Part shown: positions 1 through 64,000 of the stretch, one piece after another
Position numbering within the stretch: position 1 is the first letter of the stretch
Layout: every line of letters begins with the position of its first letter
NCBI GenBank assembly: GCA_016713875.1
Contig: JADJOI010000002.1
Location: forward strand, 17,092 to 81,091
Length of the DNA: 64,000 nt
Reading direction: 5' to 3'
Source of the DNA: Flavobacteriales bacterium
Lineage (GTDB): Bacteria > Bacteroidota > Bacteroidia > Flavobacteriales_F > PHOS-HE28
The notes under the pieces: model-generated
Databases searched by the model: none
What the model was told of the DNA's origin: nothing
Seen by the model: only the letters and a program-made list of their open reading frames with translations
Made by a program: the position numbers and the translations under genes

Positions 1-829
1 GTGCGAGGAAGTGCGTGCGCTGGCCCGCGAAGTGGACTGGCCCTGCGAGCTGCACACACGGTTCAACGAGCGCAACCTGGGACTGCGCAAAGGGGTGAGC
101 AGCGCGATCGCCTGGTTCTTCGAGCACGAGCCGGAGGGCATCGTACTGGAGGACGACACCCTGCCGGTGCCCACCTTCTTCCGGTTCTGCCAGGAGCTGC
201 TGGAGCGTTACCGCCATGATGAGCGCGTATGGGTGATCATGGGCAACAACCTGATGGATGACTGGCCGGGCGGCACGGATGGCTCCTACTACTACAGTGC
301 GCACGGATACGGGGCCCCTTGGGGCTGGGCCAGCTGGCGTCGCACGTGGTCCCACTACGACGTGGACATGGGGGCATGGCCGGCTTTGAAGCAAAGCCCG
401 TTGCTGAAGGCCTTCTTTCTGGACCGCCGAGAGGAGGAGGACGTGCACAGCATGTTCGACTACGTGCATTGCGGGCGGATGAACTCGTGGTCCTACCAGC
501 TCGACATCACGCGGGTGATGAACCATGGCCTCAACATCCTTCCGGCGGTGAACCTGATCCGCAACATCGGGTTCGGTGCGGACGGTACGCACACGGTGGA
601 TCTTTCGGACCCGCGGAACAAGGACACCGCGCGCGACATCGCCTTCCCGCTGCAGCATCCGCGGTTCATGATGCTGGACGCCCGGCGCGACACGGCGTAC
701 TTCCGGCGCTTCATCGGCAGCACGCCGTCCTACCGGTTCAAACGGTCGTTGAAGGCCCTGCTCGGCGGTCCCGATGGGACCATGCTGAAGGCCCTCTCGT
801 CCATCAAGGCTAAGTTAGGCGGGCGATAG
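1..829 (+). CDS. glycosyltransferase-like protein, 5' end outside window
   Basis: The frame is open from the window edge to TAG at 827-829, with strong GC3 bias. The sequence (NERNLGLRKGVSSAIAWFFEHEPEGIVLEDD) looks like sugar transferases of O-antigen loci. The family call is from memory. Confidence 0.55.
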   Translation, partial: CEEVRALAREVDWPCELHTRFNERNLGLRKGVSSAIAWFFEHEPEGIVLEDDTLPVPTFFRFCQELLERYRHDERVWVIMGNNLMDDWPGGTDGSYYYSAHGYGAPWGWASWRRTWSHYDVDMGAWPALKQSPLLKAFFLDRREEEDVHSMFDYVHCGRMNSWSYQLDITRVMNHGLNILPAVNLIRNIGFGADGTHTVDLSDPRNKDTARDIAFPLQHPRFMMLDARRDTAYFRRFIGSTPSYRFKRSLKALLGGPDGTMLKALSSIKAKLGGR

Positions 830-840
830 GCCAACGCCGG

Positions 841-2139
841 ATGATCCGCAAACGCGACCTGGTCGACCTGTTGTTCCTGATCGGCTTCGCCGTCTACGGG
901 TTCGGCAGTTACATCGGCATGAAGCAGGGCCTGTCCAAGGGCCTGATCGTGTCCAACATGCCGTTCCTGGCCATCGTGGTGTTCTATCTGATCGATGCGG
1001 TGTACAGACAGCGTGTGCGCTACATGCTGACGGGCACCTACTGGCTGTGCCTGCTCTACATCGTCACCCTGGCCGTGTCCATGGTGGTCGGTCTCCGGGG
1101 CGGCATACCGGGGCTCAACGCGGGCAACGTGCTCCTGTCCATCCTGCTCTTCACGGTGCCCTTCCACGCCGCGGTGGTGGTGCAGTTCTACCATCGGGAT
1201 GATGATGGCTTCGACTTCTCGATGCTGCTGCTGCGTTCGCTGGGCCTGCTCATTCTCATCAACATCCTGGGATACGCCGCCGGTATCCGCTCCTTCGGCC
1301 ACAGCTTCGAGGGGCGAGCGAACTTCCCCTTCATCCGCGGCATCTACACGGGCGCGCACGTGCTCTCGGTGATCACGTTGATGATGCTGTTCCAGTTGCG
1401 CGACCTGTCCCGTCGCCCGGTGACGGTGGCGCTTGTCATCGGCGCCATCCTGCTCAACATGGCGATGATGGTGAGCATCAACAGCAGGCTCTCCCTGATG
1501 ATCTTCCTGCTGCTCGCCATCCTCTTTCTTACGCGGGCCATCAAGGTGGCGCGGGGACTGTACACCATCTCCCTGTTCACGATGCCGTTGTTGTTGAGCT
1601 TCTCCCTGCTGGTGTACCAGGTGCTCAGCCTGCCCTTCTTCCAGGCGATCCTGCAGCGGGTGAGCAAGGAGGACGTGACCACCTTCAATGGGCGCAGCTA
1701 CATCTGGAACGCGGTGGCGGAATGGGCGTGGAGCGACCGCACGGGCCTGCTCTTCGGCAACGGATACAAGGGGCACTACAAGCTGCATCTGCTCGATCTC
1801 GTGGCCAGGCTCTGGGGCGAGAAGCACGCCTACAACCTCCATTCCCACAGCACCTTCACGGAAGTGGTGGTGGCGCAGGGCGTCTTCGGTGTGGTGCTGC
1901 TGTACATCATCCTGTGGAGGGGCTTCAAGCACTACCGCCGTGAGTACCTCTTGCGCACGGACCAGGCACCGATCTTCGCCGGGCTGGTGTACATCCTCTT
2001 CATCTGGCAGATCGACATCTTTTGCTACGGCGTGGACATCGGACATGCGATCCTGTTCTGCATGATGGCACCGCTGGCGCTCCGACCCGACGCGATCACC
2101 CGCCGAACACGATCATTGGAAGGCGCATGGATGGACTGA
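841..2139 (+). CDS. O-antigen polymerase/ligase-like (Wzy-type) polytopic membrane protein
   Basis: 432-aa ORF with about 10 or more hydrophobic helices. It has a periplasmic-loop region (YKGHYKLHLLD...NLHSHSTFTEVV) typical of the O-antigen ligase/polymerase family. It sits among glycosyltransferases. Confidence 0.7.
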   Translation: MIRKRDLVDLLFLIGFAVYGFGSYIGMKQGLSKGLIVSNMPFLAIVVFYLIDAVYRQRVRYMLTGTYWLCLLYIVTLAVSMVVGLRGGIPGLNAGNVLLSILLFTVPFHAAVVVQFYHRDDDGFDFSMLLLRSLGLLILINILGYAAGIRSFGHSFEGRANFPFIRGIYTGAHVLSVITLMMLFQLRDLSRRPVTVALVIGAILLNMAMMVSINSRLSLMIFLLLAILFLTRAIKVARGLYTISLFTMPLLLSFSLLVYQVLSLPFFQAILQRVSKEDVTTFNGRSYIWNAVAEWAWSDRTGLLFGNGYKGHYKLHLLDLVARLWGEKHAYNLHSHSTFTEVVVAQGVFGVVLLYIILWRGFKHYRREYLLRTDQAPIFAGLVYILFIWQIDIFCYGVDIGHAILFCMMAPLALRPDAITRRTRSLEGAWMD

Positions 2140-2966
2140 ACGCACCCCTGGAAGGCGGTCGCCGGGTCCGGGGCGCGGCCGTAGGCCGGCCTGGAACACC
2201 CCTTGTGAGCATCGTCACGGTGGTGTACAACGGAGCGGCCACCCTGGAGCGCACGATCCAGAGCGTCCTTGAACAGCGCCATCCGGCCATCGAACACATC
2301 ATCGTCGATGGTGGAAGCACGGACGGGACGCTCGACCTGTTGCGGCGCTACGAGGACCGGCTGGCCTACTGGGTGAGCGCGAAGGACCGTGGCATCTACG
2401 ATGCCATGAACAAGGGCGTGGCGCTGTGCACCGGTGATTGGGTGGGCCTGATCAACGCGGACGACTGGTACGCCGCCGATGCGGTGGAACAGGTGGTGGC
2501 GGCCGTGAAGGACCGTGACGACATCAACATCGTGCATGGTGACATCCTCATCCACTACCCGGGCGGGGCCAGCAAGGTGAAGCATGCACGCGTGAACGGA
2601 TTCCTGCTGAAGCACTGGGAGATGGTGCTGAACCACCCCACCTTCTTCGTGCGGCGCAGCTACTATGCGGGCCGGCCCTTCGATGCGGAGCTTCGTGTGA
2701 GCGGTGACCATCAATGGACCCTGCGCGCGTGGATGGAGGACCCTCGGCAGTTCGTGTATCTGCCCCGCGTGCTGGCCCACTTCACTGCGGGCGGCGCCAG
2801 CATGACGATCCCGTTGCGGAAGGTGCTTCATGAGGGCGCCCGCGTGAGCCGTTCGGTGGGCATGGGCCCGTTGGGCGTGTTCACCGGCCAGCTGGTGCGC
2901 ACCACGCTGTACATCCCCCAAGTGCTGAAGCTGAAGCTCAACCAGTACCTTGGCGGGCGTCGTTGA
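2127..2966 (+). CDS. family 2 glycosyltransferase
   Basis: Motifs VSIVTVVYNG, DGGSTDGT, DAMNKG and INADD (DxD). I chose the ATG at 2127, which overlaps the upstream stop by 13 nt; the longer ORF from 2022 overlaps too far. Confidence 0.85.
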   Translation: MDGLNAPLEGGRRVRGAAVGRPGTPLVSIVTVVYNGAATLERTIQSVLEQRHPAIEHIIVDGGSTDGTLDLLRRYEDRLAYWVSAKDRGIYDAMNKGVALCTGDWVGLINADDWYAADAVEQVVAAVKDRDDINIVHGDILIHYPGGASKVKHARVNGFLLKHWEMVLNHPTFFVRRSYYAGRPFDAELRVSGDHQWTLRAWMEDPRQFVYLPRVLAHFTAGGASMTIPLRKVLHEGARVSRSVGMGPLGVFTGQLVRTTLYIPQVLKLKLNQYLGGRR

Positions 2967-2973
2967 GCACGCC

Positions 2974-3486
2974 ATGGCCAGCATGTGGAACATCGCCCAG
3001 GATCGGGCGGCCAACCGGGGTAATCCGAAAGGGCAACTGGTGATGCTGATGTTCCGCACGGCGCACCTGCTGCGGCAGAGCACGGTCACCTTCCTCCTGT
3101 TCCTCCCGTACTTCCTGCTCTACAGGCTCCTGGTCGAGTGGGTGCTATGCATCGAGCTGCCCTGGAAGACGCGCATCGGCCCGGGGTTCCGCATCGATCA
3201 CGGCCAGGCGCTGGTGGTGAACGACCACACGGTGTTCGGTGCGGGTTGCACGGTGCGCAACAGCACGACCATCGGCAACAAGCGCCTCCCTGACGGCACC
3301 TACAGTGCCAGCCCGCGCTTCGGGGACCGCGTGGACATCGGTGCGAACGCCGTCATCATCGGACCCATCACCGTGGGTGATGATGCGGCGATCGGGGCCG
3401 GGGCCGTGGTGGTGAAGGACGTCCCCGCCGGGCACATCGCCGTGGGCAATCCGGCGCGCATCCTGCAGCGCCGCCGTCCCGCCTGA
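2974..3486 (+). CDS. hexapeptide-repeat (LbH) acetyltransferase, WcaB/serine acetyltransferase-like
   Basis: Left-handed beta-helix repeats (GDRVDIGANAVIIGPITVGDDAAIGAGAVVVKDVPAGHIAVGNPARIL). The start is ATG 2974, with TTG 2950 as an alternative. Confidence 0.8.
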   Translation: MASMWNIAQDRAANRGNPKGQLVMLMFRTAHLLRQSTVTFLLFLPYFLLYRLLVEWVLCIELPWKTRIGPGFRIDHGQALVVNDHTVFGAGCTVRNSTTIGNKRLPDGTYSASPRFGDRVDIGANAVIIGPITVGDDAAIGAGAVVVKDVPAGHIAVGNPARILQRRRPA

Positions 3487-3554
3487 ACGCCCGACCCCCG
3501 GTGCAATGGACCAGGGGCCGGGCTTGGTGTATGGCGGGGATGCCGTTGATGGCG

Positions 3555-6281
3555 CTAGCGCACCATGAGCTTCTGTTCGGTCCGGGTGCTTCCGTCGTCC
3601 ACGCTCAGGACGTATGTGCCTGGGCGCACGGTGGAGGGCACGGGCAGGGGCGAGGTGGTGTTCACACGGTCCTGCCAGACCATGCGGCCGCTCAGGTCCA
3701 TGAGCCGGAGGTCGGCGGAGCCCGTTCCGGTGAGGTGGAGCAGACCACCGGCCTCCACGGGGTTCGGGAACGCCATCGGCCGATCGGCCCCCATCTGCTC
3801 ATCCGGGGCGATCCCGGTGCTCAACCCGCAGAGGATGTCCTCCTCGCGCACTAGGACGATCGAGCGATAGGCCTGCACCGTGATGGAACCGCTGTGCAGG
3901 TTGCCCTGGACATCGCTCCAGCAGCCGTCGAGGCTGAAGGTCTGCGCGGTGGGCTGGTCGTTCACCAACAGTTGCTGACGGTCCAGCGGGTCCAGCGGCG
4001 TCACGTCCACACGATGCAGCTCCACATTGTCCAGCCAGTAGGTGCTCTCGGTGTAGTGGTTGGTGAAGGTGCAGTTGCCCTGGTCGGTGAGGTCGCTTTG
4101 GAAGAACATGGTCACGTCGCGACGCACCGGGCTGAAGGGAATGAAGCGGCTCGCCACCATCTGCGGCCCGGTCTGCTGCGTCAGCCCCTTGAAGCCGGCC
4201 TTCACCTCGCCCTGCATGGTGCTCTGGATGCTGAAGCGGAACCGGTACCACTGGCCGCTCTGCACATTGGCGAGCTGGTTGTGCTTCAGGGTGAACTCGT
4301 TGTAGGTGTTGTTGTTCGCGAAGTGCACCTTGAGGGCGCCGTTGTCCAGCTGGCCATAGTCGTGCGTGGTCTGCCCCTGACTGGGCCAGCCGCTCCATCC
4401 GTTCACGTCGTAGGCGAAGTTGCCGTTGGGCACCAGGTTCGCGCTCAGCACATCGGCCACCGCGAAGGCGCTCATCGTCTTGGGGCTGCGCAGCGAGTTC
4501 GCGTCCTCGCCCCGCTCGGCCTGCCAGCGCTCCAGGCTGAAGTACTTCATCACCCCGGCGAAGGTGTTGAACTGCAGGATGCTGCGGTCGTTGTAGGGGT
4601 TGAAGTAGTAGTTGTTGTTGAAGGTGCCGTAGTCCACCCAGTTGGCCGAGTACACGTGGTACTGCCGCATGCAGAGCTGGTCCTCGGCCAGCGCGTACAT
4701 CACGTTACCGCTGTACACGTCGTTGAAGGCCGGCATGTGGTAGGGTGCCGTTGCACCGGGGCCGTTGGAGTTGCTGAAGTCGGAGATGGACAGCTGCACC
4801 GTGTTGTTGAACAGGATGTTGTCCTTGATCTGGTTGCCCGTGCTCACCATGGTGTGGTCCACATGGATGCCGCTGCCGAGGCAGTTGGCCACGGTGTTGT
4901 GCTGCACCAGGGTGTTCTTGATGCTGATGTTCCCGAAGTAGATGCCATGGCAGATGGGCTCGTAGTTGCTGAAGTTCGGGGCCGAGCTCTCGAGGTTCCC
5001 GGTGATGTCCATCACGATGTTGTCGCGGATGATCATCCCATCGGCGTTGTCGAACGCGATGCCGCCGCCGTCGTTGAGGATCGCCAGGGCGTGGCGCACC
5101 ACGTTGCGTTCCACCAGCGCGTTGCGCTCCACCACCATGCCCACGTAGCCGATGTTGTCGAAGCGGTTGTCCGTCACTACCATGCCCTGGCCCGTGAGCC
5201 GCAGGCCGAAGTAGCCCCAGTTGTTCTCGCCCAGTCCGGGCTGCAGGGCCACGTCCTCGAACACGCACTGCGTCACCGAGCTGTTGTCGTCCATCAGGTA
5301 CACCCCGGTGGCGTAGGTGCGCTGCACGTTCAGGTGGTGGAAGTCCTGGTCGCCGCCGGTGCTCAGGATGGCCTGGTACGTGTCGCTGAAGCTGCAGTGG
5401 TCGGCCTCCAGCTGGGTGGTGCCGCTCAGGCGCAGGCTGGCGCCGGTCTGGTGGCGGAAGGCGATGTGCTCCACGAGGATGTGGTGGCGCTGCCAGCTTA
5501 TGGAGATGCCATGGTCGGTGACGCTCACCTCCACCAGCTGGGTGTTCGGGTCGGCGTTGCCGGGGCACCACAGGTATAGCTGTCCGTTGACCACATCGTG
5601 GAACCATTCCCCGGGCGCATCGAGCTCGCTGAGCTTGTTGCGCAGGAAATACCCCCAGTGGTCGTCGCCGATGTTGTTGCCCGTGCTCGTGTGGGTGAGC
5701 GTGGTCCCCGAGTGCGCTGTCACGCGCGCGGTGTCGTAGCTCCAGTTGGTGGTGCGCATCACCATCGTGGCGCCGGTCCAGTACCCGGCCGGTTGGGTGA
5801 GCGCGGCGTCCTGCGTGGTGGTGGCGGTTCCCAGATCGTTGCGTAGCCAGCCACTGTTCGGGTAGCGTGCCAGGGTCTGCAGTGCTCCGTTCACGAACAG
5901 CTGCTTCATGGCCTGGCTGAAGGGTGCACGCCAGATCTGGCCGCTGTGCACCGTCCACCCGGTCACCGGCACGCTGCCGCTGATCACGGGATCGGCCCCG
6001 GTGCCATAGGCGCCGATGGTGATGCGGTTGCCGGCCGTGCCGCTGGCCGAGACCGTCAGTTTGCCCCGGAACACGCCCCCGCGTTGGAAGAGCACCTGGT
6101 CGCCGGGCTGCAGTTGGCCGGCGATCTGGTTCACGCGGGCGATGGTCTGCCAGGCCTGGGCCGGGCTCGTTCCGCTGTTGGTGTCATTCCCACCGGGCGA
6201 TACGTGGTAGGTGGCCGCTGGAAGCTTGAGGGCCAGCAGCAGCAGCACAGGGAGAACGAGGTGTAGGGTTCTGTTGCGCAT
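3555..6281 (-). CDS. secreted right-handed beta-helix protein with T9SS C-terminal sorting domain
   Basis: Signal peptide MRNRTLHLVLPVLLLLALKLPAATY from ATG 6281. Many parallel beta-helix-type repeats (NN..DN.I.G). The C-terminus (FPNPVEAGGLLHL...LMDLSGRMV...GTYVLSV) is typical of a T9SS CTD. Confidence 0.8.
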   Translation of the reverse strand: MRNRTLHLVLPVLLLLALKLPAATYHVSPGGNDTNSGTSPAQAWQTIARVNQIAGQLQPGDQVLFQRGGVFRGKLTVSASGTAGNRITIGAYGTGADPVISGSVPVTGWTVHSGQIWRAPFSQAMKQLFVNGALQTLARYPNSGWLRNDLGTATTTQDAALTQPAGYWTGATMVMRTTNWSYDTARVTAHSGTTLTHTSTGNNIGDDHWGYFLRNKLSELDAPGEWFHDVVNGQLYLWCPGNADPNTQLVEVSVTDHGISISWQRHHILVEHIAFRHQTGASLRLSGTTQLEADHCSFSDTYQAILSTGGDQDFHHLNVQRTYATGVYLMDDNSSVTQCVFEDVALQPGLGENNWGYFGLRLTGQGMVVTDNRFDNIGYVGMVVERNALVERNVVRHALAILNDGGGIAFDNADGMIIRDNIVMDITGNLESSAPNFSNYEPICHGIYFGNISIKNTLVQHNTVANCLGSGIHVDHTMVSTGNQIKDNILFNNTVQLSISDFSNSNGPGATAPYHMPAFNDVYSGNVMYALAEDQLCMRQYHVYSANWVDYGTFNNNYYFNPYNDRSILQFNTFAGVMKYFSLERWQAERGEDANSLRSPKTMSAFAVADVLSANLVPNGNFAYDVNGWSGWPSQGQTTHDYGQLDNGALKVHFANNNTYNEFTLKHNQLANVQSGQWYRFRFSIQSTMQGEVKAGFKGLTQQTGPQMVASRFIPFSPVRRDVTMFFQSDLTDQGNCTFTNHYTESTYWLDNVELHRVDVTPLDPLDRQQLLVNDQPTAQTFSLDGCWSDVQGNLHSGSITVQAYRSIVLVREEDILCGLSTGIAPDEQMGADRPMAFPNPVEAGGLLHLTGTGSADLRLMDLSGRMVWQDRVNTTSPLPVPSTVRPGTYVLSVDDGSTRTEQKLMVR

Positions 6282-6390
6282 GATCGGTCGTTCGTGCCCT
6301 TCAACCCCGGGGAAGGGGCGCCGGTTGGGTTCTTTCGACGGATCCCGATGCAGCGCCGATGAACGCCTTACGATGGCCGCCCGGGGCGGA

Positions 6391-6398
6391 TACCTTTG
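6391..6398 (+). promoter_or_regulatory. Bacteroidota-type -7 box TACCTTTG immediately upstream of ATG 6406
   Basis: Exact match to TAnnTTTG, 7 nt before the preferred start codon. This implies a leaderless or very short leader transcript. Confidence 0.4.
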
Positions 6399-6405
6399 GC
6401 CGCCG

Positions 6406-7524
6406 ATGACCGGACGACCCCTGCATGTGCTTGTCGTGGGCCAGACCCCGCCACCGTTCGGAGGCCAGGCGGTGATGATCCAGGCCATGCTTGAGGGGCG
6501 GTACGAGGGGGTGGTGCTCCATCACGTGCGCATGGCCTTCTCGGAGGACATGGAAAGCGTGGGCCGTTTCCAGCCGCGCAAACTGTGGGTGCTCTTCACC
6601 ACCGTGCTGGCCGTGTGGCGCGCCCGGATCGTGCATCGCACCCCGGCGCTGTACTATCCGCCCAGCGGACCCAACAAGGTGCCCGTCCTGCGCGACCTGG
6701 TCCTGCTTTGCGCTGTGCGTTGGATGTTCCGTCTCACGGTGTTCCACTTCCACGCCAGTGGGGTATCCGGTTTCGCCCCGCAACTACCCCGGGCACTGCG
6801 CCCCTTGTTCCGCATCGCCTACGGACGTCCTGACCTGGCCATCCGCACGGCGGAGCAGAACCCCGATGACGGGGCGGCGTTGGGCGCGCGGCGGTCGATC
6901 GTCGTGCCCAATGGTGTGCCGGACGGGCGCGGCACGGTGGCCGAGCGGACGGCGGCACCGGGCGAGCCGCTCGTGGTGCTCTTCACCGGGGTGCTGATCC
7001 CCAGCAAGGGAGTGACGGTGCTGCTGGAGGCTTTCAGGTTGCTCCGTGGCCAGGGGGTGAACGCGCGGTTGGAGCTGATGGGCAAGTGGGGTGATGCGAC
7101 CTTCCGGGAGCAATGCGAACGCTTCGTAGCACTGCACAGGCTTGCGGACCGGGTACGGTTCCTCGGTGTGAAGCGTGATGCGGAGAAGCTCGCTCACTTC
7201 GCCGGTTGCGATATCTTCTGTTTCCCCTCGCACTTCGAGGCGGAGAGCTTCGGATTGGTGCTCACCGAGGCCATGCAGTTCGCGAAGCCTGTGGTGAGCA
7301 CTCGCTGGCGTGGCATCCCGTCGGTGGTGGAGGAGGGTGTCAACGGCTTCCTGGTGCCGGTGGAGGACCCCGGTGCAGTGGCCGACCGCGTGGCCCGGCT
7401 GTCGGCCGATCCGGACCTGCGTCGTACGATGGGCGAGGCGGGCCGGCGCATCTTTGAACAGCGATTCACGTTAGAACGGTTCCATCGGCGCATGGAGGAG
7501 GCCTTCCTCAGCCTGCGTCCCTAG
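6406..7524 (+). CDS. family 4 (GT-B) glycosyltransferase
   Basis: N-terminus MTGRPLHVLVVGQTPPPFGG and the E-x7-E region EAESFGLVLTEAMQFAKPVVSTRWRGIPSVVEEGVNGFLV. The ORF track start at 6211 would overlap the divergent gene, so ATG 6406 (or 6373) is preferred. Confidence 0.85.
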   Translation: MTGRPLHVLVVGQTPPPFGGQAVMIQAMLEGRYEGVVLHHVRMAFSEDMESVGRFQPRKLWVLFTTVLAVWRARIVHRTPALYYPPSGPNKVPVLRDLVLLCAVRWMFRLTVFHFHASGVSGFAPQLPRALRPLFRIAYGRPDLAIRTAEQNPDDGAALGARRSIVVPNGVPDGRGTVAERTAAPGEPLVVLFTGVLIPSKGVTVLLEAFRLLRGQGVNARLELMGKWGDATFREQCERFVALHRLADRVRFLGVKRDAEKLAHFAGCDIFCFPSHFEAESFGLVLTEAMQFAKPVVSTRWRGIPSVVEEGVNGFLVPVEDPGAVADRVARLSADPDLRRTMGEAGRRIFEQRFTLERFHRRMEEAFLSLRP

Positions 7525-7535
7525 TGCGAACGACC

Positions 7536-8537
7536 ATGCGAGTCCTTGTCACCGGCGGGTCCGGCTTCATCGGCACCAACCTCGTGAAGCTCCTGCTCGA
7601 TGCGGGGGAGGAGGTGCTCAATGTGGACTGGAACCCACCACTGGACCCAGGGCAGCGGCCGACCTGGCGGGAGCTCGACATCATGGATGAACAGGCGCTC
7701 GCCGATGCACTGGCCACGTTCAGACCCACACACGTGGTCCATCTGGCGGCACGCACCGATACCGATGAGCAACGGGACCTGAACGCCTACGTGCAGAACC
7801 ACGAAGGCACCCGCCGCGTGCTGAACGCGGTGAAGGCCTGCCCATCGGTGGAGCGCATCATCGTCACCAGCACGCAGTTCGTCTGCGAGGCGGGCCACCA
7901 GCCCAAGGACGACCTGGATTTCAAGCCGTACACTCTATATGGTGAGTCCAAGCGGCTCACCGAGATGGTCACGCGCGAGGCGCGGCTGTCCTGCACCTGG
8001 ACCATCATCCGGCCCACCACCATCTGGGGCCCGTGGAGCCTGCGCTACCGCGATGTGATGTTCAAGGTGATGCGGAAGGGTCTCTACTTCCATCCTTCAA
8101 GGCGCAAGGTGATCCGGTCGTACGGCTATGTAGGCAACGTGGTATGGCAGATCGACCGCATCCTTCGGCTGCCGGCGGAACGGATGAACGGCCGTGTGTT
8201 CTATGTGGGCGACCCGCCCTTCGACCTGCGCACGTGGGTGGAGGCGGTGTCCAAGGCGCTCACCGGCCGTCCCGTGCGGTACATCCCCACGTGGGCCGTG
8301 CGCACCCTGGCGGTCACCGGTGACGTGCTCAAGGGGGTGGGGTTGCCGTTCCCGATCACCAGCGGCCGCTTCCGGTCGATGACCAGTGACTACATCACGC
8401 CCATGGACCGCACGATCGAGGCGCTCGGCCCCGCGCCGTTCAGTGTGGAGGAGGGTGTGAAGGCGATGGTGGCGTGGTACGACGACGGCAGTGAGCGCAT
8501 CGCGCATCCGGTCCGCAACGTGGTGGGCCATGGCTGA
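7536..8537 (+). CDS. NAD-dependent sugar epimerase/dehydratase (SDR family)
   Basis: Rossmann motif MRVLVTGGSGFIGTNLV; length and context fit. GTG 7524 is an alternative start. Confidence 0.85.
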   Translation: MRVLVTGGSGFIGTNLVKLLLDAGEEVLNVDWNPPLDPGQRPTWRELDIMDEQALADALATFRPTHVVHLAARTDTDEQRDLNAYVQNHEGTRRVLNAVKACPSVERIIVTSTQFVCEAGHQPKDDLDFKPYTLYGESKRLTEMVTREARLSCTWTIIRPTTIWGPWSLRYRDVMFKVMRKGLYFHPSRRKVIRSYGYVGNVVWQIDRILRLPAERMNGRVFYVGDPPFDLRTWVEAVSKALTGRPVRYIPTWAVRTLAVTGDVLKGVGLPFPITSGRFRSMTSDYITPMDRTIEALGPAPFSVEEGVKAMVAWYDDGSERIAHPVRNVVGHG

Positions 8538-9363
8538 GCGGCTCCTGATCAGTCCGGGCGCTCTGCCCAAGCGGGAGGTGGTCGGCGCGGGCATCACCCT
8601 GGGGAGCTTCGACGACCATGTGCGGATGATCGCGGCGCTCGGTGCCGCGCATCGCTCTTCGTATGTCTGCTGTGTGAACGCGCACATGGCGGTGGAGGCG
8701 GCCCGCGATCCCGCGTTCGCGGCGGTGGTGAACAGCGCCGACCTGGCCACGGCCGATGGCATGCCCCTGCTGCGCTGCCTGCAATGGATCGGCGGTGAGC
8801 GGCAGGACCGAGTGGCGGGCAACGACCTGATGCCGGCCCTGCTGGACAGGGCGGCGGAGCAAGGGCTCTCGGTCTATCTTTATGGGGGGCGCGAAGAGGT
8901 GTTGAAGAGGATCCGCGAACGGGCCGGGCGCGAACTGCCCGCCTTGCGCATCGCCGGCATGCACGCCCCGCCGTTCCGGGCGTTGAGCGATGCGGAGATG
9001 AAGGCCGATGCGGACCGGATCAATGCCAGCGGGGCGCACATCGTGATGGTATCGCTGGGCTGTCCCAAGCAGGAACGGTGGATGGCCGCCATGCGCCCTT
9101 CGGTGAACGCGGTGATGCTGGGGCTTGGAGGCGCGTTCCTCCTCTATGCCGGTGTGGACACGCGGGCGCCGAAGTGGATGCGCGACCTCTCGCTCGAATG
9201 GCTCTACAGGCTGGCGCTCGAGCCCGGTCGCCTGTGGAAACGATACCTGGTGACCAACACCCTGTTCCTCGTCCTCGCGATGAAGGCCGGCTGGCAGCGG
9301 ATGCTCGGACAGCGCACCGGGCGCATCGCTCCGCTGGCGGAAGCAACGGGGCTCATCGGATGA
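8530..9363 (+). CDS. WecB/TagA/CpsF family (GT26) glycosyltransferase
   Basis: ADGMPLL, VYLYGG, SLGCPKQERWM and LGLGGAF motifs. ATG 8530 overlaps the upstream stop (ATGGCTGA). Confidence 0.85.
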   Translation: MAERLLISPGALPKREVVGAGITLGSFDDHVRMIAALGAAHRSSYVCCVNAHMAVEAARDPAFAAVVNSADLATADGMPLLRCLQWIGGERQDRVAGNDLMPALLDRAAEQGLSVYLYGGREEVLKRIRERAGRELPALRIAGMHAPPFRALSDAEMKADADRINASGAHIVMVSLGCPKQERWMAAMRPSVNAVMLGLGGAFLLYAGVDTRAPKWMRDLSLEWLYRLALEPGRLWKRYLVTNTLFLVLAMKAGWQRMLGQRTGRIAPLAEATGLIG

Positions 9364-9435
9364 GCGTCGTTCCGACATCCAACGCTGCCTGGAAGCGACT
9401 GCTTTCGACGAATCAAAGGATTTCTTCGACAAAAC

Positions 9436-9466
9436 TTGACAGGGGATGGTGGCTGGTCTAGTTTTG
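9436..9466 (+). promoter_or_regulatory. candidate promoter (-33 TTGACA, -7 TAGTTTTG) for the sugar transferase gene
   Basis: TTG at 9436-9438 and an exact TAnnTTTG at 9459-9466, with 20-nt spacing, about 46 nt upstream of ATG 9513. Confidence 0.5.
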
Positions 9467-9512
9467 ACCTCCCCTTACGACCGGCCAGGAAGCGACCAGG
9501 TGACCCCCATCA

Positions 9513-10664
9513 ATGAGTGACGGTATCCCGCCCCTGCGCATGGAAGCGAACGACCCCGGCAAACTGACCGCCCGCCCCGAAGGCATGGGCGACCTGGCGG
9601 CCTTGCTCCGATCCAAGCGGTTGTCCCTTCAACAGGTGGGATCAGGGCTGAGCAAGGTGCTCACCCTGGAGCCGCTCACCTCGGTGAAGGACCTCATCAT
9701 CGTGGGCGAGGGTCCTGCGGCCGAAGAGATCTTCCAGTACTGTCAGGACCAGACCGTGCGCGGCTACCGGTTCCGCGGCCTGTTCAATGACCAGGAGGTG
9801 CGGGGTCCCTTGGGCGCACATCGCCTGGGTGATGTGGAGGCCGCCAAGGCCTTCGCGGTCCAGAACCGCATCGACATCGTGTACTGCGCCCTTCCGGGCA
9901 CGCGCCGGGCGGATATCACGGACCTCATGGAGTTCTGTGAGCGCAACACCATCCGGTTCCGGGTGATCCCTAGCGTGGACAGCTTCATCCCGGTGGTGAA
10001 GACCACGGACCTGGAATTCCACGGGTCGGTGCCCGTGAGCAAGCTTCGGCGCGAGCCGCTGGACCATCGGGCGAACCGGGCTTGGAAACGCACCTTCGAC
10101 ATCGTCTTCTCCGCCCTGGTGATCCTGCTGGTCTTCAGCTGGCTTTTCCCCATCCTGGCTCTATTGGTGAAGCTTTCGTCCCCGGGTCCGGTGTTCTTCC
10201 GGCAGCAGCGCCTTGGTCGCGACAACAAGGAGTTCGCCTGCTGGAAGTTCCGGTCCATGCGCGTGAACGCCGAAGCGGACACCAAGCAGGCCACCAAGAA
10301 CGATCCACGCGTGACCCGCGTGGGGGCCTTTCTGCGCAAGAGCAATCTGGACGAGATGCCCCAGTTCTTCAATGTGCTGATGGGGCAGATGAGCGTGGTG
10401 GGCCCCCGCCCGCACCCCCTGCGGCTGAACGACCAGTACAGGGACATCATCGACAAGTACATGGTGCGCCATTTCGTGCGCCCGGGCATCACGGGTTGGG
10501 CGCAGGTGAACGGTCTCCGTGGGGAGACCCGCACGCCGGAGCTGATGGAGCGCCGCATCGAACTGGACGTGTGGTACCTGGAGAACTGGAGTTTCTGGCT
10601 GGACGTGCGGATCGTGGTGAAGACCGTGACGAACATGCTCGGAAAGGACCCCAACGCCTACTGA
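9513..10664 (+). CDS. polyprenyl-phosphate glycosylphosphotransferase (initiating sugar transferase, WbaP/WcaJ-like)
   Basis: KRTFDIVFSALVILL...SPGPVFFRQQRLGRDNKEF..WKFRSM...DEMPQFFNVLMGQMSVVGPRP is the bacterial sugar transferase core. Confidence 0.9.
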   Translation: MSDGIPPLRMEANDPGKLTARPEGMGDLAALLRSKRLSLQQVGSGLSKVLTLEPLTSVKDLIIVGEGPAAEEIFQYCQDQTVRGYRFRGLFNDQEVRGPLGAHRLGDVEAAKAFAVQNRIDIVYCALPGTRRADITDLMEFCERNTIRFRVIPSVDSFIPVVKTTDLEFHGSVPVSKLRREPLDHRANRAWKRTFDIVFSALVILLVFSWLFPILALLVKLSSPGPVFFRQQRLGRDNKEFACWKFRSMRVNAEADTKQATKNDPRVTRVGAFLRKSNLDEMPQFFNVLMGQMSVVGPRPHPLRLNDQYRDIIDKYMVRHFVRPGITGWAQVNGLRGETRTPELMERRIELDVWYLENWSFWLDVRIVVKTVTNMLGKDPNAY

Positions 10665-10677
10665 GGCGGGAGCGGGC

Positions 10678-10707
10678 TTGTGGAACCGGTGGAAAGCACT
10701 ATATTTG
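10678..10707 (+). promoter_or_regulatory. candidate promoter (-33 TTG, -7 TATATTTG) for rpsT
   Basis: TTG at 10678-10680 and TATATTTG at 10700-10707, with 19-nt spacing, 26 nt upstream of ATG 10734. Confidence 0.55.
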
Positions 10708-10733
10708 CCGTCCTTTTCAGAGCCTGAACAGCC

Positions 10734-10988
10734 ATGGCGAACCATAAGTCGGCCCTCAAGCGGGTGCGTCAGACCGAGACCCGCAACGAGCGCAACCGCT
10801 ACCAGCACAAGACCACGCGCAATGCCGTGCGGGCGCTGCGCAGCACCACCGACAAGAAGGCCGCCACGGCCCTTCTCCCGGAAGTGAGCGCGATGCTTGA
10901 CAAGCTGGCCAAGCGCAGCGTCATCCACAAGAACAAGGCGGCCAACCTGAAGTCCTCCCTGGCCACGCATGTGAGCAAACTGAAGTGA
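10734..10988 (+). CDS. rpsT: 30S ribosomal protein S20
   Basis: [33 protein letters not shown] is a classic S20 N-terminus; 84 aa. Confidence 0.95.
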
Positions 10989-11014
10989 CCCGCGCGGTCA
11001 CCGTCGCACCGGTG

Positions 11015-11048
11015 AAGGTCCTCCGAACGGGGACCTTTGCTTTTTTTT
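11015..11048 (+). terminator. rho-independent terminator after rpsT
   Basis: 7-bp stem AAGGTCC/GGACCTT (11015-11021 / 11031-11037), extendable inside the loop, followed by a T8 run at 11041-11048. Confidence 0.8.
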
Positions 11049-11053
11049 GACCC

Positions 11054-11764
11054 ATGGCCGACCAGCAGAGCTCCTCCCCGGGCCGGCTCACGATCCGTGA
11101 ATGGGCCAGCGACGACCGGCCGCGTGAGCGGCTCCTGAGCCAGGGTGCCGGCGCGCTGAGCGATGCCGAACTGCTGGCCATCCTCATCCGGTCGGGCACC
11201 GTACAGGCCAGTGCGCTCGACCTGGCCCGGCAGGTGCTGGTCATGGCCGGCAACGACCTGGGCAAGCTCGGCCGCTTGAGCGTGGCCCAGCTCGTGCAGG
11301 TCAAGGGGCTTGGGCAGGCCAAGGCCATCGGCATCGCGGCCGCCCTGGAACTGGGACGCAGACGGCGCGATGCCAGCCCCGAGCAACGGGTGCGCATCAC
11401 CACCAGCGCCGTGGCGTTCGAGCTGCTGCACCCCCTGATGGCGGACCTCATGCACGAGGAGTTCTGGCTGATCCTGCTCGATCGGGGCAACGCCGTCACC
11501 GGCAAGGTGCGCGTGAGCCAGGGCGGGATGCACGGTACGGTGGCCGACCCGAAGGTCATTTTCCGGGAGGCGATCGACCGTCGGGCCGCAGGTGTGGTGC
11601 TCGCCCACAACCACCCGAGCGGGCGCGCCATCCCCAGCGAAGAGGACGTCCGCCTCACCCGCAAGCTCGTTGATGGCGGGCGGTTGCTGGACATCGCCGT
11701 GCACGACCACCTCATCATCACTTCCACGGGCTACTACAGCTTCGCCGACAACGGTTCGCTCTGA
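11054..11764 (+). CDS. radC: RadC-family JAMM domain protein
   Basis: LSDAELLAILIRSGT, the helix-hairpin-helix region and the JAMM motif AHNHPSG...PSEEDVRLT. Confidence 0.9.
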   Translation: MADQQSSSPGRLTIREWASDDRPRERLLSQGAGALSDAELLAILIRSGTVQASALDLARQVLVMAGNDLGKLGRLSVAQLVQVKGLGQAKAIGIAAALELGRRRRDASPEQRVRITTSAVAFELLHPLMADLMHEEFWLILLDRGNAVTGKVRVSQGGMHGTVADPKVIFREAIDRRAAGVVLAHNHPSGRAIPSEEDVRLTRKLVDGGRLLDIAVHDHLIITSTGYYSFADNGSL

Positions 11765-11766
11765 CC

Positions 11767-12921
11767 ATGGCCGCACCGCTCGAGATCCTGACCGTGGTGG
11801 GGGCAAGGCCTCAACTGGTGAAGGCGGCGGTGCTGGCGCGCTGCATCGCCGAACGGTACCACGGCCGGCTCCGTCAGGGCATCCTGCACACCGGCCAGCA
11901 CTACGATCCCGCGCTATCCGACGTGTTCTTCCAGGTGCTCGGGCTGCCCGCCCCGGACGTTACCCTCGGCGTGGGCGCGGCATCCATCCCTTTGCAGACC
12001 GCGCGCATGGTGGAGGGCATCGCCGACGCCATCGCTAAGCGTCGCCCTGACCTCGTGCTGGTGTTCGGCGATACCACGAGCACGTTGGCAGGAGCGTTGG
12101 CCGGGGCCCAGTGCGCCGTGCCCGTGGCCCACGTCGAGGCGGGCCTGCGGGCGCACGACCGCAGCATGCCGGAGGAGCTCAACAGGATCGTGGCCGACCG
12201 GCTTTCCACCTGGCTGTTCTGCCCCACCGAGGCCTCGATGACGAACCTGGGCGCAGAGGGCATCCGCGATTCGCCGGGTCCGGCCCACGGACCCGATGCA
12301 CCGGTGGTGCGCCTGGTGGGCGACATCCTGTGCGATCACGTGCTGGGTACACTGCCGCTGGCCGAAGCGCGGTCGCAAGCTCTACGCACCCTGGACCTCG
12401 GTCCGGGCGGCTACCTGCTGGCCACGGTGCACCGTGCCGCGAACAGCGACGATGCCGACCGCCTCTCCGGCATCATCGCGGGGCTGCACCAGGCCGCCCT
12501 GGACACCGGGTTGCCCGTGGTGCTTCCCCTGCATCCGCGTGTGCGGCATCTGCTCGACAGCTCCTCGCACGCCGTGGTCCGTGAGCGGTTGAACAGGAGC
12601 CCGGAACTGCGCGTGGTGCCTCCACAGGGCCCCTTGGACATGCTGGCGCTCACCCGGAACGCGGCCGTTGTGCTCACCGATTCCGGAGGGCTGCAGAAAG
12701 AGGCTGCCATCCTGCGACGCCCTTGCGTGGTGCTCCGCGACCGCACCGAATGGGTGGAGCTCGTGGCCTCCGGAAGGGTGGTGCTGGCTGACGCGGACCC
12801 CGGGCGCATCGCCGCTGCGGCGAAGGCGGGCCTCGGGCAAGAGCTTGCCGAACCGGCCGGCCTGTACGGGGATGGGGACACGGCGGGCCGGATCTGTTCC
12901 ATCCTGCTTGGCGAGCGCTGA
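11767..12921 (+). CDS. wecB: UDP-N-acetylglucosamine 2-epimerase (non-hydrolysing)
   Basis: ILTVVGARPQLVK, GDTTSTLAGALA, HVEAGLR and DSGGLQKEA motifs. Confidence 0.9.
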   Translation: MAAPLEILTVVGARPQLVKAAVLARCIAERYHGRLRQGILHTGQHYDPALSDVFFQVLGLPAPDVTLGVGAASIPLQTARMVEGIADAIAKRRPDLVLVFGDTTSTLAGALAGAQCAVPVAHVEAGLRAHDRSMPEELNRIVADRLSTWLFCPTEASMTNLGAEGIRDSPGPAHGPDAPVVRLVGDILCDHVLGTLPLAEARSQALRTLDLGPGGYLLATVHRAANSDDADRLSGIIAGLHQAALDTGLPVVLPLHPRVRHLLDSSSHAVVRERLNRSPELRVVPPQGPLDMLALTRNAAVVLTDSGGLQKEAAILRRPCVVLRDRTEWVELVASGRVVLADADPGRIAAAAKAGLGQELAEPAGLYGDGDTAGRICSILLGER

Positions 12922-12924
12922 ACC

Positions 12925-14106
12925 ATGCTTCGAAGCCTTGCCGACTACCTTCAGTGCTGGACGCACCTGCTGGCGCACGCTGACGGCCGAAGGCTGATCC
13001 GCGCGCACGCCCGTCCGCGGCCCGTGGCCGAAGCCCCTTCCGCGGAGCAGGTGGGCCATGCGCTGAACACCGCGATGGACTGGGTGGGACGCGCGCAGGA
13101 CCACAGTGGCGACGGCGGCATGGGGAGCCTGCACCTGGTGCATGGCTGGGGACCCACCTACCCGGAGACCACGGGTTACCTGATCCCCACGCTTTTGGCC
13201 GCGGGCGATCGGCTGCAACGACCGGACCTTGCCGGTCGCGCCGTGCGCGCGGCCGATACCCTGCTCGCTTTGCAGCGTCCGGACGGTGGATGGCAGGGTG
13301 GTCGCGTCGGTGAGCACCGGCCGTCGGTGGTGTTCAACACCGCGCAGGTGATCCGCGGCATGCTGGCCATGCACGCGCACACCGGGGAACAGCGCTACCT
13401 GGACGCGGCCGTGCGCGCGGGCGCCTGGATCGTCAGCGTGCAGGAGGCGGACGGCTGCTGGTCGCGGCATAACTTCATGGGCGCTGCGCGCGTGTACGAC
13501 ACCTATGTGGATGCCCCGTTGCTGCTGCTGCATCGCGCCACCGGTGAGCCGGGGCTGAAGGAGGCGGCCGTGCGCAACCTGGCCTGGGTGGAGGGACGGC
13601 AGACCGCGAACGGCTGGTTCACCGAGGCGGACAACACGGTGAAGCACAACGACCGGCCCATCATCCATACCCTGGCCTACACGATCGACGGCCTTGCCGA
13701 ATGCGGCGATCTGCTGGCCGACCCGCAATGGACGGAGATGGCCGAGGCCGCGGCGCGGCCCCTGCGCGATCGCTTCCTGCAACACGGCGTCCTTCGTGGT
13801 CGATACGACCGTTCGTGGAACGGGAGCGAAGCCTTGATCACCACCGGTGGTGCCCAGCTCGCCGTGGCCTGGCAGCGGCTTGCGCGCGCGGGCATGGACA
13901 GCGCTTACGCTCATGCCGCCGCACGGATGCGCGGGCTGCTGGTGGCCCTGCAGGCATGCACCGCCGAAGGGCCGCCCGATGGCCGCGGCGCGCTCACCGG
14001 CTCGCATCCGCTCTGGGGCCGCTACGAGAAGTTCGCCTGCCCGAACTGGGCCACCAAGTACCTGGCCGACGCCCTACTTTGTGCCGACGGTCGCACGTTC
14101 TGCTGA
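12925..14106 (+). CDS. prenyltransferase/squalene-hopene-cyclase-like alpha/alpha-toroid repeat protein
   Basis: Three QW-like motifs are readable: LALQRPDGGWQGG, VSVQEADGCWSRH and EGRQTANGWFTE. The start is 3 nt after the wecB stop. Function unknown. Confidence 0.5.
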   Translation: MLRSLADYLQCWTHLLAHADGRRLIRAHARPRPVAEAPSAEQVGHALNTAMDWVGRAQDHSGDGGMGSLHLVHGWGPTYPETTGYLIPTLLAAGDRLQRPDLAGRAVRAADTLLALQRPDGGWQGGRVGEHRPSVVFNTAQVIRGMLAMHAHTGEQRYLDAAVRAGAWIVSVQEADGCWSRHNFMGAARVYDTYVDAPLLLLHRATGEPGLKEAAVRNLAWVEGRQTANGWFTEADNTVKHNDRPIIHTLAYTIDGLAECGDLLADPQWTEMAEAAARPLRDRFLQHGVLRGRYDRSWNGSEALITTGGAQLAVAWQRLARAGMDSAYAHAAARMRGLLVALQACTAEGPPDGRGALTGSHPLWGRYEKFACPNWATKYLADALLCADGRTFC

Positions 14107-14128
14107 ACCCGCCCGTCGCCCTTCGCCC

Positions 14129-15415
14129 ATGCTGCTCGTCCACCTGGAGCATCCATCGACGCGCGCCCATTGGATCGTGGAACACACGATCGGGCGGTTG
14201 CTGGGGGTGCCGGTGCGCCTCACCAACGATGTGGCCGCGTTCCGCGATGCGGCGGGACCCCGTCTGAGCTATGGGACAGTGCCGATCGACGGCGCCCTCC
14301 ATGTCCCCTGGTCCGGCGCGCTGGCCCAGCTGCCTTCACACGACCCGCCCACGGGCATGGTGAATGACATGCCGGTCCTGTTCCCGGTCGGCGCGTCGTT
14401 CGACCTGTTCGCCGCCGCGTTCTTTCTGCTCGCGCTGGTGGATGAACAGCGGTGCGCGGCGCGCGATGCGCATGACCGCATCCCTTCCGAGGCGCTGTTC
14501 ACCGTGCGGAGCGGCCTGGCTGACAGGCCCTGGATCGATCGTTGGTTGCTGGAGCTCGGCGATCGCCTGCGGGAGCGCTGGCCTGTGCTGGAGCTCACCC
14601 GCACCTACCGCCACATCCTCACCGTGGATGTGGACAACATGCTGCGCTATGCCGGCCGTCCGTGGACGCGAGCGCTGGGCGCCACGCTGAAGGACCTCGC
14701 GCTCTTCCGACCGGGGGCCATGCTGGAGCGGTGGATGGTGCGCACCGGCCTTCTGCGCGACCCGTACCTGAGCGGCCTCGACCGGGTGGAGCGGCATGCG
14801 CGGGACACGAGCGGTGCGATCCTGTTCCTGTTGCTGCGCAGCGACGGCCCGCATGACCATGCCGTGGAGCCGGACCGCTGGCCTGCCGGCCTCCATCGGT
14901 TCCTGCGGCACGACACCGGCCTGCGGATCGGGCTGCATCCCTCGTACGCATCCAGCACCGACCCCGGTCGGCTGGAGGCCGAGGTCTCCATGTATGAACG
15001 GCGTCTGCAGCCGCGCACGCTGCTCAGCCGGCAGCACTTCCTGCGCTGGCGCCTGCCCGACACCTTGCGTCGCCTGGCGGCTGCGGGATTCATCGAGGAG
15101 CACAGCCTCGGCTTCTCGGACCGCACCGGTTTCCGGGCGGCCACCTGCACACCGTTCCCCTGGTACGATCTGGAGAGGGATCGGCCCACCTCGCTGATGC
15201 TGTGGCCCTTTGCGGCGATGGACAGTGCGCTCATCGAGCGGAGCGGTCTTGATCCGGACGGTGTGACCGCCGCCATGCGGACGATGAGCGACGAGGTGCG
15301 CGCGGTGCAGGGCACCTTCGTGAGCGTGTGGCACGATCGTTACCTGAGCGGGCACCGGGAGTTCGCACGATGGCCCGCGGTGTTCGATCACGTGGTGAAG
15401 CACGCCAGGCCATGA
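14129..15415 (+). CDS. hypothetical protein (possibly polysaccharide deacetylase-like)
   Basis: The start MLLVHLEHPSTRAHWIVEHTIG at ATG 14129 was chosen so the gene does not overlap the upstream one. The GLHPSY...SRQHFLRW...GFSDRTGFRA region is reminiscent of CE4-like proteins, a weak assignment from memory. Confidence 0.35.
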   Translation: MLLVHLEHPSTRAHWIVEHTIGRLLGVPVRLTNDVAAFRDAAGPRLSYGTVPIDGALHVPWSGALAQLPSHDPPTGMVNDMPVLFPVGASFDLFAAAFFLLALVDEQRCAARDAHDRIPSEALFTVRSGLADRPWIDRWLLELGDRLRERWPVLELTRTYRHILTVDVDNMLRYAGRPWTRALGATLKDLALFRPGAMLERWMVRTGLLRDPYLSGLDRVERHARDTSGAILFLLLRSDGPHDHAVEPDRWPAGLHRFLRHDTGLRIGLHPSYASSTDPGRLEAEVSMYERRLQPRTLLSRQHFLRWRLPDTLRRLAAAGFIEEHSLGFSDRTGFRAATCTPFPWYDLERDRPTSLMLWPFAAMDSALIERSGLDPDGVTAAMRTMSDEVRAVQGTFVSVWHDRYLSGHREFARWPAVFDHVVKHARP

Positions 15416-16329
15416 TCACGCACCTGCGGCACGGCCGGATCGACAAGGCCTCGTGGGACGCGCTGCTGGACCGGTGCGAGGGCCCGGTGTGGTACGCCCG
15501 CAGCGCCGTCCTCGATGCGGCATGCCCCGGCTGGGAGGCCCTCTGGGATGAGGAGCGCGGTGCACTGATGCCGCTGACCCATCATCGCAAATGGGGCATT
15601 CCCTACCTGTACCAACCGTTCCCGCTGCAGCAGCTGGGGGTGTTCGCCCCGACCCAGGATGCCGTTCGGAACGGCGAGTTCCTCAGGGCCCTGCCGATGC
15701 GCTTCCGACTGGCGGACATCTACCTCACGAACACGGCCGTGGAAGGCGCGGGTCCTGGTTGGCGATTCACCACGCGGCAGGACCAGTGGGTGCCGTTGGA
15801 CCGACCCATCGCGGCCATCCGCCAGGGGTATGGCAACAATCACCTCCGCAGCCTGCGGCGCGCGGAGACGGCCGGCCTGGAGCTCGATACGGCCATGCGG
15901 CCGGAGGCGTTCCTGCACTTTCTGACCACGGCGCCCCAATGGCCGGGATGGAAGGTGAGCTTGCGGCAACAGGCCTCGCTGCAGCGCTTGCTGCGGCTGG
16001 TGGACCAGCGTGGCGAAGGCGGCTGCATGGCGGTGCTTCATGCGGGGCGTCCTGTGGCGGCCGGATGCTTCGTGCACCACGGCGACCGCACCATCTTCCT
16101 CAAGGGCCTTGCGCTGCCCGAAGCCCGCACATTGAACGCCATGCACCTGCTGATCGACCGCGTGCTGGAGATGCGCGCCGGACGTGCGCGCTGGCTCGAT
16201 CTGGCGGGCAGCAGCGACCCGGCGCTGGCCCGGTTCTACGCGGGCTTCGGCGCGGTGACCACGCTATATTTACACGCCTTGCTGCGGCGCTTCCCCGTCA
16301 GCCTGCGAGGCCAACCTGAACAGGCATGA
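15412..16329 (+). CDS. FemAB/BioF2-like GNAT-fold acyltransferase
   Basis: ATG 15412 overlaps the upstream stop (ATGA). The C-terminal half (GCMAVLHAGRPVAAGCFVHHGDRTIFLKG...DLAGS) resembles Acetyltransf_6-type GNATs found in EPS loci. Confidence 0.5.
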   Translation: MITHLRHGRIDKASWDALLDRCEGPVWYARSAVLDAACPGWEALWDEERGALMPLTHHRKWGIPYLYQPFPLQQLGVFAPTQDAVRNGEFLRALPMRFRLADIYLTNTAVEGAGPGWRFTTRQDQWVPLDRPIAAIRQGYGNNHLRSLRRAETAGLELDTAMRPEAFLHFLTTAPQWPGWKVSLRQQASLQRLLRLVDQRGEGGCMAVLHAGRPVAAGCFVHHGDRTIFLKGLALPEARTLNAMHLLIDRVLEMRAGRARWLDLAGSSDPALARFYAGFGAVTTLYLHALLRRFPVSLRGQPEQA

Positions 16330-16976
16330 TCGTTGAACTGGGCAAGGAGCGCACGGTGGTGAACCAGTACCTCGCGGAGATGCGGGACGTCGAGGTGCAG
16401 CGCGATCCGATGCGCTTCCGCCACAACCTCGAGCGCCTGGGCATGGTGTTCGCCTACGAACTGAGCCGCACCCTGGACTACGAGGAGCGCGATGTGACCA
16501 CGCCGCTGGGCCAGGCGCGTGTGCCGGTGCTGCGGGAGCAGCCCGTGCTGGCCACCATCCTGCGGGCCGGCCTTCCGCTGCATCAGGGCATGCTGTCGGT
16601 CTTCGACCGGGCGGACAACGCCTTCATCAGCGCCTACCGCAAGCACCGCAAGGGCGAGGAGGGCTTCGACATCGAGGTGGAGTACCTCAGCAGCCCCACC
16701 CTGGACGACCGTGTGCTGGTGCTGTGCGATCCCATGCTGGCCACCGGCCAGAGCATGCTGCTGGTGTACAAGGCCCTGTTGCGCCTGGGCCGCCCGAAGG
16801 CCCTTCACGTGGTGTCCGTGATCGCGAGCAGCGAAGGGGTGGAGTACATCCGCAAGCACCTGCCCTCGGGCACACGCATCTGGATCGGTGCCATCGATGA
16901 GGAGATGACCGCACAGGCCTATATCGTGCCCGGACTGGGCGATGCGGGCGACCTGGCGTACGGCCGCAAGCTGTAG
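16326..16976 (+). CDS. upp: uracil phosphoribosyltransferase
   Basis: PRPP-binding motif VLVLCDPMLATGQSM and C-terminal YIVPGLGDAGDLAYG. ATG 16326 overlaps the upstream stop (ATGA). Confidence 0.9.
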   Translation: MIVELGKERTVVNQYLAEMRDVEVQRDPMRFRHNLERLGMVFAYELSRTLDYEERDVTTPLGQARVPVLREQPVLATILRAGLPLHQGMLSVFDRADNAFISAYRKHRKGEEGFDIEVEYLSSPTLDDRVLVLCDPMLATGQSMLLVYKALLRLGRPKALHVVSVIASSEGVEYIRKHLPSGTRIWIGAIDEEMTAQAYIVPGLGDAGDLAYGRKL

Positions 16977-16979
16977 ATC

Positions 16980-17462
16980 GTGGACCAGGCGGTTCAGATA
17001 GTGATCATCGTGGCCTGGGGCATGCTGAAGATGGTGGTGGCGGCCGGGTTCGGCGCAGGCTTGGGCTTCAGCTTCCTGGAGACCTTCCTCTGGACCGCGG
17101 TCGGCGGTTGCCTCGGTGTGCTGGTGTTCTACCGCCTCAGCGAACGCCTCACCGAGTGGTCGCGCGAACGCTGGCTCAAGGGGCGCGCAAGGGCCCGAGC
17201 GCGCGGGGCCGCGCTGCGGCGCATCTTCACGCGGCGCAACCGCTGGATCATCCGCGTGAAGCACGTCAGCGGTTTCCTGGGCGTGGCCGCGCTCACACCG
17301 CTGGTGCTCACCATCCCGGTGGGCAGCATCCTGGCCGCGCGCTTCTTCCACCACGACCGCCGCATGGTCCCGGCCCTGCTGATCTCCGTGGTGGTGCAGG
17401 CCCTCGGCGTGTCCGCTGCGCTCACCGGGGTGGTAGGAGGCATCACCCAGGCCCTGCCGTGA
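16980..17462 (+). CDS. small integral membrane protein, unknown function
   Basis: 160-aa ORF with a GTG start and about 4 hydrophobic helices. It is coupled on both sides (3-nt gap upstream, 4-nt overlap downstream). Confidence 0.5.
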   Translation: MDQAVQIVIIVAWGMLKMVVAAGFGAGLGFSFLETFLWTAVGGCLGVLVFYRLSERLTEWSRERWLKGRARARARGAALRRIFTRRNRWIIRVKHVSGFLGVAALTPLVLTIPVGSILAARFFHHDRRMVPALLISVVVQALGVSAALTGVVGGITQALP

Positions 17463-18163
17463 AGCGCTACCGCCACATCTTCTTCGACCTGGACCACACG
17501 GTGTGGGACTTCCGCACGAACTCGCGGGCCACCTTGCGGGAACTGCATGCCGAGCTCGAGCTGGCGGACCGCGGCATCGACACGGCCGACGAGCTCATCG
17601 ACGCCTACGAGGAAGTGAACGCGGGCCTATGGCGCCGCTACGAGCAGGGGCGCATCCCCAAGGAGGTGCTGCGCGTGCTGCGCTTCCGCAACACCCTCGG
17701 CCGGTTCGGTGTGCGCGATGAGCGGCTCGCGCACCGGCTGGCCACCGACTACCTGGACCGATGTCCGCGGAAACCCGCGTTGCACGCCGGCGTCCGCGCG
17801 TTATTGGAGGACCTGGCGACGGACCATGCCCTGCACATCATCACCAACGGATTCCAGGAGGTGCAGGGGGTCAAGCTGGCGAGCAGCGGCATCGCGGGGC
17901 ATTTCGACGTGGTGCTCACCAGCGAGCAGGCCGGAGCGGCGAAGCCGGACCCGCGCATCTTCCGCCGGGCGCTCGACCTGGCCGGGGCCGTGGCGGAGGA
18001 GAGCCTTATGGTGGGCGATGATGCGCGGAACGACATGGGCGGTGCGCGGGGTGCGGGCCTCGATCAGGCGCACTTCATCGGTGAGCCTGGGACCGAGCCG
18101 GACGCGGAGGCCACCTACCGCTTCGCCCACTTCGCCGAACTGCACCGCCTACTGCGCGGGTAG
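17459..18163 (+). CDS. HAD-superfamily hydrolase (YjjG/nucleotidase-like)
   Basis: GTG 17459 overlaps the upstream stop. Motif I is FFDLDHTVWDF (DxDxT), followed by ITNG and VGDDARNDMGGA motifs. Confidence 0.8.
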   Translation: MKRYRHIFFDLDHTVWDFRTNSRATLRELHAELELADRGIDTADELIDAYEEVNAGLWRRYEQGRIPKEVLRVLRFRNTLGRFGVRDERLAHRLATDYLDRCPRKPALHAGVRALLEDLATDHALHIITNGFQEVQGVKLASSGIAGHFDVVLTSEQAGAAKPDPRIFRRALDLAGAVAEESLMVGDDARNDMGGARGAGLDQAHFIGEPGTEPDAEATYRFAHFAELHRLLRG

Positions 18164-18658
18164 CGCGTCGGGCTCGAAGAAGTAGGTGACCGTGACGTCG
18201 CGGCCGTTGATGTGGCTGTACTTGCGGAAGCGGATCGAGTCCGTGCCGAGGCGCAGGCCCTGGTAGTCGATCTCGCCCTTCATGCTGTGGGTGGTGAACA
18301 GCACGCTGTCCCCATTGATCCGCACCGCCGACCGGTGCACGGCGCTGTTGCCGTCGACGGGGGTGGAGGGCACCAGCAGGTTCTTCAACCCGTCCGCATC
18401 CTTGGCCATGCCGGCGGTGTTCATCACATAGCCCTCCGGGAAGAAGCGCATCACATAGCCCACGCCGCCCAGCTTGGCGCGGTACACTCCGTCCACATGC
18501 AAAGCGCCTTCAGGCAGCGGGGTGAGCGCTGGCGTGGCGGGCTGTGCGGGCTGTTCCATGGTGCCGGGGGCCTGCTCTTCGGGCCCGGGACCATCATCGC
18601 CGCAGGCGGCCAGCAGGGTCGCGGACAGGATCGGTACGAGCAGGGAATGGGAGCGCAT
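18149..18658 (-). CDS. hypothetical lipoprotein
   Basis: Signal and lipobox MRSHSLLVPILSATLLAAC. I recognised no family. Confidence 0.6.
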   Translation of the reverse strand: MRSHSLLVPILSATLLAACGDDGPGPEEQAPGTMEQPAQPATPALTPLPEGALHVDGVYRAKLGGVGYVMRFFPEGYVMNTAGMAKDADGLKNLLVPSTPVDGNSAVHRSAVRINGDSVLFTTHSMKGEIDYQGLRLGTDSIRFRKYSHINGRDVTVTYFFEPDALPAQ

Positions 18659-18660
18659 GG

Positions 18661-19326
18661 TCAGGCGTTGGGGAAGCGGGCGATCACGGTGGTGGAGCCC
18701 TGCACGGTGTCGCCCAAGGCCACCTGCACCTTCGAGCCCAGCGGCAGGAAGAGGTCCACGCGTGAGCCGAACTTGATGAAGCCGAACTCACGGCCTTGGG
18801 CGGCGTCCGCGCCGGCGGTACTATAGGTGCAGATGCGGCGGGCGAGCGCTCCCGCGATCTGGCGGAAGAGCACCTCGCCATGGCGCGCGTGGCGCACCAC
18901 CACGGTGCTGCGCTCGTTCTCGGTGCTGCTCTTCGGGTGCCAGGCCACCAGGTATTTACCCGGGTGGTAGCGCGCGTAGCTCACCGTGCCGGCCACGGGG
19001 TACCAGTTCACGTGCACGTTCAGCGGGCTCATGAAGATGCTCACCTGCAGGCGGCGGTCGTTGAAGTGCTCGGGCTCATGCACCTCCTCGACGGCCACCA
19101 CCTTACCGTCGGCGGGGGACACGATGGCGCCGTCGTCCACGGTGGCGGTGCGCCGTGGCACGCGGAAGAACCAGAGCACGATGAGGAATACGGCCACCAG
19201 CGGCGCGGCGAGGGCGATGCGGAGCGCGGCCGGAGCGGAGGTCCACTGCATCAGCCCATAGAGGGCGAAGCACAGGACGGCGGTGGCCAGCAGGAGGGTG
19301 GCGGTGCCTTCGCGGTGGATGCCCAT
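18661..19326 (-). CDS. psd: phosphatidylserine decarboxylase family proenzyme
   Basis: Two N-terminal TM helices and a C-terminal FIKFGSRVDLFLP self-cleavage-type motif. It lies adjacent to cdsA. Confidence 0.85.
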   Translation of the reverse strand: MGIHREGTATLLLATAVLCFALYGLMQWTSAPAALRIALAAPLVAVFLIVLWFFRVPRRTATVDDGAIVSPADGKVVAVEEVHEPEHFNDRRLQVSIFMSPLNVHVNWYPVAGTVSYARYHPGKYLVAWHPKSSTENERSTVVVRHARHGEVLFRQIAGALARRICTYSTAGADAAQGREFGFIKFGSRVDLFLPLGSKVQVALGDTVQGSTTVIARFPNA

Positions 19327-19368
19327 GGGAGCGTGCCGGCCAAAGATAGGAGGGGGGCCTTTCCGCCC

Positions 19369-20172
19369 TCAGGCGAGGGCCTGCAGGTACACCCAGGTGG
19401 CGGGCATGGCGAGCAGGAAGCCGTCGAAGCGGTCAAGCAGTCCGCCATGGCCGGGCAGCAGGGTGCCGGAGTCCTTCACCCCGGCGGCACGTTTGAAGGC
19501 GGATTCCAGCAGGTCGCCCAGGGTGCCGGTGATCGTCACCACCACGGCCAGCACCAGCCAGTCGGTGAGGTCCAGCGCGGTCCAATAGCGGGCGATGATC
19601 CAGGCGGCCAGCAGGGTGAAGGCCACCCCGCCCAGGAGGCCCTCGATGGTCTTTTTGGGAGATACGCGCGGGAAGAGGGGGTGTCGTCCGATGAGGCGCC
19701 CCACGACGTAGGCGCCCGTATCGCTGGTCCACAGCAGCACCATGAAGCCCAGGAACAGTTCCCAGCCGCGGGCCACCACCAGGGGCACCAGCCCGAAGGG
19801 CAGGGCCACGTACACCAGTACCAGCACCTGGCCCGCGATCTCCTGCACCGGGGCGGACCCGCCGCGGAAGAGGGCGAGGCCCATGGTGAGGAGCACGAGC
19901 AGGAAGGCGGTGAGCAGCACGAAGCCGGCGCGCCAGTCGGTGGCGATGGGGGCCACGGCGACCACCAGAAAGAGGCATCCGGCCAGCACCTGGGTCCAGA
20001 ACAGGGGCGGAGCGTCGTCCGTGCGCCAGGTGAGGCGGTGCAGTTCGCCGGCGGCGATCACGGCCACGGGCAGGAAGAGGAGGAGGGTGGTGAAGGGGCC
20101 GGCGAGGGCGGCGCCGACGGTGAGGCCGATGTAGACCAGCCCGGTGAGGCTGCGCACGAGCACCTCGTTCAC
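19369..20172 (-). CDS. cdsA: phosphatidate cytidylyltransferase
   Basis: Signature SAFKRAAGVKDSGTLLPGHGGLLDRFDG. GTG 20172 was chosen as start (GTGA overlap with the upstream stop); the longer ORF to 20364 is Arg/Pro-rich and overlaps the next gene. Confidence 0.85.
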   Translation of the reverse strand: MNEVLVRSLTGLVYIGLTVGAALAGPFTTLLLFLPVAVIAAGELHRLTWRTDDAPPLFWTQVLAGCLFLVVAVAPIATDWRAGFVLLTAFLLVLLTMGLALFRGGSAPVQEIAGQVLVLVYVALPFGLVPLVVARGWELFLGFMVLLWTSDTGAYVVGRLIGRHPLFPRVSPKKTIEGLLGGVAFTLLAAWIIARYWTALDLTDWLVLAVVVTITGTLGDLLESAFKRAAGVKDSGTLLPGHGGLLDRFDGFLLAMPATWVYLQALA

Positions 20173-20379
20173 GGCGGGGGGCTCTGCAACAGGTGAAGGG
20201 CTTCGAGCAGTCGGTCGCGGTCCACCAGCACGCACACCTCGCCCATCAGGGGATAGGCGCTGGGGCTCCGGTCCAGCAGCACGGCGGGGATGCCTTCGGC
20301 CTCGAGTCGGCCGAGCACCAGTTCGGCCTCGGCGCGCAGGGCCGCGGCGAAGACCACGGTCCACACGGGAGGCCGGCCG

Positions 20380-22388
<2,009 letters not shown>

Positions 22389-22403
22389 GGTTCGGTCGGT
22401 TCG

Positions 22404-22781
22404 TCAGGCCACGTTGTCGTAGCGTTGGCTGGCGGCATCGGCCCACAGGTGCTCCAGGCCGTAGTGTTCACGCTTGGCGCGGTGGAAGATGTGCACCACC
22501 ACGTCCACGAAGTCGAGCAGCACCCACTCGGCGTTGCGGAGGCCCTCCACCTGCCAGGGGCGTTCGCCGACCTTCTCGCGGGCGAATTTCTCCACCGAGC
22601 CGGCGATGGCCTCCACCTGCGTGTCCGAGTCGCCGTGGCACACAACGAACTGGTCGCACACCCGGTTCGGCATGCCCCGCAGATCGATGCGCACGATGTC
22701 CCTGCCCTTCACCTCCTGGATGCCCTGGATCACGGCCTCCACCAAGCGGGCGCTGTTCCCCGCGCCCTGCGCTTTTATCAT
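22404..22781 (-). CDS. rsfS: ribosome silencing factor
   Basis: 125 aa; CDQFVVCHGDSDTQVEAI and DFVDVVVHIF motifs of the Iojap/RsfS family. It ends 15 nt upstream of ftsH. Confidence 0.85.
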   Translation of the reverse strand: MIKAQGAGNSARLVEAVIQGIQEVKGRDIVRIDLRGMPNRVCDQFVVCHGDSDTQVEAIAGSVEKFAREKVGERPWQVEGLRNAEWVLLDFVDVVVHIFHRAKREHYGLEHLWADAASQRYDNVA

Positions 22782-22800
22782 CCGGTGTATCTTGGTCGTT

Positions 22801-22808
22801 CAAAGGTA
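22801..22808 (-). promoter_or_regulatory. -7 box TACCTTTG upstream of rsfS-ftsH
   Basis: Exact TAnnTTTG on the minus strand, 19 nt upstream of ATG 22781. I found no convincing -33 element. Confidence 0.4.
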
Positions 22809-22859
22809 GCAAGTTCCCCTGCCGCCGCCGTGGCCGCAGGCGCCTTGCCCAGCGGGACC

Positions 22860-23597
22860 ATGATCGGGTCGGCACGCATCGAACTGGCGACCGTCGACAG
22901 CACCAACAAGCATGCTGCCGATCTGCTGCACCTGACGGAAGTGCAGCACGGCACCGTCATCCTGGCCCGCGAACAGACCTTTGGCCGGGGCCAGCGCGAG
23001 CGTCCCTGGAGCAGCCAGCCCGGGCTCGACCTCACCTTCAGCGTGGTGCTTCGGCCCGATGGGCTCGATGCCGGGCACCAGTTCGTGCTGGCGCAATTCG
23101 CCGCCCTGGCCGTGCGGGATGCCCTGCAGCGCATCGGCGTGCCCGATGTGATGGTCAAGTGGCCCAACGACGTGCTGGTGGGCCCGCGCAAGGTGGCGGG
23201 CATCCTCATCCAGAACGAACTGCAGGGGGCGCAGGTGCGCCATTCCGTGGTGGGCATCGGCCTCAACGTGAACAGCGACGGCGATGTAGAAGGGGCCCTG
23301 GCCACCAGCGTGCGGCTGGAGCTCGGGCACATGGTGGACCAGGAGGCCCTGCTCACCGGCCTGCTGGACCGCCTGGAGCTGCGGTGGCGGCAGGCCATGG
23401 GCCACCGCCTGGGGCTGGAGGCCGACTACCGCGACGCGCTCTGGGGGCGGGGCCGCTGGCTGCCCATGGAGCTGGACGGCGCGCTGATCGAGGCCCGGCC
23501 GCTGGAGGTGGACGCCGATGGGCGCCTGCTGGTGGAGCTGCAAGGGGGGGTGGTGGCCCCCTTCGGTCTGGACCGCCTGCGCTTCGGTCCGCGGTAG
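22860..23597 (+). CDS. birA: biotin--[acetyl-CoA-carboxylase] ligase (group I, no HTH)
   Basis: DSTNKHA, GRGQRERPW and KWPNDVLVGPRKVAGILIQ motifs. Only the last 245 codons of the 874-aa track ORF are credible. Confidence 0.85.
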   Translation: MIGSARIELATVDSTNKHAADLLHLTEVQHGTVILAREQTFGRGQRERPWSSQPGLDLTFSVVLRPDGLDAGHQFVLAQFAALAVRDALQRIGVPDVMVKWPNDVLVGPRKVAGILIQNELQGAQVRHSVVGIGLNVNSDGDVEGALATSVRLELGHMVDQEALLTGLLDRLELRWRQAMGHRLGLEADYRDALWGRGRWLPMELDGALIEARPLEVDADGRLLVELQGGVVAPFGLDRLRFGPR

Positions 23598-23601
23598 GGG
23601 G

Positions 23602-23631
23602 CTTGCCGGATCGGCCGGAAGGACTATTTTT
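23602..23631 (+). promoter_or_regulatory. candidate promoter (-33 TTG, -7 TATTTTTG) for rpmH
   Basis: TTG at 23602-23604 and TATTTTTG at 23624-23631, with 19-nt spacing, 26 nt upstream of ATG 23658. Confidence 0.55.
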
Positions 23632-23657
23632 GCGCCCCCAACGAACGACCCGTAGCC

Positions 23658-23816
23658 ATGAAACGCACGTACCAGCCCAGCCGACGCAAGCGCGCCAACA
23701 AGCACGGGTTCCGCAAGCGCATGAGCACTGCCGCAGGCCGTGCCGTGCTGGCCAGCCGCCGCAAGTCCGGCCGCAAGAAGCTCACCGTGAGCGACGAGGC
23801 CAAGGGCAAGAAGTAA
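23658..23816 (+). CDS. rpmH: 50S ribosomal protein L34
   Basis: Translated by hand: [44 protein letters not shown]... (52 aa). It is below the ORF-track size cutoff. Confidence 0.9.
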
Positions 23817-23875
23817 GCCGTACACCGGGCCTGCCCCGGTTCAGGAACGAGGGGGCTACGGCCCCCTTTTCCGTT

Positions 23876-24697
23876 TCAGGCCCAGCCGAGCCCGGGGGGG
23901 ATGGGTTCCAGCACCGGAGGCGCCATCACCAGGTGGCCGCGCTCGTGTACATGCACGTGGATGCGGGCAGGGTCGCGCCGCGCGAAGGCCTGGCCCCAGG
24001 GCAGGCGGATCACCTTGTCGAATCGGCCCATGTGCAGGTGGGCGTGCAGGTCGTGTGTCCGCAGGTGCCGAACCACCATGCCCAGGTCGGGCTCGATGCC
24101 CCGCAGGCTCAGCCACACGTCGTGCACCAGCTGGCGCTTGGCGGGGTTGTCCGTGTGCTGGGTGAGGAACTGGTGGAACTTGGTGCTGATGAGGCCGGTG
24201 CGGTGCACGGTGTCCACCACGCGGAACCAGCCCTCGGGGCGGTGCAGGAAGCGATGGTAGAGGTGCCGGCCCACCCGGTAGCGGCTCAGGGCGCGATACC
24301 AGGGGTTGCGCACCAGGCCGTCCGGGGCGAAGAGCAACAGGCCGTTGCTGCGCTCGGGCAGCTGCTCCAGCAGGCTCAGGGCCATGCGGCCACCCAGGCT
24401 GAAGCCGGCGTTCCAGGCGCGCTGGATGCCGTGTTGGTCCAGGTAGGCCCGCATCAGGTCCCGCCATTCGGTGGGCCGCAGGGGGTGGTCCACCGTGCGC
24501 CCGGGCGGGAAGCGGCTGCCGCCGTGGAACCACAGGTCGAAGGCGTGCAGCGTCACCCGGTGCCCCCAGGCCGCCACCGCCGGGTCGAAGTCGCGCACCG
24601 AGCCGCCGTAGCCGTGGAAGGCCAGCACATGCACCGGCCCCGTGCCGCTCACCCGGTGGGCGATGGAGAGGGGGCCGTGGGTGAAAGAGGAGGTCAT
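23876..24697 (-). CDS. alpha/beta-fold hydrolase
   Basis: HVLAFHGYGGS and a nucleophile-elbow-like GFSLGG motif; 273 aa. Confidence 0.7.
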   Translation of the reverse strand: MTSSFTHGPLSIAHRVSGTGPVHVLAFHGYGGSVRDFDPAVAAWGHRVTLHAFDLWFHGGSRFPPGRTVDHPLRPTEWRDLMRAYLDQHGIQRAWNAGFSLGGRMALSLLEQLPERSNGLLLFAPDGLVRNPWYRALSRYRVGRHLYHRFLHRPEGWFRVVDTVHRTGLISTKFHQFLTQHTDNPAKRQLVHDVWLSLRGIEPDLGMVVRHLRTHDLHAHLHMGRFDKVIRLPWGQAFARRDPARIHVHVHERGHLVMAPPVLEPIPPGLGWA

Positions 24698-24849
24698 GTT
24701 CTTGCCGCAGAGGCGCTGAGGCGCACGGAATGCGGAATGCCATGGTAAAGATGTGCTTCCACCTTGTCATTGTCTTCCTGCGTTTCGTCCTCTGCGTCCC
24801 TGCGGCCCAACTCGTCCGGAGTGGACCGATCCGCCCCTGTGCCCCACGA

Positions 24850-25659
24850 TCAAGGCTTCGGATAGTTATCGGGTTCCACAGAGCCTCGGTGTTCGATGAA
24901 GCGTTCGCCGTCGAACTGGAGCGAGCCGCGCACGATGCCGTCGGGTTGTTCGTTCGAAATGGGTACCGGTGACAGGTCGTCGAGCCGGAACACGTATTCG
25001 ATGCGTTGTGAGCTGGCGTTGTAGTTCCACTGCAACACATCGCCACAGCGGGTGTCGAGCCCGTAGCCTGGGGAGGCCGGCTCCTCGTTCACTGCGAAGG
25101 CCGGGTATTCAAGGTCGAGCGAATCGCCGGTGGTGCGGAAGACCACGGCCACCTCGGCGCAGCAACTCCCGCAACTGCGCACGGTGCCCAATGCGAGGTA
25201 GAGCCGTTCGCCGCTCCTGGTGCGCAGCCGATGGATCTCGGAGTAAGGCGCACGACCGTCCTGAAAGCCATCGTCATCGCCCTTGGTGACACCGCGGCCG
25301 GTAGTGGTTCGGAGGTGGAACACATGGGCGTAGCTGTGGAAGCTGCCGCCGGTGTTCTCGAACCAATGGAAGGCCCACAGGAGCCCATCCGGCGATCGCG
25401 TCCGGCCCAGATGCTCGTGGCGTGTAACCCGATCGAGCGTGCTGTCGGCCATGGGGGTCGATAGTAGTCTCACCAGGCTCCGTTCGATGCGCGTATTGAT
25501 GGAAGGACCCTCGTCGGGCCATGCTTGCTCCCAGTTCAAGGTGGCGGCGCTGTCCAGCAACGCGTGCAGCTCGGCAGCCCGTGTCGCCAGGCTGTCCTGG
25601 GCAAGGACCGGGGCTGGAACGATCAGCGCGCCAAGGATCAGGAGCTTTCCGGCCATCAT
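24850..25659 (-). CDS. hypothetical secreted protein
   Basis: Signal peptide MMAGKLLILGALIVPAPVLAQ and good coding bias. I recognised no family. Confidence 0.55.
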   Translation of the reverse strand: MMAGKLLILGALIVPAPVLAQDSLATRAAELHALLDSAATLNWEQAWPDEGPSINTRIERSLVRLLSTPMADSTLDRVTRHEHLGRTRSPDGLLWAFHWFENTGGSFHSYAHVFHLRTTTGRGVTKGDDDGFQDGRAPYSEIHRLRTRSGERLYLALGTVRSCGSCCAEVAVVFRTTGDSLDLEYPAFAVNEEPASPGYGLDTRCGDVLQWNYNASSQRIEYVFRLDDLSPVPISNEQPDGIVRGSLQFDGERFIEHRGSVEPDNYPKP

Positions 25660-25875
25660 GGCTTCAAAGTAAGGGCCTTCGTTTCTCCCGACGCTTCAAT
25701 GTCCTTCGGCTGACGGTTACAAGGAGGGCTCGAAACAGGGTGATATTCCGCTGCGTCTCAGCGCCTCTGCGGCCATACCCTCGCGCATCTTCTCCACGAT
25801 CTCCCCTCATTTTCCACATTCTCCGGTTTCCCCATTCCCCGCTGGGTACTTTCGCGCTCCGGTTACCCACCGGAT

Positions 25876-28686
<2,811 letters not shown>

Positions 28687-28939
28687 GTGATGAGGGCGTG
28701 TCCCTCACTCACGCACATGCCCACGCACGGGTCGCGTGCTACGCTGTAGCCGGACTTGTCGCGGCTTGCGGTCGCGGGGCTGCGGGGGCTTCCGTTGGTC
28801 GCCTCCTCGCTCCACGCGCCCGCAGAGCCGCTCCTGCGCCGGGCTGCCGCTTCGCCCGCTCACGCGAAAAGAACGCCGTTGCGAGTTTGCTCTTGAAAAC
28901 ATTGGCCATCGGCATGAACAGCACACCTTAATCGTATCA

Positions 28940-29836
28940 CTACTCAACGCACTTCAGAATTGATGAGGCGAAGTTGTCGCAATCTAGTTCCAGATTAGAG
29001 AATGATGGCTTCGCAAACGGGATGACACCTGCTTGGGCGATGTAGAAATCTACATGACCAATCTCATGGAGAACCAAGAATAGCAGCGTATCCTCAATTC
29101 TATGGGACCAAGCGCCGTAGGGCGTGAACGCCTCGGTTGGCATTGCGAAATAGCTCGAGTTGAATGCAAGGGGGTAAATGAGGATTTGAGCTATGATCTC
29201 TTGCTCCGCCTGATTCGCATTTACCCAAGCCCCCCCAGTACTATCGCAACTATCGTTTCTGTTTGTGGTTCGTCCCGAAATGCACGTATAGGTATTAGTT
29301 GACCAGTTAAAATTACCCGCATACGGGAAAGTACGCTTCTTAGAGTTCAGTATTACCTCTGCGTAAGTGTCCGCCTTACGTTGAGCATTGCAGTACTCAA
29401 TGGATATTTTGAAATCAATCTTCTTCGAGCAATTATTCTCACCTAAACAATAGATCATTCTGCGCCAGAAGCGTCTCTTCCCGTTGATAACATTTGTGTG
29501 AGTGAAGCGACCGACATCATTAAGGGATATGTCCTGGTCGCGTTCGTTGGGATCTAAACGCAATAGTAAGCCTGCTAAAACATCGGGATAGCTGGATACA
29601 ATCTTGTTCCACGCCTTGTCAAAGGCCTCACCCACCACCGCCTCTCTCATGTCCCTGTGATTGATTAATCCCAAACGATCGTCACTGGGGTAGTATTCAG
29701 GCGTGCTTGAATACTCCGCTTGGTTCTGGAAGCTACGCGTTGGTCCAATTAAGAAAGGCACTTTCGACTGTGCTGAAACGTAATACGATTGGCCCAAAAG
29801 CAAGACAAAGGTCAAAGCTCTTGCTGTCATGGTCAC
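28940..29836 (-). CDS. secreted cysteine-rich protein with C-terminal HExxH zincin-like motif
   Basis: Signal peptide MTMTARALTFVLLLGQSYYVSAQ and multiple cysteines. LVLHEIGHVDFY is followed about 25 aa later by ELDCDNFASSIL (an HExxH...E..xD.FA pattern as in M48/M78-type peptidases). Low GC: sampled lines give 30-58%. Confidence 0.55.
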   Translation of the reverse strand: MTMTARALTFVLLLGQSYYVSAQSKVPFLIGPTRSFQNQAEYSSTPEYYPSDDRLGLINHRDMREAVVGEAFDKAWNKIVSSYPDVLAGLLLRLDPNERDQDISLNDVGRFTHTNVINGKRRFWRRMIYCLGENNCSKKIDFKISIEYCNAQRKADTYAEVILNSKKRTFPYAGNFNWSTNTYTCISGRTTNRNDSCDSTGGAWVNANQAEQEIIAQILIYPLAFNSSYFAMPTEAFTPYGAWSHRIEDTLLFLVLHEIGHVDFYIAQAGVIPFAKPSFSNLELDCDNFASSILKCVE

Positions 29837-30786
29837 TTAAAATTTGCTGCACGCATTACCCTCACCGGCTGGTTGGCTCTGCATTGGCTGCTCGTAGGAG
29901 TAGCCTGCGTCATCGCTGCCTTACGACTTGCCGCGTTGAGCAACTTCTTCTCCCGCTCATGTGCCTGTTCCCAAAGTTGCTTATATCTAGCTTTCGCGAA
30001 AGCGCGTTGCTGTGCTCTGTGCTGCTCGTAGTTAAGTCGATTCAATTCATCCAAGTACGTCGTCGGAAGCTTCCAAGCTGCTCGGTCAGGTGTTCTCAGG
30101 CCGACCGCCCTTGCCACATGGTCTATATGATCGACGCAATTTTCCCTCACATACCCGTACGACTCTGACTCGGTTCGGGCGACAGACCAAATCCGACTTG
30201 CTTCATCACGGGTAATCACCTTTCGGAAATACTCCTGCTCATTCACAGCAGAGTTGGAATCGTCGAAGCGACGGCCATTCGGGAAATCTCCGACCTTGTT
30301 GCTGCGGGTGGTGCTGCCATCCGACCATGAACGCTCGATGAACCAATACGCATGACCTACCCATGAGTCGTTTCCTTTTCCAGAGAAGCCCCCGAAGACC
30401 AATGCTTCCCCAATAAGATGCTTTGGGGGCGGGCTTGTAGAATGTTGGTTGTTCATGTTGAGCCTTGTGGGCTGTGCGGTCGGGGTGGTCCTCGGTGTTC
30501 CAGCCTCAACTGGTTGGGAGTCGTTCGCTGATGGTCTTTCGTACCTGTACTCAGTGGTCTCGCCTGCCGGTATCCTTCGCTCAATCTCGCGATTGTAGCG
30601 ATCGGCCTGTGCCTTCTGCTCTTTAGTTAACCTACCTTGACTTTCAAGGTACGCTTGGTGCTCCTTCTCGATGGCATGCGCACCTTCTTTCTGCTCGTTG
30701 GTGAGGTGATCCGGAATCTGAGCCTGGCAGACTAGGCATGAAGCAAGCATTGTTGCAACAGCGATGGGTTGGCTAAACGGTTTCAT
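29833..30786 (-). CDS. lipoprotein with coiled-coil flanks and a possible permuted papain-fold (LRAT/NlpC-P60-like) core
   Basis: Lipobox MKPFSQPIAVATMLASC. VGHAYWFIE is followed about 70 aa later by YVRENCVDHIDHV (His then NC-x-H/D order as in LRAT-like enzymes). Its stop overlaps or abuts the start of the downstream gene. The domain call is weak. Confidence 0.45.
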   Translation of the reverse strand: MKPFSQPIAVATMLASCLVCQAQIPDHLTNEQKEGAHAIEKEHQAYLESQGRLTKEQKAQADRYNREIERRIPAGETTEYRYERPSANDSQPVEAGTPRTTPTAQPTRLNMNNQHSTSPPPKHLIGEALVFGGFSGKGNDSWVGHAYWFIERSWSDGSTTRSNKVGDFPNGRRFDDSNSAVNEQEYFRKVITRDEASRIWSVARTESESYGYVRENCVDHIDHVARAVGLRTPDRAAWKLPTTYLDELNRLNYEQHRAQQRAFAKARYKQLWEQAHEREKKLLNAASRKAAMTQATPTSSQCRANQPVRVMRAANFK

Positions 30787-30920
30787 GGAGCTTGCGGGTG
30801 TGAAATCAGCACCGACACTTTGGCCTGAACGTCATGTCGAAGGTATTGCACGGTTGACGGAATTGTCCAAGCGATCGTTAACGGCTGGTCACGGCATTCA
30901 ACGGCTCGCCCCGCATTGTG

Positions 30921-30969
30921 GCAAGAGTTCCAATCGCGCAGCGGTGCAAGCGGTCGGGCCACTTGTGCC
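30921..30969 (+). repeat. intergenic repeat family C, copy 1
   Basis: GCAAGAGTTCCAATCGCGCAGCGGTGCAAGCGGTCGGGCCACTTGTGCC. Related copies lie at 33569-33615 and 34998-35051. Confidence 0.55.
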
Positions 30970-31029
30970 ACTATGCCTTGGCATCTTGTACGGTTCTATC
31001 TTTCGCAACCAACCCAGCGCCGTTAATTC

Positions 31030-31251
31030 ATGGCACCCGCATCGCCAACCGGTAGTGACTTCAAGATCAAGTTCGATGGGCAGCAGCATCAGGTCGATGC
31101 GAACGTGCTGATCAGCAGCTTGATCCACACGACCGCGGTCGTTCAAGAGGTCAACCGTAGCCTGAACAGCGGGAAGAAAATCGAGATTAAGGTCAAGGCG
31201 CTCGAGCCGGGCAGCTTCCTGGTTCACATCGAGTTGGTCGAGAAGGCGGTG
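31030..31251 (+). pseudogene. 5' fragment (about 74 codons) of an unknown gene, truncated by the IS630 remnant
   Basis: MAPASPTGSDFKIKFDGQQHQVDANVLISSLIHTTAVVQEVNRSLNSGKKIEIKVKALEPGSFLVHIELVEKAV runs in frame straight into transposase sequence at about 31252. Confidence 0.5.
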
Positions 31252-31519
31252 GACAGCCTGCGCGTCCACCATAGCCAACCTGTCCAAGACTGGGTCGAGG
31301 AACATGACCAGGAGATCGAACTGTTCTTCCTGCCCAGCTACTCCCCCGAACTGAATCCGGTGGAGATCGCCAACGCCGACTTGAGGTGACCACCTGCGCA
31401 CCGGCGCGCAAGAAAGGCAAGCTCCACAAGGTCGCTTCAACACACCTGCGATCCTTGCAACAAGATCCCGATCGCATCGCCAGCTTCTTCCAAAAAGACA
31501 CCGTCCGTTATGCAGCTTG
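31252..31519 (+). mobile_element. IS630-family transposase 3' remnant (frameshifted)
   Basis: D(S)LRVHHSQPVQDWVEEHDQEIELFFLPSYSPELNPVE is the third-acidic-residue region of IS630/Tc1 DDE transposases. After a frame change near 31386 the tail RKKGKLHKVASTHLRSLQQDPDRIASFFQKDTVRYAA continues to TGA at 31517-31519. The N-terminal roughly three quarters of the transposase is absent. Confidence 0.75.
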
Positions 31520-31559
31520 AACCCTCAACACATCTCCGCCGACTCAATAATAGGCATGG

Positions 31560-33050
31560 TTATACATAGTCGAAAGCCTTCCAAAGCCCTCGGTGTACAA
31601 TGATATCGCTGCTCAATACAAGACGAGCGCTGCTGCTATAGTGCCTCGACACGGGCCTTAGTTGACCATCAGCCTTTACTATCAAGTTTCCGATAGCACT
31701 CGCATCAAACAGGAGTTTCAGAATATGCGTAGCATGTTCTTCTGTAATTCCCAAGCTCTCCATCTGGTCAGTAAATTTTTTAGATTGAAACCGATTTCTT
31801 CCAAAAAACCTCAGTGATTGTATGGTTTTTTCGATGTCGGTTTCAGATATATGCCCTTTGAGTTCATCTTCCACCTCATGAACGAAGTAATTTTCAGAAT
31901 ATTTGGTCAATCCAGTGATTATTTCACTGGTAGTAATCGGAATATTATCTCCCGTCGAACTTTCCTGAATGAACTTAAGGGCCATGATTAAATCTCGAGG
32001 AGTATTGCGCGTATGATAGAGAATGTATGCCGCCGTCAACCTTTCCCTTCCCTGCACCTCGATGATTTTTTTAAAATATATGTTGAAAATGTTGACTTCA
32101 CTTTGTAGCGTAGCGGCAGCTCTGTAGTTGGCTAATTTAATGAGCCTACTCTTATAGATATCTCTATGGTCGTCATGCCAATCTAGAACTAGAGAATAGG
32201 TGTTGCGAATTGCGTTGGAATTGTATAGTGGAAGTTTGTCAAACAAGTCAGTACGACAAGCTATAATTATTTTGAATGGATTACTTCCTTCTCGAAATTG
32301 CTGATTCAAATGACTGCACTCACTAACTAGAGCGGATATCGAGTCGTAAGAATTCTTTTCAGAAAATAGTGCTCTGTCTAATCCGTCAATAAGTATGTAA
32401 TGTTTGTTTTCGCTTTTTTGCTGCAGAAGAATAGTCATGGCATAGTCTACAAGCTTTGAGAAATTAATGTCCTTATTTTGATTCGTATTTCGATCATACT
32501 TGAATGTATTAACTGTGGCATTTACCCCAAACAATGCATCAAATTCTATGCTTGGTCCATGTAATATGGATTTCGAGTCTCTAGTTTGCTGAACGATGTC
32601 GTCGAACTTAGTTGCGGGGGCAAAGCCAATTTGTCGTAATCCTTGCATAAACTTGTCATAGTCAGAATTGGGACTTCTTCCTTGGTCTTCGTAAAGGGAC
32701 CAGAGAAGTTGAATTACGAGAATCCAAGTCCATGATTTTGGTAGGGTTTGTTCCTTTCCTATTGAACCAGAGAAACCAGCTGATTGAAAGTTCGAGAATG
32801 GAAACTGATTTAGGTCATTAAAAGTAATTTGCTTATCGTAGGCCTGAGTACTTATGATTTTCTGTATGAGCGTCGACTTGCCTGATCCCTTTGTCCCCAG
32901 AATCAAAAACTTTGATGATCCGAGCAGAGCGCCTAGATATCCACTCTCATCAAAGTATGCAGTCTCAACCAAACTTGGCGATTCGACTTTCTCAATTTCT
33001 GCGCTATGCTCTCCAAATACTATGTTCTTGAATGGCGCAATAGTACTCAT
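31560..33050 (-). CDS. orphan KAP/NACHT-like P-loop NTPase (STAND-type), no recognisable effector domain
   Basis: Walker A LILGTKGSGKST (32871-32897), Walker B HYILIDGLDRA (32376-32399), IIIACRTD and HTRNTPRDLIMALKF motifs. No signal peptide. GC is about 38-40% in sampled lines, against about 70% for the host. Confidence 0.7.
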   Translation of the reverse strand: MSTIAPFKNIVFGEHSAEIEKVESPSLVETAYFDESGYLGALLGSSKFLILGTKGSGKSTLIQKIISTQAYDKQITFNDLNQFPFSNFQSAGFSGSIGKEQTLPKSWTWILVIQLLWSLYEDQGRSPNSDYDKFMQGLRQIGFAPATKFDDIVQQTRDSKSILHGPSIEFDALFGVNATVNTFKYDRNTNQNKDINFSKLVDYAMTILLQQKSENKHYILIDGLDRALFSEKNSYDSISALVSECSHLNQQFREGSNPFKIIIACRTDLFDKLPLYNSNAIRNTYSLVLDWHDDHRDIYKSRLIKLANYRAAATLQSEVNIFNIYFKKIIEVQGRERLTAAYILYHTRNTPRDLIMALKFIQESSTGDNIPITTSEIITGLTKYSENYFVHEVEDELKGHISETDIEKTIQSLRFFGRNRFQSKKFTDQMESLGITEEHATHILKLLFDASAIGNLIVKADGQLRPVSRHYSSSARLVLSSDIIVHRGLWKAFDYV

Positions 33051-33100
33051 GTGATTCTGCGTTAGAGGGTCTCGGCATAGTTACGAAAAAAAAATGGGGG

Positions 33101-33151
33101 CTAGATCACCACAGGGTGTCCGCCAAACCTCCACTCGCTCCCCCACACCCC
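33101..33151 (+). repeat. intergenic repeat family A, copy 1 (internally deleted)
   Basis: CTAGATCACCACAGGGTGTCCGCCAAACCTCC is joined to ACTCGCTCCCCCACACCCC. It aligns to both ends of copy 5 (38327-38460). Confidence 0.7.
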
Positions 33152-33493
33152 CTGATCAACTACCTCAACCGCCGCTTCGTGCCCGTGAGCAATAGCGCCA
33201 ATGGCGAGTTATCGCCCGAAGTGGTGTTCCACTACCAACAGACCGGCCGTATCGTCACGTGCCGCTATTCCGGTGGCCGCATCGTCAGCGGGCAGTTTAT
33301 CGCCTTGGTGGATGCCGAGGGCCGCCTGGACATGCGCTACCACCAAGTGAACGACCGCGACAAACTGAAGACGGGCGTGTGCCGGTCAACGCCGGAGCTA
33401 CTCCCCGATGGGCGCATCCGCCTGCACGAGGCCTGGCGCTGGACCAGTGGGGATGGGTCGAGCGGGAGTTCGGTGTTGGAGGAGGTGCGGTGA
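33116..33493 (+). CDS. small conserved protein, paralog A (family often annotated N-acetylglutamate synthase-like; function unknown)
   Basis: About 88-90% nucleotide identity to 38461-38802. The codon homologous to the paralog B ATG is CTG (33152-33154), and the only in-frame start is GTG 33116, inside repeat A. Confidence 0.6.
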   Translation: MSAKPPLAPPHPLINYLNRRFVPVSNSANGELSPEVVFHYQQTGRIVTCRYSGGRIVSGQFIALVDAEGRLDMRYHQVNDRDKLKTGVCRSTPELLPDGRIRLHEAWRWTSGDGSSGSSVLEEVR

Positions 33494-33568
33494 GGGGGGC
33501 GGCAGTCTGTCTTGAGCCGTGAAGGGTGTTCAGCACTTCTTGAGGGTCGCAGGGTGTTCATCTTTAGC

Positions 33569-33615
33569 GCACGTGTTCCGAGCGCGGTGGAGCAAGCGGT
33601 CTGGCCACTTGGGCC
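33569..33615 (+). repeat. intergenic repeat family C, copy 2
   Basis: GCACGTGTTCCGAGCGCGGTGGAGCAAGCGGTCTGGCCACTTGGGCC. Confidence 0.55.
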
Positions 33616-33642
33616 CGCTGCTCATGCCTGTCCGGCCCGACC

Positions 33643-33650
33643 TAGCTTTG
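33643..33650 (+). promoter_or_regulatory. -7 box TAGCTTTG 4 nt upstream of ATG 33655
   Basis: Exact TAnnTTTG; it implies a leaderless transcript for the FISUMP lipoprotein gene. Confidence 0.4.
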
Positions 33651-33654
33651 AGCG

Positions 33655-34335
33655 ATGCGCACACCGCTCACCACCTTGCTGCCCGTTCTGGTGTTCGTCG
33701 CCTGCTCGTCCGCAAAGCACGATGAGGCACGGCTGCCCGCCAACGCGGGTGTGCGGTCCGCATCCACCATGATCTGCGGCGCCGAATGGTCGACCCACAA
33801 CCTGGATGTGGCCACCTACCGCAACGGCGATCCCATCCCGCAGGTCACCGATCCTGCGGCGTGGGTGAAGCTGACCACCGGCGCGTGGTGCTGGTACAAC
33901 AACGACTCGGCCACCTATCACGGGTATGGCCGCCTGTACAACTGGTACGCGGTGAACGATCCGCGTGGTCTCGCTCCGCAAGGCTGGCACGTGCTCACGG
34001 ATGTGGAGTGGGAGGCGATGGAGACTTGCCTGGGCGAGGATTCGGTCGGGTATCGACTGCGGGCGGAAGGGCAATGGCGCTGCGCTGCCACGATGATCGA
34101 CAACAGCAGTGGCTTTCATGGGCTGCCCAGTGGAAAGCGCTCAGCAGAGGGGATGTTCACCCATGCCGACAGCTCCGCGGTGTATTGGACAGCGGATGAA
34201 GGAAGTGTGAGCGATGCTTGGTGCGGGCGCTTGATCCACAATGAGAGCGTGCGTAGTGTTCCCACGATGATCACGGGCGTGGGCTACATGAACAAGGCAG
34301 AGGGGTACTCGGTGCGGTGCGTGAAGGACCGGTAG
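33655..34335 (+). CDS. FISUMP-domain lipoprotein (Fibrobacter succinogenes major paralogous domain)
   Basis: Lipobox LLPVLVFVACS, GRLYNWYA, the WHVLTDVEWEAM motif and C-terminal GYSVRCVKD. Confidence 0.8.
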   Translation: MRTPLTTLLPVLVFVACSSAKHDEARLPANAGVRSASTMICGAEWSTHNLDVATYRNGDPIPQVTDPAAWVKLTTGAWCWYNNDSATYHGYGRLYNWYAVNDPRGLAPQGWHVLTDVEWEAMETCLGEDSVGYRLRAEGQWRCAATMIDNSSGFHGLPSGKRSAEGMFTHADSSAVYWTADEGSVSDAWCGRLIHNESVRSVPTMITGVGYMNKAEGYSVRCVKDR

Positions 34336-34369
34336 CGGGGGGGGCGTTGGCAACTGTGCCTCGCTGCGC

Positions 34370-34963
34370 TCACGGATGGAGGCGTTCCCCGCGCTCCAGC
34401 ATCGCCACGAACTGCGCCAGGCGCTTCGTGCGCGTCTCCGGCTTCACGCTCTTCTCCAAGCGGTGCAGGATCGCGAAGCGGTTCTGGGCATTGAGCTCCT
34501 TGTAACAGGCCTTGGCACGTGGGCTCTTGCGCAGCGCGGCCAGCAGGTCCTTCGGTTCGGTGATGGTGGAGCCCGGGCTGTACGCGCGGTCCCACTCGCC
34601 GTTGGCCTTCGCGACCTCCATGGCTGCGAGCCCGGCGGGCATCATCACCCCGGCCTCGATCAATGCGAGCACGCGTTCGCGGTTGATCTGGCTCCAGATG
34701 CTGCGCGCCTTGCGGGGCGTGAAGTGTTGCACGAACGAAACCGCATCGTACGATTTCCGGATGGCGTCGATCCAGCCGTGGCAGAGCGCGGTCTCCACCG
34801 CCTCATCGTACGTGAGGGTGACCAGGCCGCTGTTCTTCTTGCCGATGCGCAACCAGACACCGCTGTTCCTGGCGTGGTTCTTCGTCAGCCAGGCGTGCCA
34901 CTCGCCGGTATTCGCGAAGAGGTGTAATTCGCTCTCTTCGATGGTGGCGGTCCGCTTGGTCAT
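34370..34963 (-). CDS. YdeI/OmpD-associated family protein
   Basis: MTKRTATIEESELHLFANTGEWHAWLTKNH...GWIDAIRKS...PRAKACYKELNAQNRFAILHRL. The start ATG 34963 was chosen within the longer track ORF. Confidence 0.75.
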   Translation of the reverse strand: MTKRTATIEESELHLFANTGEWHAWLTKNHARNSGVWLRIGKKNSGLVTLTYDEAVETALCHGWIDAIRKSYDAVSFVQHFTPRKARSIWSQINRERVLALIEAGVMMPAGLAAMEVAKANGEWDRAYSPGSTITEPKDLLAALRKSPRAKACYKELNAQNRFAILHRLEKSVKPETRTKRLAQFVAMLERGERLHP

Positions 34964-34997
34964 GGTGCGAATTTCGGGTGTGTTCGCCCTCATTGTC

Positions 34998-35051
34998 GCA
35001 AGTGTTCCGCGCGGGCGGGCAATTGCGTGGGCGAGCGGGCCACTTGTGACC
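34998..35051 (+). repeat. intergenic repeat family C, copy 3
   Basis: GCAAGTGTTCCGCGCGGGCGGGCAATTGCGTGGGCGAGCGGGCCACTTGTGACC. Confidence 0.55.
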
Positions 35052-35161
35052 TGCAAGCTGTCTTTGCGCAAGTCCGTTCCGGTCTGTTCGCCAGTCTCGC
35101 GCCTTCGCCAAGGCTTCGGCGGAGGCACTGTGACTGGCCCCGGCAGTACCTTGGAATGTGC

Positions 35162-35265
35162 CTAGACCACCGTAGAGTGTCCTCAAACCTCCGCAGTGGT
35201 CTCCCGCACTTTTGGCGGCGCCCCTGCGGCTCGCAGCCGTGCTCACCACGCCATCTTCTCCGGCA
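35162..35265 (+). repeat. intergenic repeat family A, copy 2
   Basis: CTAGACCACCGTAGAGTGTCC...TTTTGGCGGCGCCCCTGCGGCTCGCAGCCGTG...CATCTTCTCCGG aligns with copy 3. Confidence 0.7.
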
Positions 35266-35306
35266 TTGCCTGCCGTAGCGCTTCGCGAAGGCAGTGGTCC
35301 AGCCCA

Positions 35307-35657
35307 TCAGTAGCTGCGCTGCCGAATACCATCCTCTTCGATCACCGTGAAGCGCCTTTCGAGAATGGTGCTAGTAGCGAGCGCATCGTGGATCAGCGCA
35401 GCGGCCGCCTTGGGATCTTTGCCGCGATAGCGCAGGAAGAGTACGGCCGGTGGTGAGTCGATACCGCCTTTGAAGATCAATTCGCCGTAATCCTAGTCAA
35501 ACGTGAGGATGATGCGGTCCTCGGCCTGCGCCATGGCGATCACCTGCTGGTCGGCAATGCCCGGTGCATCCGTGCGGACGCTCTTCACGTCGTGCCCGGC
35601 CGCGCGCAGAAGGTGAATGCTCGGGTCAGGAAAGTTCTCGTTGGCCAGGAAGCGCAT
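35307..35657 (-). pseudogene. DUF5615 (PIN-like, Mut7-C-type) toxin gene with in-frame amber codon
   Basis: Hand translation: MRFLANENFPDPSIHLLRAAGHDVKSVRTDAPGIADQQVIAMAQAEDRIILTFD*DYGELIF...FTVIEEDGIRQRSY. The TAG is at 35493-35495, where the family has Lys (TFDKDFGEL). Confidence 0.8.
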
Positions 35658-35893
35658 CACGCGGTGCGGCGCAGGGGCAGGTACATGGCCTGGTGCATGC
35701 CATCACGCAGATAGGCGAACACCGCTTTCAGGTCATCGGCCGTGATGTTCGGATAGCTCTCCAGCACATGTGCTTCGGTCCAGCCCTCGGCCATGAGTTC
35801 AAGGACGAGTTCCACGGAGATGCGCGTGCCCTTGATCACCGGCTTGCCCAGCAGGATGTCCTTGTCGGAGACGATGCGCGTGCGCCATTCCAT
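35657..35893 (-). CDS. DUF433 antitoxin-like protein
   Basis: MEWRTRIVSDKDILLGKPVIKGTRISVELVLELMAEGWTEAHVLESYPNITADDLKAVFAY. It overlaps the start of the DUF5615 gene. Confidence 0.8.
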   Translation of the reverse strand: MEWRTRIVSDKDILLGKPVIKGTRISVELVLELMAEGWTEAHVLESYPNITADDLKAVFAYLRDGMHQAMYLPLRRTA

Positions 35894-35950
35894 GATGACC
35901 AAAGGTATGCAAAGTGAGCGTGCGTAGCCGTTCACCCATGCGGCTCACCT

Positions 35951-36057
35951 CCAGCCACTGCGCTCACTCACCTTGCCGATCTGGCGGTCCTAGTGCTCGC
36001 TTTGCGGTGGTTCCGGGGATGTGGTGGCAGGGCAGGGTCGCATCCGGAACCTGGAGG
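35951..36057 (+). repeat. intergenic repeat family B, copy 1
   Basis: CCAGCCACTGCGCTCACTCACCTTGCCGATCTGGCGGTCC...GGTGGTTCCGGGGATG...GGTCGCATCCGGAACCTGGAGG. It aligns with 36949-37056. Confidence 0.75.
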
Positions 36058-36131
36058 GCAGCTTGCTCCTGCCGGGCGGCGATCAGGCGCCTATTGCGAT
36101 ACGGTGCAAGAGCTGAGGAGATAGCGGGGCT

Positions 36132-36206
36132 CCATTTGTCCAACAGCCTGTTGGACAAATGGGCGAGGGCGGTCCCAATTGTGCAACGGCTTGTTGCACA
36201 ATTGGG
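36132..36206. repeat. two adjacent near-perfect palindromes
   Basis: 36132-36162: CCATTTGTCCAACAG-C-CTGTTGGACAAATGG (15-bp arms). 36174-36206: CCCAATTGTGCAAC-GGCTT-GTTGCACAATTGGG (14-bp arms). Confidence 0.85.
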
Positions 36207-36225
36207 CGGTTGTTCTCCGGTGATC

Positions 36226-36329
36226 CTGAAGCCACCGCAGGGTGTCCCCCCAACCTCCGCCGGGTCTCTCGCGCATTTGGCGGGGACCCTGCGGCTCGCG
36301 GCCGTGATCACCACGCTATCTTCTCCGGG
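36226..36329 (+). repeat. intergenic repeat family A, copy 3 (most complete)
   Basis: CTGAAGCCACCGCAGGGTGTCC...CATTTGGCGGGGACCCTGCGGCTCGCGGCCGTGATCACCACGCTATCTTCTCCGGG. It contains a 9-bp inverted repeat, CCGCAGGGT (36235-36243) / ACCCTGCGG (36286-36294). Confidence 0.75.
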
Positions 36330-36395
36330 TCCTGCCGCACGTCGCAGATGTCAACCGTGCCATCACGCCCTAACTTTGGTCAACATTCATTCACC

Positions 36396-36632
36396 ATGGA
36401 CATCGCCCTGAAGAAGCTCGACCTGATCCAACGCTTGATGCAGGTATGGGACGAGGCCACCTTGCAGCGCATCGCCAAGACCATCGAGGCGGAAGTGCCG
36501 GAGGTGGACATGGACATGAGCGATGAGGACTGGGCGGAGCTGGAGCGCAGGCGCGCAGAACACCTGCACGGTGAAGGGAAGTCCTACACCAAGGACGAGG
36601 CGATGCGCCTATTGCGAGCTGGCCGGAAATGA
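36396..36632 (+). CDS. addiction-module antitoxin component (TIGR02574-like)
   Basis: MDIALKKLDLIQRLMQVWDE...SDEDWAELERRRAEHLHGEGKSYTKDEAM. Its stop overlaps the toxin start (ATGA). Confidence 0.7.
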   Translation: MDIALKKLDLIQRLMQVWDEATLQRIAKTIEAEVPEVDMDMSDEDWAELERRRAEHLHGEGKSYTKDEAMRLLRAGRK

Positions 36633-36925
36633 AACGCTTCGCGCTCGATGCGCGGCAGGTTGCGCTTGACGATGCCGCAGCGATCTGTGACTGGTACGAG
36701 GAACAGCAACCCGGTTTGGGTGATCGCTTCCTCGCCGCTTTGGACGCCTGCTTTGAGGACTTGATGAGTAGTCCGTTCCGGCAAGTGCGGAAGGAGCCGT
36801 TCCGTTATGCGAGCATTCAAGGCTTTCCGCATTATCGCGTGGTGTTCGCGGTCGATGGCGAGGTCATCACCGTGTACCAAGTGCGGCACACGAGCCGCAA
36901 GCCACATCCCAAGTTCGGCCCGTGA
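36629..36925 (+). CDS. RelE/ParE-family type II toxin
   Basis: 98 aa; FLAALDACFEDLMSSPF...FPHYRVVFAVDGEVITVYQVRHTSRKP is typical of ParE/RelE plasmid-stabilisation toxins. Confidence 0.8.
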   Translation: MKRFALDARQVALDDAAAICDWYEEQQPGLGDRFLAALDACFEDLMSSPFRQVRKEPFRYASIQGFPHYRVVFAVDGEVITVYQVRHTSRKPHPKFGP

Positions 36926-36948
36926 ACGATCGACCCGGCGGCCGCCCC

Positions 36949-37056
36949 CCAGCCACTGCGCTAACTCACCTTGCCGATCTGGCGGTCCTGTTTGCTCACT
37001 ATCCGGTGGTTCCGGGGATGAGGCGGCAGGGAAGGGTCGCATCCGGAACCTGGAGG
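36949..37056 (+). repeat. intergenic repeat family B, copy 2
   Basis: It aligns along its whole length with 35951-36057 and is followed by repeat A copy 4. Confidence 0.75.
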
Positions 37057-37086
37057 AGCTTGGGCCGACCTGACGGCGGTCAGATG

Positions 37087-37137
37087 CTACTGGACCACCG
37101 CAGGGTGTCCACCCGGACCACCGCCGGGTCAGTCCGC
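37087..37137 (+). repeat. intergenic repeat family A, copy 4 (truncated)
   Basis: CTACTGGACCACCGCAGGGTGTCCACCCGGACCACCGCCGGGTCAGTCCGC. Confidence 0.6.
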
Positions 37138-37203
37138 TGCTGTTGAGAGGGCATCGGCCTGTCGATCACCGGGCATACGGGGCGCTTGGTTTAGGTTCGC
37201 GCG

Positions 37204-38310
37204 ATGGCTTCGACCCTGCCACGTAACGCGCCGATCGACCTGCTGCGCGGCATCGCGGTGGTGTTGGTGATGTTGCTGCACTATTCCCTCACCTATCGCC
37301 TGCCGGACAGCGTGCTCGGCGACCTGTTCACCCCGAAAGGAGTGGCGCGTGTTGTCATGAACGGCAACTACGGCGTCACCATGTTCTTCGTGATCTCGGG
37401 CTACCTGATCACCACCAACAGCTTGGGCCGTTGGACTTCATTGGAGCGGATGGATCGACTGGCCTTCTACAAGCGTCGCGCCCGACGCATCGTGCCGCCG
37501 CTGCTGGTAGCTGTGGCGATGATCCTTGTCCTCGGTTCGGCAGGCCGGCCGTCGTTCGCGAACAAGCAGCACGGTGAGGTGATGGATCCCGGGTTCTGGT
37601 GGCTCGCCATTGGATCGGTGCTCACGTTCTGGCATAATGTGCTCATGCAGTCGGAAGGCTACTTCAACTATGCGCTCAACATCTACTGGTCGCTGTCGGT
37701 GGAGGAGGTGTTCTACCTGCTGTTCCCGGTGGTGGCCACACTGCTACCGAGGCGGGCCTTTCTGCTCGCCTGTGCGGCCATGGTGGTCGCAGGGCCGGTG
37801 TATCGTTCGATGCATGTGGAGCGCGAGCTGGACTATCTGTACGGCTATCTCGCCTGCTTCGATGCCATCGCGATCGGCTGCCTGCTGGCGTTCGTGGCAC
37901 CGCAAGTGGCGCTACGTGGACCGTGGCCGATGCTGATCACGGTGCTAGCGACCGTTGTGTTGGCTGTGTTATACCTGAGCGGCATCGGAGGTAACGAGGT
38001 GTTCGGGTTCACTGGCATCGCCTTGAGCACGGCTGTGATCATCCTGTTCAATGCGCGGTGGCAGGGCACGGGGAAGAGCGGGCGGTCGCTTGCAATGACC
38101 GTCGCGCCATTGCGCTGGATGGGACGCCACAGCTACGAACTGTACCTGTTCCACATCATTGTGCTGGGGCTGATGCGTGACGCGATCGGGCGCGATCAAC
38201 TGGCGCGCGGCATGAAGCTGCCGTGGATGCTGTTGTTCTTGGGGTTGTCGGCGTTGGTGTCCCTCGGGATGGGACGTTTTGCGCAGCGCTGGAACCGTGC
38301 AGGGCAGTGA
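37204..38310 (+). CDS. acyltransferase family 3 (OafA-like) membrane protein
   Basis: IDLLRGIAVVLVMLLH, FFVISGYLIT and 9-10 predicted TM helices; 368 aa. Confidence 0.8.
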   Translation: MASTLPRNAPIDLLRGIAVVLVMLLHYSLTYRLPDSVLGDLFTPKGVARVVMNGNYGVTMFFVISGYLITTNSLGRWTSLERMDRLAFYKRRARRIVPPLLVAVAMILVLGSAGRPSFANKQHGEVMDPGFWWLAIGSVLTFWHNVLMQSEGYFNYALNIYWSLSVEEVFYLLFPVVATLLPRRAFLLACAAMVVAGPVYRSMHVERELDYLYGYLACFDAIAIGCLLAFVAPQVALRGPWPMLITVLATVVLAVLYLSGIGGNEVFGFTGIALSTAVIILFNARWQGTGKSGRSLAMTVAPLRWMGRHSYELYLFHIIVLGLMRDAIGRDQLARGMKLPWMLLFLGLSALVSLGMGRFAQRWNRAGQ

Positions 38311-38326
38311 AGGGTCACCCGGTACG

Positions 38327-38460
38327 GACGACTCCAGGGTGTCCGCCCAGACCTTCGCCATGACAGTCCTCTGCACTCTGGCGGGCGTCCCTGTGGCTCG
38401 TAGCCATTCGGGCGTACACATCGCTGTGATCTCGGACCTTCACACGCTCCCCCACACCCC
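38327..38460 (+). repeat. intergenic repeat family A, copy 5
   Basis: GACGACTCCAGGGTGTCCGCCCAGACC...CTGGCGGGCGTCCCTGTGGCTCGTAGCC...ACACGCTCCCCCACACCCC ends at the paralog B start codon. Confidence 0.7.
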
Positions 38461-38802
38461 ATGATCGACTACCACGACCGCCGCTTCTTCCCCGTGAGCA
38501 ACAGTGCCAACGGAGAGGTATCCCCCGAAGTGGTCTTCCACTACCAGCAGGCCGGCCGTATCGTCACGTGCCGCTATTCCGGTGGCCGCATCGTCAGCGG
38601 TCACCTGATCGCCTTGGTGGATTCCGAGGGCCGCCTGGACATGCGCTACCACCAGGTGAACGACCGCGGCGAACTGATGACCGGTGTGTGCCGGTCAACG
38701 CCGGAGCTTCTCCCCGATGGGCGCATCCGCCTGCACGAGGCATGGAGATGGACCAGTGGGGATGGATCGAGCGGGATCTCGGTGTTGGAGGAGGTGCGTT
38801 GA
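38461..38802 (+). CDS. small conserved protein, paralog B (same family as 33116-33493)
   Basis: MIDYHDRRFFPVSNSANGEVSPEVVFHYQQAGRIVTCRYSGGRIVSGHLIALVD... with an intact ATG start. Confidence 0.75.
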   Translation: MIDYHDRRFFPVSNSANGEVSPEVVFHYQQAGRIVTCRYSGGRIVSGHLIALVDSEGRLDMRYHQVNDRGELMTGVCRSTPELLPDGRIRLHEAWRWTSGDGSSGISVLEEVR

Positions 38803-38825
38803 TCTCAATGCTTGGTGAACGAATG

Positions 38826-39257
38826 ATGCGCACACCCCTTCCGAACTTTGGCCGATCGACGATGACCGGCATCTCGATGTTGTTGCTTTCCATCTTTCCG
38901 CTCGGCTGCCTGGGCAGCAAGCAGGACCGTGCCATCGCGAAGGTGGGTAAGCACATGGAGCGGATCCACGATGCGCAGTACACCTGGTCGTTGCGGAAGG
39001 CGACTTCCACCGAGACGGCTGCACGCATGCAGAAGGAGGTGGAGGGCATGCGCAACAAATACGATGTGATCGCCGACACGGCTGCGATCAAGGAACCGCT
39101 GCGCGTTTTCCTGGAGAAATGGACCACCGCTGAACAGGTCGAAGCCTCGCTCCTTGGTGGCGAGCAGGAGTTCATGAGTGAGGTGACCGGCTTTTACATG
39201 CGCGGCTTGGTGCAACGCAAGGAGGGAAGGACGCTGTTCCCGGCGCGGCGACCTTGA
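38826..39257 (+). CDS. hypothetical lipoprotein
   Basis: Signal and lipobox ...MTGISMLLLSIFPLGC. The start is uncertain (ATG 38808, 38823, 38826 or 38862). Confidence 0.5.
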   Translation: MRTPLPNFGRSTMTGISMLLLSIFPLGCLGSKQDRAIAKVGKHMERIHDAQYTWSLRKATSTETAARMQKEVEGMRNKYDVIADTAAIKEPLRVFLEKWTTAEQVEASLLGGEQEFMSEVTGFYMRGLVQRKEGRTLFPARRP

Positions 39258-39390
39258 ACCATACGTTGAACCGCTGCGGCGATCCTCCCGGCCCCTGTTG
39301 GGTCCATGGTGAGGTGTCATTGCCGAACGAAGGACATTCGGCAGCTGACGACCTCGTCCCTCCCCGTTGATCTGGTTTCGACCTGCGCTC

Positions 39391-39645
39391 ATGGTCCGCC
39401 TGCTCTTCACCGCCCTCCTCCTGTTGCTGATCACGACCGGCCGTGGCCAATGCCTGGACAGCCTAGGGGTCGATGGGGCCTTGGGCCTGAACCGATGTGA
39501 AGAGCAGGTGCTGGCCGACCTGGGCGTGACGCGGCCCCTGGCCGAAGCACGGCCCGTCGTGGCCTTCCGCTTCGGCAACCAGGCCCGCCGGATCGGCAAG
39601 GCGGACTTCTTCCAGCGGATCCTGCCCTGGCTGCGTCGCGGATAG
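39391..39645 (+). CDS. small hypothetical secreted protein ending at an in-frame TAG
   Basis: MVRLLFTALLLLLITTGRGQC... The frame stays open with coding-like GC3 for 54 more codons after TAG 39643-39645, to TGA 39808-39810. Confidence 0.4.
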   Translation: MVRLLFTALLLLLITTGRGQCLDSLGVDGALGLNRCEEQVLADLGVTRPLAEARPVVAFRFGNQARRIGKADFFQRILPWLRRG

Positions 39646-39873
39646 CGACCGGGCGTTCAGACGTATGCCCTCACCGAGCAGGAGCGGCAGAACACCGGCG
39701 TGGACGCTGTGGTGGTGGCTTGGAGCAAGGTGGGCTGGACGCGGCGCACCAAGCGTCGTGTGATGAACGACCTGATGCGCGAACGCAGCGGCTGTGCCCG
39801 GCCCGGCTGAGCGGGGGCGGTTCCGTGGAGGACAACAGGGAGCCCCCTCCTGGTGGCATGTGCTCCGAGTGCT

Positions 39874-40545
39874 TCAACAGCCGCGCCCCGGTCGCTGCAC
39901 GTGGTAGTCCACCAGCTGGTACCGGTAGCCGGTAGTGCCCATCGCGAAGCAGGCGCACCACTTCACGCGGCCGATGCCTTCCACCCAATGGGTACGCGGG
40001 TACTTCCACGCGGGGATCACGGGGAACCCGCCGTAGGAGTAACAGGTGCCCGTCATCACGTACGACTGGAAGGTGCCGGCGGGGACGGACACCGGCACGG
40101 GCGCAGGGGACACGCTGTACCGGATGGCAACGGTGCTTGGTGCGGGAATGGAATCCACCCCGATGACCTGGCCGAGGTTGGCGGAGGAGAAGAGCACTTC
40201 GCCGGAACGGCCGAGCAGGAATTCGGCGGGATCGCGCCAGTATTCGATGGCGTTCGAGACCACGCCGTCCGAGGCCTGGCGCACCACGCTCCAGGTGTGG
40301 CCGTCGAGCACGGTGTCGCCCGCGATGAACAGGCGGTCGCGCCGGTGGAAGTTCGGGTCGGCCACGTCCATGGGATCCACGCGATGGCGGTCGTACCCCC
40401 AGTAGTTGCCGCTGTCCAGCTGGCTGAAGTCGGTGATGGACAAGGGTGGGGGTGCCGTGTCCGGTGACGGCGAGGCCGTGTCGTGCTCCTTGCGGCAGGC
40501 GGTGAGCAGCGCGGCGATGGCGGTGGGGGGCAGGGGGATGCTCAT
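39874..40545 (-). CDS. hypothetical lipoprotein
   Basis: MSIPLPPTAIAALLTAC lipobox from ATG 40545. The upstream part of the 339-aa track ORF is Arg/Pro-rich and not credible. Confidence 0.6.
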   Translation of the reverse strand: MSIPLPPTAIAALLTACRKEHDTASPSPDTAPPPLSITDFSQLDSGNYWGYDRHRVDPMDVADPNFHRRDRLFIAGDTVLDGHTWSVVRQASDGVVSNAIEYWRDPAEFLLGRSGEVLFSSANLGQVIGVDSIPAPSTVAIRYSVSPAPVPVSVPAGTFQSYVMTGTCYSYGGFPVIPAWKYPRTHWVEGIGRVKWCACFAMGTTGYRYQLVDYHVQRPGRGC

Positions 40546-40961
40546 GGTGTTCCGATGGGGCTGGAACGGCGCGGATCGGGGCATAATGCGGACGCTGGAT
40601 CTTCTGCGCAAGGCCCATCCTTCCTTGGCGCAGGTGTGGGCGTGCTCGCCGGCATGGTCTCCTCGTTGGATCCGCCCACGACTTGGGGCAGCGCATTGAA
40701 CGCGCGCGCTCTGAAGCTCACAGGTGCGCTTCCCAAGAGCAGGAGGTGCCCCTCCGCACATCAGTTGTCGTTCATCGGCAGGGGGCAGGCGACGGCGAGT
40801 TGCCGTGGATGGGGCGGGGTGGCGTTGTGCTCGTAGCGCCTGGTCGCCTGTGCTGTTGAAGTGGTCCCGGCCTGTGCAGGGGGAGCGCGCCATGGATGCC
40901 GTGGGCCGTCCGATCGGGCGAAGCAGCCATGGTCGACCCCCAACCTGGATCGTGGCATGCG

Positions 40962-40980
40962 GAGCCTCCGCCGGAGGCTC
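40962..40980 (-). terminator. hairpin downstream of the SBBP-repeat gene
   Basis: GAGCCTCC-GCC-GGAGGCTC, an 8-bp perfect stem, 16 nt past the stop at 40996-40998. There is no U-tract. Confidence 0.35.
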
Positions 40981-40995
40981 AACCGTTCAACCCCC

Positions 40996-42678
40996 TCACC
41001 ACTTCGCGAAGCGCAGCACCTGGCGGGACATCCCGTCGGTGCGCAACAGGTAGGTGCCCGCGGGCAGGGCGCGGATGTCGAGCGTGCTGATGGCTGCGGT
41101 GAGCGTGCCGCGCAGGAGCGTGCGGCCGAGCGCATCGTGGATCGCGTAGGGCATCGGTGCGGCACCTTGCGTGCGCTGCACAGTGAGGTGATCGGTCGCG
41201 GGATTCGGATGCAGGAGAAGGGGTGTCGAGCCCTGTTCGGTGGCCGATGTGGTGAAGTCGCCGAGCTTGAGCACGAAGGCGTCCTCCGATCCGGCGGATG
41301 GACGAAGTACTTCGCCGATGCCAGGGTCGAAGTCCACCGTGTCCGCGAAGCTTCCGCCGACCACGAAGGAAGCGTCGGGTAGCAGCGCGAAGGCGTTGCC
41401 GCGATCATCACCGGTGCCGCCGATGGTCGCCGCGCTCAGCAGTGCGCCGGTCGGGTCCAACCGGAGGACGAACGCATCGGTGCCACCCAAGGAGGGTGTT
41501 GGTGCCGTGCCCGGGCCGGGATCGAGGTCGGCGGTGCCGGAGAACAGGCCGGTGAGGAAGAGCTGGTCGGTCGTGTCGGTCACCACCTCGTAGCCGCGGT
41601 CCTCCCCGGTGGATCCGATGATCGCCGCGCGCAGGTGGGCGCCGTTCGTATCGAAGGTGTTGATGAAGGCATCAATGCCGCCCACGGCGCTCAGCAGGTC
41701 CATGCCGCCATCGGGGTCGAAGTCCACGGTGTTGGCGAACTGCCCGGCGACATGCACTTCACCGACGCTGTTGACGGCGATGGACCGGCCGGCATCTTCA
41801 CCGGACAGGCCGCCGAAACCCTTCGCCCACACGAAGGCACCGCTCGCCTCGAGCTTGGACACGAAGACGTCCAAGCCGCCGACCGACGTGAGCGTGGCCA
41901 CACCGGCGCCGGGGTCGAGGTCGGCGTCCAGGGCGAAGGTGCCTGTGGTGAGCACGCTCCCCTGGTCGTCCACGGCGATGGCCTCGGCGATGTCCATGCC
42001 GGGTCCGCCCATGGCCGCAGCCCAAAGAAAGGCGCCGTCGGTGTCGAGCTTCAGGACGAAGATGTCGTTGCCACCGGCAGAGGTGAGGGGGACCGAACCC
42101 GGCCCTGGGTCGAAGTCGACCGTGCCCGTGAAATATCCGGCGAGGTGAACGTTGGCGGCCGCGTCCAAGGCGATGGCCTTGCCGTTCTCCAAGGTGGTGC
42201 TGCCGATCGTGGTCGCCCAGAGGAAGTTGCCCGTCGGGTCCAACTTCAGGACGAAAGCATCGAGGATGCCGGCGGGGGAGATGGCGTAGTTGCCCGGGCC
42301 AGGGTCCATGTCGGTGCCGCTCTGGATGTACCCGGTGATGTACGCGTTGCCCGCCGCATCGGCGGCGATGTCGGTGGCCACCTCCTGGGCGACACCGCCG
42401 AAGGCGAACCCGTACACCAGGTCGCCGGAGGGGGTCAGTTTCTGGATGAAGAAATCCGTGGCGCCGTTGGTCGAGTCGGCGAGCACGGCAGGGCCCGGAT
42501 CAAGGTCCAGGCGACCCGTGAACGTGCCTGCGATGTACACATGGCCGGCGGGGTCGGTGGCGAGCTTCGCGGTGCGGTCCACGCCCGCATCGCCCAAGGT
42601 GGACGCCCATTGGAACGGCTGGGCGCGGCCAGCGACCGCCAGTGAACAGCCAAGCAGCGCGCCGAAGAGGGTCTTCAT
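40996..42678 (-). CDS. SBBP beta-propeller-repeat protein with T9SS C-terminal sorting domain
   Basis: Signal peptide MKTLFGALLGCSLAVAGRAQ from ATG 42678. There are about 10 repeats of the type GG.G.D.G..IA.D..GN.Y..G.F.GT.D.DPG. The C-terminus is LHPNPATDHLTV...LPAGTYLLR. Confidence 0.8.
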   Translation of the reverse strand: MKTLFGALLGCSLAVAGRAQPFQWASTLGDAGVDRTAKLATDPAGHVYIAGTFTGRLDLDPGPAVLADSTNGATDFFIQKLTPSGDLVYGFAFGGVAQEVATDIAADAAGNAYITGYIQSGTDMDPGPGNYAISPAGILDAFVLKLDPTGNFLWATTIGSTTLENGKAIALDAAANVHLAGYFTGTVDFDPGPGSVPLTSAGGNDIFVLKLDTDGAFLWAAAMGGPGMDIAEAIAVDDQGSVLTTGTFALDADLDPGAGVATLTSVGGLDVFVSKLEASGAFVWAKGFGGLSGEDAGRSIAVNSVGEVHVAGQFANTVDFDPDGGMDLLSAVGGIDAFINTFDTNGAHLRAAIIGSTGEDRGYEVVTDTTDQLFLTGLFSGTADLDPGPGTAPTPSLGGTDAFVLRLDPTGALLSAATIGGTGDDRGNAFALLPDASFVVGGSFADTVDFDPGIGEVLRPSAGSEDAFVLKLGDFTTSATEQGSTPLLLHPNPATDHLTVQRTQGAAPMPYAIHDALGRTLLRGTLTAAISTLDIRALPAGTYLLRTDGMSRQVLRFAKW

Positions 42679-42812
42679 GATGGGAACGACCTGTGTGTAG
42701 CGATCGCACGATGAAGATAACGACATCGCCTGAACAGATAGGCTGCTCGGGCGAATACCTGAGTCGCGGACCGGTGGGATAAGCGGGCCCCGGATACGGA
42801 TGGCCTGGCTCC

Positions 42813-45188
42813 CTATGGGGCCAGCACACAAAGCCTGCCCCGCGCCAGGGTGCCCGCCCCGGCGATCAGCCTGCAGGTGTAAAGCCCGGGGGCGAGCTGG
42901 GCGGTGGCGAGGTCGAAGCGGCCCGTGCGACCCTGAACCGGGCGTTCGTGCACCACGGCCCCGCGCCCATCCTCCAGGCGCCACACGGCCTGCGTGGAGC
43001 CTTCGGGAAGCGACCACAGCACCGAAGTGGACATGGTGGCGGGTGACGGATGGCATTGAGTGGTGGCGCCGGCGACGGTGCTCTCGGCGATCCCGGTCCA
43101 CACCGCACCGGTGATGATCACGGACACATCGTCGAGGTAGAAGCCGTCATAGGTGAAGTTGTCCTCACTGCGCAGGCGGAAGTTGAGGTGCAGGGGCCCG
43201 CCCACGAAGTCGTCGAGCAGGAGGCGCTCGCGCGTCCAATCGGTGCGTTTGCCATCGTACACGGGCTCATCATCGATCTGGGTCACGGATCCCGGCCGTG
43301 AATAGGTGCCGCACAGGGTGGTCCACGAGACGCCATCGGCGCTGGCCTCCACCTGCACATGGTCCAGCTCGCTCTGCAGGGTCCAGCGCGTCATGAACTC
43401 CAACGTGGCGGTGGAGGCGAGCGTGAGGTTGATCGGTGTGGTGAGGCCCCACGGGTTGTCCTCCAGATCGAAGTGGTTGCTCAGTGGGCTGTCCGTGAAC
43501 GAGGCGGGCGGTGAGCTCCAATCCTCGCTGGTCACGGCCCATCCGCCTGCCCAAGCATCGTCCGTGCTGGCGTCGTCGCTGAAGGCGGTGAGCGGTACAC
43601 CATGGATGCGTTCGATCGTATCGCGGAGAAGGAGGCCGTCGGCATCGAGCACGAGCACATAGCTGAACACATCGCCGTCGGTGAGCAGCGGATCGAGCGT
43701 GAGCCCGATGGTGCTGGTCACGGTCTCCAGCGTATCCAGTCCGGTGAAGGTCTGCGGGGCGCCGACGGCCACCACGTTGGTCAGCGGTTCCACCGACACC
43801 GTGCAAGGACCATCCTGCAGGCCGAGGCGTTGCAGCGTGAAGGTGACATCGGGCGTGCTGCCTGCGGCCACACGCGGGCTCACGTCCTTCGCTTCGGCAT
43901 AGGCGCCGGCGAAGAGGGCGAGCAGGAGGTTCTGTTCCATGTTGGCCTGCGCGAGGGGCACGATGCGGTCGGGCGCGGGCCAGAAGCCGTCCACGTAGGT
44001 GCCTGTCTCGGGCACGTAACCGAAGATCTTCGGTTTGGCCAGCTGCTCGCCGTAGCTCCAGTCGGTGGCGCTGCCATTGGCCAGATAGTAGAGCGCCTCC
44101 AGGGTGGTTCCGAAGTGGAACCCGTTATCCACGGTCATGCGTTGCGCATAGGTCCGGAACACGTCCCCGTCCGGCGTCTGGCCGCTGCTGTGCCCCCAGG
44201 GGTAGAGCAGGAAGTGACCGCGCGTGTGGTGGCTGTGCTGCGTGGCGAACTGGCGCCCGATGATGAAGTCGCGCATCGCCTGCGTCTCGGGCTCGCTGAA
44301 GGCGGACGGACCGCGATAGACATCGCTGAAGGGGTCGGGTGAGGAGCCGTCGTCGTCGATGCCCCAGGCCAGGCCGTAGTTGCGGTTGAGGTCCACGCCG
44401 AAGGAGCCGTCGCCGTTGTCGCGCCGGTTCTTGCGCCACATGCCCCCGCCGAAGGGGTCGGTGGTCTCGTTGTACACATAGCCATCGGGGTTCACGCAGG
44501 GCACGAAGTAGAGCTCACGCGTGTCCACGATGTGGGTGATCAGCGGGTCGGTGCCGTACCGCTCCAGCAGGGACCACATGAAGTACAGCATCTGCATGGC
44601 GCTTTCAGGTTCACGCGCATGGTGGAGCGCATCGTAGAGCACCTCGGGCTTGGCCTGATCCACGTTGGGGTCGTTGCTGATGCGCAGGACGTGGATCGGC
44701 CGTCCCTCGTGCGAGGTGCCGATGCTGACCTTCGGGGAGATGAGGGTGGGATGCTGGGCGACCATGAGGTCGAGCTGGTCCTGCATCTCCTGCCAGGTGA
44801 GGAATCCGCCCATGCTGCCGGTGGTGAACTGCGCGGGCACCGGATGTGCGACACTGCCCGGGCAGCCGGGATCACCGAACGACCGCTGCATGCTGGGGGA
44901 TGTTGCGGCGCGTTCCGCGTAATAGGCGCTGACATCATCGATCCCGATACGCACCGCGAAGCCGGCCCCGCGTGCGAGATCAAGGTCGCGCGCGCTGAAG
45001 TCCCCGTGGATCGCGCCTTCCGGGTCCACGTGCGTGTGGTCCAGACAGATGCCGAGGGACTGCAGGGTGGACACGTCGGACCGGCCGTGCACCGTGATCG
45101 TAGCGCGGGCATGGGAGGCGGGCTCCTGCGCAATGAGGGGAGATGCGCTCAGGATGAGCAGGGCCGGGGTGAGCAGACGCGTGATCAT
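42813..45188 (-). CDS. M14-family zinc carboxypeptidase with T9SS C-terminal sorting domain
   Basis: Signal peptide MITRLLTPALLILSASPLIAQ. Zn-binding ALHHAREPES, DLNRNYG and HSHHTRGHFLLYPWG motifs. CTD-like C-terminus ...LAPGLYTCRL. Confidence 0.85.
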   Translation of the reverse strand: MITRLLTPALLILSASPLIAQEPASHARATITVHGRSDVSTLQSLGICLDHTHVDPEGAIHGDFSARDLDLARGAGFAVRIGIDDVSAYYAERAATSPSMQRSFGDPGCPGSVAHPVPAQFTTGSMGGFLTWQEMQDQLDLMVAQHPTLISPKVSIGTSHEGRPIHVLRISNDPNVDQAKPEVLYDALHHAREPESAMQMLYFMWSLLERYGTDPLITHIVDTRELYFVPCVNPDGYVYNETTDPFGGGMWRKNRRDNGDGSFGVDLNRNYGLAWGIDDDGSSPDPFSDVYRGPSAFSEPETQAMRDFIIGRQFATQHSHHTRGHFLLYPWGHSSGQTPDGDVFRTYAQRMTVDNGFHFGTTLEALYYLANGSATDWSYGEQLAKPKIFGYVPETGTYVDGFWPAPDRIVPLAQANMEQNLLLALFAGAYAEAKDVSPRVAAGSTPDVTFTLQRLGLQDGPCTVSVEPLTNVVAVGAPQTFTGLDTLETVTSTIGLTLDPLLTDGDVFSYVLVLDADGLLLRDTIERIHGVPLTAFSDDASTDDAWAGGWAVTSEDWSSPPASFTDSPLSNHFDLEDNPWGLTTPINLTLASTATLEFMTRWTLQSELDHVQVEASADGVSWTTLCGTYSRPGSVTQIDDEPVYDGKRTDWTRERLLLDDFVGGPLHLNFRLRSEDNFTYDGFYLDDVSVIITGAVWTGIAESTVAGATTQCHPSPATMSTSVLWSLPEGSTQAVWRLEDGRGAVVHERPVQGRTGRFDLATAQLAPGLYTCRLIAGAGTLARGRLCVLAP

Positions 45189-45277
45189 CGGTCCGAAGGG
45201 AATTGGTGCCGGAAGGTAGCCTGCAGCGCACCCTGCGGAGCAAGCTGTATCGGGCTGAACGTGGAAGGCTGAGGCGC

Positions 45278-46741
45278 TTACTGCGCGAACCATGCCCTTA
45301 TACCCTCGCGACCACGCGAGGCGGAGCGCACGAGGTACGCGCCGGGCGCCACCATGCGTGTGCTGCCTGCGGAGAGGGTGAAGTGCTCCAGCGACCTCCC
45401 GCTCATGTCGTACAGCGTGATGGACACGCTGCCCTGACCGGTCCAGGTGATCCGGTCACCGCTCAGCAGCAGGTCATGCTCCGCCGCTCCTTCATCGACG
45501 CCGGTGAGCGTACACGGGGGCAGCGCGTGCTGCAGCAGAGCCCCGTACACATCCTCCTCCACGCCATAGAAGGCGCTGTTGGTGCCGAACTGGTAGGCAT
45601 TTCCTGGCGTGTAGCCGTTGGTGATGAACACGAGACCGAATCCGGAGGAGAGGTCCACGTACAGGTCGCTGATGAGGCCATAGGCTTCACCGGCATGGCC
45701 GAAGAAGGCGGTCTGTGGGAAGACCACATCACCACCGGGTTGGGCGGTGATGCGATGCACGCCGAGCCCCCAGGAGCGGAAGAGGCCGTAGTAGTTGTCG
45801 CCGTTGCTCCCGTCCCAGGTCCATTCGTCGCCGAGCATCAAGGCCAGGGTGGCGGGTTGCAGGAGGATGGTGCCGTCGTACGTGCCTTCATTGGCGAGCA
45901 GGATCGCGAAGCGTGCCAGCTCCAAGGCGCTCACGCGGAGGCCGCCCTGCGGGGCGAAGAAGAGGCCGTTGGTGCCGATGACGTACTGGCTGAGGTCGGG
46001 TGCCGGCGGCATCACCCCGCCGAAGTTGTCGGACTGTGGGGTGCTGTTGCGGTAGAGCGCGGCGAGGTCGGCGACGCCGGGCAGGTCCTGCACGTTGTAA
46101 CTGCCATGGATGCCAAGGGGCAGAAGCACCTGTTGCCGCATGTACAGGTCGAACCGCTGTCCGCTCAGCGCTTCGACCAGCGTACCGATGATGCCATAGT
46201 TCGCGTTGCTGTAGGCGAAATAGCTGCCAGGCGCCTCGGTGCGCCACATGTTGGCCGTGTACCAGTCGCCCCCGGGCAGGGCCAGTTCGCTGATGGGTGG
46301 AGGGGGCGTGGTGCCGTATGTCGCGCTCTGGAAATCGCCATAGCCTGTTCCATCCTGGAAGCTGCTACGGTGGCTCAGCAGCATACGGTAGGTGATGGGC
46401 ACCGACGGATGAGCGGGGTTCCGGAAGGTGAAGCCCAGTGCGATGCTCACATCGTCATCCAGACCGAAGGCGCCCTGCTCGCACAACCGCATGAGCCCGA
46501 TGGCAGTGACGAGCTTGCTGATGCTGGCGATGCGGTACCGGGTGCTGTCGTCCACATCGAGGTTGAGCGCGAGGTCGCGCTTGCCGGTGTGCACCACGTC
46601 CTGCACGGCGGTGCCACAGGTGGTGACCACGCTCATGCCCACCAGGCCGTTCGCCGTTGCCACGGACTGGAGCTGCTGGTCGAGGGTCTGGCCGACGGCG
46701 ATACCCGGCAGCAGGGAGAGCCCGAGGAGGGGAATGCGCAT
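45278..46741 (-). CDS. serine hydrolase (class C beta-lactamase/PBP-like) with T9SS C-terminal sorting domain
   Basis: SxxK motif (IASISK), YxN motif (YSNANY) and a HAG-type third motif. The C-terminus is ITLYDMSGRSL...APGAYLVR. Confidence 0.8.
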   Translation of the reverse strand: MRIPLLGLSLLPGIAVGQTLDQQLQSVATANGLVGMSVVTTCGTAVQDVVHTGKRDLALNLDVDDSTRYRIASISKLVTAIGLMRLCEQGAFGLDDDVSIALGFTFRNPAHPSVPITYRMLLSHRSSFQDGTGYGDFQSATYGTTPPPPISELALPGGDWYTANMWRTEAPGSYFAYSNANYGIIGTLVEALSGQRFDLYMRQQVLLPLGIHGSYNVQDLPGVADLAALYRNSTPQSDNFGGVMPPAPDLSQYVIGTNGLFFAPQGGLRVSALELARFAILLANEGTYDGTILLQPATLALMLGDEWTWDGSNGDNYYGLFRSWGLGVHRITAQPGGDVVFPQTAFFGHAGEAYGLISDLYVDLSSGFGLVFITNGYTPGNAYQFGTNSAFYGVEEDVYGALLQHALPPCTLTGVDEGAAEHDLLLSGDRITWTGQGSVSITLYDMSGRSLEHFTLSAGSTRMVAPGAYLVRSASRGREGIRAWFAQ

Positions 46742-46914
46742 TGGACCGAAGGTATCGGTCCGTGGTGCACGGCAGGTGCAGCGCCGGAGGTGGGGGTGGT
46801 GCGTCGCGCAGGGTCGCGATCGGCCGAAGGTCGATCCAGGGGAGGGCGTAGCGGGTAGGTGTACCTGAAGGACGCCTGCTCCCGCGGCACGGCCGGGATC
46901 ACGAACTTCGGCCC

Positions 46915-47412
46915 ATGCCCGAAGCGGAGCGGATGGACCGCAGTTGGTTCAAGGGGACCGTCGTGGTCTACGGACTGGCCATGGCCCTGCTGGTGGCCGT
47001 GCTGAAGTACGTGGAGTACCGCTACCTGCTCCGTGACCTTGGTGTTGAGGTGTACGTGGGGGTGGTGGCGGTGCTGTGCACGGCGCTGGGGGTCTGGCTG
47101 GGTGCGCGGATGTTGGCCGCACGCCCGGGCCGCCGCGAGCAACCGTCGGGATCGGCTTCCCCTGGCGCCAGCGTGAGCGCTTCGACCTGGGAGGCGGATG
47201 GTGAACGGGTCCGCCGCAGCGGCCCGAGCGGTCGTGAACTGGAGGTGCTGAGGTTGATCGCCGAAGGGCGCTCCAACCAGGAGATCGCCGACCGCCTGTT
47301 CATCTCCCTCCCCACCGTGAAGTCGCACACCTCCAACCTCTTCGGCAAGTTGGACGTGCGGCGTCGCACCGAGGCCGTACACAAGGCCAAATCCCTGGGG
47401 CTCATCCCTTGA
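46915..47412 (+). CDS. membrane-anchored LuxR-family HTH regulator
   Basis: Two N-terminal TM helices, then [44 protein letters not shown]. Confidence 0.8.
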
Positions 47413-47522
47413 GCCGACCTCATTCCTTGGTATGGATCTCCGCTCGTGCGCCGTGATCCCTACCGAAGGATGAGGGCCGGGGGCCGGGAACAGGCGTGCT
47501 TCGCCGAAAACCGAACAACAGC

Positions 47523-48059
47523 ATGGAACGGATCATTCTGACCTACGGCATCATCGCGGGCGTCATCGTCTCGGCCATGATGTGGATCACCCTCGGCGAC
47601 GGCAAGCACGACTTCGAGAACGGCGAACTGATCGGCTACACCACGATGGTGATCGCCCTCAGCGCCATCTTCTTCGGGGTCCGCACATACCGGGACAAGC
47701 ACCTCGGTGGCGGGATCACCTTCGGTCGGGCTTTCCTCATCGGCCTATCCATCACCGTGGTGGCCTCCACGCTGTACGTCGCTTCGTGGATGATCATGAG
47801 CGCCACGATGGAGCAGGACTTCATGGCCAGCTATATGGAGCACACCCGGTCGAAGCTGGAGCGCGATGGTGCTTCGGCGGAGGAGGTCGATGCGCAGATG
47901 GAGGAGATGCGGGTCTTCGGAGAGCTGTACAAGAACCCGTTGGTGAAGATCGGCTTCACGTACCTGGAGATCCTGCCGGTGGGCCTGCTTGTGAGCCTCC
48001 TGTGCGCGGCGATGTTGAAGCGCAAGGCTCCTGAAAGCGGGCAATGGACCCCCTTCTGA
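47523..48059 (+). CDS. DUF4199-family membrane protein
   Basis: MERIILTYGIIAGVIVSAMMWI..., four TM helices and a central amphipathic insert. ATG 47523 is preferred over GTG 47496. Confidence 0.65.
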   Translation: MERIILTYGIIAGVIVSAMMWITLGDGKHDFENGELIGYTTMVIALSAIFFGVRTYRDKHLGGGITFGRAFLIGLSITVVASTLYVASWMIMSATMEQDFMASYMEHTRSKLERDGASAEEVDAQMEEMRVFGELYKNPLVKIGFTYLEILPVGLLVSLLCAAMLKRKAPESGQWTPF

Positions 48060-48147
48060 CAGGATCTCCGATCGTGCCGCCCAGGGGTGGGGATCTCCAC
48101 TGCGGGCCTTATCCCGGTGTCGCGGAAGTGAACCGTGTGGCGTACGA

Positions 48148-49071
48148 TCACACCCCCACCGGCACCACATCGCTTACCATGGTGCGGAAGCGTCGTGGCA
48201 CGGCACAGGTGATCGCGTCCGCCAGTGCATTGAGCGCTTTCCGACGAACAAAGGGTTTGCGCACCACCAACACCACCTCGCGCACGGGTTCGGGGGCCTC
48301 GAAGCGCCCCACGTTCTTCTCGTCCGGTCCCACCGAGAGCTCGGGCACCAGGGTGATGCCGCTGCCGCTCGATACCATGCGCTTGAGCGTTTCGATGCTC
48401 CCGGTGCTGTAGTGGATGTTGTCGTGCCCCGCCGCACTGGGCTGCTGGCACACACGCAGCACCTGGTCGCGCAGGCAATGGCCCTCGCTCAGCACCCACA
48501 GCGGTGCCCTGCGCAGGTCCTTCGCGGTGATGCGCCTGCGCTTCAGCAGGGCATGGCCCTCGGGCAGGTAGGCCAAGAAGGGCTCGTGGAAGAGGGTGAT
48601 GGCCTCGAGGTCGTCGCTTTCAACCGGGCCGGCGAGGATGCCGATATCGAGCTGGCCGCTGCGCAGCGCCTTCAGGATGCGGCCGGTGGTGCGCTCATCG
48701 ATCGCCAGCCGGGCCTCCGGGTGCGCCTCCGCGAAGCGCGCCAGGAACAAGGGCAGCAGGTAGGGCGCCAGTGTGGGCAGGATACCGATGCGATAGGTGC
48801 CCGTGGTGCCCGTGCGCAGCTCTTTCACCAGGTCCTTCAGCTGACCGGCCTCGCGCAGCACCACACGTGCCTGGTCGATCAACGCGGCGCCCTCGCCAGT
48901 GGGTCGGGCGGGCTGGGCCTTGCGCTGGAAGATGGTGACGCCCAGCTCGTCCTCGAGCTTGCGCACCATCATGGTGAGGGTAGGCTGCGTGACGTGGCAG
49001 TGGCGCGCGGCCTTGCTGAACTGGCCGGTGTCGGCCACGGCCACGATGTAATGGAGCTGCTGCAGGGTCAT
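48148..49071 (-). CDS. oxyR: LysR-family hydrogen peroxide-inducible activator
   Basis: HTH MTLQQLHYIVAVADTGQFSKAARHCHVTQPTLTMMVRKLEDELG. Contains a Cys in SEGHCLRDQV (the redox Cys context). It is divergent from katG. Confidence 0.8.
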   Translation of the reverse strand: MTLQQLHYIVAVADTGQFSKAARHCHVTQPTLTMMVRKLEDELGVTIFQRKAQPARPTGEGAALIDQARVVLREAGQLKDLVKELRTGTTGTYRIGILPTLAPYLLPLFLARFAEAHPEARLAIDERTTGRILKALRSGQLDIGILAGPVESDDLEAITLFHEPFLAYLPEGHALLKRRRITAKDLRRAPLWVLSEGHCLRDQVLRVCQQPSAAGHDNIHYSTGSIETLKRMVSSGSGITLVPELSVGPDEKNVGRFEAPEPVREVVLVVRKPFVRRKALNALADAITCAVPRRFRTMVSDVVPVGV

Positions 49072-49116
49072 TCGATGCTGTCGATACAGGCATCGAAACT
49101 ATCGAAACCGTCGATG
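49072..49116. promoter_or_regulatory. candidate OxyR operator: five TCGA-core half-sites at helical spacing
   Basis: TTCGATgctgTCGATacaggcATCGAaactATCGAaaccgTCGAT. The cores lie at 49072, 49081, 49093, 49102 and 49111 (spacings 9, 12, 9, 9). Confidence 0.5.
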
Positions 49117-49132
49117 ATGCCCGTCAGGGTAG

Positions 49133-51454
<2,322 letters not shown>

Positions 51455-51475
51455 GCGGGATCGGGAGCTGAACGT

Positions 51476-51507
51476 GGAGAAGGCGGTCCGCAGGGGCCGC
51501 CTTCTCC
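51476..51507 (+). terminator. hairpin after katG
   Basis: 11-bp perfect stem GGAGAAGGCGG / CCGCCTTCTCC with a 10-nt loop, 22 nt after the stop. There is no clear U-tract. Confidence 0.5.
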
Positions 51508-51561
51508 GCTTCGTCCGGCGGTGGAGCGGACCGGATCGCCGGAAGGGATCGATCTTCGTGC

Positions 51562-53064
51562 ATGCGCGCAGCGCTGATCAACGGTGCGGGTGACCTGGGC
51601 GGACGTGGACGGATCGGGATCGTCCTCGTGGGCACGCTGGTGCGCGCGTGGTTCGGTTGGTCGCACCAGCTGTGGGAACTGGCCCCGGACCAGGCCGCCT
51701 GGGACCTGGCGTTGGCCGATGTGGCCCGCCACGGTCTGCCCGGGTTCAAGCACCTGATCCACTATCCGCACGAAGGCGGGTCACTGCCGTTATCGCTGCT
51801 CGCCTTGCTCTGTGCGGTGATCCCGGGGCCGGTGCCACCCCTGAGCTGGGCGGCCTTGCTCGTGGACGCGCTGGTCCGGTATCTCCAGATCGGCTGGGCC
51901 GCCCGCTTGTTCGGGCCGCGCACGGGGCTGGTCTTTGGCGTGTGGACCGTGCTGGCCGTTCCGGCGATGCTGCCGTGGGCCACGGTGAACTTCGGGCTGC
52001 ATGCCTTGATGGCGTTCGCGCCGTTCGCCGTGGCCGTGATGCTGAAGGAAGGTGCCAGGCCCTTCCGCACGGGTCTGGTGATCGGCGGCCTGGCGTGCCT
52101 GGCCTATGACGTGTGGGTGCTGCTGCCGGCCTGCATGGCGTGGTCGCTGATGGTGGATCGCGGACGCTCCCCCCGAGCCTGGGCCGCCCTGCTCGCCGGT
52201 GCGGTCCTGGCCTTCCTTCCCCATGCCCTCGTGCGGCTCACCGTCGACCAGGGATTCGGACTGGAGCAGTGGGCAACGCTGTCGGTGCGTGGTGCGGAAC
52301 GATCGGAACTGGACCCACGCGACTGGCCCGTGCGGTTCGTATCGATCTGGGCGGATGTGATACCGGGTTCGTTCACCATGGGCCCCGTGACCGACCCCGA
52401 GGTGCGCACGATCGCGTGGTGCGTGCTTCCCGCGCTCTTCGTCGGAACGGCGGTCTCGCTGATGCGTTCCGGGCGAGCCGCCGCCGCGGCCGGTGCCTTC
52501 GTGCTCGCGTTCACCGCGGCCATGGCCGTGCTGCCCTTGTTCACCATCCGGGCCGATGGCGCCGGGATCATCCACTACCGGTACGTTCCCTTCATCCTGC
52601 CCCTGCTCGCCCTGCTGGTGGTGGACGGAGCGCACAGGATGGGGCGGTGGTGGAAGGGCGTGGCGTTGGCCTGGGTGACGGGGTGTGCGGCGCTCTCCAT
52701 CGCGTACATGGCCCGTACCCCGGTGGCGGCCCGTACGAACGATGAGGCCACGGGCTGGGTGCTGGGCCGCAAGTATGGCGAGCGGCCCGGCGACCTCCTG
52801 CGGATGATGTCGCTGCTGGATCCCGATCGACGGCCGCACTTCCTCCGGGGCTGCGGCTGGGGCACCGCGGCGGCATTGTTCGACGGACGAGGTTCATGGG
52901 ACCGGGAGGCGATCGAGCGTGGCCGCGCCCTGCTGTCCGCCTACCCATCCGAGGCACAGGCCGAGGTGTGGCCCGGGGTGGAGCGGGCCTTCGACCCCGC
53001 GGTGACGCCGCGGCTGGACCCTGCGATCCTTGAGGCGATCCGCGTGCAGGCGCCAAGGCGGTAA
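51562..53064 (+). CDS. polytopic membrane protein, unknown function (GT-C/ArnT-like topology possible)
   Basis: 500 aa with about 10 hydrophobic helices followed by a soluble C-terminal domain. I recognised no motif. Confidence 0.5.
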   Translation: MRAALINGAGDLGGRGRIGIVLVGTLVRAWFGWSHQLWELAPDQAAWDLALADVARHGLPGFKHLIHYPHEGGSLPLSLLALLCAVIPGPVPPLSWAALLVDALVRYLQIGWAARLFGPRTGLVFGVWTVLAVPAMLPWATVNFGLHALMAFAPFAVAVMLKEGARPFRTGLVIGGLACLAYDVWVLLPACMAWSLMVDRGRSPRAWAALLAGAVLAFLPHALVRLTVDQGFGLEQWATLSVRGAERSELDPRDWPVRFVSIWADVIPGSFTMGPVTDPEVRTIAWCVLPALFVGTAVSLMRSGRAAAAAGAFVLAFTAAMAVLPLFTIRADGAGIIHYRYVPFILPLLALLVVDGAHRMGRWWKGVALAWVTGCAALSIAYMARTPVAARTNDEATGWVLGRKYGERPGDLLRMMSLLDPDRRPHFLRGCGWGTAAALFDGRGSWDREAIERGRALLSAYPSEAQAEVWPGVERAFDPAVTPRLDPAILEAIRVQAPRR

Positions 53065-53144
53065 GGTCCGTCCCGCGGATGTCGAGCCCGCGAGCGGAGA
53101 TCCCCCAGCACGCCATGGACCGCCTGCACTACCTTGATCATCGA

Positions 53145-54731
53145 ATGAACGGAGGCCCGACGATCGCCGCGTGCTGCGCGCGGTCCCTCATGGGGGTATG
53201 CATCGGCATCGCCGCCGCCGCCCAGCCGCAGTTCACCTCGTATGTGCACTACGGCTATTCCGGTGGACAGGTCAACGCGGTGATCGAGGCCACCAACGGG
53301 GACCTGGTCATCGCCGGCAACGGCACGGAGGTGGGCAACTCCGATCAGGTCGCCGTGCGGTTCACGGCCGGCGGGGCGCTCGCCTGGGGCCTGACCTATT
53401 ACGGGGGCACCGGATGGTCCGAGGTCATCACCGATGGAGTGGCCGATGCGGACGGAGGCGTGATCCTGGTCGGCCACGTCCTGGAGACGGCGACGCAGCG
53501 GATGCACCTGTCGCTCTTCAAACTGGATGCCGCCGGTGACGTGGTGTGGAGCCATCGCTACCGCGCCTACGATCCCGATGAGGCGGTGATCGCACGCAGC
53601 CTGCGCCGCGACGCGAGCGGTGCGCTGCATGTCCTGGGCTCCTGCGGCAGCGATCCGGACACGCGCGATCTCTTCCTCATGAAGGTCGACCCGGTGGGCA
53701 ACCTCCTTTGGGCCCGGGCCTTCGGTTACTCCGGTCAGGACGAGGCCAGGGACCTGGTGCTCATCCCCGGTGCCGGTTACGCCGTCGCGGCGGCGACCAA
53801 GTATGAGCTATCGCGCATCGCGCTCCTGGACACGATGTGCGCCGTGCTGCAGGACCGTGTGTGGGTCCTGCCGGATACCACGCTCACCGTGCACAGCCTG
53901 CAGCGCGGCCCGGACGGTCGCCTGTCGTGGTCCGGCGTGTACATGGACTCCACGTTTTACAGGGGGGCGTTCCACATGGAGATGGACAGCCTGGGCGGTG
54001 CGATGGCGGCACAGGCCTACCGGGACGATGCGGGCAGCGAGCTCTGGATCCGCGACCATGTGCTGCTTTCCGACGGCGACCGCTTCCTGGTGGGGGAGGA
54101 GGAGAGCGCATCGGGGTTCGATGAGTCGACCCCGTTGATCCGGATCGATCCGACGGGGGCCGTGGTCTCCAGCATCTACACCGGCGGGCACCAGGAACTG
54201 AGCCGATGCGTCATCACCGTCTCAGACGGAGGGATCGCCTGCGGGGAGACACGACGGACCGATGACAATGTGCATCAGGCGTTCCAGGTGAAGAAGCTGG
54301 ATGCGGACGGCCTTCCCGCTTGCGAGGTGCAGTCGCTCGCGCTCACCCGCACCGCTCACCTGCCCGATACGCTGTCGTTCCCCTTGGAGGCGCTCGGGGC
54401 CAAGCCGATGCTGCGGGTCGATCGCCCGCTCACCACCTGGCCCTTGAACATCTTCATGGACGGCTGTTCCACGATCGGCATCGCAGGGCCGGAGAACGTC
54501 GCCGAGCCGGGCATCCATCCCGCTCCGGCGACCGACCGCCTCACGATAACCGGCATCCACGGCAACGTCCTCGTCCGGATGTACGACATGAACGGCAGGC
54601 TGGTGCTCGATCAGCGGCAGCTCGGATCCACCACCGTGGACGTGAGCGCGCTTCCCGGCGGCTGTTATGCCGTGCACATCAGCGCGGACCAGGTCGTGTG
54701 GCGCACGTCGGTGGTCATCGCGCGCGACTGA
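53145..54731 (+). CDS. secreted beta-propeller-like protein with T9SS C-terminal sorting domain
   Basis: Signal peptide from ATG 53145 (MNGGPTIAACCARSLMGVCIGIAAAAQ). The C-terminus is IHPAPATDRLTI...MYDMNGRLV...LPGGCYAVHI. Confidence 0.7.
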   Translation: MNGGPTIAACCARSLMGVCIGIAAAAQPQFTSYVHYGYSGGQVNAVIEATNGDLVIAGNGTEVGNSDQVAVRFTAGGALAWGLTYYGGTGWSEVITDGVADADGGVILVGHVLETATQRMHLSLFKLDAAGDVVWSHRYRAYDPDEAVIARSLRRDASGALHVLGSCGSDPDTRDLFLMKVDPVGNLLWARAFGYSGQDEARDLVLIPGAGYAVAAATKYELSRIALLDTMCAVLQDRVWVLPDTTLTVHSLQRGPDGRLSWSGVYMDSTFYRGAFHMEMDSLGGAMAAQAYRDDAGSELWIRDHVLLSDGDRFLVGEEESASGFDESTPLIRIDPTGAVVSSIYTGGHQELSRCVITVSDGGIACGETRRTDDNVHQAFQVKKLDADGLPACEVQSLALTRTAHLPDTLSFPLEALGAKPMLRVDRPLTTWPLNIFMDGCSTIGIAGPENVAEPGIHPAPATDRLTITGIHGNVLVRMYDMNGRLVLDQRQLGSTTVDVSALPGGCYAVHISADQVVWRTSVVIARD

Positions 54732-54740
54732 CCGCACCGG

Positions 54741-55502
54741 CTACTGCTTGTTGAAGCGCACCGACCGGCCCGTGCCGGTGATCGCGTAGGTGCCGGCGGC
54801 CAGTCCCGACACATCGAGCGTGCGGAGCGGGGCCCCGTTGACGTCGGAAAGGAGGGCGATGGCGCGTCCATCCGGGCCGATCAGGGTCAGTGGTCCGGGC
54901 TCCTGCTCCGGCCATTCGATCATGATCCGGTCGGTGCAAGGGTTCGGGAACACGGACAGGCCCGTGCGTCCGCCGGTCATGGTTCCGATGGCATTGGTAC
55001 CGCTCACCACCACCGTGAAGTCGTTGAAGTTGCCGTATTGGAAGTTGCCGCACGGGCCATACCCGTTCGTGTTGGTGTCCAGGAAGCCGTCCGATCCCCA
55101 CGGTGCGATCACGCGCATGCGGTAGCTGCCGGGCGGCGTGTTGGCCGGCAGGCTGATGGAGAAGCTGTACGTGTAGCTGGGCGAACCGCCCACGTAGCTG
55201 TAGTAGAGGTTCTCGGTGTCCTCGAAGGCGCCGTTGTTGTCCAGGTCCACCCACACGGCGCAGCCGGTCCAGTTGCCGCTGGTCACGGTCATCGGTTCGG
55301 CCACACCGGGCGTAAGGGTCGTGCTGAGGGTCGTGAAGTCGCTGGTGTTGCAATCACTGCCGGCCGTCCAGTTGATGGTGCCGAGGCTGAGGCTCTGGTT
55401 CTGCCAGCTGAAGCAGCCGTTCACGAAGCTGGGGGAGCAGTATTGCGCGCCGGCGGTCAACGCACCGAGCAGGAGGGTGAGGGTGGCGTAGCAGTGGTGC
55501 AT
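54741..55502 (-). CDS. small secreted protein (GEVED-like domain) with T9SS C-terminal sorting domain
   Basis: MHHCYATLTLLLGALTAGAQYCSPSF... from ATG 55502. The C-terminus is VFPNPCTDRIMI...LAAGTYAITG. The rest of the 579-aa track ORF is non-coding overlap. Confidence 0.7.
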   Translation of the reverse strand: MHHCYATLTLLLGALTAGAQYCSPSFVNGCFSWQNQSLSLGTINWTAGSDCNTSDFTTLSTTLTPGVAEPMTVTSGNWTGCAVWVDLDNNGAFEDTENLYYSYVGGSPSYTYSFSISLPANTPPGSYRMRVIAPWGSDGFLDTNTNGYGPCGNFQYGNFNDFTVVVSGTNAIGTMTGGRTGLSVFPNPCTDRIMIEWPEQEPGPLTLIGPDGRAIALLSDVNGAPLRTLDVSGLAAGTYAITGTGRSVRFNKQ

Positions 55503-55633
55503 ACGGATGGGGTTGTGGGGTGAAAGTACCACGGATCCGGTCACGCGCCAGGGCCATGGGGCGGTGCGTGACGAACGGACCCGGGAGGGATCGCTCCGCT
55601 CCCGGGTCCGTGGCGCCGGTCGGCGGACAGGGC

Positions 55634-57967
55634 TCACTCCACGGCGAAGCGCACGGTGCGCACCCGTCCCTCGACCGAATAGAGCTGGAGCACGTGCAGG
55701 CCGGGGGCCAGACCGTGCAGGGGCACCGACAGGCGGCCGCGCGTGAGCGCCAGGCCTTGGTGGCGGAGCAGGCGGCCGTCGGCGGCGGCGATGGACCAGC
55801 CCGTCACCTCCAGGTCCGCGGGCAGCAGCACCTCGATGCGGTCGCGCGCGGGATTGGGGAAGACGCTGATGGGCTGTGCAGGCGCGAGTGCGGCCACCGC
55901 CGTGGGCGCCGTCACCACCACGGTGGCATCGGGCGTGCGGATGGGCGGGTTGAGGTCGAAGAAGATGTCGGCCACATTGGTGATGGTGGTGCCGACCACG
56001 GGCACCTGGTCCGGCGCGATGCGGAAGGCAAAGAGCCCCTGGCTGGCGGCCATGTTGGTGCCGCTGTCGGGCAGCAGGATGTTGCTGAAGGTGACGCGCA
56101 GCACGCCCTGTGCGCTGAGCTGGTAGGTGTAGGGATGCGAGGCGCCGAGCACCGTGAAGCTGGCCACGGAGAACAGGTCGGGCAGCGTGTCGGTGAGCAC
56201 GACGGTGAAGGCCGTGTCGTTGCCGGTGTTCTGGAAGCGGATGGTGTAGTCCAGCCAGCTGTCCTCGGCGGGATAGTACTCGGTGTCGCTGAGCCCGCTG
56301 CTGGTGCGCACGAGCTTGTCGTTGGGGTCGTAGCTGCCGGTGATGGTGCGGATCACAGTGGAGCTGTTGTTGCTCAGGTCCACTTCGGCGCTGTCGTGCA
56401 CCACGGTGACCACCGCGCCGAGCTGGGTGCCGATCAGCAGGGGATCCGGCGGCAGGGTGGCCCCGACCTGGAAGGACCAATACGACATCGCCTGAAGGCC
56501 GTCGGGCAGGGTCCAGCTGAGCGTGTTCCCGATGATGCTCGTGGGCGCGGGCTGGATGGAGGTGACCGAAAGCAGGCTGGGAAGCTCGCAGGTGACGGTG
56601 ATGCCTGCGCTGGCCGAACCGGAGAGGTTGATGGCTGAGCCCAGGAGCGTGGTCGCGAACCCCGGGCGTACCGCGCCCAGCTCAGCGAAGGCCACCAGAT
56701 CGAGCGTGTCGTTCAATCCGCTCAGGGAAAGTGTCCAGGTCTTGATCGAAGACGTATCCGTGTCGATCGTGATCGTGTTCGTCGCGGCCGGGAGCGTGTT
56801 CACCACGATGCTTCCGAACGGGCTTAGGCCGCAACCGGCGGTGAGGTCGGCGAATGAGCTGGAGACATGCGCCACCGATCGCGGTTGTCCCGCCGGTTGA
56901 CGGACCGCGATGAGGCTGTCGCCTTCGGCGGCCAGGGCGTTCCAGGGGCTGTTGTTGTTCGTCCACCAACTGTTCATGCTGTACCCGTCGGCTGTGAATT
57001 GGAGCAGATACCAGCCATGCCTGCCGAGCAGGGTGCCGTCAGGTAGTTCCACCGCCGCTTCCGGCGACTCCCCGAATTCTCGTCGCCAGAGCAGCTGTCC
57101 GCTGGCGTCGATCCGCATCAACTCTCCGGTGGCGCTTCTGCCCGAGAGCAAGTGATCACCGTTGGCCAACGGGAGCGCATCATGCATGTAGCCGCCCCAG
57201 GGGGACGGCTCCGCGACATGTCGTGCGTACTGCACCGTTCCGTTCGCATCCACATGGAAGTAACCGAAACGTCCGATCGAGAATACCGAACTGTCCCCGA
57301 AGTAGCCATGGAACCAGCTGCCGTCCGGGTGTAGCGCGGACTCCCCGTGTTGATGGATCAGGCCGTGATCGATGTACATGCGGCAGGAAAGCGGTATGCC
57401 GTTCGGATCCAGCGTCACATGATGCACTTGATGCTCGTTCATGAACTGGCACGCATATCCCCCGGTCTGCAGGGCGACGATGTCCACCAGACGATGACCG
57501 TATTGGTCGTTGCCCCACCCCACCCCCGGACTGTTGGTGGTGTCCAGCAGCATGTAGATGCGCGCCCATTGCACCAGTCCGTTCACGTCGAGCTTCACCA
57601 TGTACTGGTTGTGGTACCTGACCATGGGTAAGCCGTGATCGAGGTCGCCGGCCACCATCAGGCCCCCGTCCGGAGTGGCCACCACCTGTGCGCTCGCCAT
57701 GCGGATGTCCGGGTTGGTGGGAAGCAGGTGCTTGAACCAGATCATCGCCCCGCCGGGGTCGCTGCGGCTCACGTTGACCCCGCGGGAAGAGCGGTTGCCG
57801 TTCGGGTGGATCGGTACACCGACCGCCACCAGCCCGTTGGTCAGGAAGGCCACATCGCCGGTGCCGGTGTTCCGCTGGACGGGGTCGAATCCGAGGTCCG
57901 TCTGCACGCATTGGGCGCTGGTGGTGGCCGCGAACAGGAGCGGGGCGAGGAGGACGGAGAGGCGCAT
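55634..57967 (-). CDS. large surface protein with T9SS C-terminal sorting domain
   Basis: Signal peptide MRLSVLLAPLLFAATTSAQ, a GSYDPNDK motif region and the C-terminus VFPNPARDRIEV...LAPGLHVLQL. Confidence 0.75.
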   Translation of the reverse strand: MRLSVLLAPLLFAATTSAQCVQTDLGFDPVQRNTGTGDVAFLTNGLVAVGVPIHPNGNRSSRGVNVSRSDPGGAMIWFKHLLPTNPDIRMASAQVVATPDGGLMVAGDLDHGLPMVRYHNQYMVKLDVNGLVQWARIYMLLDTTNSPGVGWGNDQYGHRLVDIVALQTGGYACQFMNEHQVHHVTLDPNGIPLSCRMYIDHGLIHQHGESALHPDGSWFHGYFGDSSVFSIGRFGYFHVDANGTVQYARHVAEPSPWGGYMHDALPLANGDHLLSGRSATGELMRIDASGQLLWRREFGESPEAAVELPDGTLLGRHGWYLLQFTADGYSMNSWWTNNNSPWNALAAEGDSLIAVRQPAGQPRSVAHVSSSFADLTAGCGLSPFGSIVVNTLPAATNTITIDTDTSSIKTWTLSLSGLNDTLDLVAFAELGAVRPGFATTLLGSAINLSGSASAGITVTCELPSLLSVTSIQPAPTSIIGNTLSWTLPDGLQAMSYWSFQVGATLPPDPLLIGTQLGAVVTVVHDSAEVDLSNNSSTVIRTITGSYDPNDKLVRTSSGLSDTEYYPAEDSWLDYTIRFQNTGNDTAFTVVLTDTLPDLFSVASFTVLGASHPYTYQLSAQGVLRVTFSNILLPDSGTNMAASQGLFAFRIAPDQVPVVGTTITNVADIFFDLNPPIRTPDATVVVTAPTAVAALAPAQPISVFPNPARDRIEVLLPADLEVTGWSIAAADGRLLRHQGLALTRGRLSVPLHGLAPGLHVLQLYSVEGRVRTVRFAVE

Positions 57968-58075
57968 GGGGTTCCGTTTGAGGTTCGAATCTAGCCGGCC
58001 TGCCCGATCGCTCCGCCCGGCGCGAAGCCTGCATTATCAACAGATCCCGAACACAGCGCGGGAACTGTTGCGATC

Positions 58076-58702
58076 TTGCGGCCCATGCGGTCCATCTTGT
58101 TCCTGCTCGTGGCGGTCGGCGTTCAACCACTGGACGCGCAGACCTTCACCGCGTTGCCTTCGGGCCGGGTGCGTGTGGGCGAGCTGCTGCTCAACCGCGA
58201 CAGCTGCACGATCGACGTTGAGGCCTTCGCCATCAGCGCACCGGTGGCGGTGGAGGAGTACCGGGCCTTCGTGGCGCACTTCGCCAAGAGCGCTGGTGCG
58301 CGGCAGAGCGATGCGGGCGGCGCGGCGGTGAACCTCACCTGGGTGGAAGCGGCGGCCTATTGCCGGTGGCTCGGTCAGCGCGATGCATCCAAGGGCTTCT
58401 CCTACCGACTGCCCTGGCTGGGCGAATGGCTCCTCGCCCGGCAGCAGGGCATCATCGCTCCGGAGGGACCGGGATGCTGGCTGCTCAACGCGAAGGACGA
58501 CAGCGGCCTCACCTGCCAGCGTTTCGGATACGCCTACCAGTGCACCGAGGGCGATCCCTTCTCCCGGCGGCGCAAGATGGTGGCCTTCGGCGATGCGGTG
58601 CAGCATCCCGCCTTCGGGGTGCAGGAGGACCGCTGGGACTTCATCGCCTACCCCGATGTGGGCTTCCGCGTGGTGCGTGAGGTGGTGCGGACAGGACCTT
58701 GA
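58076..58702 (+). CDS. formylglycine-generating-enzyme (SUMF1/EgtB/PvdO) family protein
   Basis: Signal peptide, then VNLTWVEAAAYCRWLG...YRLPWLGEWLLA and C-terminal VGFRVVRE. Confidence 0.7.
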   Translation: MRPMRSILFLLVAVGVQPLDAQTFTALPSGRVRVGELLLNRDSCTIDVEAFAISAPVAVEEYRAFVAHFAKSAGARQSDAGGAAVNLTWVEAAAYCRWLGQRDASKGFSYRLPWLGEWLLARQQGIIAPEGPGCWLLNAKDDSGLTCQRFGYAYQCTEGDPFSRRRKMVAFGDAVQHPAFGVQEDRWDFIAYPDVGFRVVREVVRTGP

Positions 58703-58723
58703 GCGGGCTGCTTACTTTGCCGC

Positions 58724-59269
58724 ATGGTGCATGTCGCGGTCTTCTGCGGAGCCTCCTCCGGGCGTGATCCGCGCTACGCGGCCGTGGCCGCGCAGGTGGG
58801 CACCAGCCTCGCCCGTCGCGGCCTTGGCGTGGTGTACGGCGGCGGCCACGTGGGCCTGATGGGCGCCGTGGCCGATGCGGCGATGGCGGCGGGCGGCCGC
58901 GTGGTGGGCGTCATCCCGGGCTTCATGACCGAACGCGAGCTGGCGCACGACCGTGTCAGCGAGCTCATCACGGTGAAGGACATGCACGAGCGCAAGCTGG
59001 TGATGCACGAGCGCAGCCAGGCCGTGATGGCGCTGCCCGGCGGCTTCGGCACGCTGGACGAGCTCTTCGAGCTGCTCACCTGGCGCCAGCTGGGCCTGCA
59101 CGCCAAGCCCATGGGCCTGTTGAACGTCAACGGTTTCTACACGCCGCTGCTGGAGCAGATGGCGCGGATGGAGCGGGACGGCTTCCTGCATGGCAGCACA
59201 CGGGTGCTGTCGCACGAGGCCGTGGAGCCGTTGATCGACCTGCTGCTGGCCCACATCATCCGGCCATGA
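58724..59269 (+). CDS. LOG-family (TIGR00730) nucleotide phosphoribohydrolase
   Basis: VVYGGGHVGLMG and PGGFGTLDELFE motifs. Confidence 0.9.
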   Translation: MVHVAVFCGASSGRDPRYAAVAAQVGTSLARRGLGVVYGGGHVGLMGAVADAAMAAGGRVVGVIPGFMTERELAHDRVSELITVKDMHERKLVMHERSQAVMALPGGFGTLDELFELLTWRQLGLHAKPMGLLNVNGFYTPLLEQMARMERDGFLHGSTRVLSHEAVEPLIDLLLAHIIRP

Positions 59270-59961
59270 GCGGCGGCCAACGACGCACGGCCGTGCATCC
59301 CTGGCTGAAGTCGCTCGGCGACCTGTTCGAGGCGCACCGCTGCCCCGCCAACGCCGCGGCCATGGAGGCGTACATGAAGCACGTCGCGCCCTTTTTCGGC
59401 ATCAAGGCCCCGGACCGCCGCGCGCTGCTGAAGGTCCACACGGCTGAGCACGGAACACCTGCGGCCGCGGAGCTGCCGGCCATCGTGCGTTCGGCCTTCG
59501 CACAGCGCGAGCGGGAGTGGCATCACACTGCGGTGGACCTGCTGATGAAGCAGGCCAAGTGGTTGACGCCCGAAGACCTTCCGCTGGTGGAGGAGCTGAT
59601 CACCACGATGAGCTGGTGGGACACGGTGGATGCGCTCGCCGTGCATGTGGTGGGCGTGATCCTGAAGCGTCATCCGAAGGTGATCGGTACATGGAACAGG
59701 CGCTGGATCGGCAGCAAGGACCTCTGGCTCAACCGCACGGCGATCCTGTTCCAGAACCGGTGGAAGGACGACACCGACCGTACGCTGCTCTTCGCGAACA
59801 TCACACGGCACGCGGCGCATCCGGACTTCTTCATCCGCAAGGCGATCGGCTGGTCGCTGCGCGAACTGGCGGCCACCGATCCCGCGGCGGTGAAGGCTTT
59901 CGTGGCGCGACAGCCGATGTCGCCGCTCAGCCGACGTGAAGCGCTGAGGAAGGTCGGTTGA
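59266..59961 (+). CDS. DNA alkylation repair (AlkD-like HEAT repeat) protein
   Basis: FFGIKAPDRRAL, WWDTVD and FIRKAIGWSLRE motifs. ATGA overlap with the upstream gene. Confidence 0.8.
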   Translation: MSGGQRRTAVHPWLKSLGDLFEAHRCPANAAAMEAYMKHVAPFFGIKAPDRRALLKVHTAEHGTPAAAELPAIVRSAFAQREREWHHTAVDLLMKQAKWLTPEDLPLVEELITTMSWWDTVDALAVHVVGVILKRHPKVIGTWNRRWIGSKDLWLNRTAILFQNRWKDDTDRTLLFANITRHAAHPDFFIRKAIGWSLRELAATDPAAVKAFVARQPMSPLSRREALRKVG

Positions 59962-60059
59962 TCGGTGGGAGGCCGCGCCCGCTCGATCGGGCGGTGCGAC
60001 CGCGGATGCGACCGTAGGTCGTTCCGTCAGGATCCTAGCTTTGTCCGGAATCCACCCAC

Positions 60060-61676
60060 ATGCGCACTTCCCTGCTCTTCGCCGGCCTGGGGCTGGTGGT
60101 CGACCTCGGAGCCCAGGTCACCTACACCCAGACCCTGCCGCTCATGCAGTCGGTCTATTCCTGGACGACGTTCGACTTCACGGCCACACCGCCGACCACC
60201 GGTCCGGGGACGCTGAGCTGCCAATGGCTTGCCTGCTGGATGTCCGGCTTTGGCGGCAACGAGATCTGGATCGAGTTCGAAACGGCCGGCGGCTGGCAAC
60301 AGGTGCTCTATCAGGGGGGCAACGTTTCGGAATGCACCTACCTGCCCGCATCCAGCGTGGTCAGTGCGGCGGTGCTGGGTGAGGCGATCGCGTTCGGCGG
60401 AGGGCAGATCCACGGACGCTTGCGGGCCACGGATAACTGTGTGGCCGGTTGGGGCTGTTCGTTCAGCAGCGACCCCAACGTCAACGCCCTGACGCTGGAG
60501 TACACCGCGCACGAGGCCGACTTCAGCGTCGTCGATCCGGGGATCTGTCCGGGTTCCACGGTGCAGTTCACCGACGAGAGCATCAATACCCCGACGAGCT
60601 ATGCGTGGAGCTTCCCGGGCGGCTCCCCGGCGACGAGCACGCTGCAGAACCCGGTGGTGCAGTACGCTGCACCGGGCACCTTCGACGTCACGTTGATCGT
60701 GAGCACGGTCAACGGACCGGACACCCTGGTCCGTCCGGGATACATCACCGTCCATCCGCCGCCACTGGCCAATGCGGGCGTGGACGAGGCCGTGTGCGCA
60801 GGCGCAAGCGCGCAATTGCAGGCGAGCGGTGGACTCACCTATCAGTGGTTCCCACCCACTGGTCTGGACGATGACCAGGTCGCCGATCCCGTGGCGACCC
60901 CCGCCGTGACGACCTCCTACACCGTGCTGGTGACCGATGCGAACGGCTGCCAGGCGAGCGATTTCATGATCCTCAGCGTGCAGCCCCTGCCGCTGGTGGT
61001 GGCTTCCGCCGGGAACAACAGCATCTGCCTGGGGGATACCGCCTTCATCGTGGCCACCGGTGCACAGCTTTATCAGTGGTCCCCCAACCTCTTCATCAGC
61101 GGCACGAGCGGAGCCTCCGTGCTCGCCTGGCCCACCAGCACCTTCACCTGGGCGGTGACCGGCACGGATGTGTTCGGGTGCACCGGGGAAACGACCGTGA
61201 CCCTTCAGGTGAACCCGGCACCCGCGGCACCGGTCGTGACCTTGAACGGACCGGAGGTCGCCACCACCGCGGTCGCGGTGGGCTATCAATGGTACCTCAA
61301 TGGCCAGCCGATACCCGGGGCGGACGCACAGAGCTGGATGCCCGCCGTCAACGGCAACTACAGTGTGGTCATCACCGATGCCAACGGGTGCTCATCGCAG
61401 AGCCTGCCGGTGTACTTCGGCACGGTCGGCGTGGAGCCGGCCATGGAGCAGGAACTGCGGCTCTGGCCTCAGCCGGCGGCCGATCGGCTCACGGTCTCGG
61501 GTGTGTCCGGAACGTGGCCTGCACGCCTGCTCGACGCCACCGGACGCGTGCGGTGGGAGGGTGTCCTGGAGGTGCCGCGCACCGCGATCGACATCCACGG
61601 ATGGGCCCCGGGCCTGTACCTGCTGGACGTTGATCGTGCCGGCGGCCGACAGACCCTTCTGGTGCTGGTGCGCTGA
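60060..61676 (+). CDS. PKD-domain protein with T9SS C-terminal sorting domain
   Basis: Signal peptide, a PKD module (VQFTDESINTPTSYAWSFPGG...GTFDVTLIVS), Ig-like repeats with TDANGC motifs and the C-terminus LWPQPAADRLTV...APGLYLLDV. Confidence 0.8.
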   Translation: MRTSLLFAGLGLVVDLGAQVTYTQTLPLMQSVYSWTTFDFTATPPTTGPGTLSCQWLACWMSGFGGNEIWIEFETAGGWQQVLYQGGNVSECTYLPASSVVSAAVLGEAIAFGGGQIHGRLRATDNCVAGWGCSFSSDPNVNALTLEYTAHEADFSVVDPGICPGSTVQFTDESINTPTSYAWSFPGGSPATSTLQNPVVQYAAPGTFDVTLIVSTVNGPDTLVRPGYITVHPPPLANAGVDEAVCAGASAQLQASGGLTYQWFPPTGLDDDQVADPVATPAVTTSYTVLVTDANGCQASDFMILSVQPLPLVVASAGNNSICLGDTAFIVATGAQLYQWSPNLFISGTSGASVLAWPTSTFTWAVTGTDVFGCTGETTVTLQVNPAPAAPVVTLNGPEVATTAVAVGYQWYLNGQPIPGADAQSWMPAVNGNYSVVITDANGCSSQSLPVYFGTVGVEPAMEQELRLWPQPAADRLTVSGVSGTWPARLLDATGRVRWEGVLEVPRTAIDIHGWAPGLYLLDVDRAGGRQTLLVLVR

Positions 61677-61709
61677 CGGCGTGACGCCCTGCGGAAGCTC
61701 GCGTGATCT

Positions 61710-63449
61710 TCACCACTTCCGCGAACCGCCCTTCGCCGCGTAGGGCTTGGAGCCCCGGTGGGGCTTCTTCGGAGCGTAGCCCTGGCGCGGTGCTTCGGTG
61801 CGGCGGGGTTTGTCGCCACCGCCCTGGGCGCCCTGCGCTTCGTCCACACGCACCTTGCGGCCCCGGTGGTCGGCGCCCTTGAACGCGTTGAAGACCTGAT
61901 CGAACCAGGCGGGCTCGATGTCGATGAAGGAGTACACGTCCTTGATGAGCATGCGGCCGATGTGCTCGCCACCGATGCCGCTCACCCCGCAGATGTAGCC
62001 GAGCATCCGGCCCTTGTCGAAGCCGTCCGCGCTGCCCAGGTTGATGAAGAGCTGCCGGCCGGTGGCGAAGCGTTCGCGTGAGCTCTGCCGCTCGGTGCGC
62101 GCGCTGTGGTCCTTGCGGCTCATGTCGATGTTGAGGTCGTACGCCTCGCGGAACTGGTCCAGGATGCGGGCGAACGTGACGCTCATGAACCGCTGCAGGA
62201 GCGCGTCGCGGTCCAGGTCCTTCAGTTCCTCTTGCGCCACGGCCATCAGGTCGGCCAGGGCCTCGTGCTCCACATCGGCCTCTTTCAGGCGGCGCAGGAA
62301 GGAACGCAACTGGGCCCGTCCGATGTCGGCCCCACCGGGCACCCGCACATAGGTGAAGTGCGTGTTCAGCATGCGCTCGAGCTGACGCACCTTGGGCACA
62401 TCGCGCACGCCCAGGATGCTCAGCGAGATTCCGGTGCGACCGGCGCGGGCGGTGCGACCGCTGCGGTGAGTGTAGCTCTCGGCCTCGCCGGGCAGGTCGT
62501 AGTGGATCACGTGCGTCACATCGTTCACGTCGATGCCGCGCGCGGCGACATCGGTGGCGATGAGGAGCTGCAGCGAGCGTGCACGGTAGCGGCCCATCAC
62601 GTGGTCGCGCTGGGCCTGGCTGAGGTCGCCGTGGATGGCATCGGCCACGTAGCCCTCCTTCACCAGCTGGGTGGCCAGCTCCTGGGTCTCATGCTTGGTG
62701 CGGCAGAACACGATGGCGAAGAGGTCGGGGTCGGCATCCACGAAGCGCTTGAGGGCGGCGAAACGGTCGCGGGCGTGCACCACGCAGTATTGGTGCTGGA
62801 TGGCGGAGGCCGTCACGTTGCGTTCGCCCACCTGCACCTCCTCGCTGTTGCGCATGTACCGCTTGGCGATATGGCGCACCTCGCTGCCCATGGTGGCGCT
62901 GAAGAGCCAGGTGCGCTTCTCGGCCGGGGTGTTGCTCAGGATGTCGGTGAGGTCCTCCTGGAAACCCATGTTGAGCATCTCGTCGGCCTCATCGAGGACC
63001 ACGGTGGACACATGGGACAGGTCGACGGCCTCGCGGCCCAGCAGGTCGAGCAGGCGGCCCGGGGTGGCCACCACCACGTGGGCGCCGCGCTGGATGGCGC
63101 GCATCTGCTCGCGGATGTTGGCCCCGCCGTAGACGGCCACGGGGCGTACGCCGTTGAGCTCGGCGGCAAAGCGCTCCAGGTCGCCCGTGATCTGCACGCA
63201 GAGTTCGCGCGTGGGCGCCAGCACCAGGGCCTGCACGCGGCGGAGCGCGGGGTCGATGTTCTGCAGCAAGGGCAGGCCGAAGGCGGCCGTTTTACCGGTG
63301 CCCGTCTGGGCCAGCACCACCACATCGTGGTCGCTGTTCAGCAGCAGGGGGATGGCGCGTTCCTGGACGGGGGTGGGGGTGTGGAAGCCCAGCGTGCGCA
63401 ACGTGGACAGGAGCTCGGGCCGGAGGCCCAGCGCATCGAAGGAGGACAT
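61710..63449 (-). CDS. deaD: DEAD-box ATP-dependent RNA helicase (DeaD/CsdA-like with DbpA-type C-terminal domain)
   Basis: AQTGTGKT, DEAD, SAT and HRSGRTARAG motifs and a basic Gly/Arg-rich tail. The start is ATG 63449, with 63470 as an alternative. Confidence 0.9.
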   Translation of the reverse strand: MSSFDALGLRPELLSTLRTLGFHTPTPVQERAIPLLLNSDHDVVVLAQTGTGKTAAFGLPLLQNIDPALRRVQALVLAPTRELCVQITGDLERFAAELNGVRPVAVYGGANIREQMRAIQRGAHVVVATPGRLLDLLGREAVDLSHVSTVVLDEADEMLNMGFQEDLTDILSNTPAEKRTWLFSATMGSEVRHIAKRYMRNSEEVQVGERNVTASAIQHQYCVVHARDRFAALKRFVDADPDLFAIVFCRTKHETQELATQLVKEGYVADAIHGDLSQAQRDHVMGRYRARSLQLLIATDVAARGIDVNDVTHVIHYDLPGEAESYTHRSGRTARAGRTGISLSILGVRDVPKVRQLERMLNTHFTYVRVPGGADIGRAQLRSFLRRLKEADVEHEALADLMAVAQEELKDLDRDALLQRFMSVTFARILDQFREAYDLNIDMSRKDHSARTERQSSRERFATGRQLFINLGSADGFDKGRMLGYICGVSGIGGEHIGRMLIKDVYSFIDIEPAWFDQVFNAFKGADHRGRKVRVDEAQGAQGGGDKPRRTEAPRQGYAPKKPHRGSKPYAAKGGSRKW

Positions 63450-63559
63450 GGGGAGGTGGGGGTTCGCCATCGGCGACGGAACGCCGGAACGGGCGTGCGG
63501 ACCAACGGCGGCGCGAAGGTACGGCACCGCGCCCGGAGGCCAAGGCCGCCCGGCTATCT

Positions 63560-63820
63560 TTGGCCGCCATGACCGGCCTGATGCTGTTGAGCGCCACCGG
63601 CACCCTGCGGATCATCCTGATCCTGGTGGTGGTGTGGCTGGCGCTGCGCCTGGTGCTGCGCATGCAGCAGGCGCGCCAGGGCCGCCCGCCCGGCACCCAC
63701 TGGGCCGCCCGCGACGAACGCTCCCGCGGCGACGTGCGTGTGGAACGGGCCGATGATCGCCGAGGCGCACAACACAGCGGCGGCCGTATCGAGGACGCTG
63801 ACTACGAAGAGATCCGCTGA
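63560..63820 (+). CDS. DUF4834-family small membrane protein
   Basis: One N-terminal TM helix (LRIILILVVVWLALRLVL) and an acidic C-terminal ...EDADYEEIR. Confidence 0.6.
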   Translation: MAAMTGLMLLSATGTLRIILILVVVWLALRLVLRMQQARQGRPPGTHWAARDERSRGDVRVERADDRRGAQHSGGRIEDADYEEIR

Positions 63821-63832
63821 CCCCTTGAACCG

Positions 63833-64000
63833 ATGAAGGACCTGAGGAAATGGCTGCCGACCGGGCTGGCCGTGCTGCTGTTCATCGCTCTGCCGCTGGC
63901 CTACTTCAGCCCGCTGCTGGAGGGCAAACGCATGGTGCAGGGCGACCAGCGCAACTGGCTGGGCGGTGCGCAGGAGATCATCGAGCACCGCGAGGCCCAC
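63833..64000 (+). CDS. membrane protein, 3' end outside window
   Basis: ATG 63833, MKDLRKWLPTGLAVLLFIALPLAYFSPLLEGK... The frame stays open to the window edge. Confidence 0.5.
   Translation, partial: MKDLRKWLPTGLAVLLFIALPLAYFSPLLEGKRMVQGDQRNWLGGAQEIIEHREAH

Follow-up and report, generated by a model that had tools for sequence, protein, structure and literature searches.

An AT-rich gene among mobile-element debris

The window (the whole stretch of DNA that was analysed, 64,000 nucleotides) contains the following genes and gene remnants at the locus of interest:

31560..33050, minus strand: complete coding sequence of a P-loop ATPase of the Sll1717 family, an uninterrupted 496-aa open reading frame
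31251..31520, plus strand: remnant of an IS630-family transposase, C-terminal part only, frameshifted, recognised by a DDE_3 match
31030..31250, plus strand: unrelated small gene, truncated to its 5' part (homologs at 75-82% identity), which continues in frame into the IS630 remnant

An earlier note on this DNA, made from the sequence alone, had described a protein of 496 residues at 31560-33050, and the uninterrupted frame on the minus strand bears this out. The GC content of the gene is 39.8% (0.398), compared with 0.650 for the whole window and 0.60-0.65 for the immediate flanks, and its GC3 is 0.394, compared with 0.79-0.92 in neighbouring host genes. These values agree with the foreign origin that had been proposed. 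The proposed GC contrast holds for the AT-rich gene itself, but host values of about 70% are reached only further off, the flanks lying at 0.60-0.65. The acquisition had also been called very recent. The unameliorated composition fits this, but the identical island arrangement is present in five independent metagenome assemblies beyond the source MAG. The chimeric frame formed by the truncated gene and the IS630 remnant occurs on at least 22 contigs, these included. The same 496-aa gene was called in four independent metagenome assemblies beyond the source MAG, and the fifth contig stops inside the gene. A sigma-70 scan, which is not designed for Bacteroidota, gave no promoter or terminator signal for the ATPase gene.

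The two neighbourhoods between which the gene had been placed, an IS630 remnant and a repeat/TA mosaic, are both real. The Pfam DDE_3 match (E = 2e-13) covers aa 74-118 of the ORF 31030-31389, which is convergent with the ATPase gene and lies 171 bp from its stop codon. The IS630 remnant itself ends about 40 bp from that stop codon and has no second copy elsewhere in the window. On the opposite side the mosaic comprises ParE, DUF433/DUF5615 and duplicated avidin-like genes.

Family assignment and predicted architecture

Judged from its sequence, the protein is a divergent full-length member of the NCBIfam family NF047389, 'P-loop ATPase, Sll1717 family' (260.8 bits, E = 2.7e-77, curated cutoff 75). 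The match runs from end to end, with aa 12-493 aligned to positions 1-454 of the 454 in the profile. Members of NF047389 are about 480-500 aa long, so that the protein falls into the same length class, and nothing structural sets it apart from them; the family name carries no function. A comparison with Sll1717-like P-loop proteins had been among the checks suggested for this gene, and NF047389 is its answer. The protein had been called an orphan that matches no named system. This does not hold, as it belongs to a curated family of some 3,700 clusters (3,686 at 50% identity, from bacteria and archaea) of which the validated defence protein DS-41 is a distant branch. It also matches the PHROG family phrog_13260, of unknown function, over its full length (E = 5.9e-51).

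Within this family the protein stands rather apart. A word-index search returned 161 homologs, the closest relative among 5.8 billion proteins being 47% identical and the others about 30-34%. A profile search of PDB sequences gave only generic P-loop matches (E > 0.04), and a DNA search with the member from a Klebsiella MAG gave no match for an E. coli counterpart of this clade. Weak Pfam matches over the 57 aligned members were to AAA_16 (36 members), NPHP3_N (26) and NACHT (17), and also to nSTAND and ORC-CDC6-like models.

An AlphaFold2 model of the protein (pLDDT 89.7, pTM 0.89) indicates the fold of an ORC/Cdc6-STAND-type AAA+ protein in which helices between Walker A and Walker B form a soluble insert; a lid and a C-terminal winged helix complete it. 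Its elements, all encoded on the minus strand, are:

32910..33050, minus strand: conserved N-terminal helical segment ahead of the P-loop strand, aa 1-47, motif F-G-x3-A-x2-E...P-x-L
32871..32897, minus strand: Walker A GTKGSGKST, aa 52-60 (G52, K54, G55, G57 and K58 invariant)
32406..32798, minus strand: soluble helical insert between strand 2 and Walker B, aa 85-215, from the AF2 secondary structure
32370..32399, minus strand: Walker B YILIDGLDRA, aa 218-227, of the NACHT-like hhhhDGLD type (D222, G223 and D225 invariant)
32247..32270, minus strand: strand 4 with the sensor-1 position, IIIACRTD, aa 261-268 (R266 invariant)
31860..32036, minus strand: helical lid, aa 339-397, with a T-P-R-D motif at 350-353, GxP / sensor-2-like (R348, P351, R352 and D353 invariant)
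31650..31844, minus strand: C-terminal winged-helix domain, aa 403-467, element order H-E-H-H-E-E, from AF2 elements and Foldseek

All motifs quoted in the earlier note were found in the ATPase, among them TPRDLIMALKF at residue 350. In the N-terminal segment, whose helices 17-23, 25-30 and 38-44 are modelled with a pLDDT of 87-95, the 57-member alignment shows G13, E20, P25 and L27 to be invariant and F12, A17 and G31 nearly so. The insert contains the invariant W107 and a loop (164-193) that is disordered in the model, and the lid is built of helices 339-345, 351-364 and 374-397. R266, which closes strand 259-266, would from this position be a STAND-type sensor-1 arginine. The modelled protein ends some 30 residues past the winged helix and has only about 47 residues ahead of the P-loop strand. 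The earlier description of a protein with neither an effector domain nor a TM segment is supported by these roughly 47 residues and by its hydropathy: no TM segment was found, the best 19-residue Kyte-Doolittle mean being 1.32, in the C-terminal domain.

All 30 columns that are invariant in the 57-member family alignment are retained, including K58, D222, D225, R266 and P351-R352-D353, and the protein therefore looks functional. A relic of a past transfer that has stayed intact by chance would be in keeping with the IS debris and truncated gene that adjoin the ATPase gene and with the sigma-70 scan, which, although not designed for Bacteroidota, returned neither promoter nor terminator. We consider this improbable: the 1,491-bp frame has stayed open in AT-rich sequence, where stop codons are frequent, every family-invariant residue has been kept, and the gene recurs in the independent assemblies.

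The position of the insert between Walker A and Walker B is that at which KAP proteins carry their TM helices, and a KAP-like reading had been put forward for this gene. KAP proteins such as PifA and EF_KAP (PLoS Biol 2026, PMC13552941) share with it a P-loop NTPase, a Walker A-B insertion and carriage on mobile elements, KAP proteins fused to unknown regions defend against phage (PMC13552941), and one homolog carries the UniRef label 'KAP NTPase domain-containing'. However, Pfam KAP_NTPase (PF07693) matched neither the protein at E <= 1 nor any of the 57 aligned members at E <= 0.01. Unlike KAP proteins, the protein lacks both TM helices and a large, functionally uncharacterised C-terminal region, and its curated family is a different one. 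The hydrophobic stretch WTWILVIQLLWSLY at 107(-120), which lies within the insert, belongs to helix 99-120 of a globular domain modelled with a pLDDT above 90. That we are dealing with a KAP-family defence NTPase, akin to PifA or to the recently validated TM-containing KAP proteins, is thus largely refuted and in our view very improbable indeed.

Mobility, neighbours and fusions of the Sll1717 family

The Sll1717 family looks like a mobile single-gene module. Across 79 family loci in genomes there is no conserved partner gene, the largest clusters of neighbours being resolvases (7 loci) and tyrosine integrases (4 loci). Resolvases as the commonest recurrent neighbour echo the tie of KAP defence proteins to small serine recombinases. 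The gene is poorer in GC than its flanks at 71 of 72 loci, with a median difference of -13 points, and a GC content below that of the genome is a documented trait of defence genes (PMC13092281).

The settings in which individual members are found vary widely. One is a moron in a P2-like Klebsiella phage, located between tail-completion and baseplate genes. Members on conjugative or mobilisable plasmids lie beside AbiE, a restriction enzyme, VapC, a type I R-M system or a serine recombinase, and a Halotalea member is cargo of an element with integrase, AlpA, Toprim and DUF927 genes. Another adjoins an AbiJ-like gene, one has inserted by itself between fabB and fabA, and one is located after gyrA. 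The phage, plasmid, Halotalea, AbiJ-associated and fabB-fabA members all belong to NF047389 (238-297 bits). In Pseudomonas an NYN+OST-HTH gene lies directly upstream of a family member. A batch scan of the 137 nearest neighbours gave a heterogeneous picture in which many are housekeeping genes; these are aggregate counts and not a statistical test of defence-island enrichment.

Fused domains are the exception. Members longer than 540 aa number 22 of 261 (about 8%), and those examined carry TIR, LOTUS or cold-shock domains or basic tails. TIR was found in two members and tandem LOTUS in four, with the cold-shock domain and basic tails in others. In the fused relatives the additional domains lie N-terminal to the conserved N-terminal segment.

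The truncated gene at 31030 had been suggested as the destroyed partner of the ATPase. We rejected this candidate, as the ORF is chimeric, with a fragment of an IS630 transposase joined to a small unrelated gene. The intact small gene would encode about 100-125 aa; its homologs at 75-82% identity span 83-125 aa, and no Sll1717-family gene is adjacent to them in the contexts in which they occur. The 298-aa and 317-aa genes downstream were likewise rejected as partners, since they show no similarity to those downstream of the closest homolog. A two-gene system whose partner was lost in the IS630 event, leaving the ATPase inactive or deregulated, could explain why a truncated gene fused to IS630 sequence lies convergent to the ATPase gene, 171 bp from its stop codon, and single loci with an AbiJ-like or NYN+OST-HTH gene directly beside a family member would suit such a history. 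We hold it to be very unlikely. No gene family recurs beside the ATPase at the 79 loci, where nothing similar to the truncated gene occurs among the neighbours, and the AbiJ-like and NYN+OST-HTH genes recur neither at other loci nor in fused proteins. In addition, DS-41 acts as a single gene.

Several members have purely housekeeping neighbours, and this raises the possibility of a regulatory or housekeeping role in the cell that is unrelated to conflict. A 2006 paper in J. Bacteriol. reportedly found that mutation of sll1717 in Synechocystis altered the plastoquinone pool's redox state or quinol oxidase activity, a non-defence phenotype that would speak for such a role. Against it stand the patchy distribution over bacteria and archaea in variable contexts, the anomalous GC content at nearly all loci, the phage- and plasmid-borne members, the TIR fusions in some relatives, and the fact that even the closest relative among billions of proteins is just 47% identical. 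We therefore rate a housekeeping role as rather improbable.

Relation to DS-41 and a proposed role in defence

DS-41 (lab code AAA2; WP_033812887.1) is an anti-phage system of one gene that originates from an E. coli ECOR strain (DefensePredictor, Science 2026, PMC13092281). Its one protein, of 502 aa, gives E. coli protection of up to about 10^3.6-fold when expressed alone (PMC13092281). NCBI and UniRef give the name 'P-loop ATPase, Sll1717 family' to the 90% cluster of DS-41 itself and to relatives at 45-87% identity, and it is on these product names that its link to the family rests.

Our protein resembles DS-41 in several respects. Both are encoded by a single gene, are of nearly equal length (496 and 502 aa) and share the NCBI family name. 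Their motifs are collinear: an N-terminal AE.E..P, Walker A, a long helical insert with a disordered loop, a Walker B of the form hhhhD-x-hD, K..(I/V)R.D and, in the lid, (S/T)PR(D/E). The lid segment aligns best with that of the DS-41 clade (SPRELIKL). AF2 models of the two proteins have the same order of secondary-structure elements, including the C-terminal winged helix and the insert with its disordered loop; the top PDB match of both is the Cdc6/Orc1 structure 2qby_B, and both clades have archaeal homologs.

The differences are no less clear. The two proteins are only about 15% identical, and hhalign of the two clade profiles gave P = 0.001 at a probability of 21%, a modest support. The clade HMMs cross-score only 3-38 bits, the DS-41 clade HMM reaching 3.3 bits against our protein. 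The DS-41 equivalog model NF053860 (curated cutoff 370 bits) did not match our protein even at E <= 1 and gave only 27-30 bits with other family members. The sensor-1 arginine of our clade (CRTD) is replaced by FLWxN in the DS-41 clade, and the phage phenotype is that of DS-41. Because the link is remote at the sequence level, function may differ between the two clades.

Foldseek placed the model closest to Cdc6/Orc1 (2qby_B, 5e-6), followed by SSO1545, BrxC, PAB2304 and then NLRs. ORC/Cdc6, the archaeal 'ATPase_2' proteins SSO1545 and PAB2304 and BrxC of BREX are thus its nearest structural neighbours, with an AAA+ domain, a lid and a C-terminal winged helix in common. However, TM-scores are only 0.35-0.52 and identity about 10-13%, these folds lack the helical insert of some 130 residues, and the locus has no origin or BREX context.

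We wondered how far the protein might instead serve a mobile element: it would bind DNA in an ATP-dependent manner, like ORC/Cdc6, in the replication, maintenance or regulation of phages, plasmids and integrative elements, and would have been left behind here when the element decayed. The best structural matches of both our protein and DS-41 are origin-binding initiators, the C-terminal winged helix is present, and a phage, plasmids and islands with integrases harbour family members. On the other hand, the members at fabB-fabA and after gyrA stand alone with no other element genes nearby, the phage copy is a moron among tail genes outside the replication module, the TIR fusions point to a role in conflict and the DS-41 branch protects against phage. 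A service to the element is thus unlikely.

Resemblance to the STAND NTPases of immunity (NACHT/NB-ARC; Avs, bNACHT) is also apparent. In the AF2 model, as in the Foldseek matches, a nucleotide-binding domain is followed by a helical lid and then a winged helix, which is the STAND core. A NACHT-type Walker B (hhhhDGhDE) and an arginine after strand 4, at the sensor-1 position, are present, residues whose functional roles we infer. Foldseek found NRC3 for our protein and CED-4, Apaf-1 and NLRP3 for DS-41, two Sll1717 relatives carry an N-terminal TIR, and the authors of DS-41 reported HHblits similarity to Avs1B (PMC13092281). Pfam NACHT (PF05729) scores 18.7 bits over the P-loop only, under its gathering score of 26.7, and is found at E <= 0.01 in 17 of the 57 members; NPHP3_N just passes (25.8 vs 24.8 bits), over aa 191-266 and only the C-terminal third of the model. 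These observations support the earlier description of a cytoplasmic P-loop NTPase of STAND/NACHT-like type. In contrast to known STAND proteins of about 700-2,000 aa, the protein has fewer than 500 aa and neither a C-terminal repeat or sensor domain nor an effector. PADLOC-DB v2.0.0, which includes Avs, bNACHT, mads and Menshen and predates DS-41, gave no significant match, only mad8 over the P-loop (E = 0.0039); over the 57 members it gave weak mad8 matches in three and nothing else.

On balance, we consider it reasonably probable that the gene encodes an intact, horizontally acquired Sll1717-family ATPase which most likely acts alone in defence against phages or other mobile elements. A role in defence is likely from the combined analysis, and the stand-alone defence gene that had been suspected at this locus is plausible, given a single-gene family with a DS-41 branch validated in E. 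coli. The gene would then probably add a member to a kind of single-gene defence that is already known, and would not be a new system.

We infer the following mechanism in all its steps. The protein would be a minimal AAA+ switch of ORC/Cdc6-STAND type, with neither a fused effector nor sensor repeats, that rests as a nucleotide-bound monomer. The winged helix or the insert would bind a cue from the invading element, probably a nucleic acid, since LOTUS domains, cold-shock domains and basic tails are added in relatives. Binding of the cue would lead to ATP-dependent oligomerisation. In the TIR-fused relatives oligomerisation would activate an NADase; for the effector-less core, assembly itself would be the output, either by occupying the invader's nucleic acid as ORC does or by consuming ATP.

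A bolder version, which we think unlikely but worth stating, is that our clade is functionally distinct from DS-41: a minimal ORC/STAND hybrid, without an effector, that would sense RNA or ssDNA of the invader directly and whose ATP-driven assembly on this nucleic acid would be the antiviral act. If so, its relatives would extend nucleic-acid sensing through LOTUS, cold-shock and basic-tail modules, and no enzyme effector would be needed.

What had been a 'hypothetical protein' of a wastewater Bacteroidota MAG can thus be assigned to a specific family and given a function open to testing. Large and spread over bacteria and archaea, the Sll1717 family travels on phages, plasmids and islands as one AT-rich gene, and one of its distant branches has a proven anti-phage phenotype. 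The lack of a partner, the fusions to nucleic-acid-binding and TIR domains and the ORC-like winged helix suggest where the study of its mechanism may begin.

Family membership and predicted fold of the ATPase

The P-loop NTPase, which an earlier note took for an orphan, KAP/NACHT-like candidate for a stand-alone defence gene, is encoded by 496 codons without interruption. The ORF and the motifs quoted in that note were located as follows.

31560-33050, (-), ATPase ORF
residue 52, Walker A GTKGSGKST
residue 107, hydrophobic stretch WTWILVIQLLWSLY
residue 218, Walker B YILIDGLDRA
residue 261, IIIACRTD
residue 350, TPRDLIMALKF

Reading frame, motif positions, GC and GC3 confirmed an intact low-GC gene carrying all of these motifs. 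Its GC content is 39.8% versus 65.0% for the whole 64-kb window and 60-65% for the immediate flanks, and its GC3 is 0.39 versus 0.79-0.92 in the adjacent carB, avidin-like and Fib_succ_major genes. The GC dip matches the ORF boundaries almost exactly. A search for TM segments found none in the protein, the top 19-residue hydropathy mean (1.32) lying in the C-terminal domain.

The NCBIfam profile NF047389 ('P-loop ATPase, Sll1717 family') matches the ATPase end to end (E = 2.7e-77, 260.8 bits with a cutoff of 75; aa 12-493 on profile positions 1-454 of 454), and phrog_13260 (PHROGs, function unknown) matches it over the full length. Given these two matches the ATPase is not an orphan. Pfam matches were weak: NPHP3_N (25.8 bits) was barely over threshold, NACHT, AAA_16 and others fell under their own thresholds and KAP_NTPase gave no match. 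A PADLOC search returned no significant match. We collected 161 Sll1717-family homologs by word-indexed search, and 1.84 billion representatives, when searched with a profile, gave 3,686 family clusters at 50% identity (801 with E <= 1e-30). Family members occur in many bacterial phyla as well as in methanogens, Thermoplasmata and Methanomassiliicoccales. The closest relative is 47% identical and the remainder ~30-34%, placing the window protein, by sequence, as divergent within the family. That the gene is a relic is a rival reading; its catalytic motifs are intact, and it keeps 30/30 invariant columns of a 57-member alignment. Among these 57 proteins weak Pfam matches were to AAA_16 (36), NPHP3_N (26), AAA (19) and NACHT (17), further to nSTAND1/3/6 and ORC-CDC6-like, and in no case to KAP_NTPase.

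An AlphaFold2 model built from the same alignment (mean pLDDT 89.7, pTM 0.89) predicts an NBD-insert-lid-winged-helix architecture with the following order of elements.

1, short N-terminal helices
2, Walker A strand and helix, then strand 2
3, ~130-residue helical insert (aa 85-215) with a disordered loop (164-193)
4, Walker B strand, then a strand ending at invariant R266
5, helical lid with invariant P351-R352-D353
6, C-terminal winged helix (H-E-H-H-E-E)

The top Foldseek match in the PDB was archaeal Cdc6/Orc1 (2qby_B, E = 5e-6), followed by the archaeal AAA+ proteins SSO1545 and PAB2304 and the BREX ATPase BrxC, with plant NLRs ranked lower. TM-scores were modest (0.35-0.52), so kinship to these structures is at the level of architecture; a PDB sequence-profile search returned generic P-loops only. 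We conclude that the ATPase is a minimal ORC/Cdc6-STAND-type AAA+ switch. With its NACHT-style Walker B and sensor-1 motifs, 'NACHT-like' was a fair description. 'KAP' was not supported, neither the ATPase nor the 57 members matching KAP_NTPase, although the soluble insert does occupy the position of the TM helices of KAP proteins. The ATPase is not a KAP protein.

The island and the search for a partner gene

The neighbours of the ATPase gene are listed below.

Beyond the next two genes, low-coordinate side, carB
28940-29836, (-), 298-aa gene, GC 0.47, signal-peptide-like N-terminus
29833-30786, (-), 317-aa gene, GC 0.53, signal-peptide-like N-terminus
31030-31389, (+), chimeric 119-aa ORF, ~75 first codons of a small unrelated gene plus an IS630 fragment
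Low-coordinate side (downstream of the ATPase), IS630 transposase remnant ending ~40 bp from the ATPase stop
33116-33493, (+), avidin-like gene, high-coordinate side, divergent from the ATPase and 65 bp upstream of it
38437-38799, (+), avidin-like paralog (87% identical protein), 5 kb on from the first copy

The 298-aa and 317-aa genes overlap by ATGA and are intermediate in GC between the ATPase and the host (0.62-0.65). The 298-aa protein has a HEIGH zinc-protease-like motif close to its C-terminus, and searches of Pfam, NCBIfam, PADLOC and PHROGs matched neither protein to a family. The two look to be a secreted pair that was acquired separately. Between the avidin-like genes lie Fib_succ_major, OmdA/YdeI, DUF433/DUF5615 and ParE toxin-antitoxin genes, and the 5-kb stretch that they bracket may be a segmental duplication or recombination scar. 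The window's 65% GC is unusually high for Flavobacteriales, the label of the source MAG; its T9SS-type Por_Secre_tail and Fib_succ_major domains are consistent with Bacteroidota.

The order 296-aa gene, 317-aa gene, chimeric ORF, ATPase, avidin-like gene is unchanged in the source MAG and five independent metagenome assemblies (L100-L105, among at least 22 contigs with the chimeric ORF; one lies within a 2.9-Mb contig). The insertion is therefore fixed in the population, although compositionally unameliorated, and the IS-scarred island is stable in the lineage.

The earlier note had suggested that the truncated gene at 31030 was a destroyed partner of the ATPase. In this ORF the small-gene codons are fused in frame to a C-terminal IS630 (DDE_3) transposase fragment. 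The small gene is intact elsewhere, with homologs of 83-125 aa that are 75-82% identical to the truncated copy and lie away from any Sll1717-family gene. Nothing similar to it, or to the 298-aa and 317-aa genes, occurs at other family loci. At the locus of P0264 (L094-L096) this small gene, intact there, lies at an extreme contig end, a hint that it normally abuts a repeat.

At 79 loci from species-representative genomes, every ORF up to 6 kb away from the family gene was included in a clustering, and no neighbour family recurred at a fixed position. The largest clusters were serine recombinases/resolvases (7 loci) and generic ABC ATPases (6), followed by tyrosine integrases and glycosyltransferases (4 each) and reverse transcriptases, YhcG nucleases and P450s (3 each). 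Loss of a partner is thus not supported: the ATPase is not what is left of a broken two-gene module, and its family behaves like one of single-gene modules. Three Neisseria genomes (L024, L025, L076; ~7123-9969) have a co-directional 948-aa gene whose end is 32 bp upstream of the family gene; this may be a partner specific to the lineage, or else an R-M or helicase gene.

Mobility and fusion partners of the family

Family genes are lower in GC than their flanks in 71/72 loci (median -13 points, >10 points in 46), drawn from 79 loci of many phyla, window included (L005-L083). The difference persists even in islands that have become fixed in a population, and reflects either constant turnover from AT-rich donors or selection on AT-richness. 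Defence genes are documented to have low relative GC (PMC13092281).

The family is mobile. Nine plasmids carry members by tblastn, 5/9 of them conjugative. On a Vibrio IncC plasmid AbiE and a restriction enzyme lie nearby, and a Klebsiella IncF plasmid has VapC and a recombinase close to the gene. On a Frondihabitans plasmid the gene is flanked by a type I R-M system on one side and by a small serine recombinase on the other; such recombinases have been proposed as defence-locus markers (PMC13552941). In Halotalea the gene is cargo of an integrase/AlpA/Toprim/DUF927 element, in Chitiniphilus it lies in an AlpA-bearing islet directly upstream of an AbiJ-like gene, and in Acidiphilium near IS66 and helicase genes. 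HicA/HicB are further neighbours. In Klebsiella phage Kp4865-2 (Peduoviridae, P2-like; L098 5917-7428) it is a single-gene moron between tail-completion genes and a baseplate gene, the position at which P2 itself carries the non-essential orf30. These copies are all true NF047389 members (238-297 bits). A role in maintaining such elements is a rival explanation for the ATPase.

Many neighbours are housekeeping genes, so contexts and GC are suggestive, not conclusive, as to mobility and a role in conflict. A lone family gene follows gyrA in one annotated context, and on the Mameliella alba chromosome (L086 8001-9437) a solitary family gene has fabB (ketoacyl synthase) on one side and fabA on the other. 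The only nearby mobile-element genes there are apparent phage-lysis genes (LysC, BubE) ~5 kb off.

Of 261 collected family proteins, 22 exceed 540 aa. Among those examined, P0191 and P0195 carry N-terminal TIR domains, P0218, P0224, P0236 and P0248 two to four tandem OST-HTH/LOTUS repeats, P0075 (Pfam) and P0154 and P0187 (by eye) cold-shock domains, and P0205, P0245 and P0254 C-terminal basic low-complexity tails. The TIR domain is a textbook immune effector, and the remaining fusion partners are binders of RNA or single-stranded nucleic acid. One Pseudomonas has a co-directional NYN+OST-HTH gene 103 bp upstream of its family gene.

DS-41 and a possible mode of action

A phage phenotype is established for a distant branch of the family. 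DS-41 (lab code AAA2, WP_033812887.1), which comes from an E. coli ECOR strain and consists of one 502-aa protein, was validated in the DefensePredictor study, where it cut plaquing of BASEL phages by up to ~10^3.6; its authors traced homologs as far as Halobacteria and, with HHblits, saw similarity to Avs1B (PMC13092281). Relatives of DS-41 at 45-87% identity, and E. coli, Enterobacter and Serratia proteins within its 90%-identity cluster, are named 'P-loop ATPase, Sll1717 family' in NCBI/UniRef, the family to which the window protein belongs. NF053860 ('DS41_1_antiphage') gave weak secondary matches in two family members. Direct similarity of the two clades is remote by sequence: hhalign of clade profiles gave P = 0.001 and a probability of 21%, with 15% identity across 434 columns, the window-clade HMM scored 20-38 bits on DS-41-clade proteins in two collinear segments, and the DS-41-clade HMM scored 3.3 bits on the window protein. 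The AlphaFold2 model of DS-41 (pLDDT 85.7) has the same element order, including a C-terminal winged helix and a long helical insert that contains a disordered loop, with SPRE as lid motif where the window protein has TPRD. Its best PDB neighbour is likewise 2qby_B, followed by other Orc1/Cdc6 proteins, CED-4 and Apaf-1. Because family name and predicted architecture are in common, we regard DS-41 as the nearest relative that has been characterised, of another clade and not an ortholog.

The ATPase thus adds a new, divergent member to a catalogued family that has a validated defence representative, albeit a distant one, and is not the unnamed system previously supposed. The intuition of a stand-alone defence NTPase is probably right. 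We propose that the ATPase would act as an ATP-dependent switch which senses an invader-derived cue and oligomerises. The cue would probably be nucleic acid, as the fused additions other than TIR bind RNA or single-stranded nucleic acid. For the effector-less STAND/ORC core of ~480 aa, the output by which it would defend a cell may be assembly itself or ATP consumption. A cellular regulatory role is a rival: mutation of Synechocystis sll1717 reportedly alters the plastoquinone pool's redox state, a phenotype that, if correct, needs squaring with a defence role.
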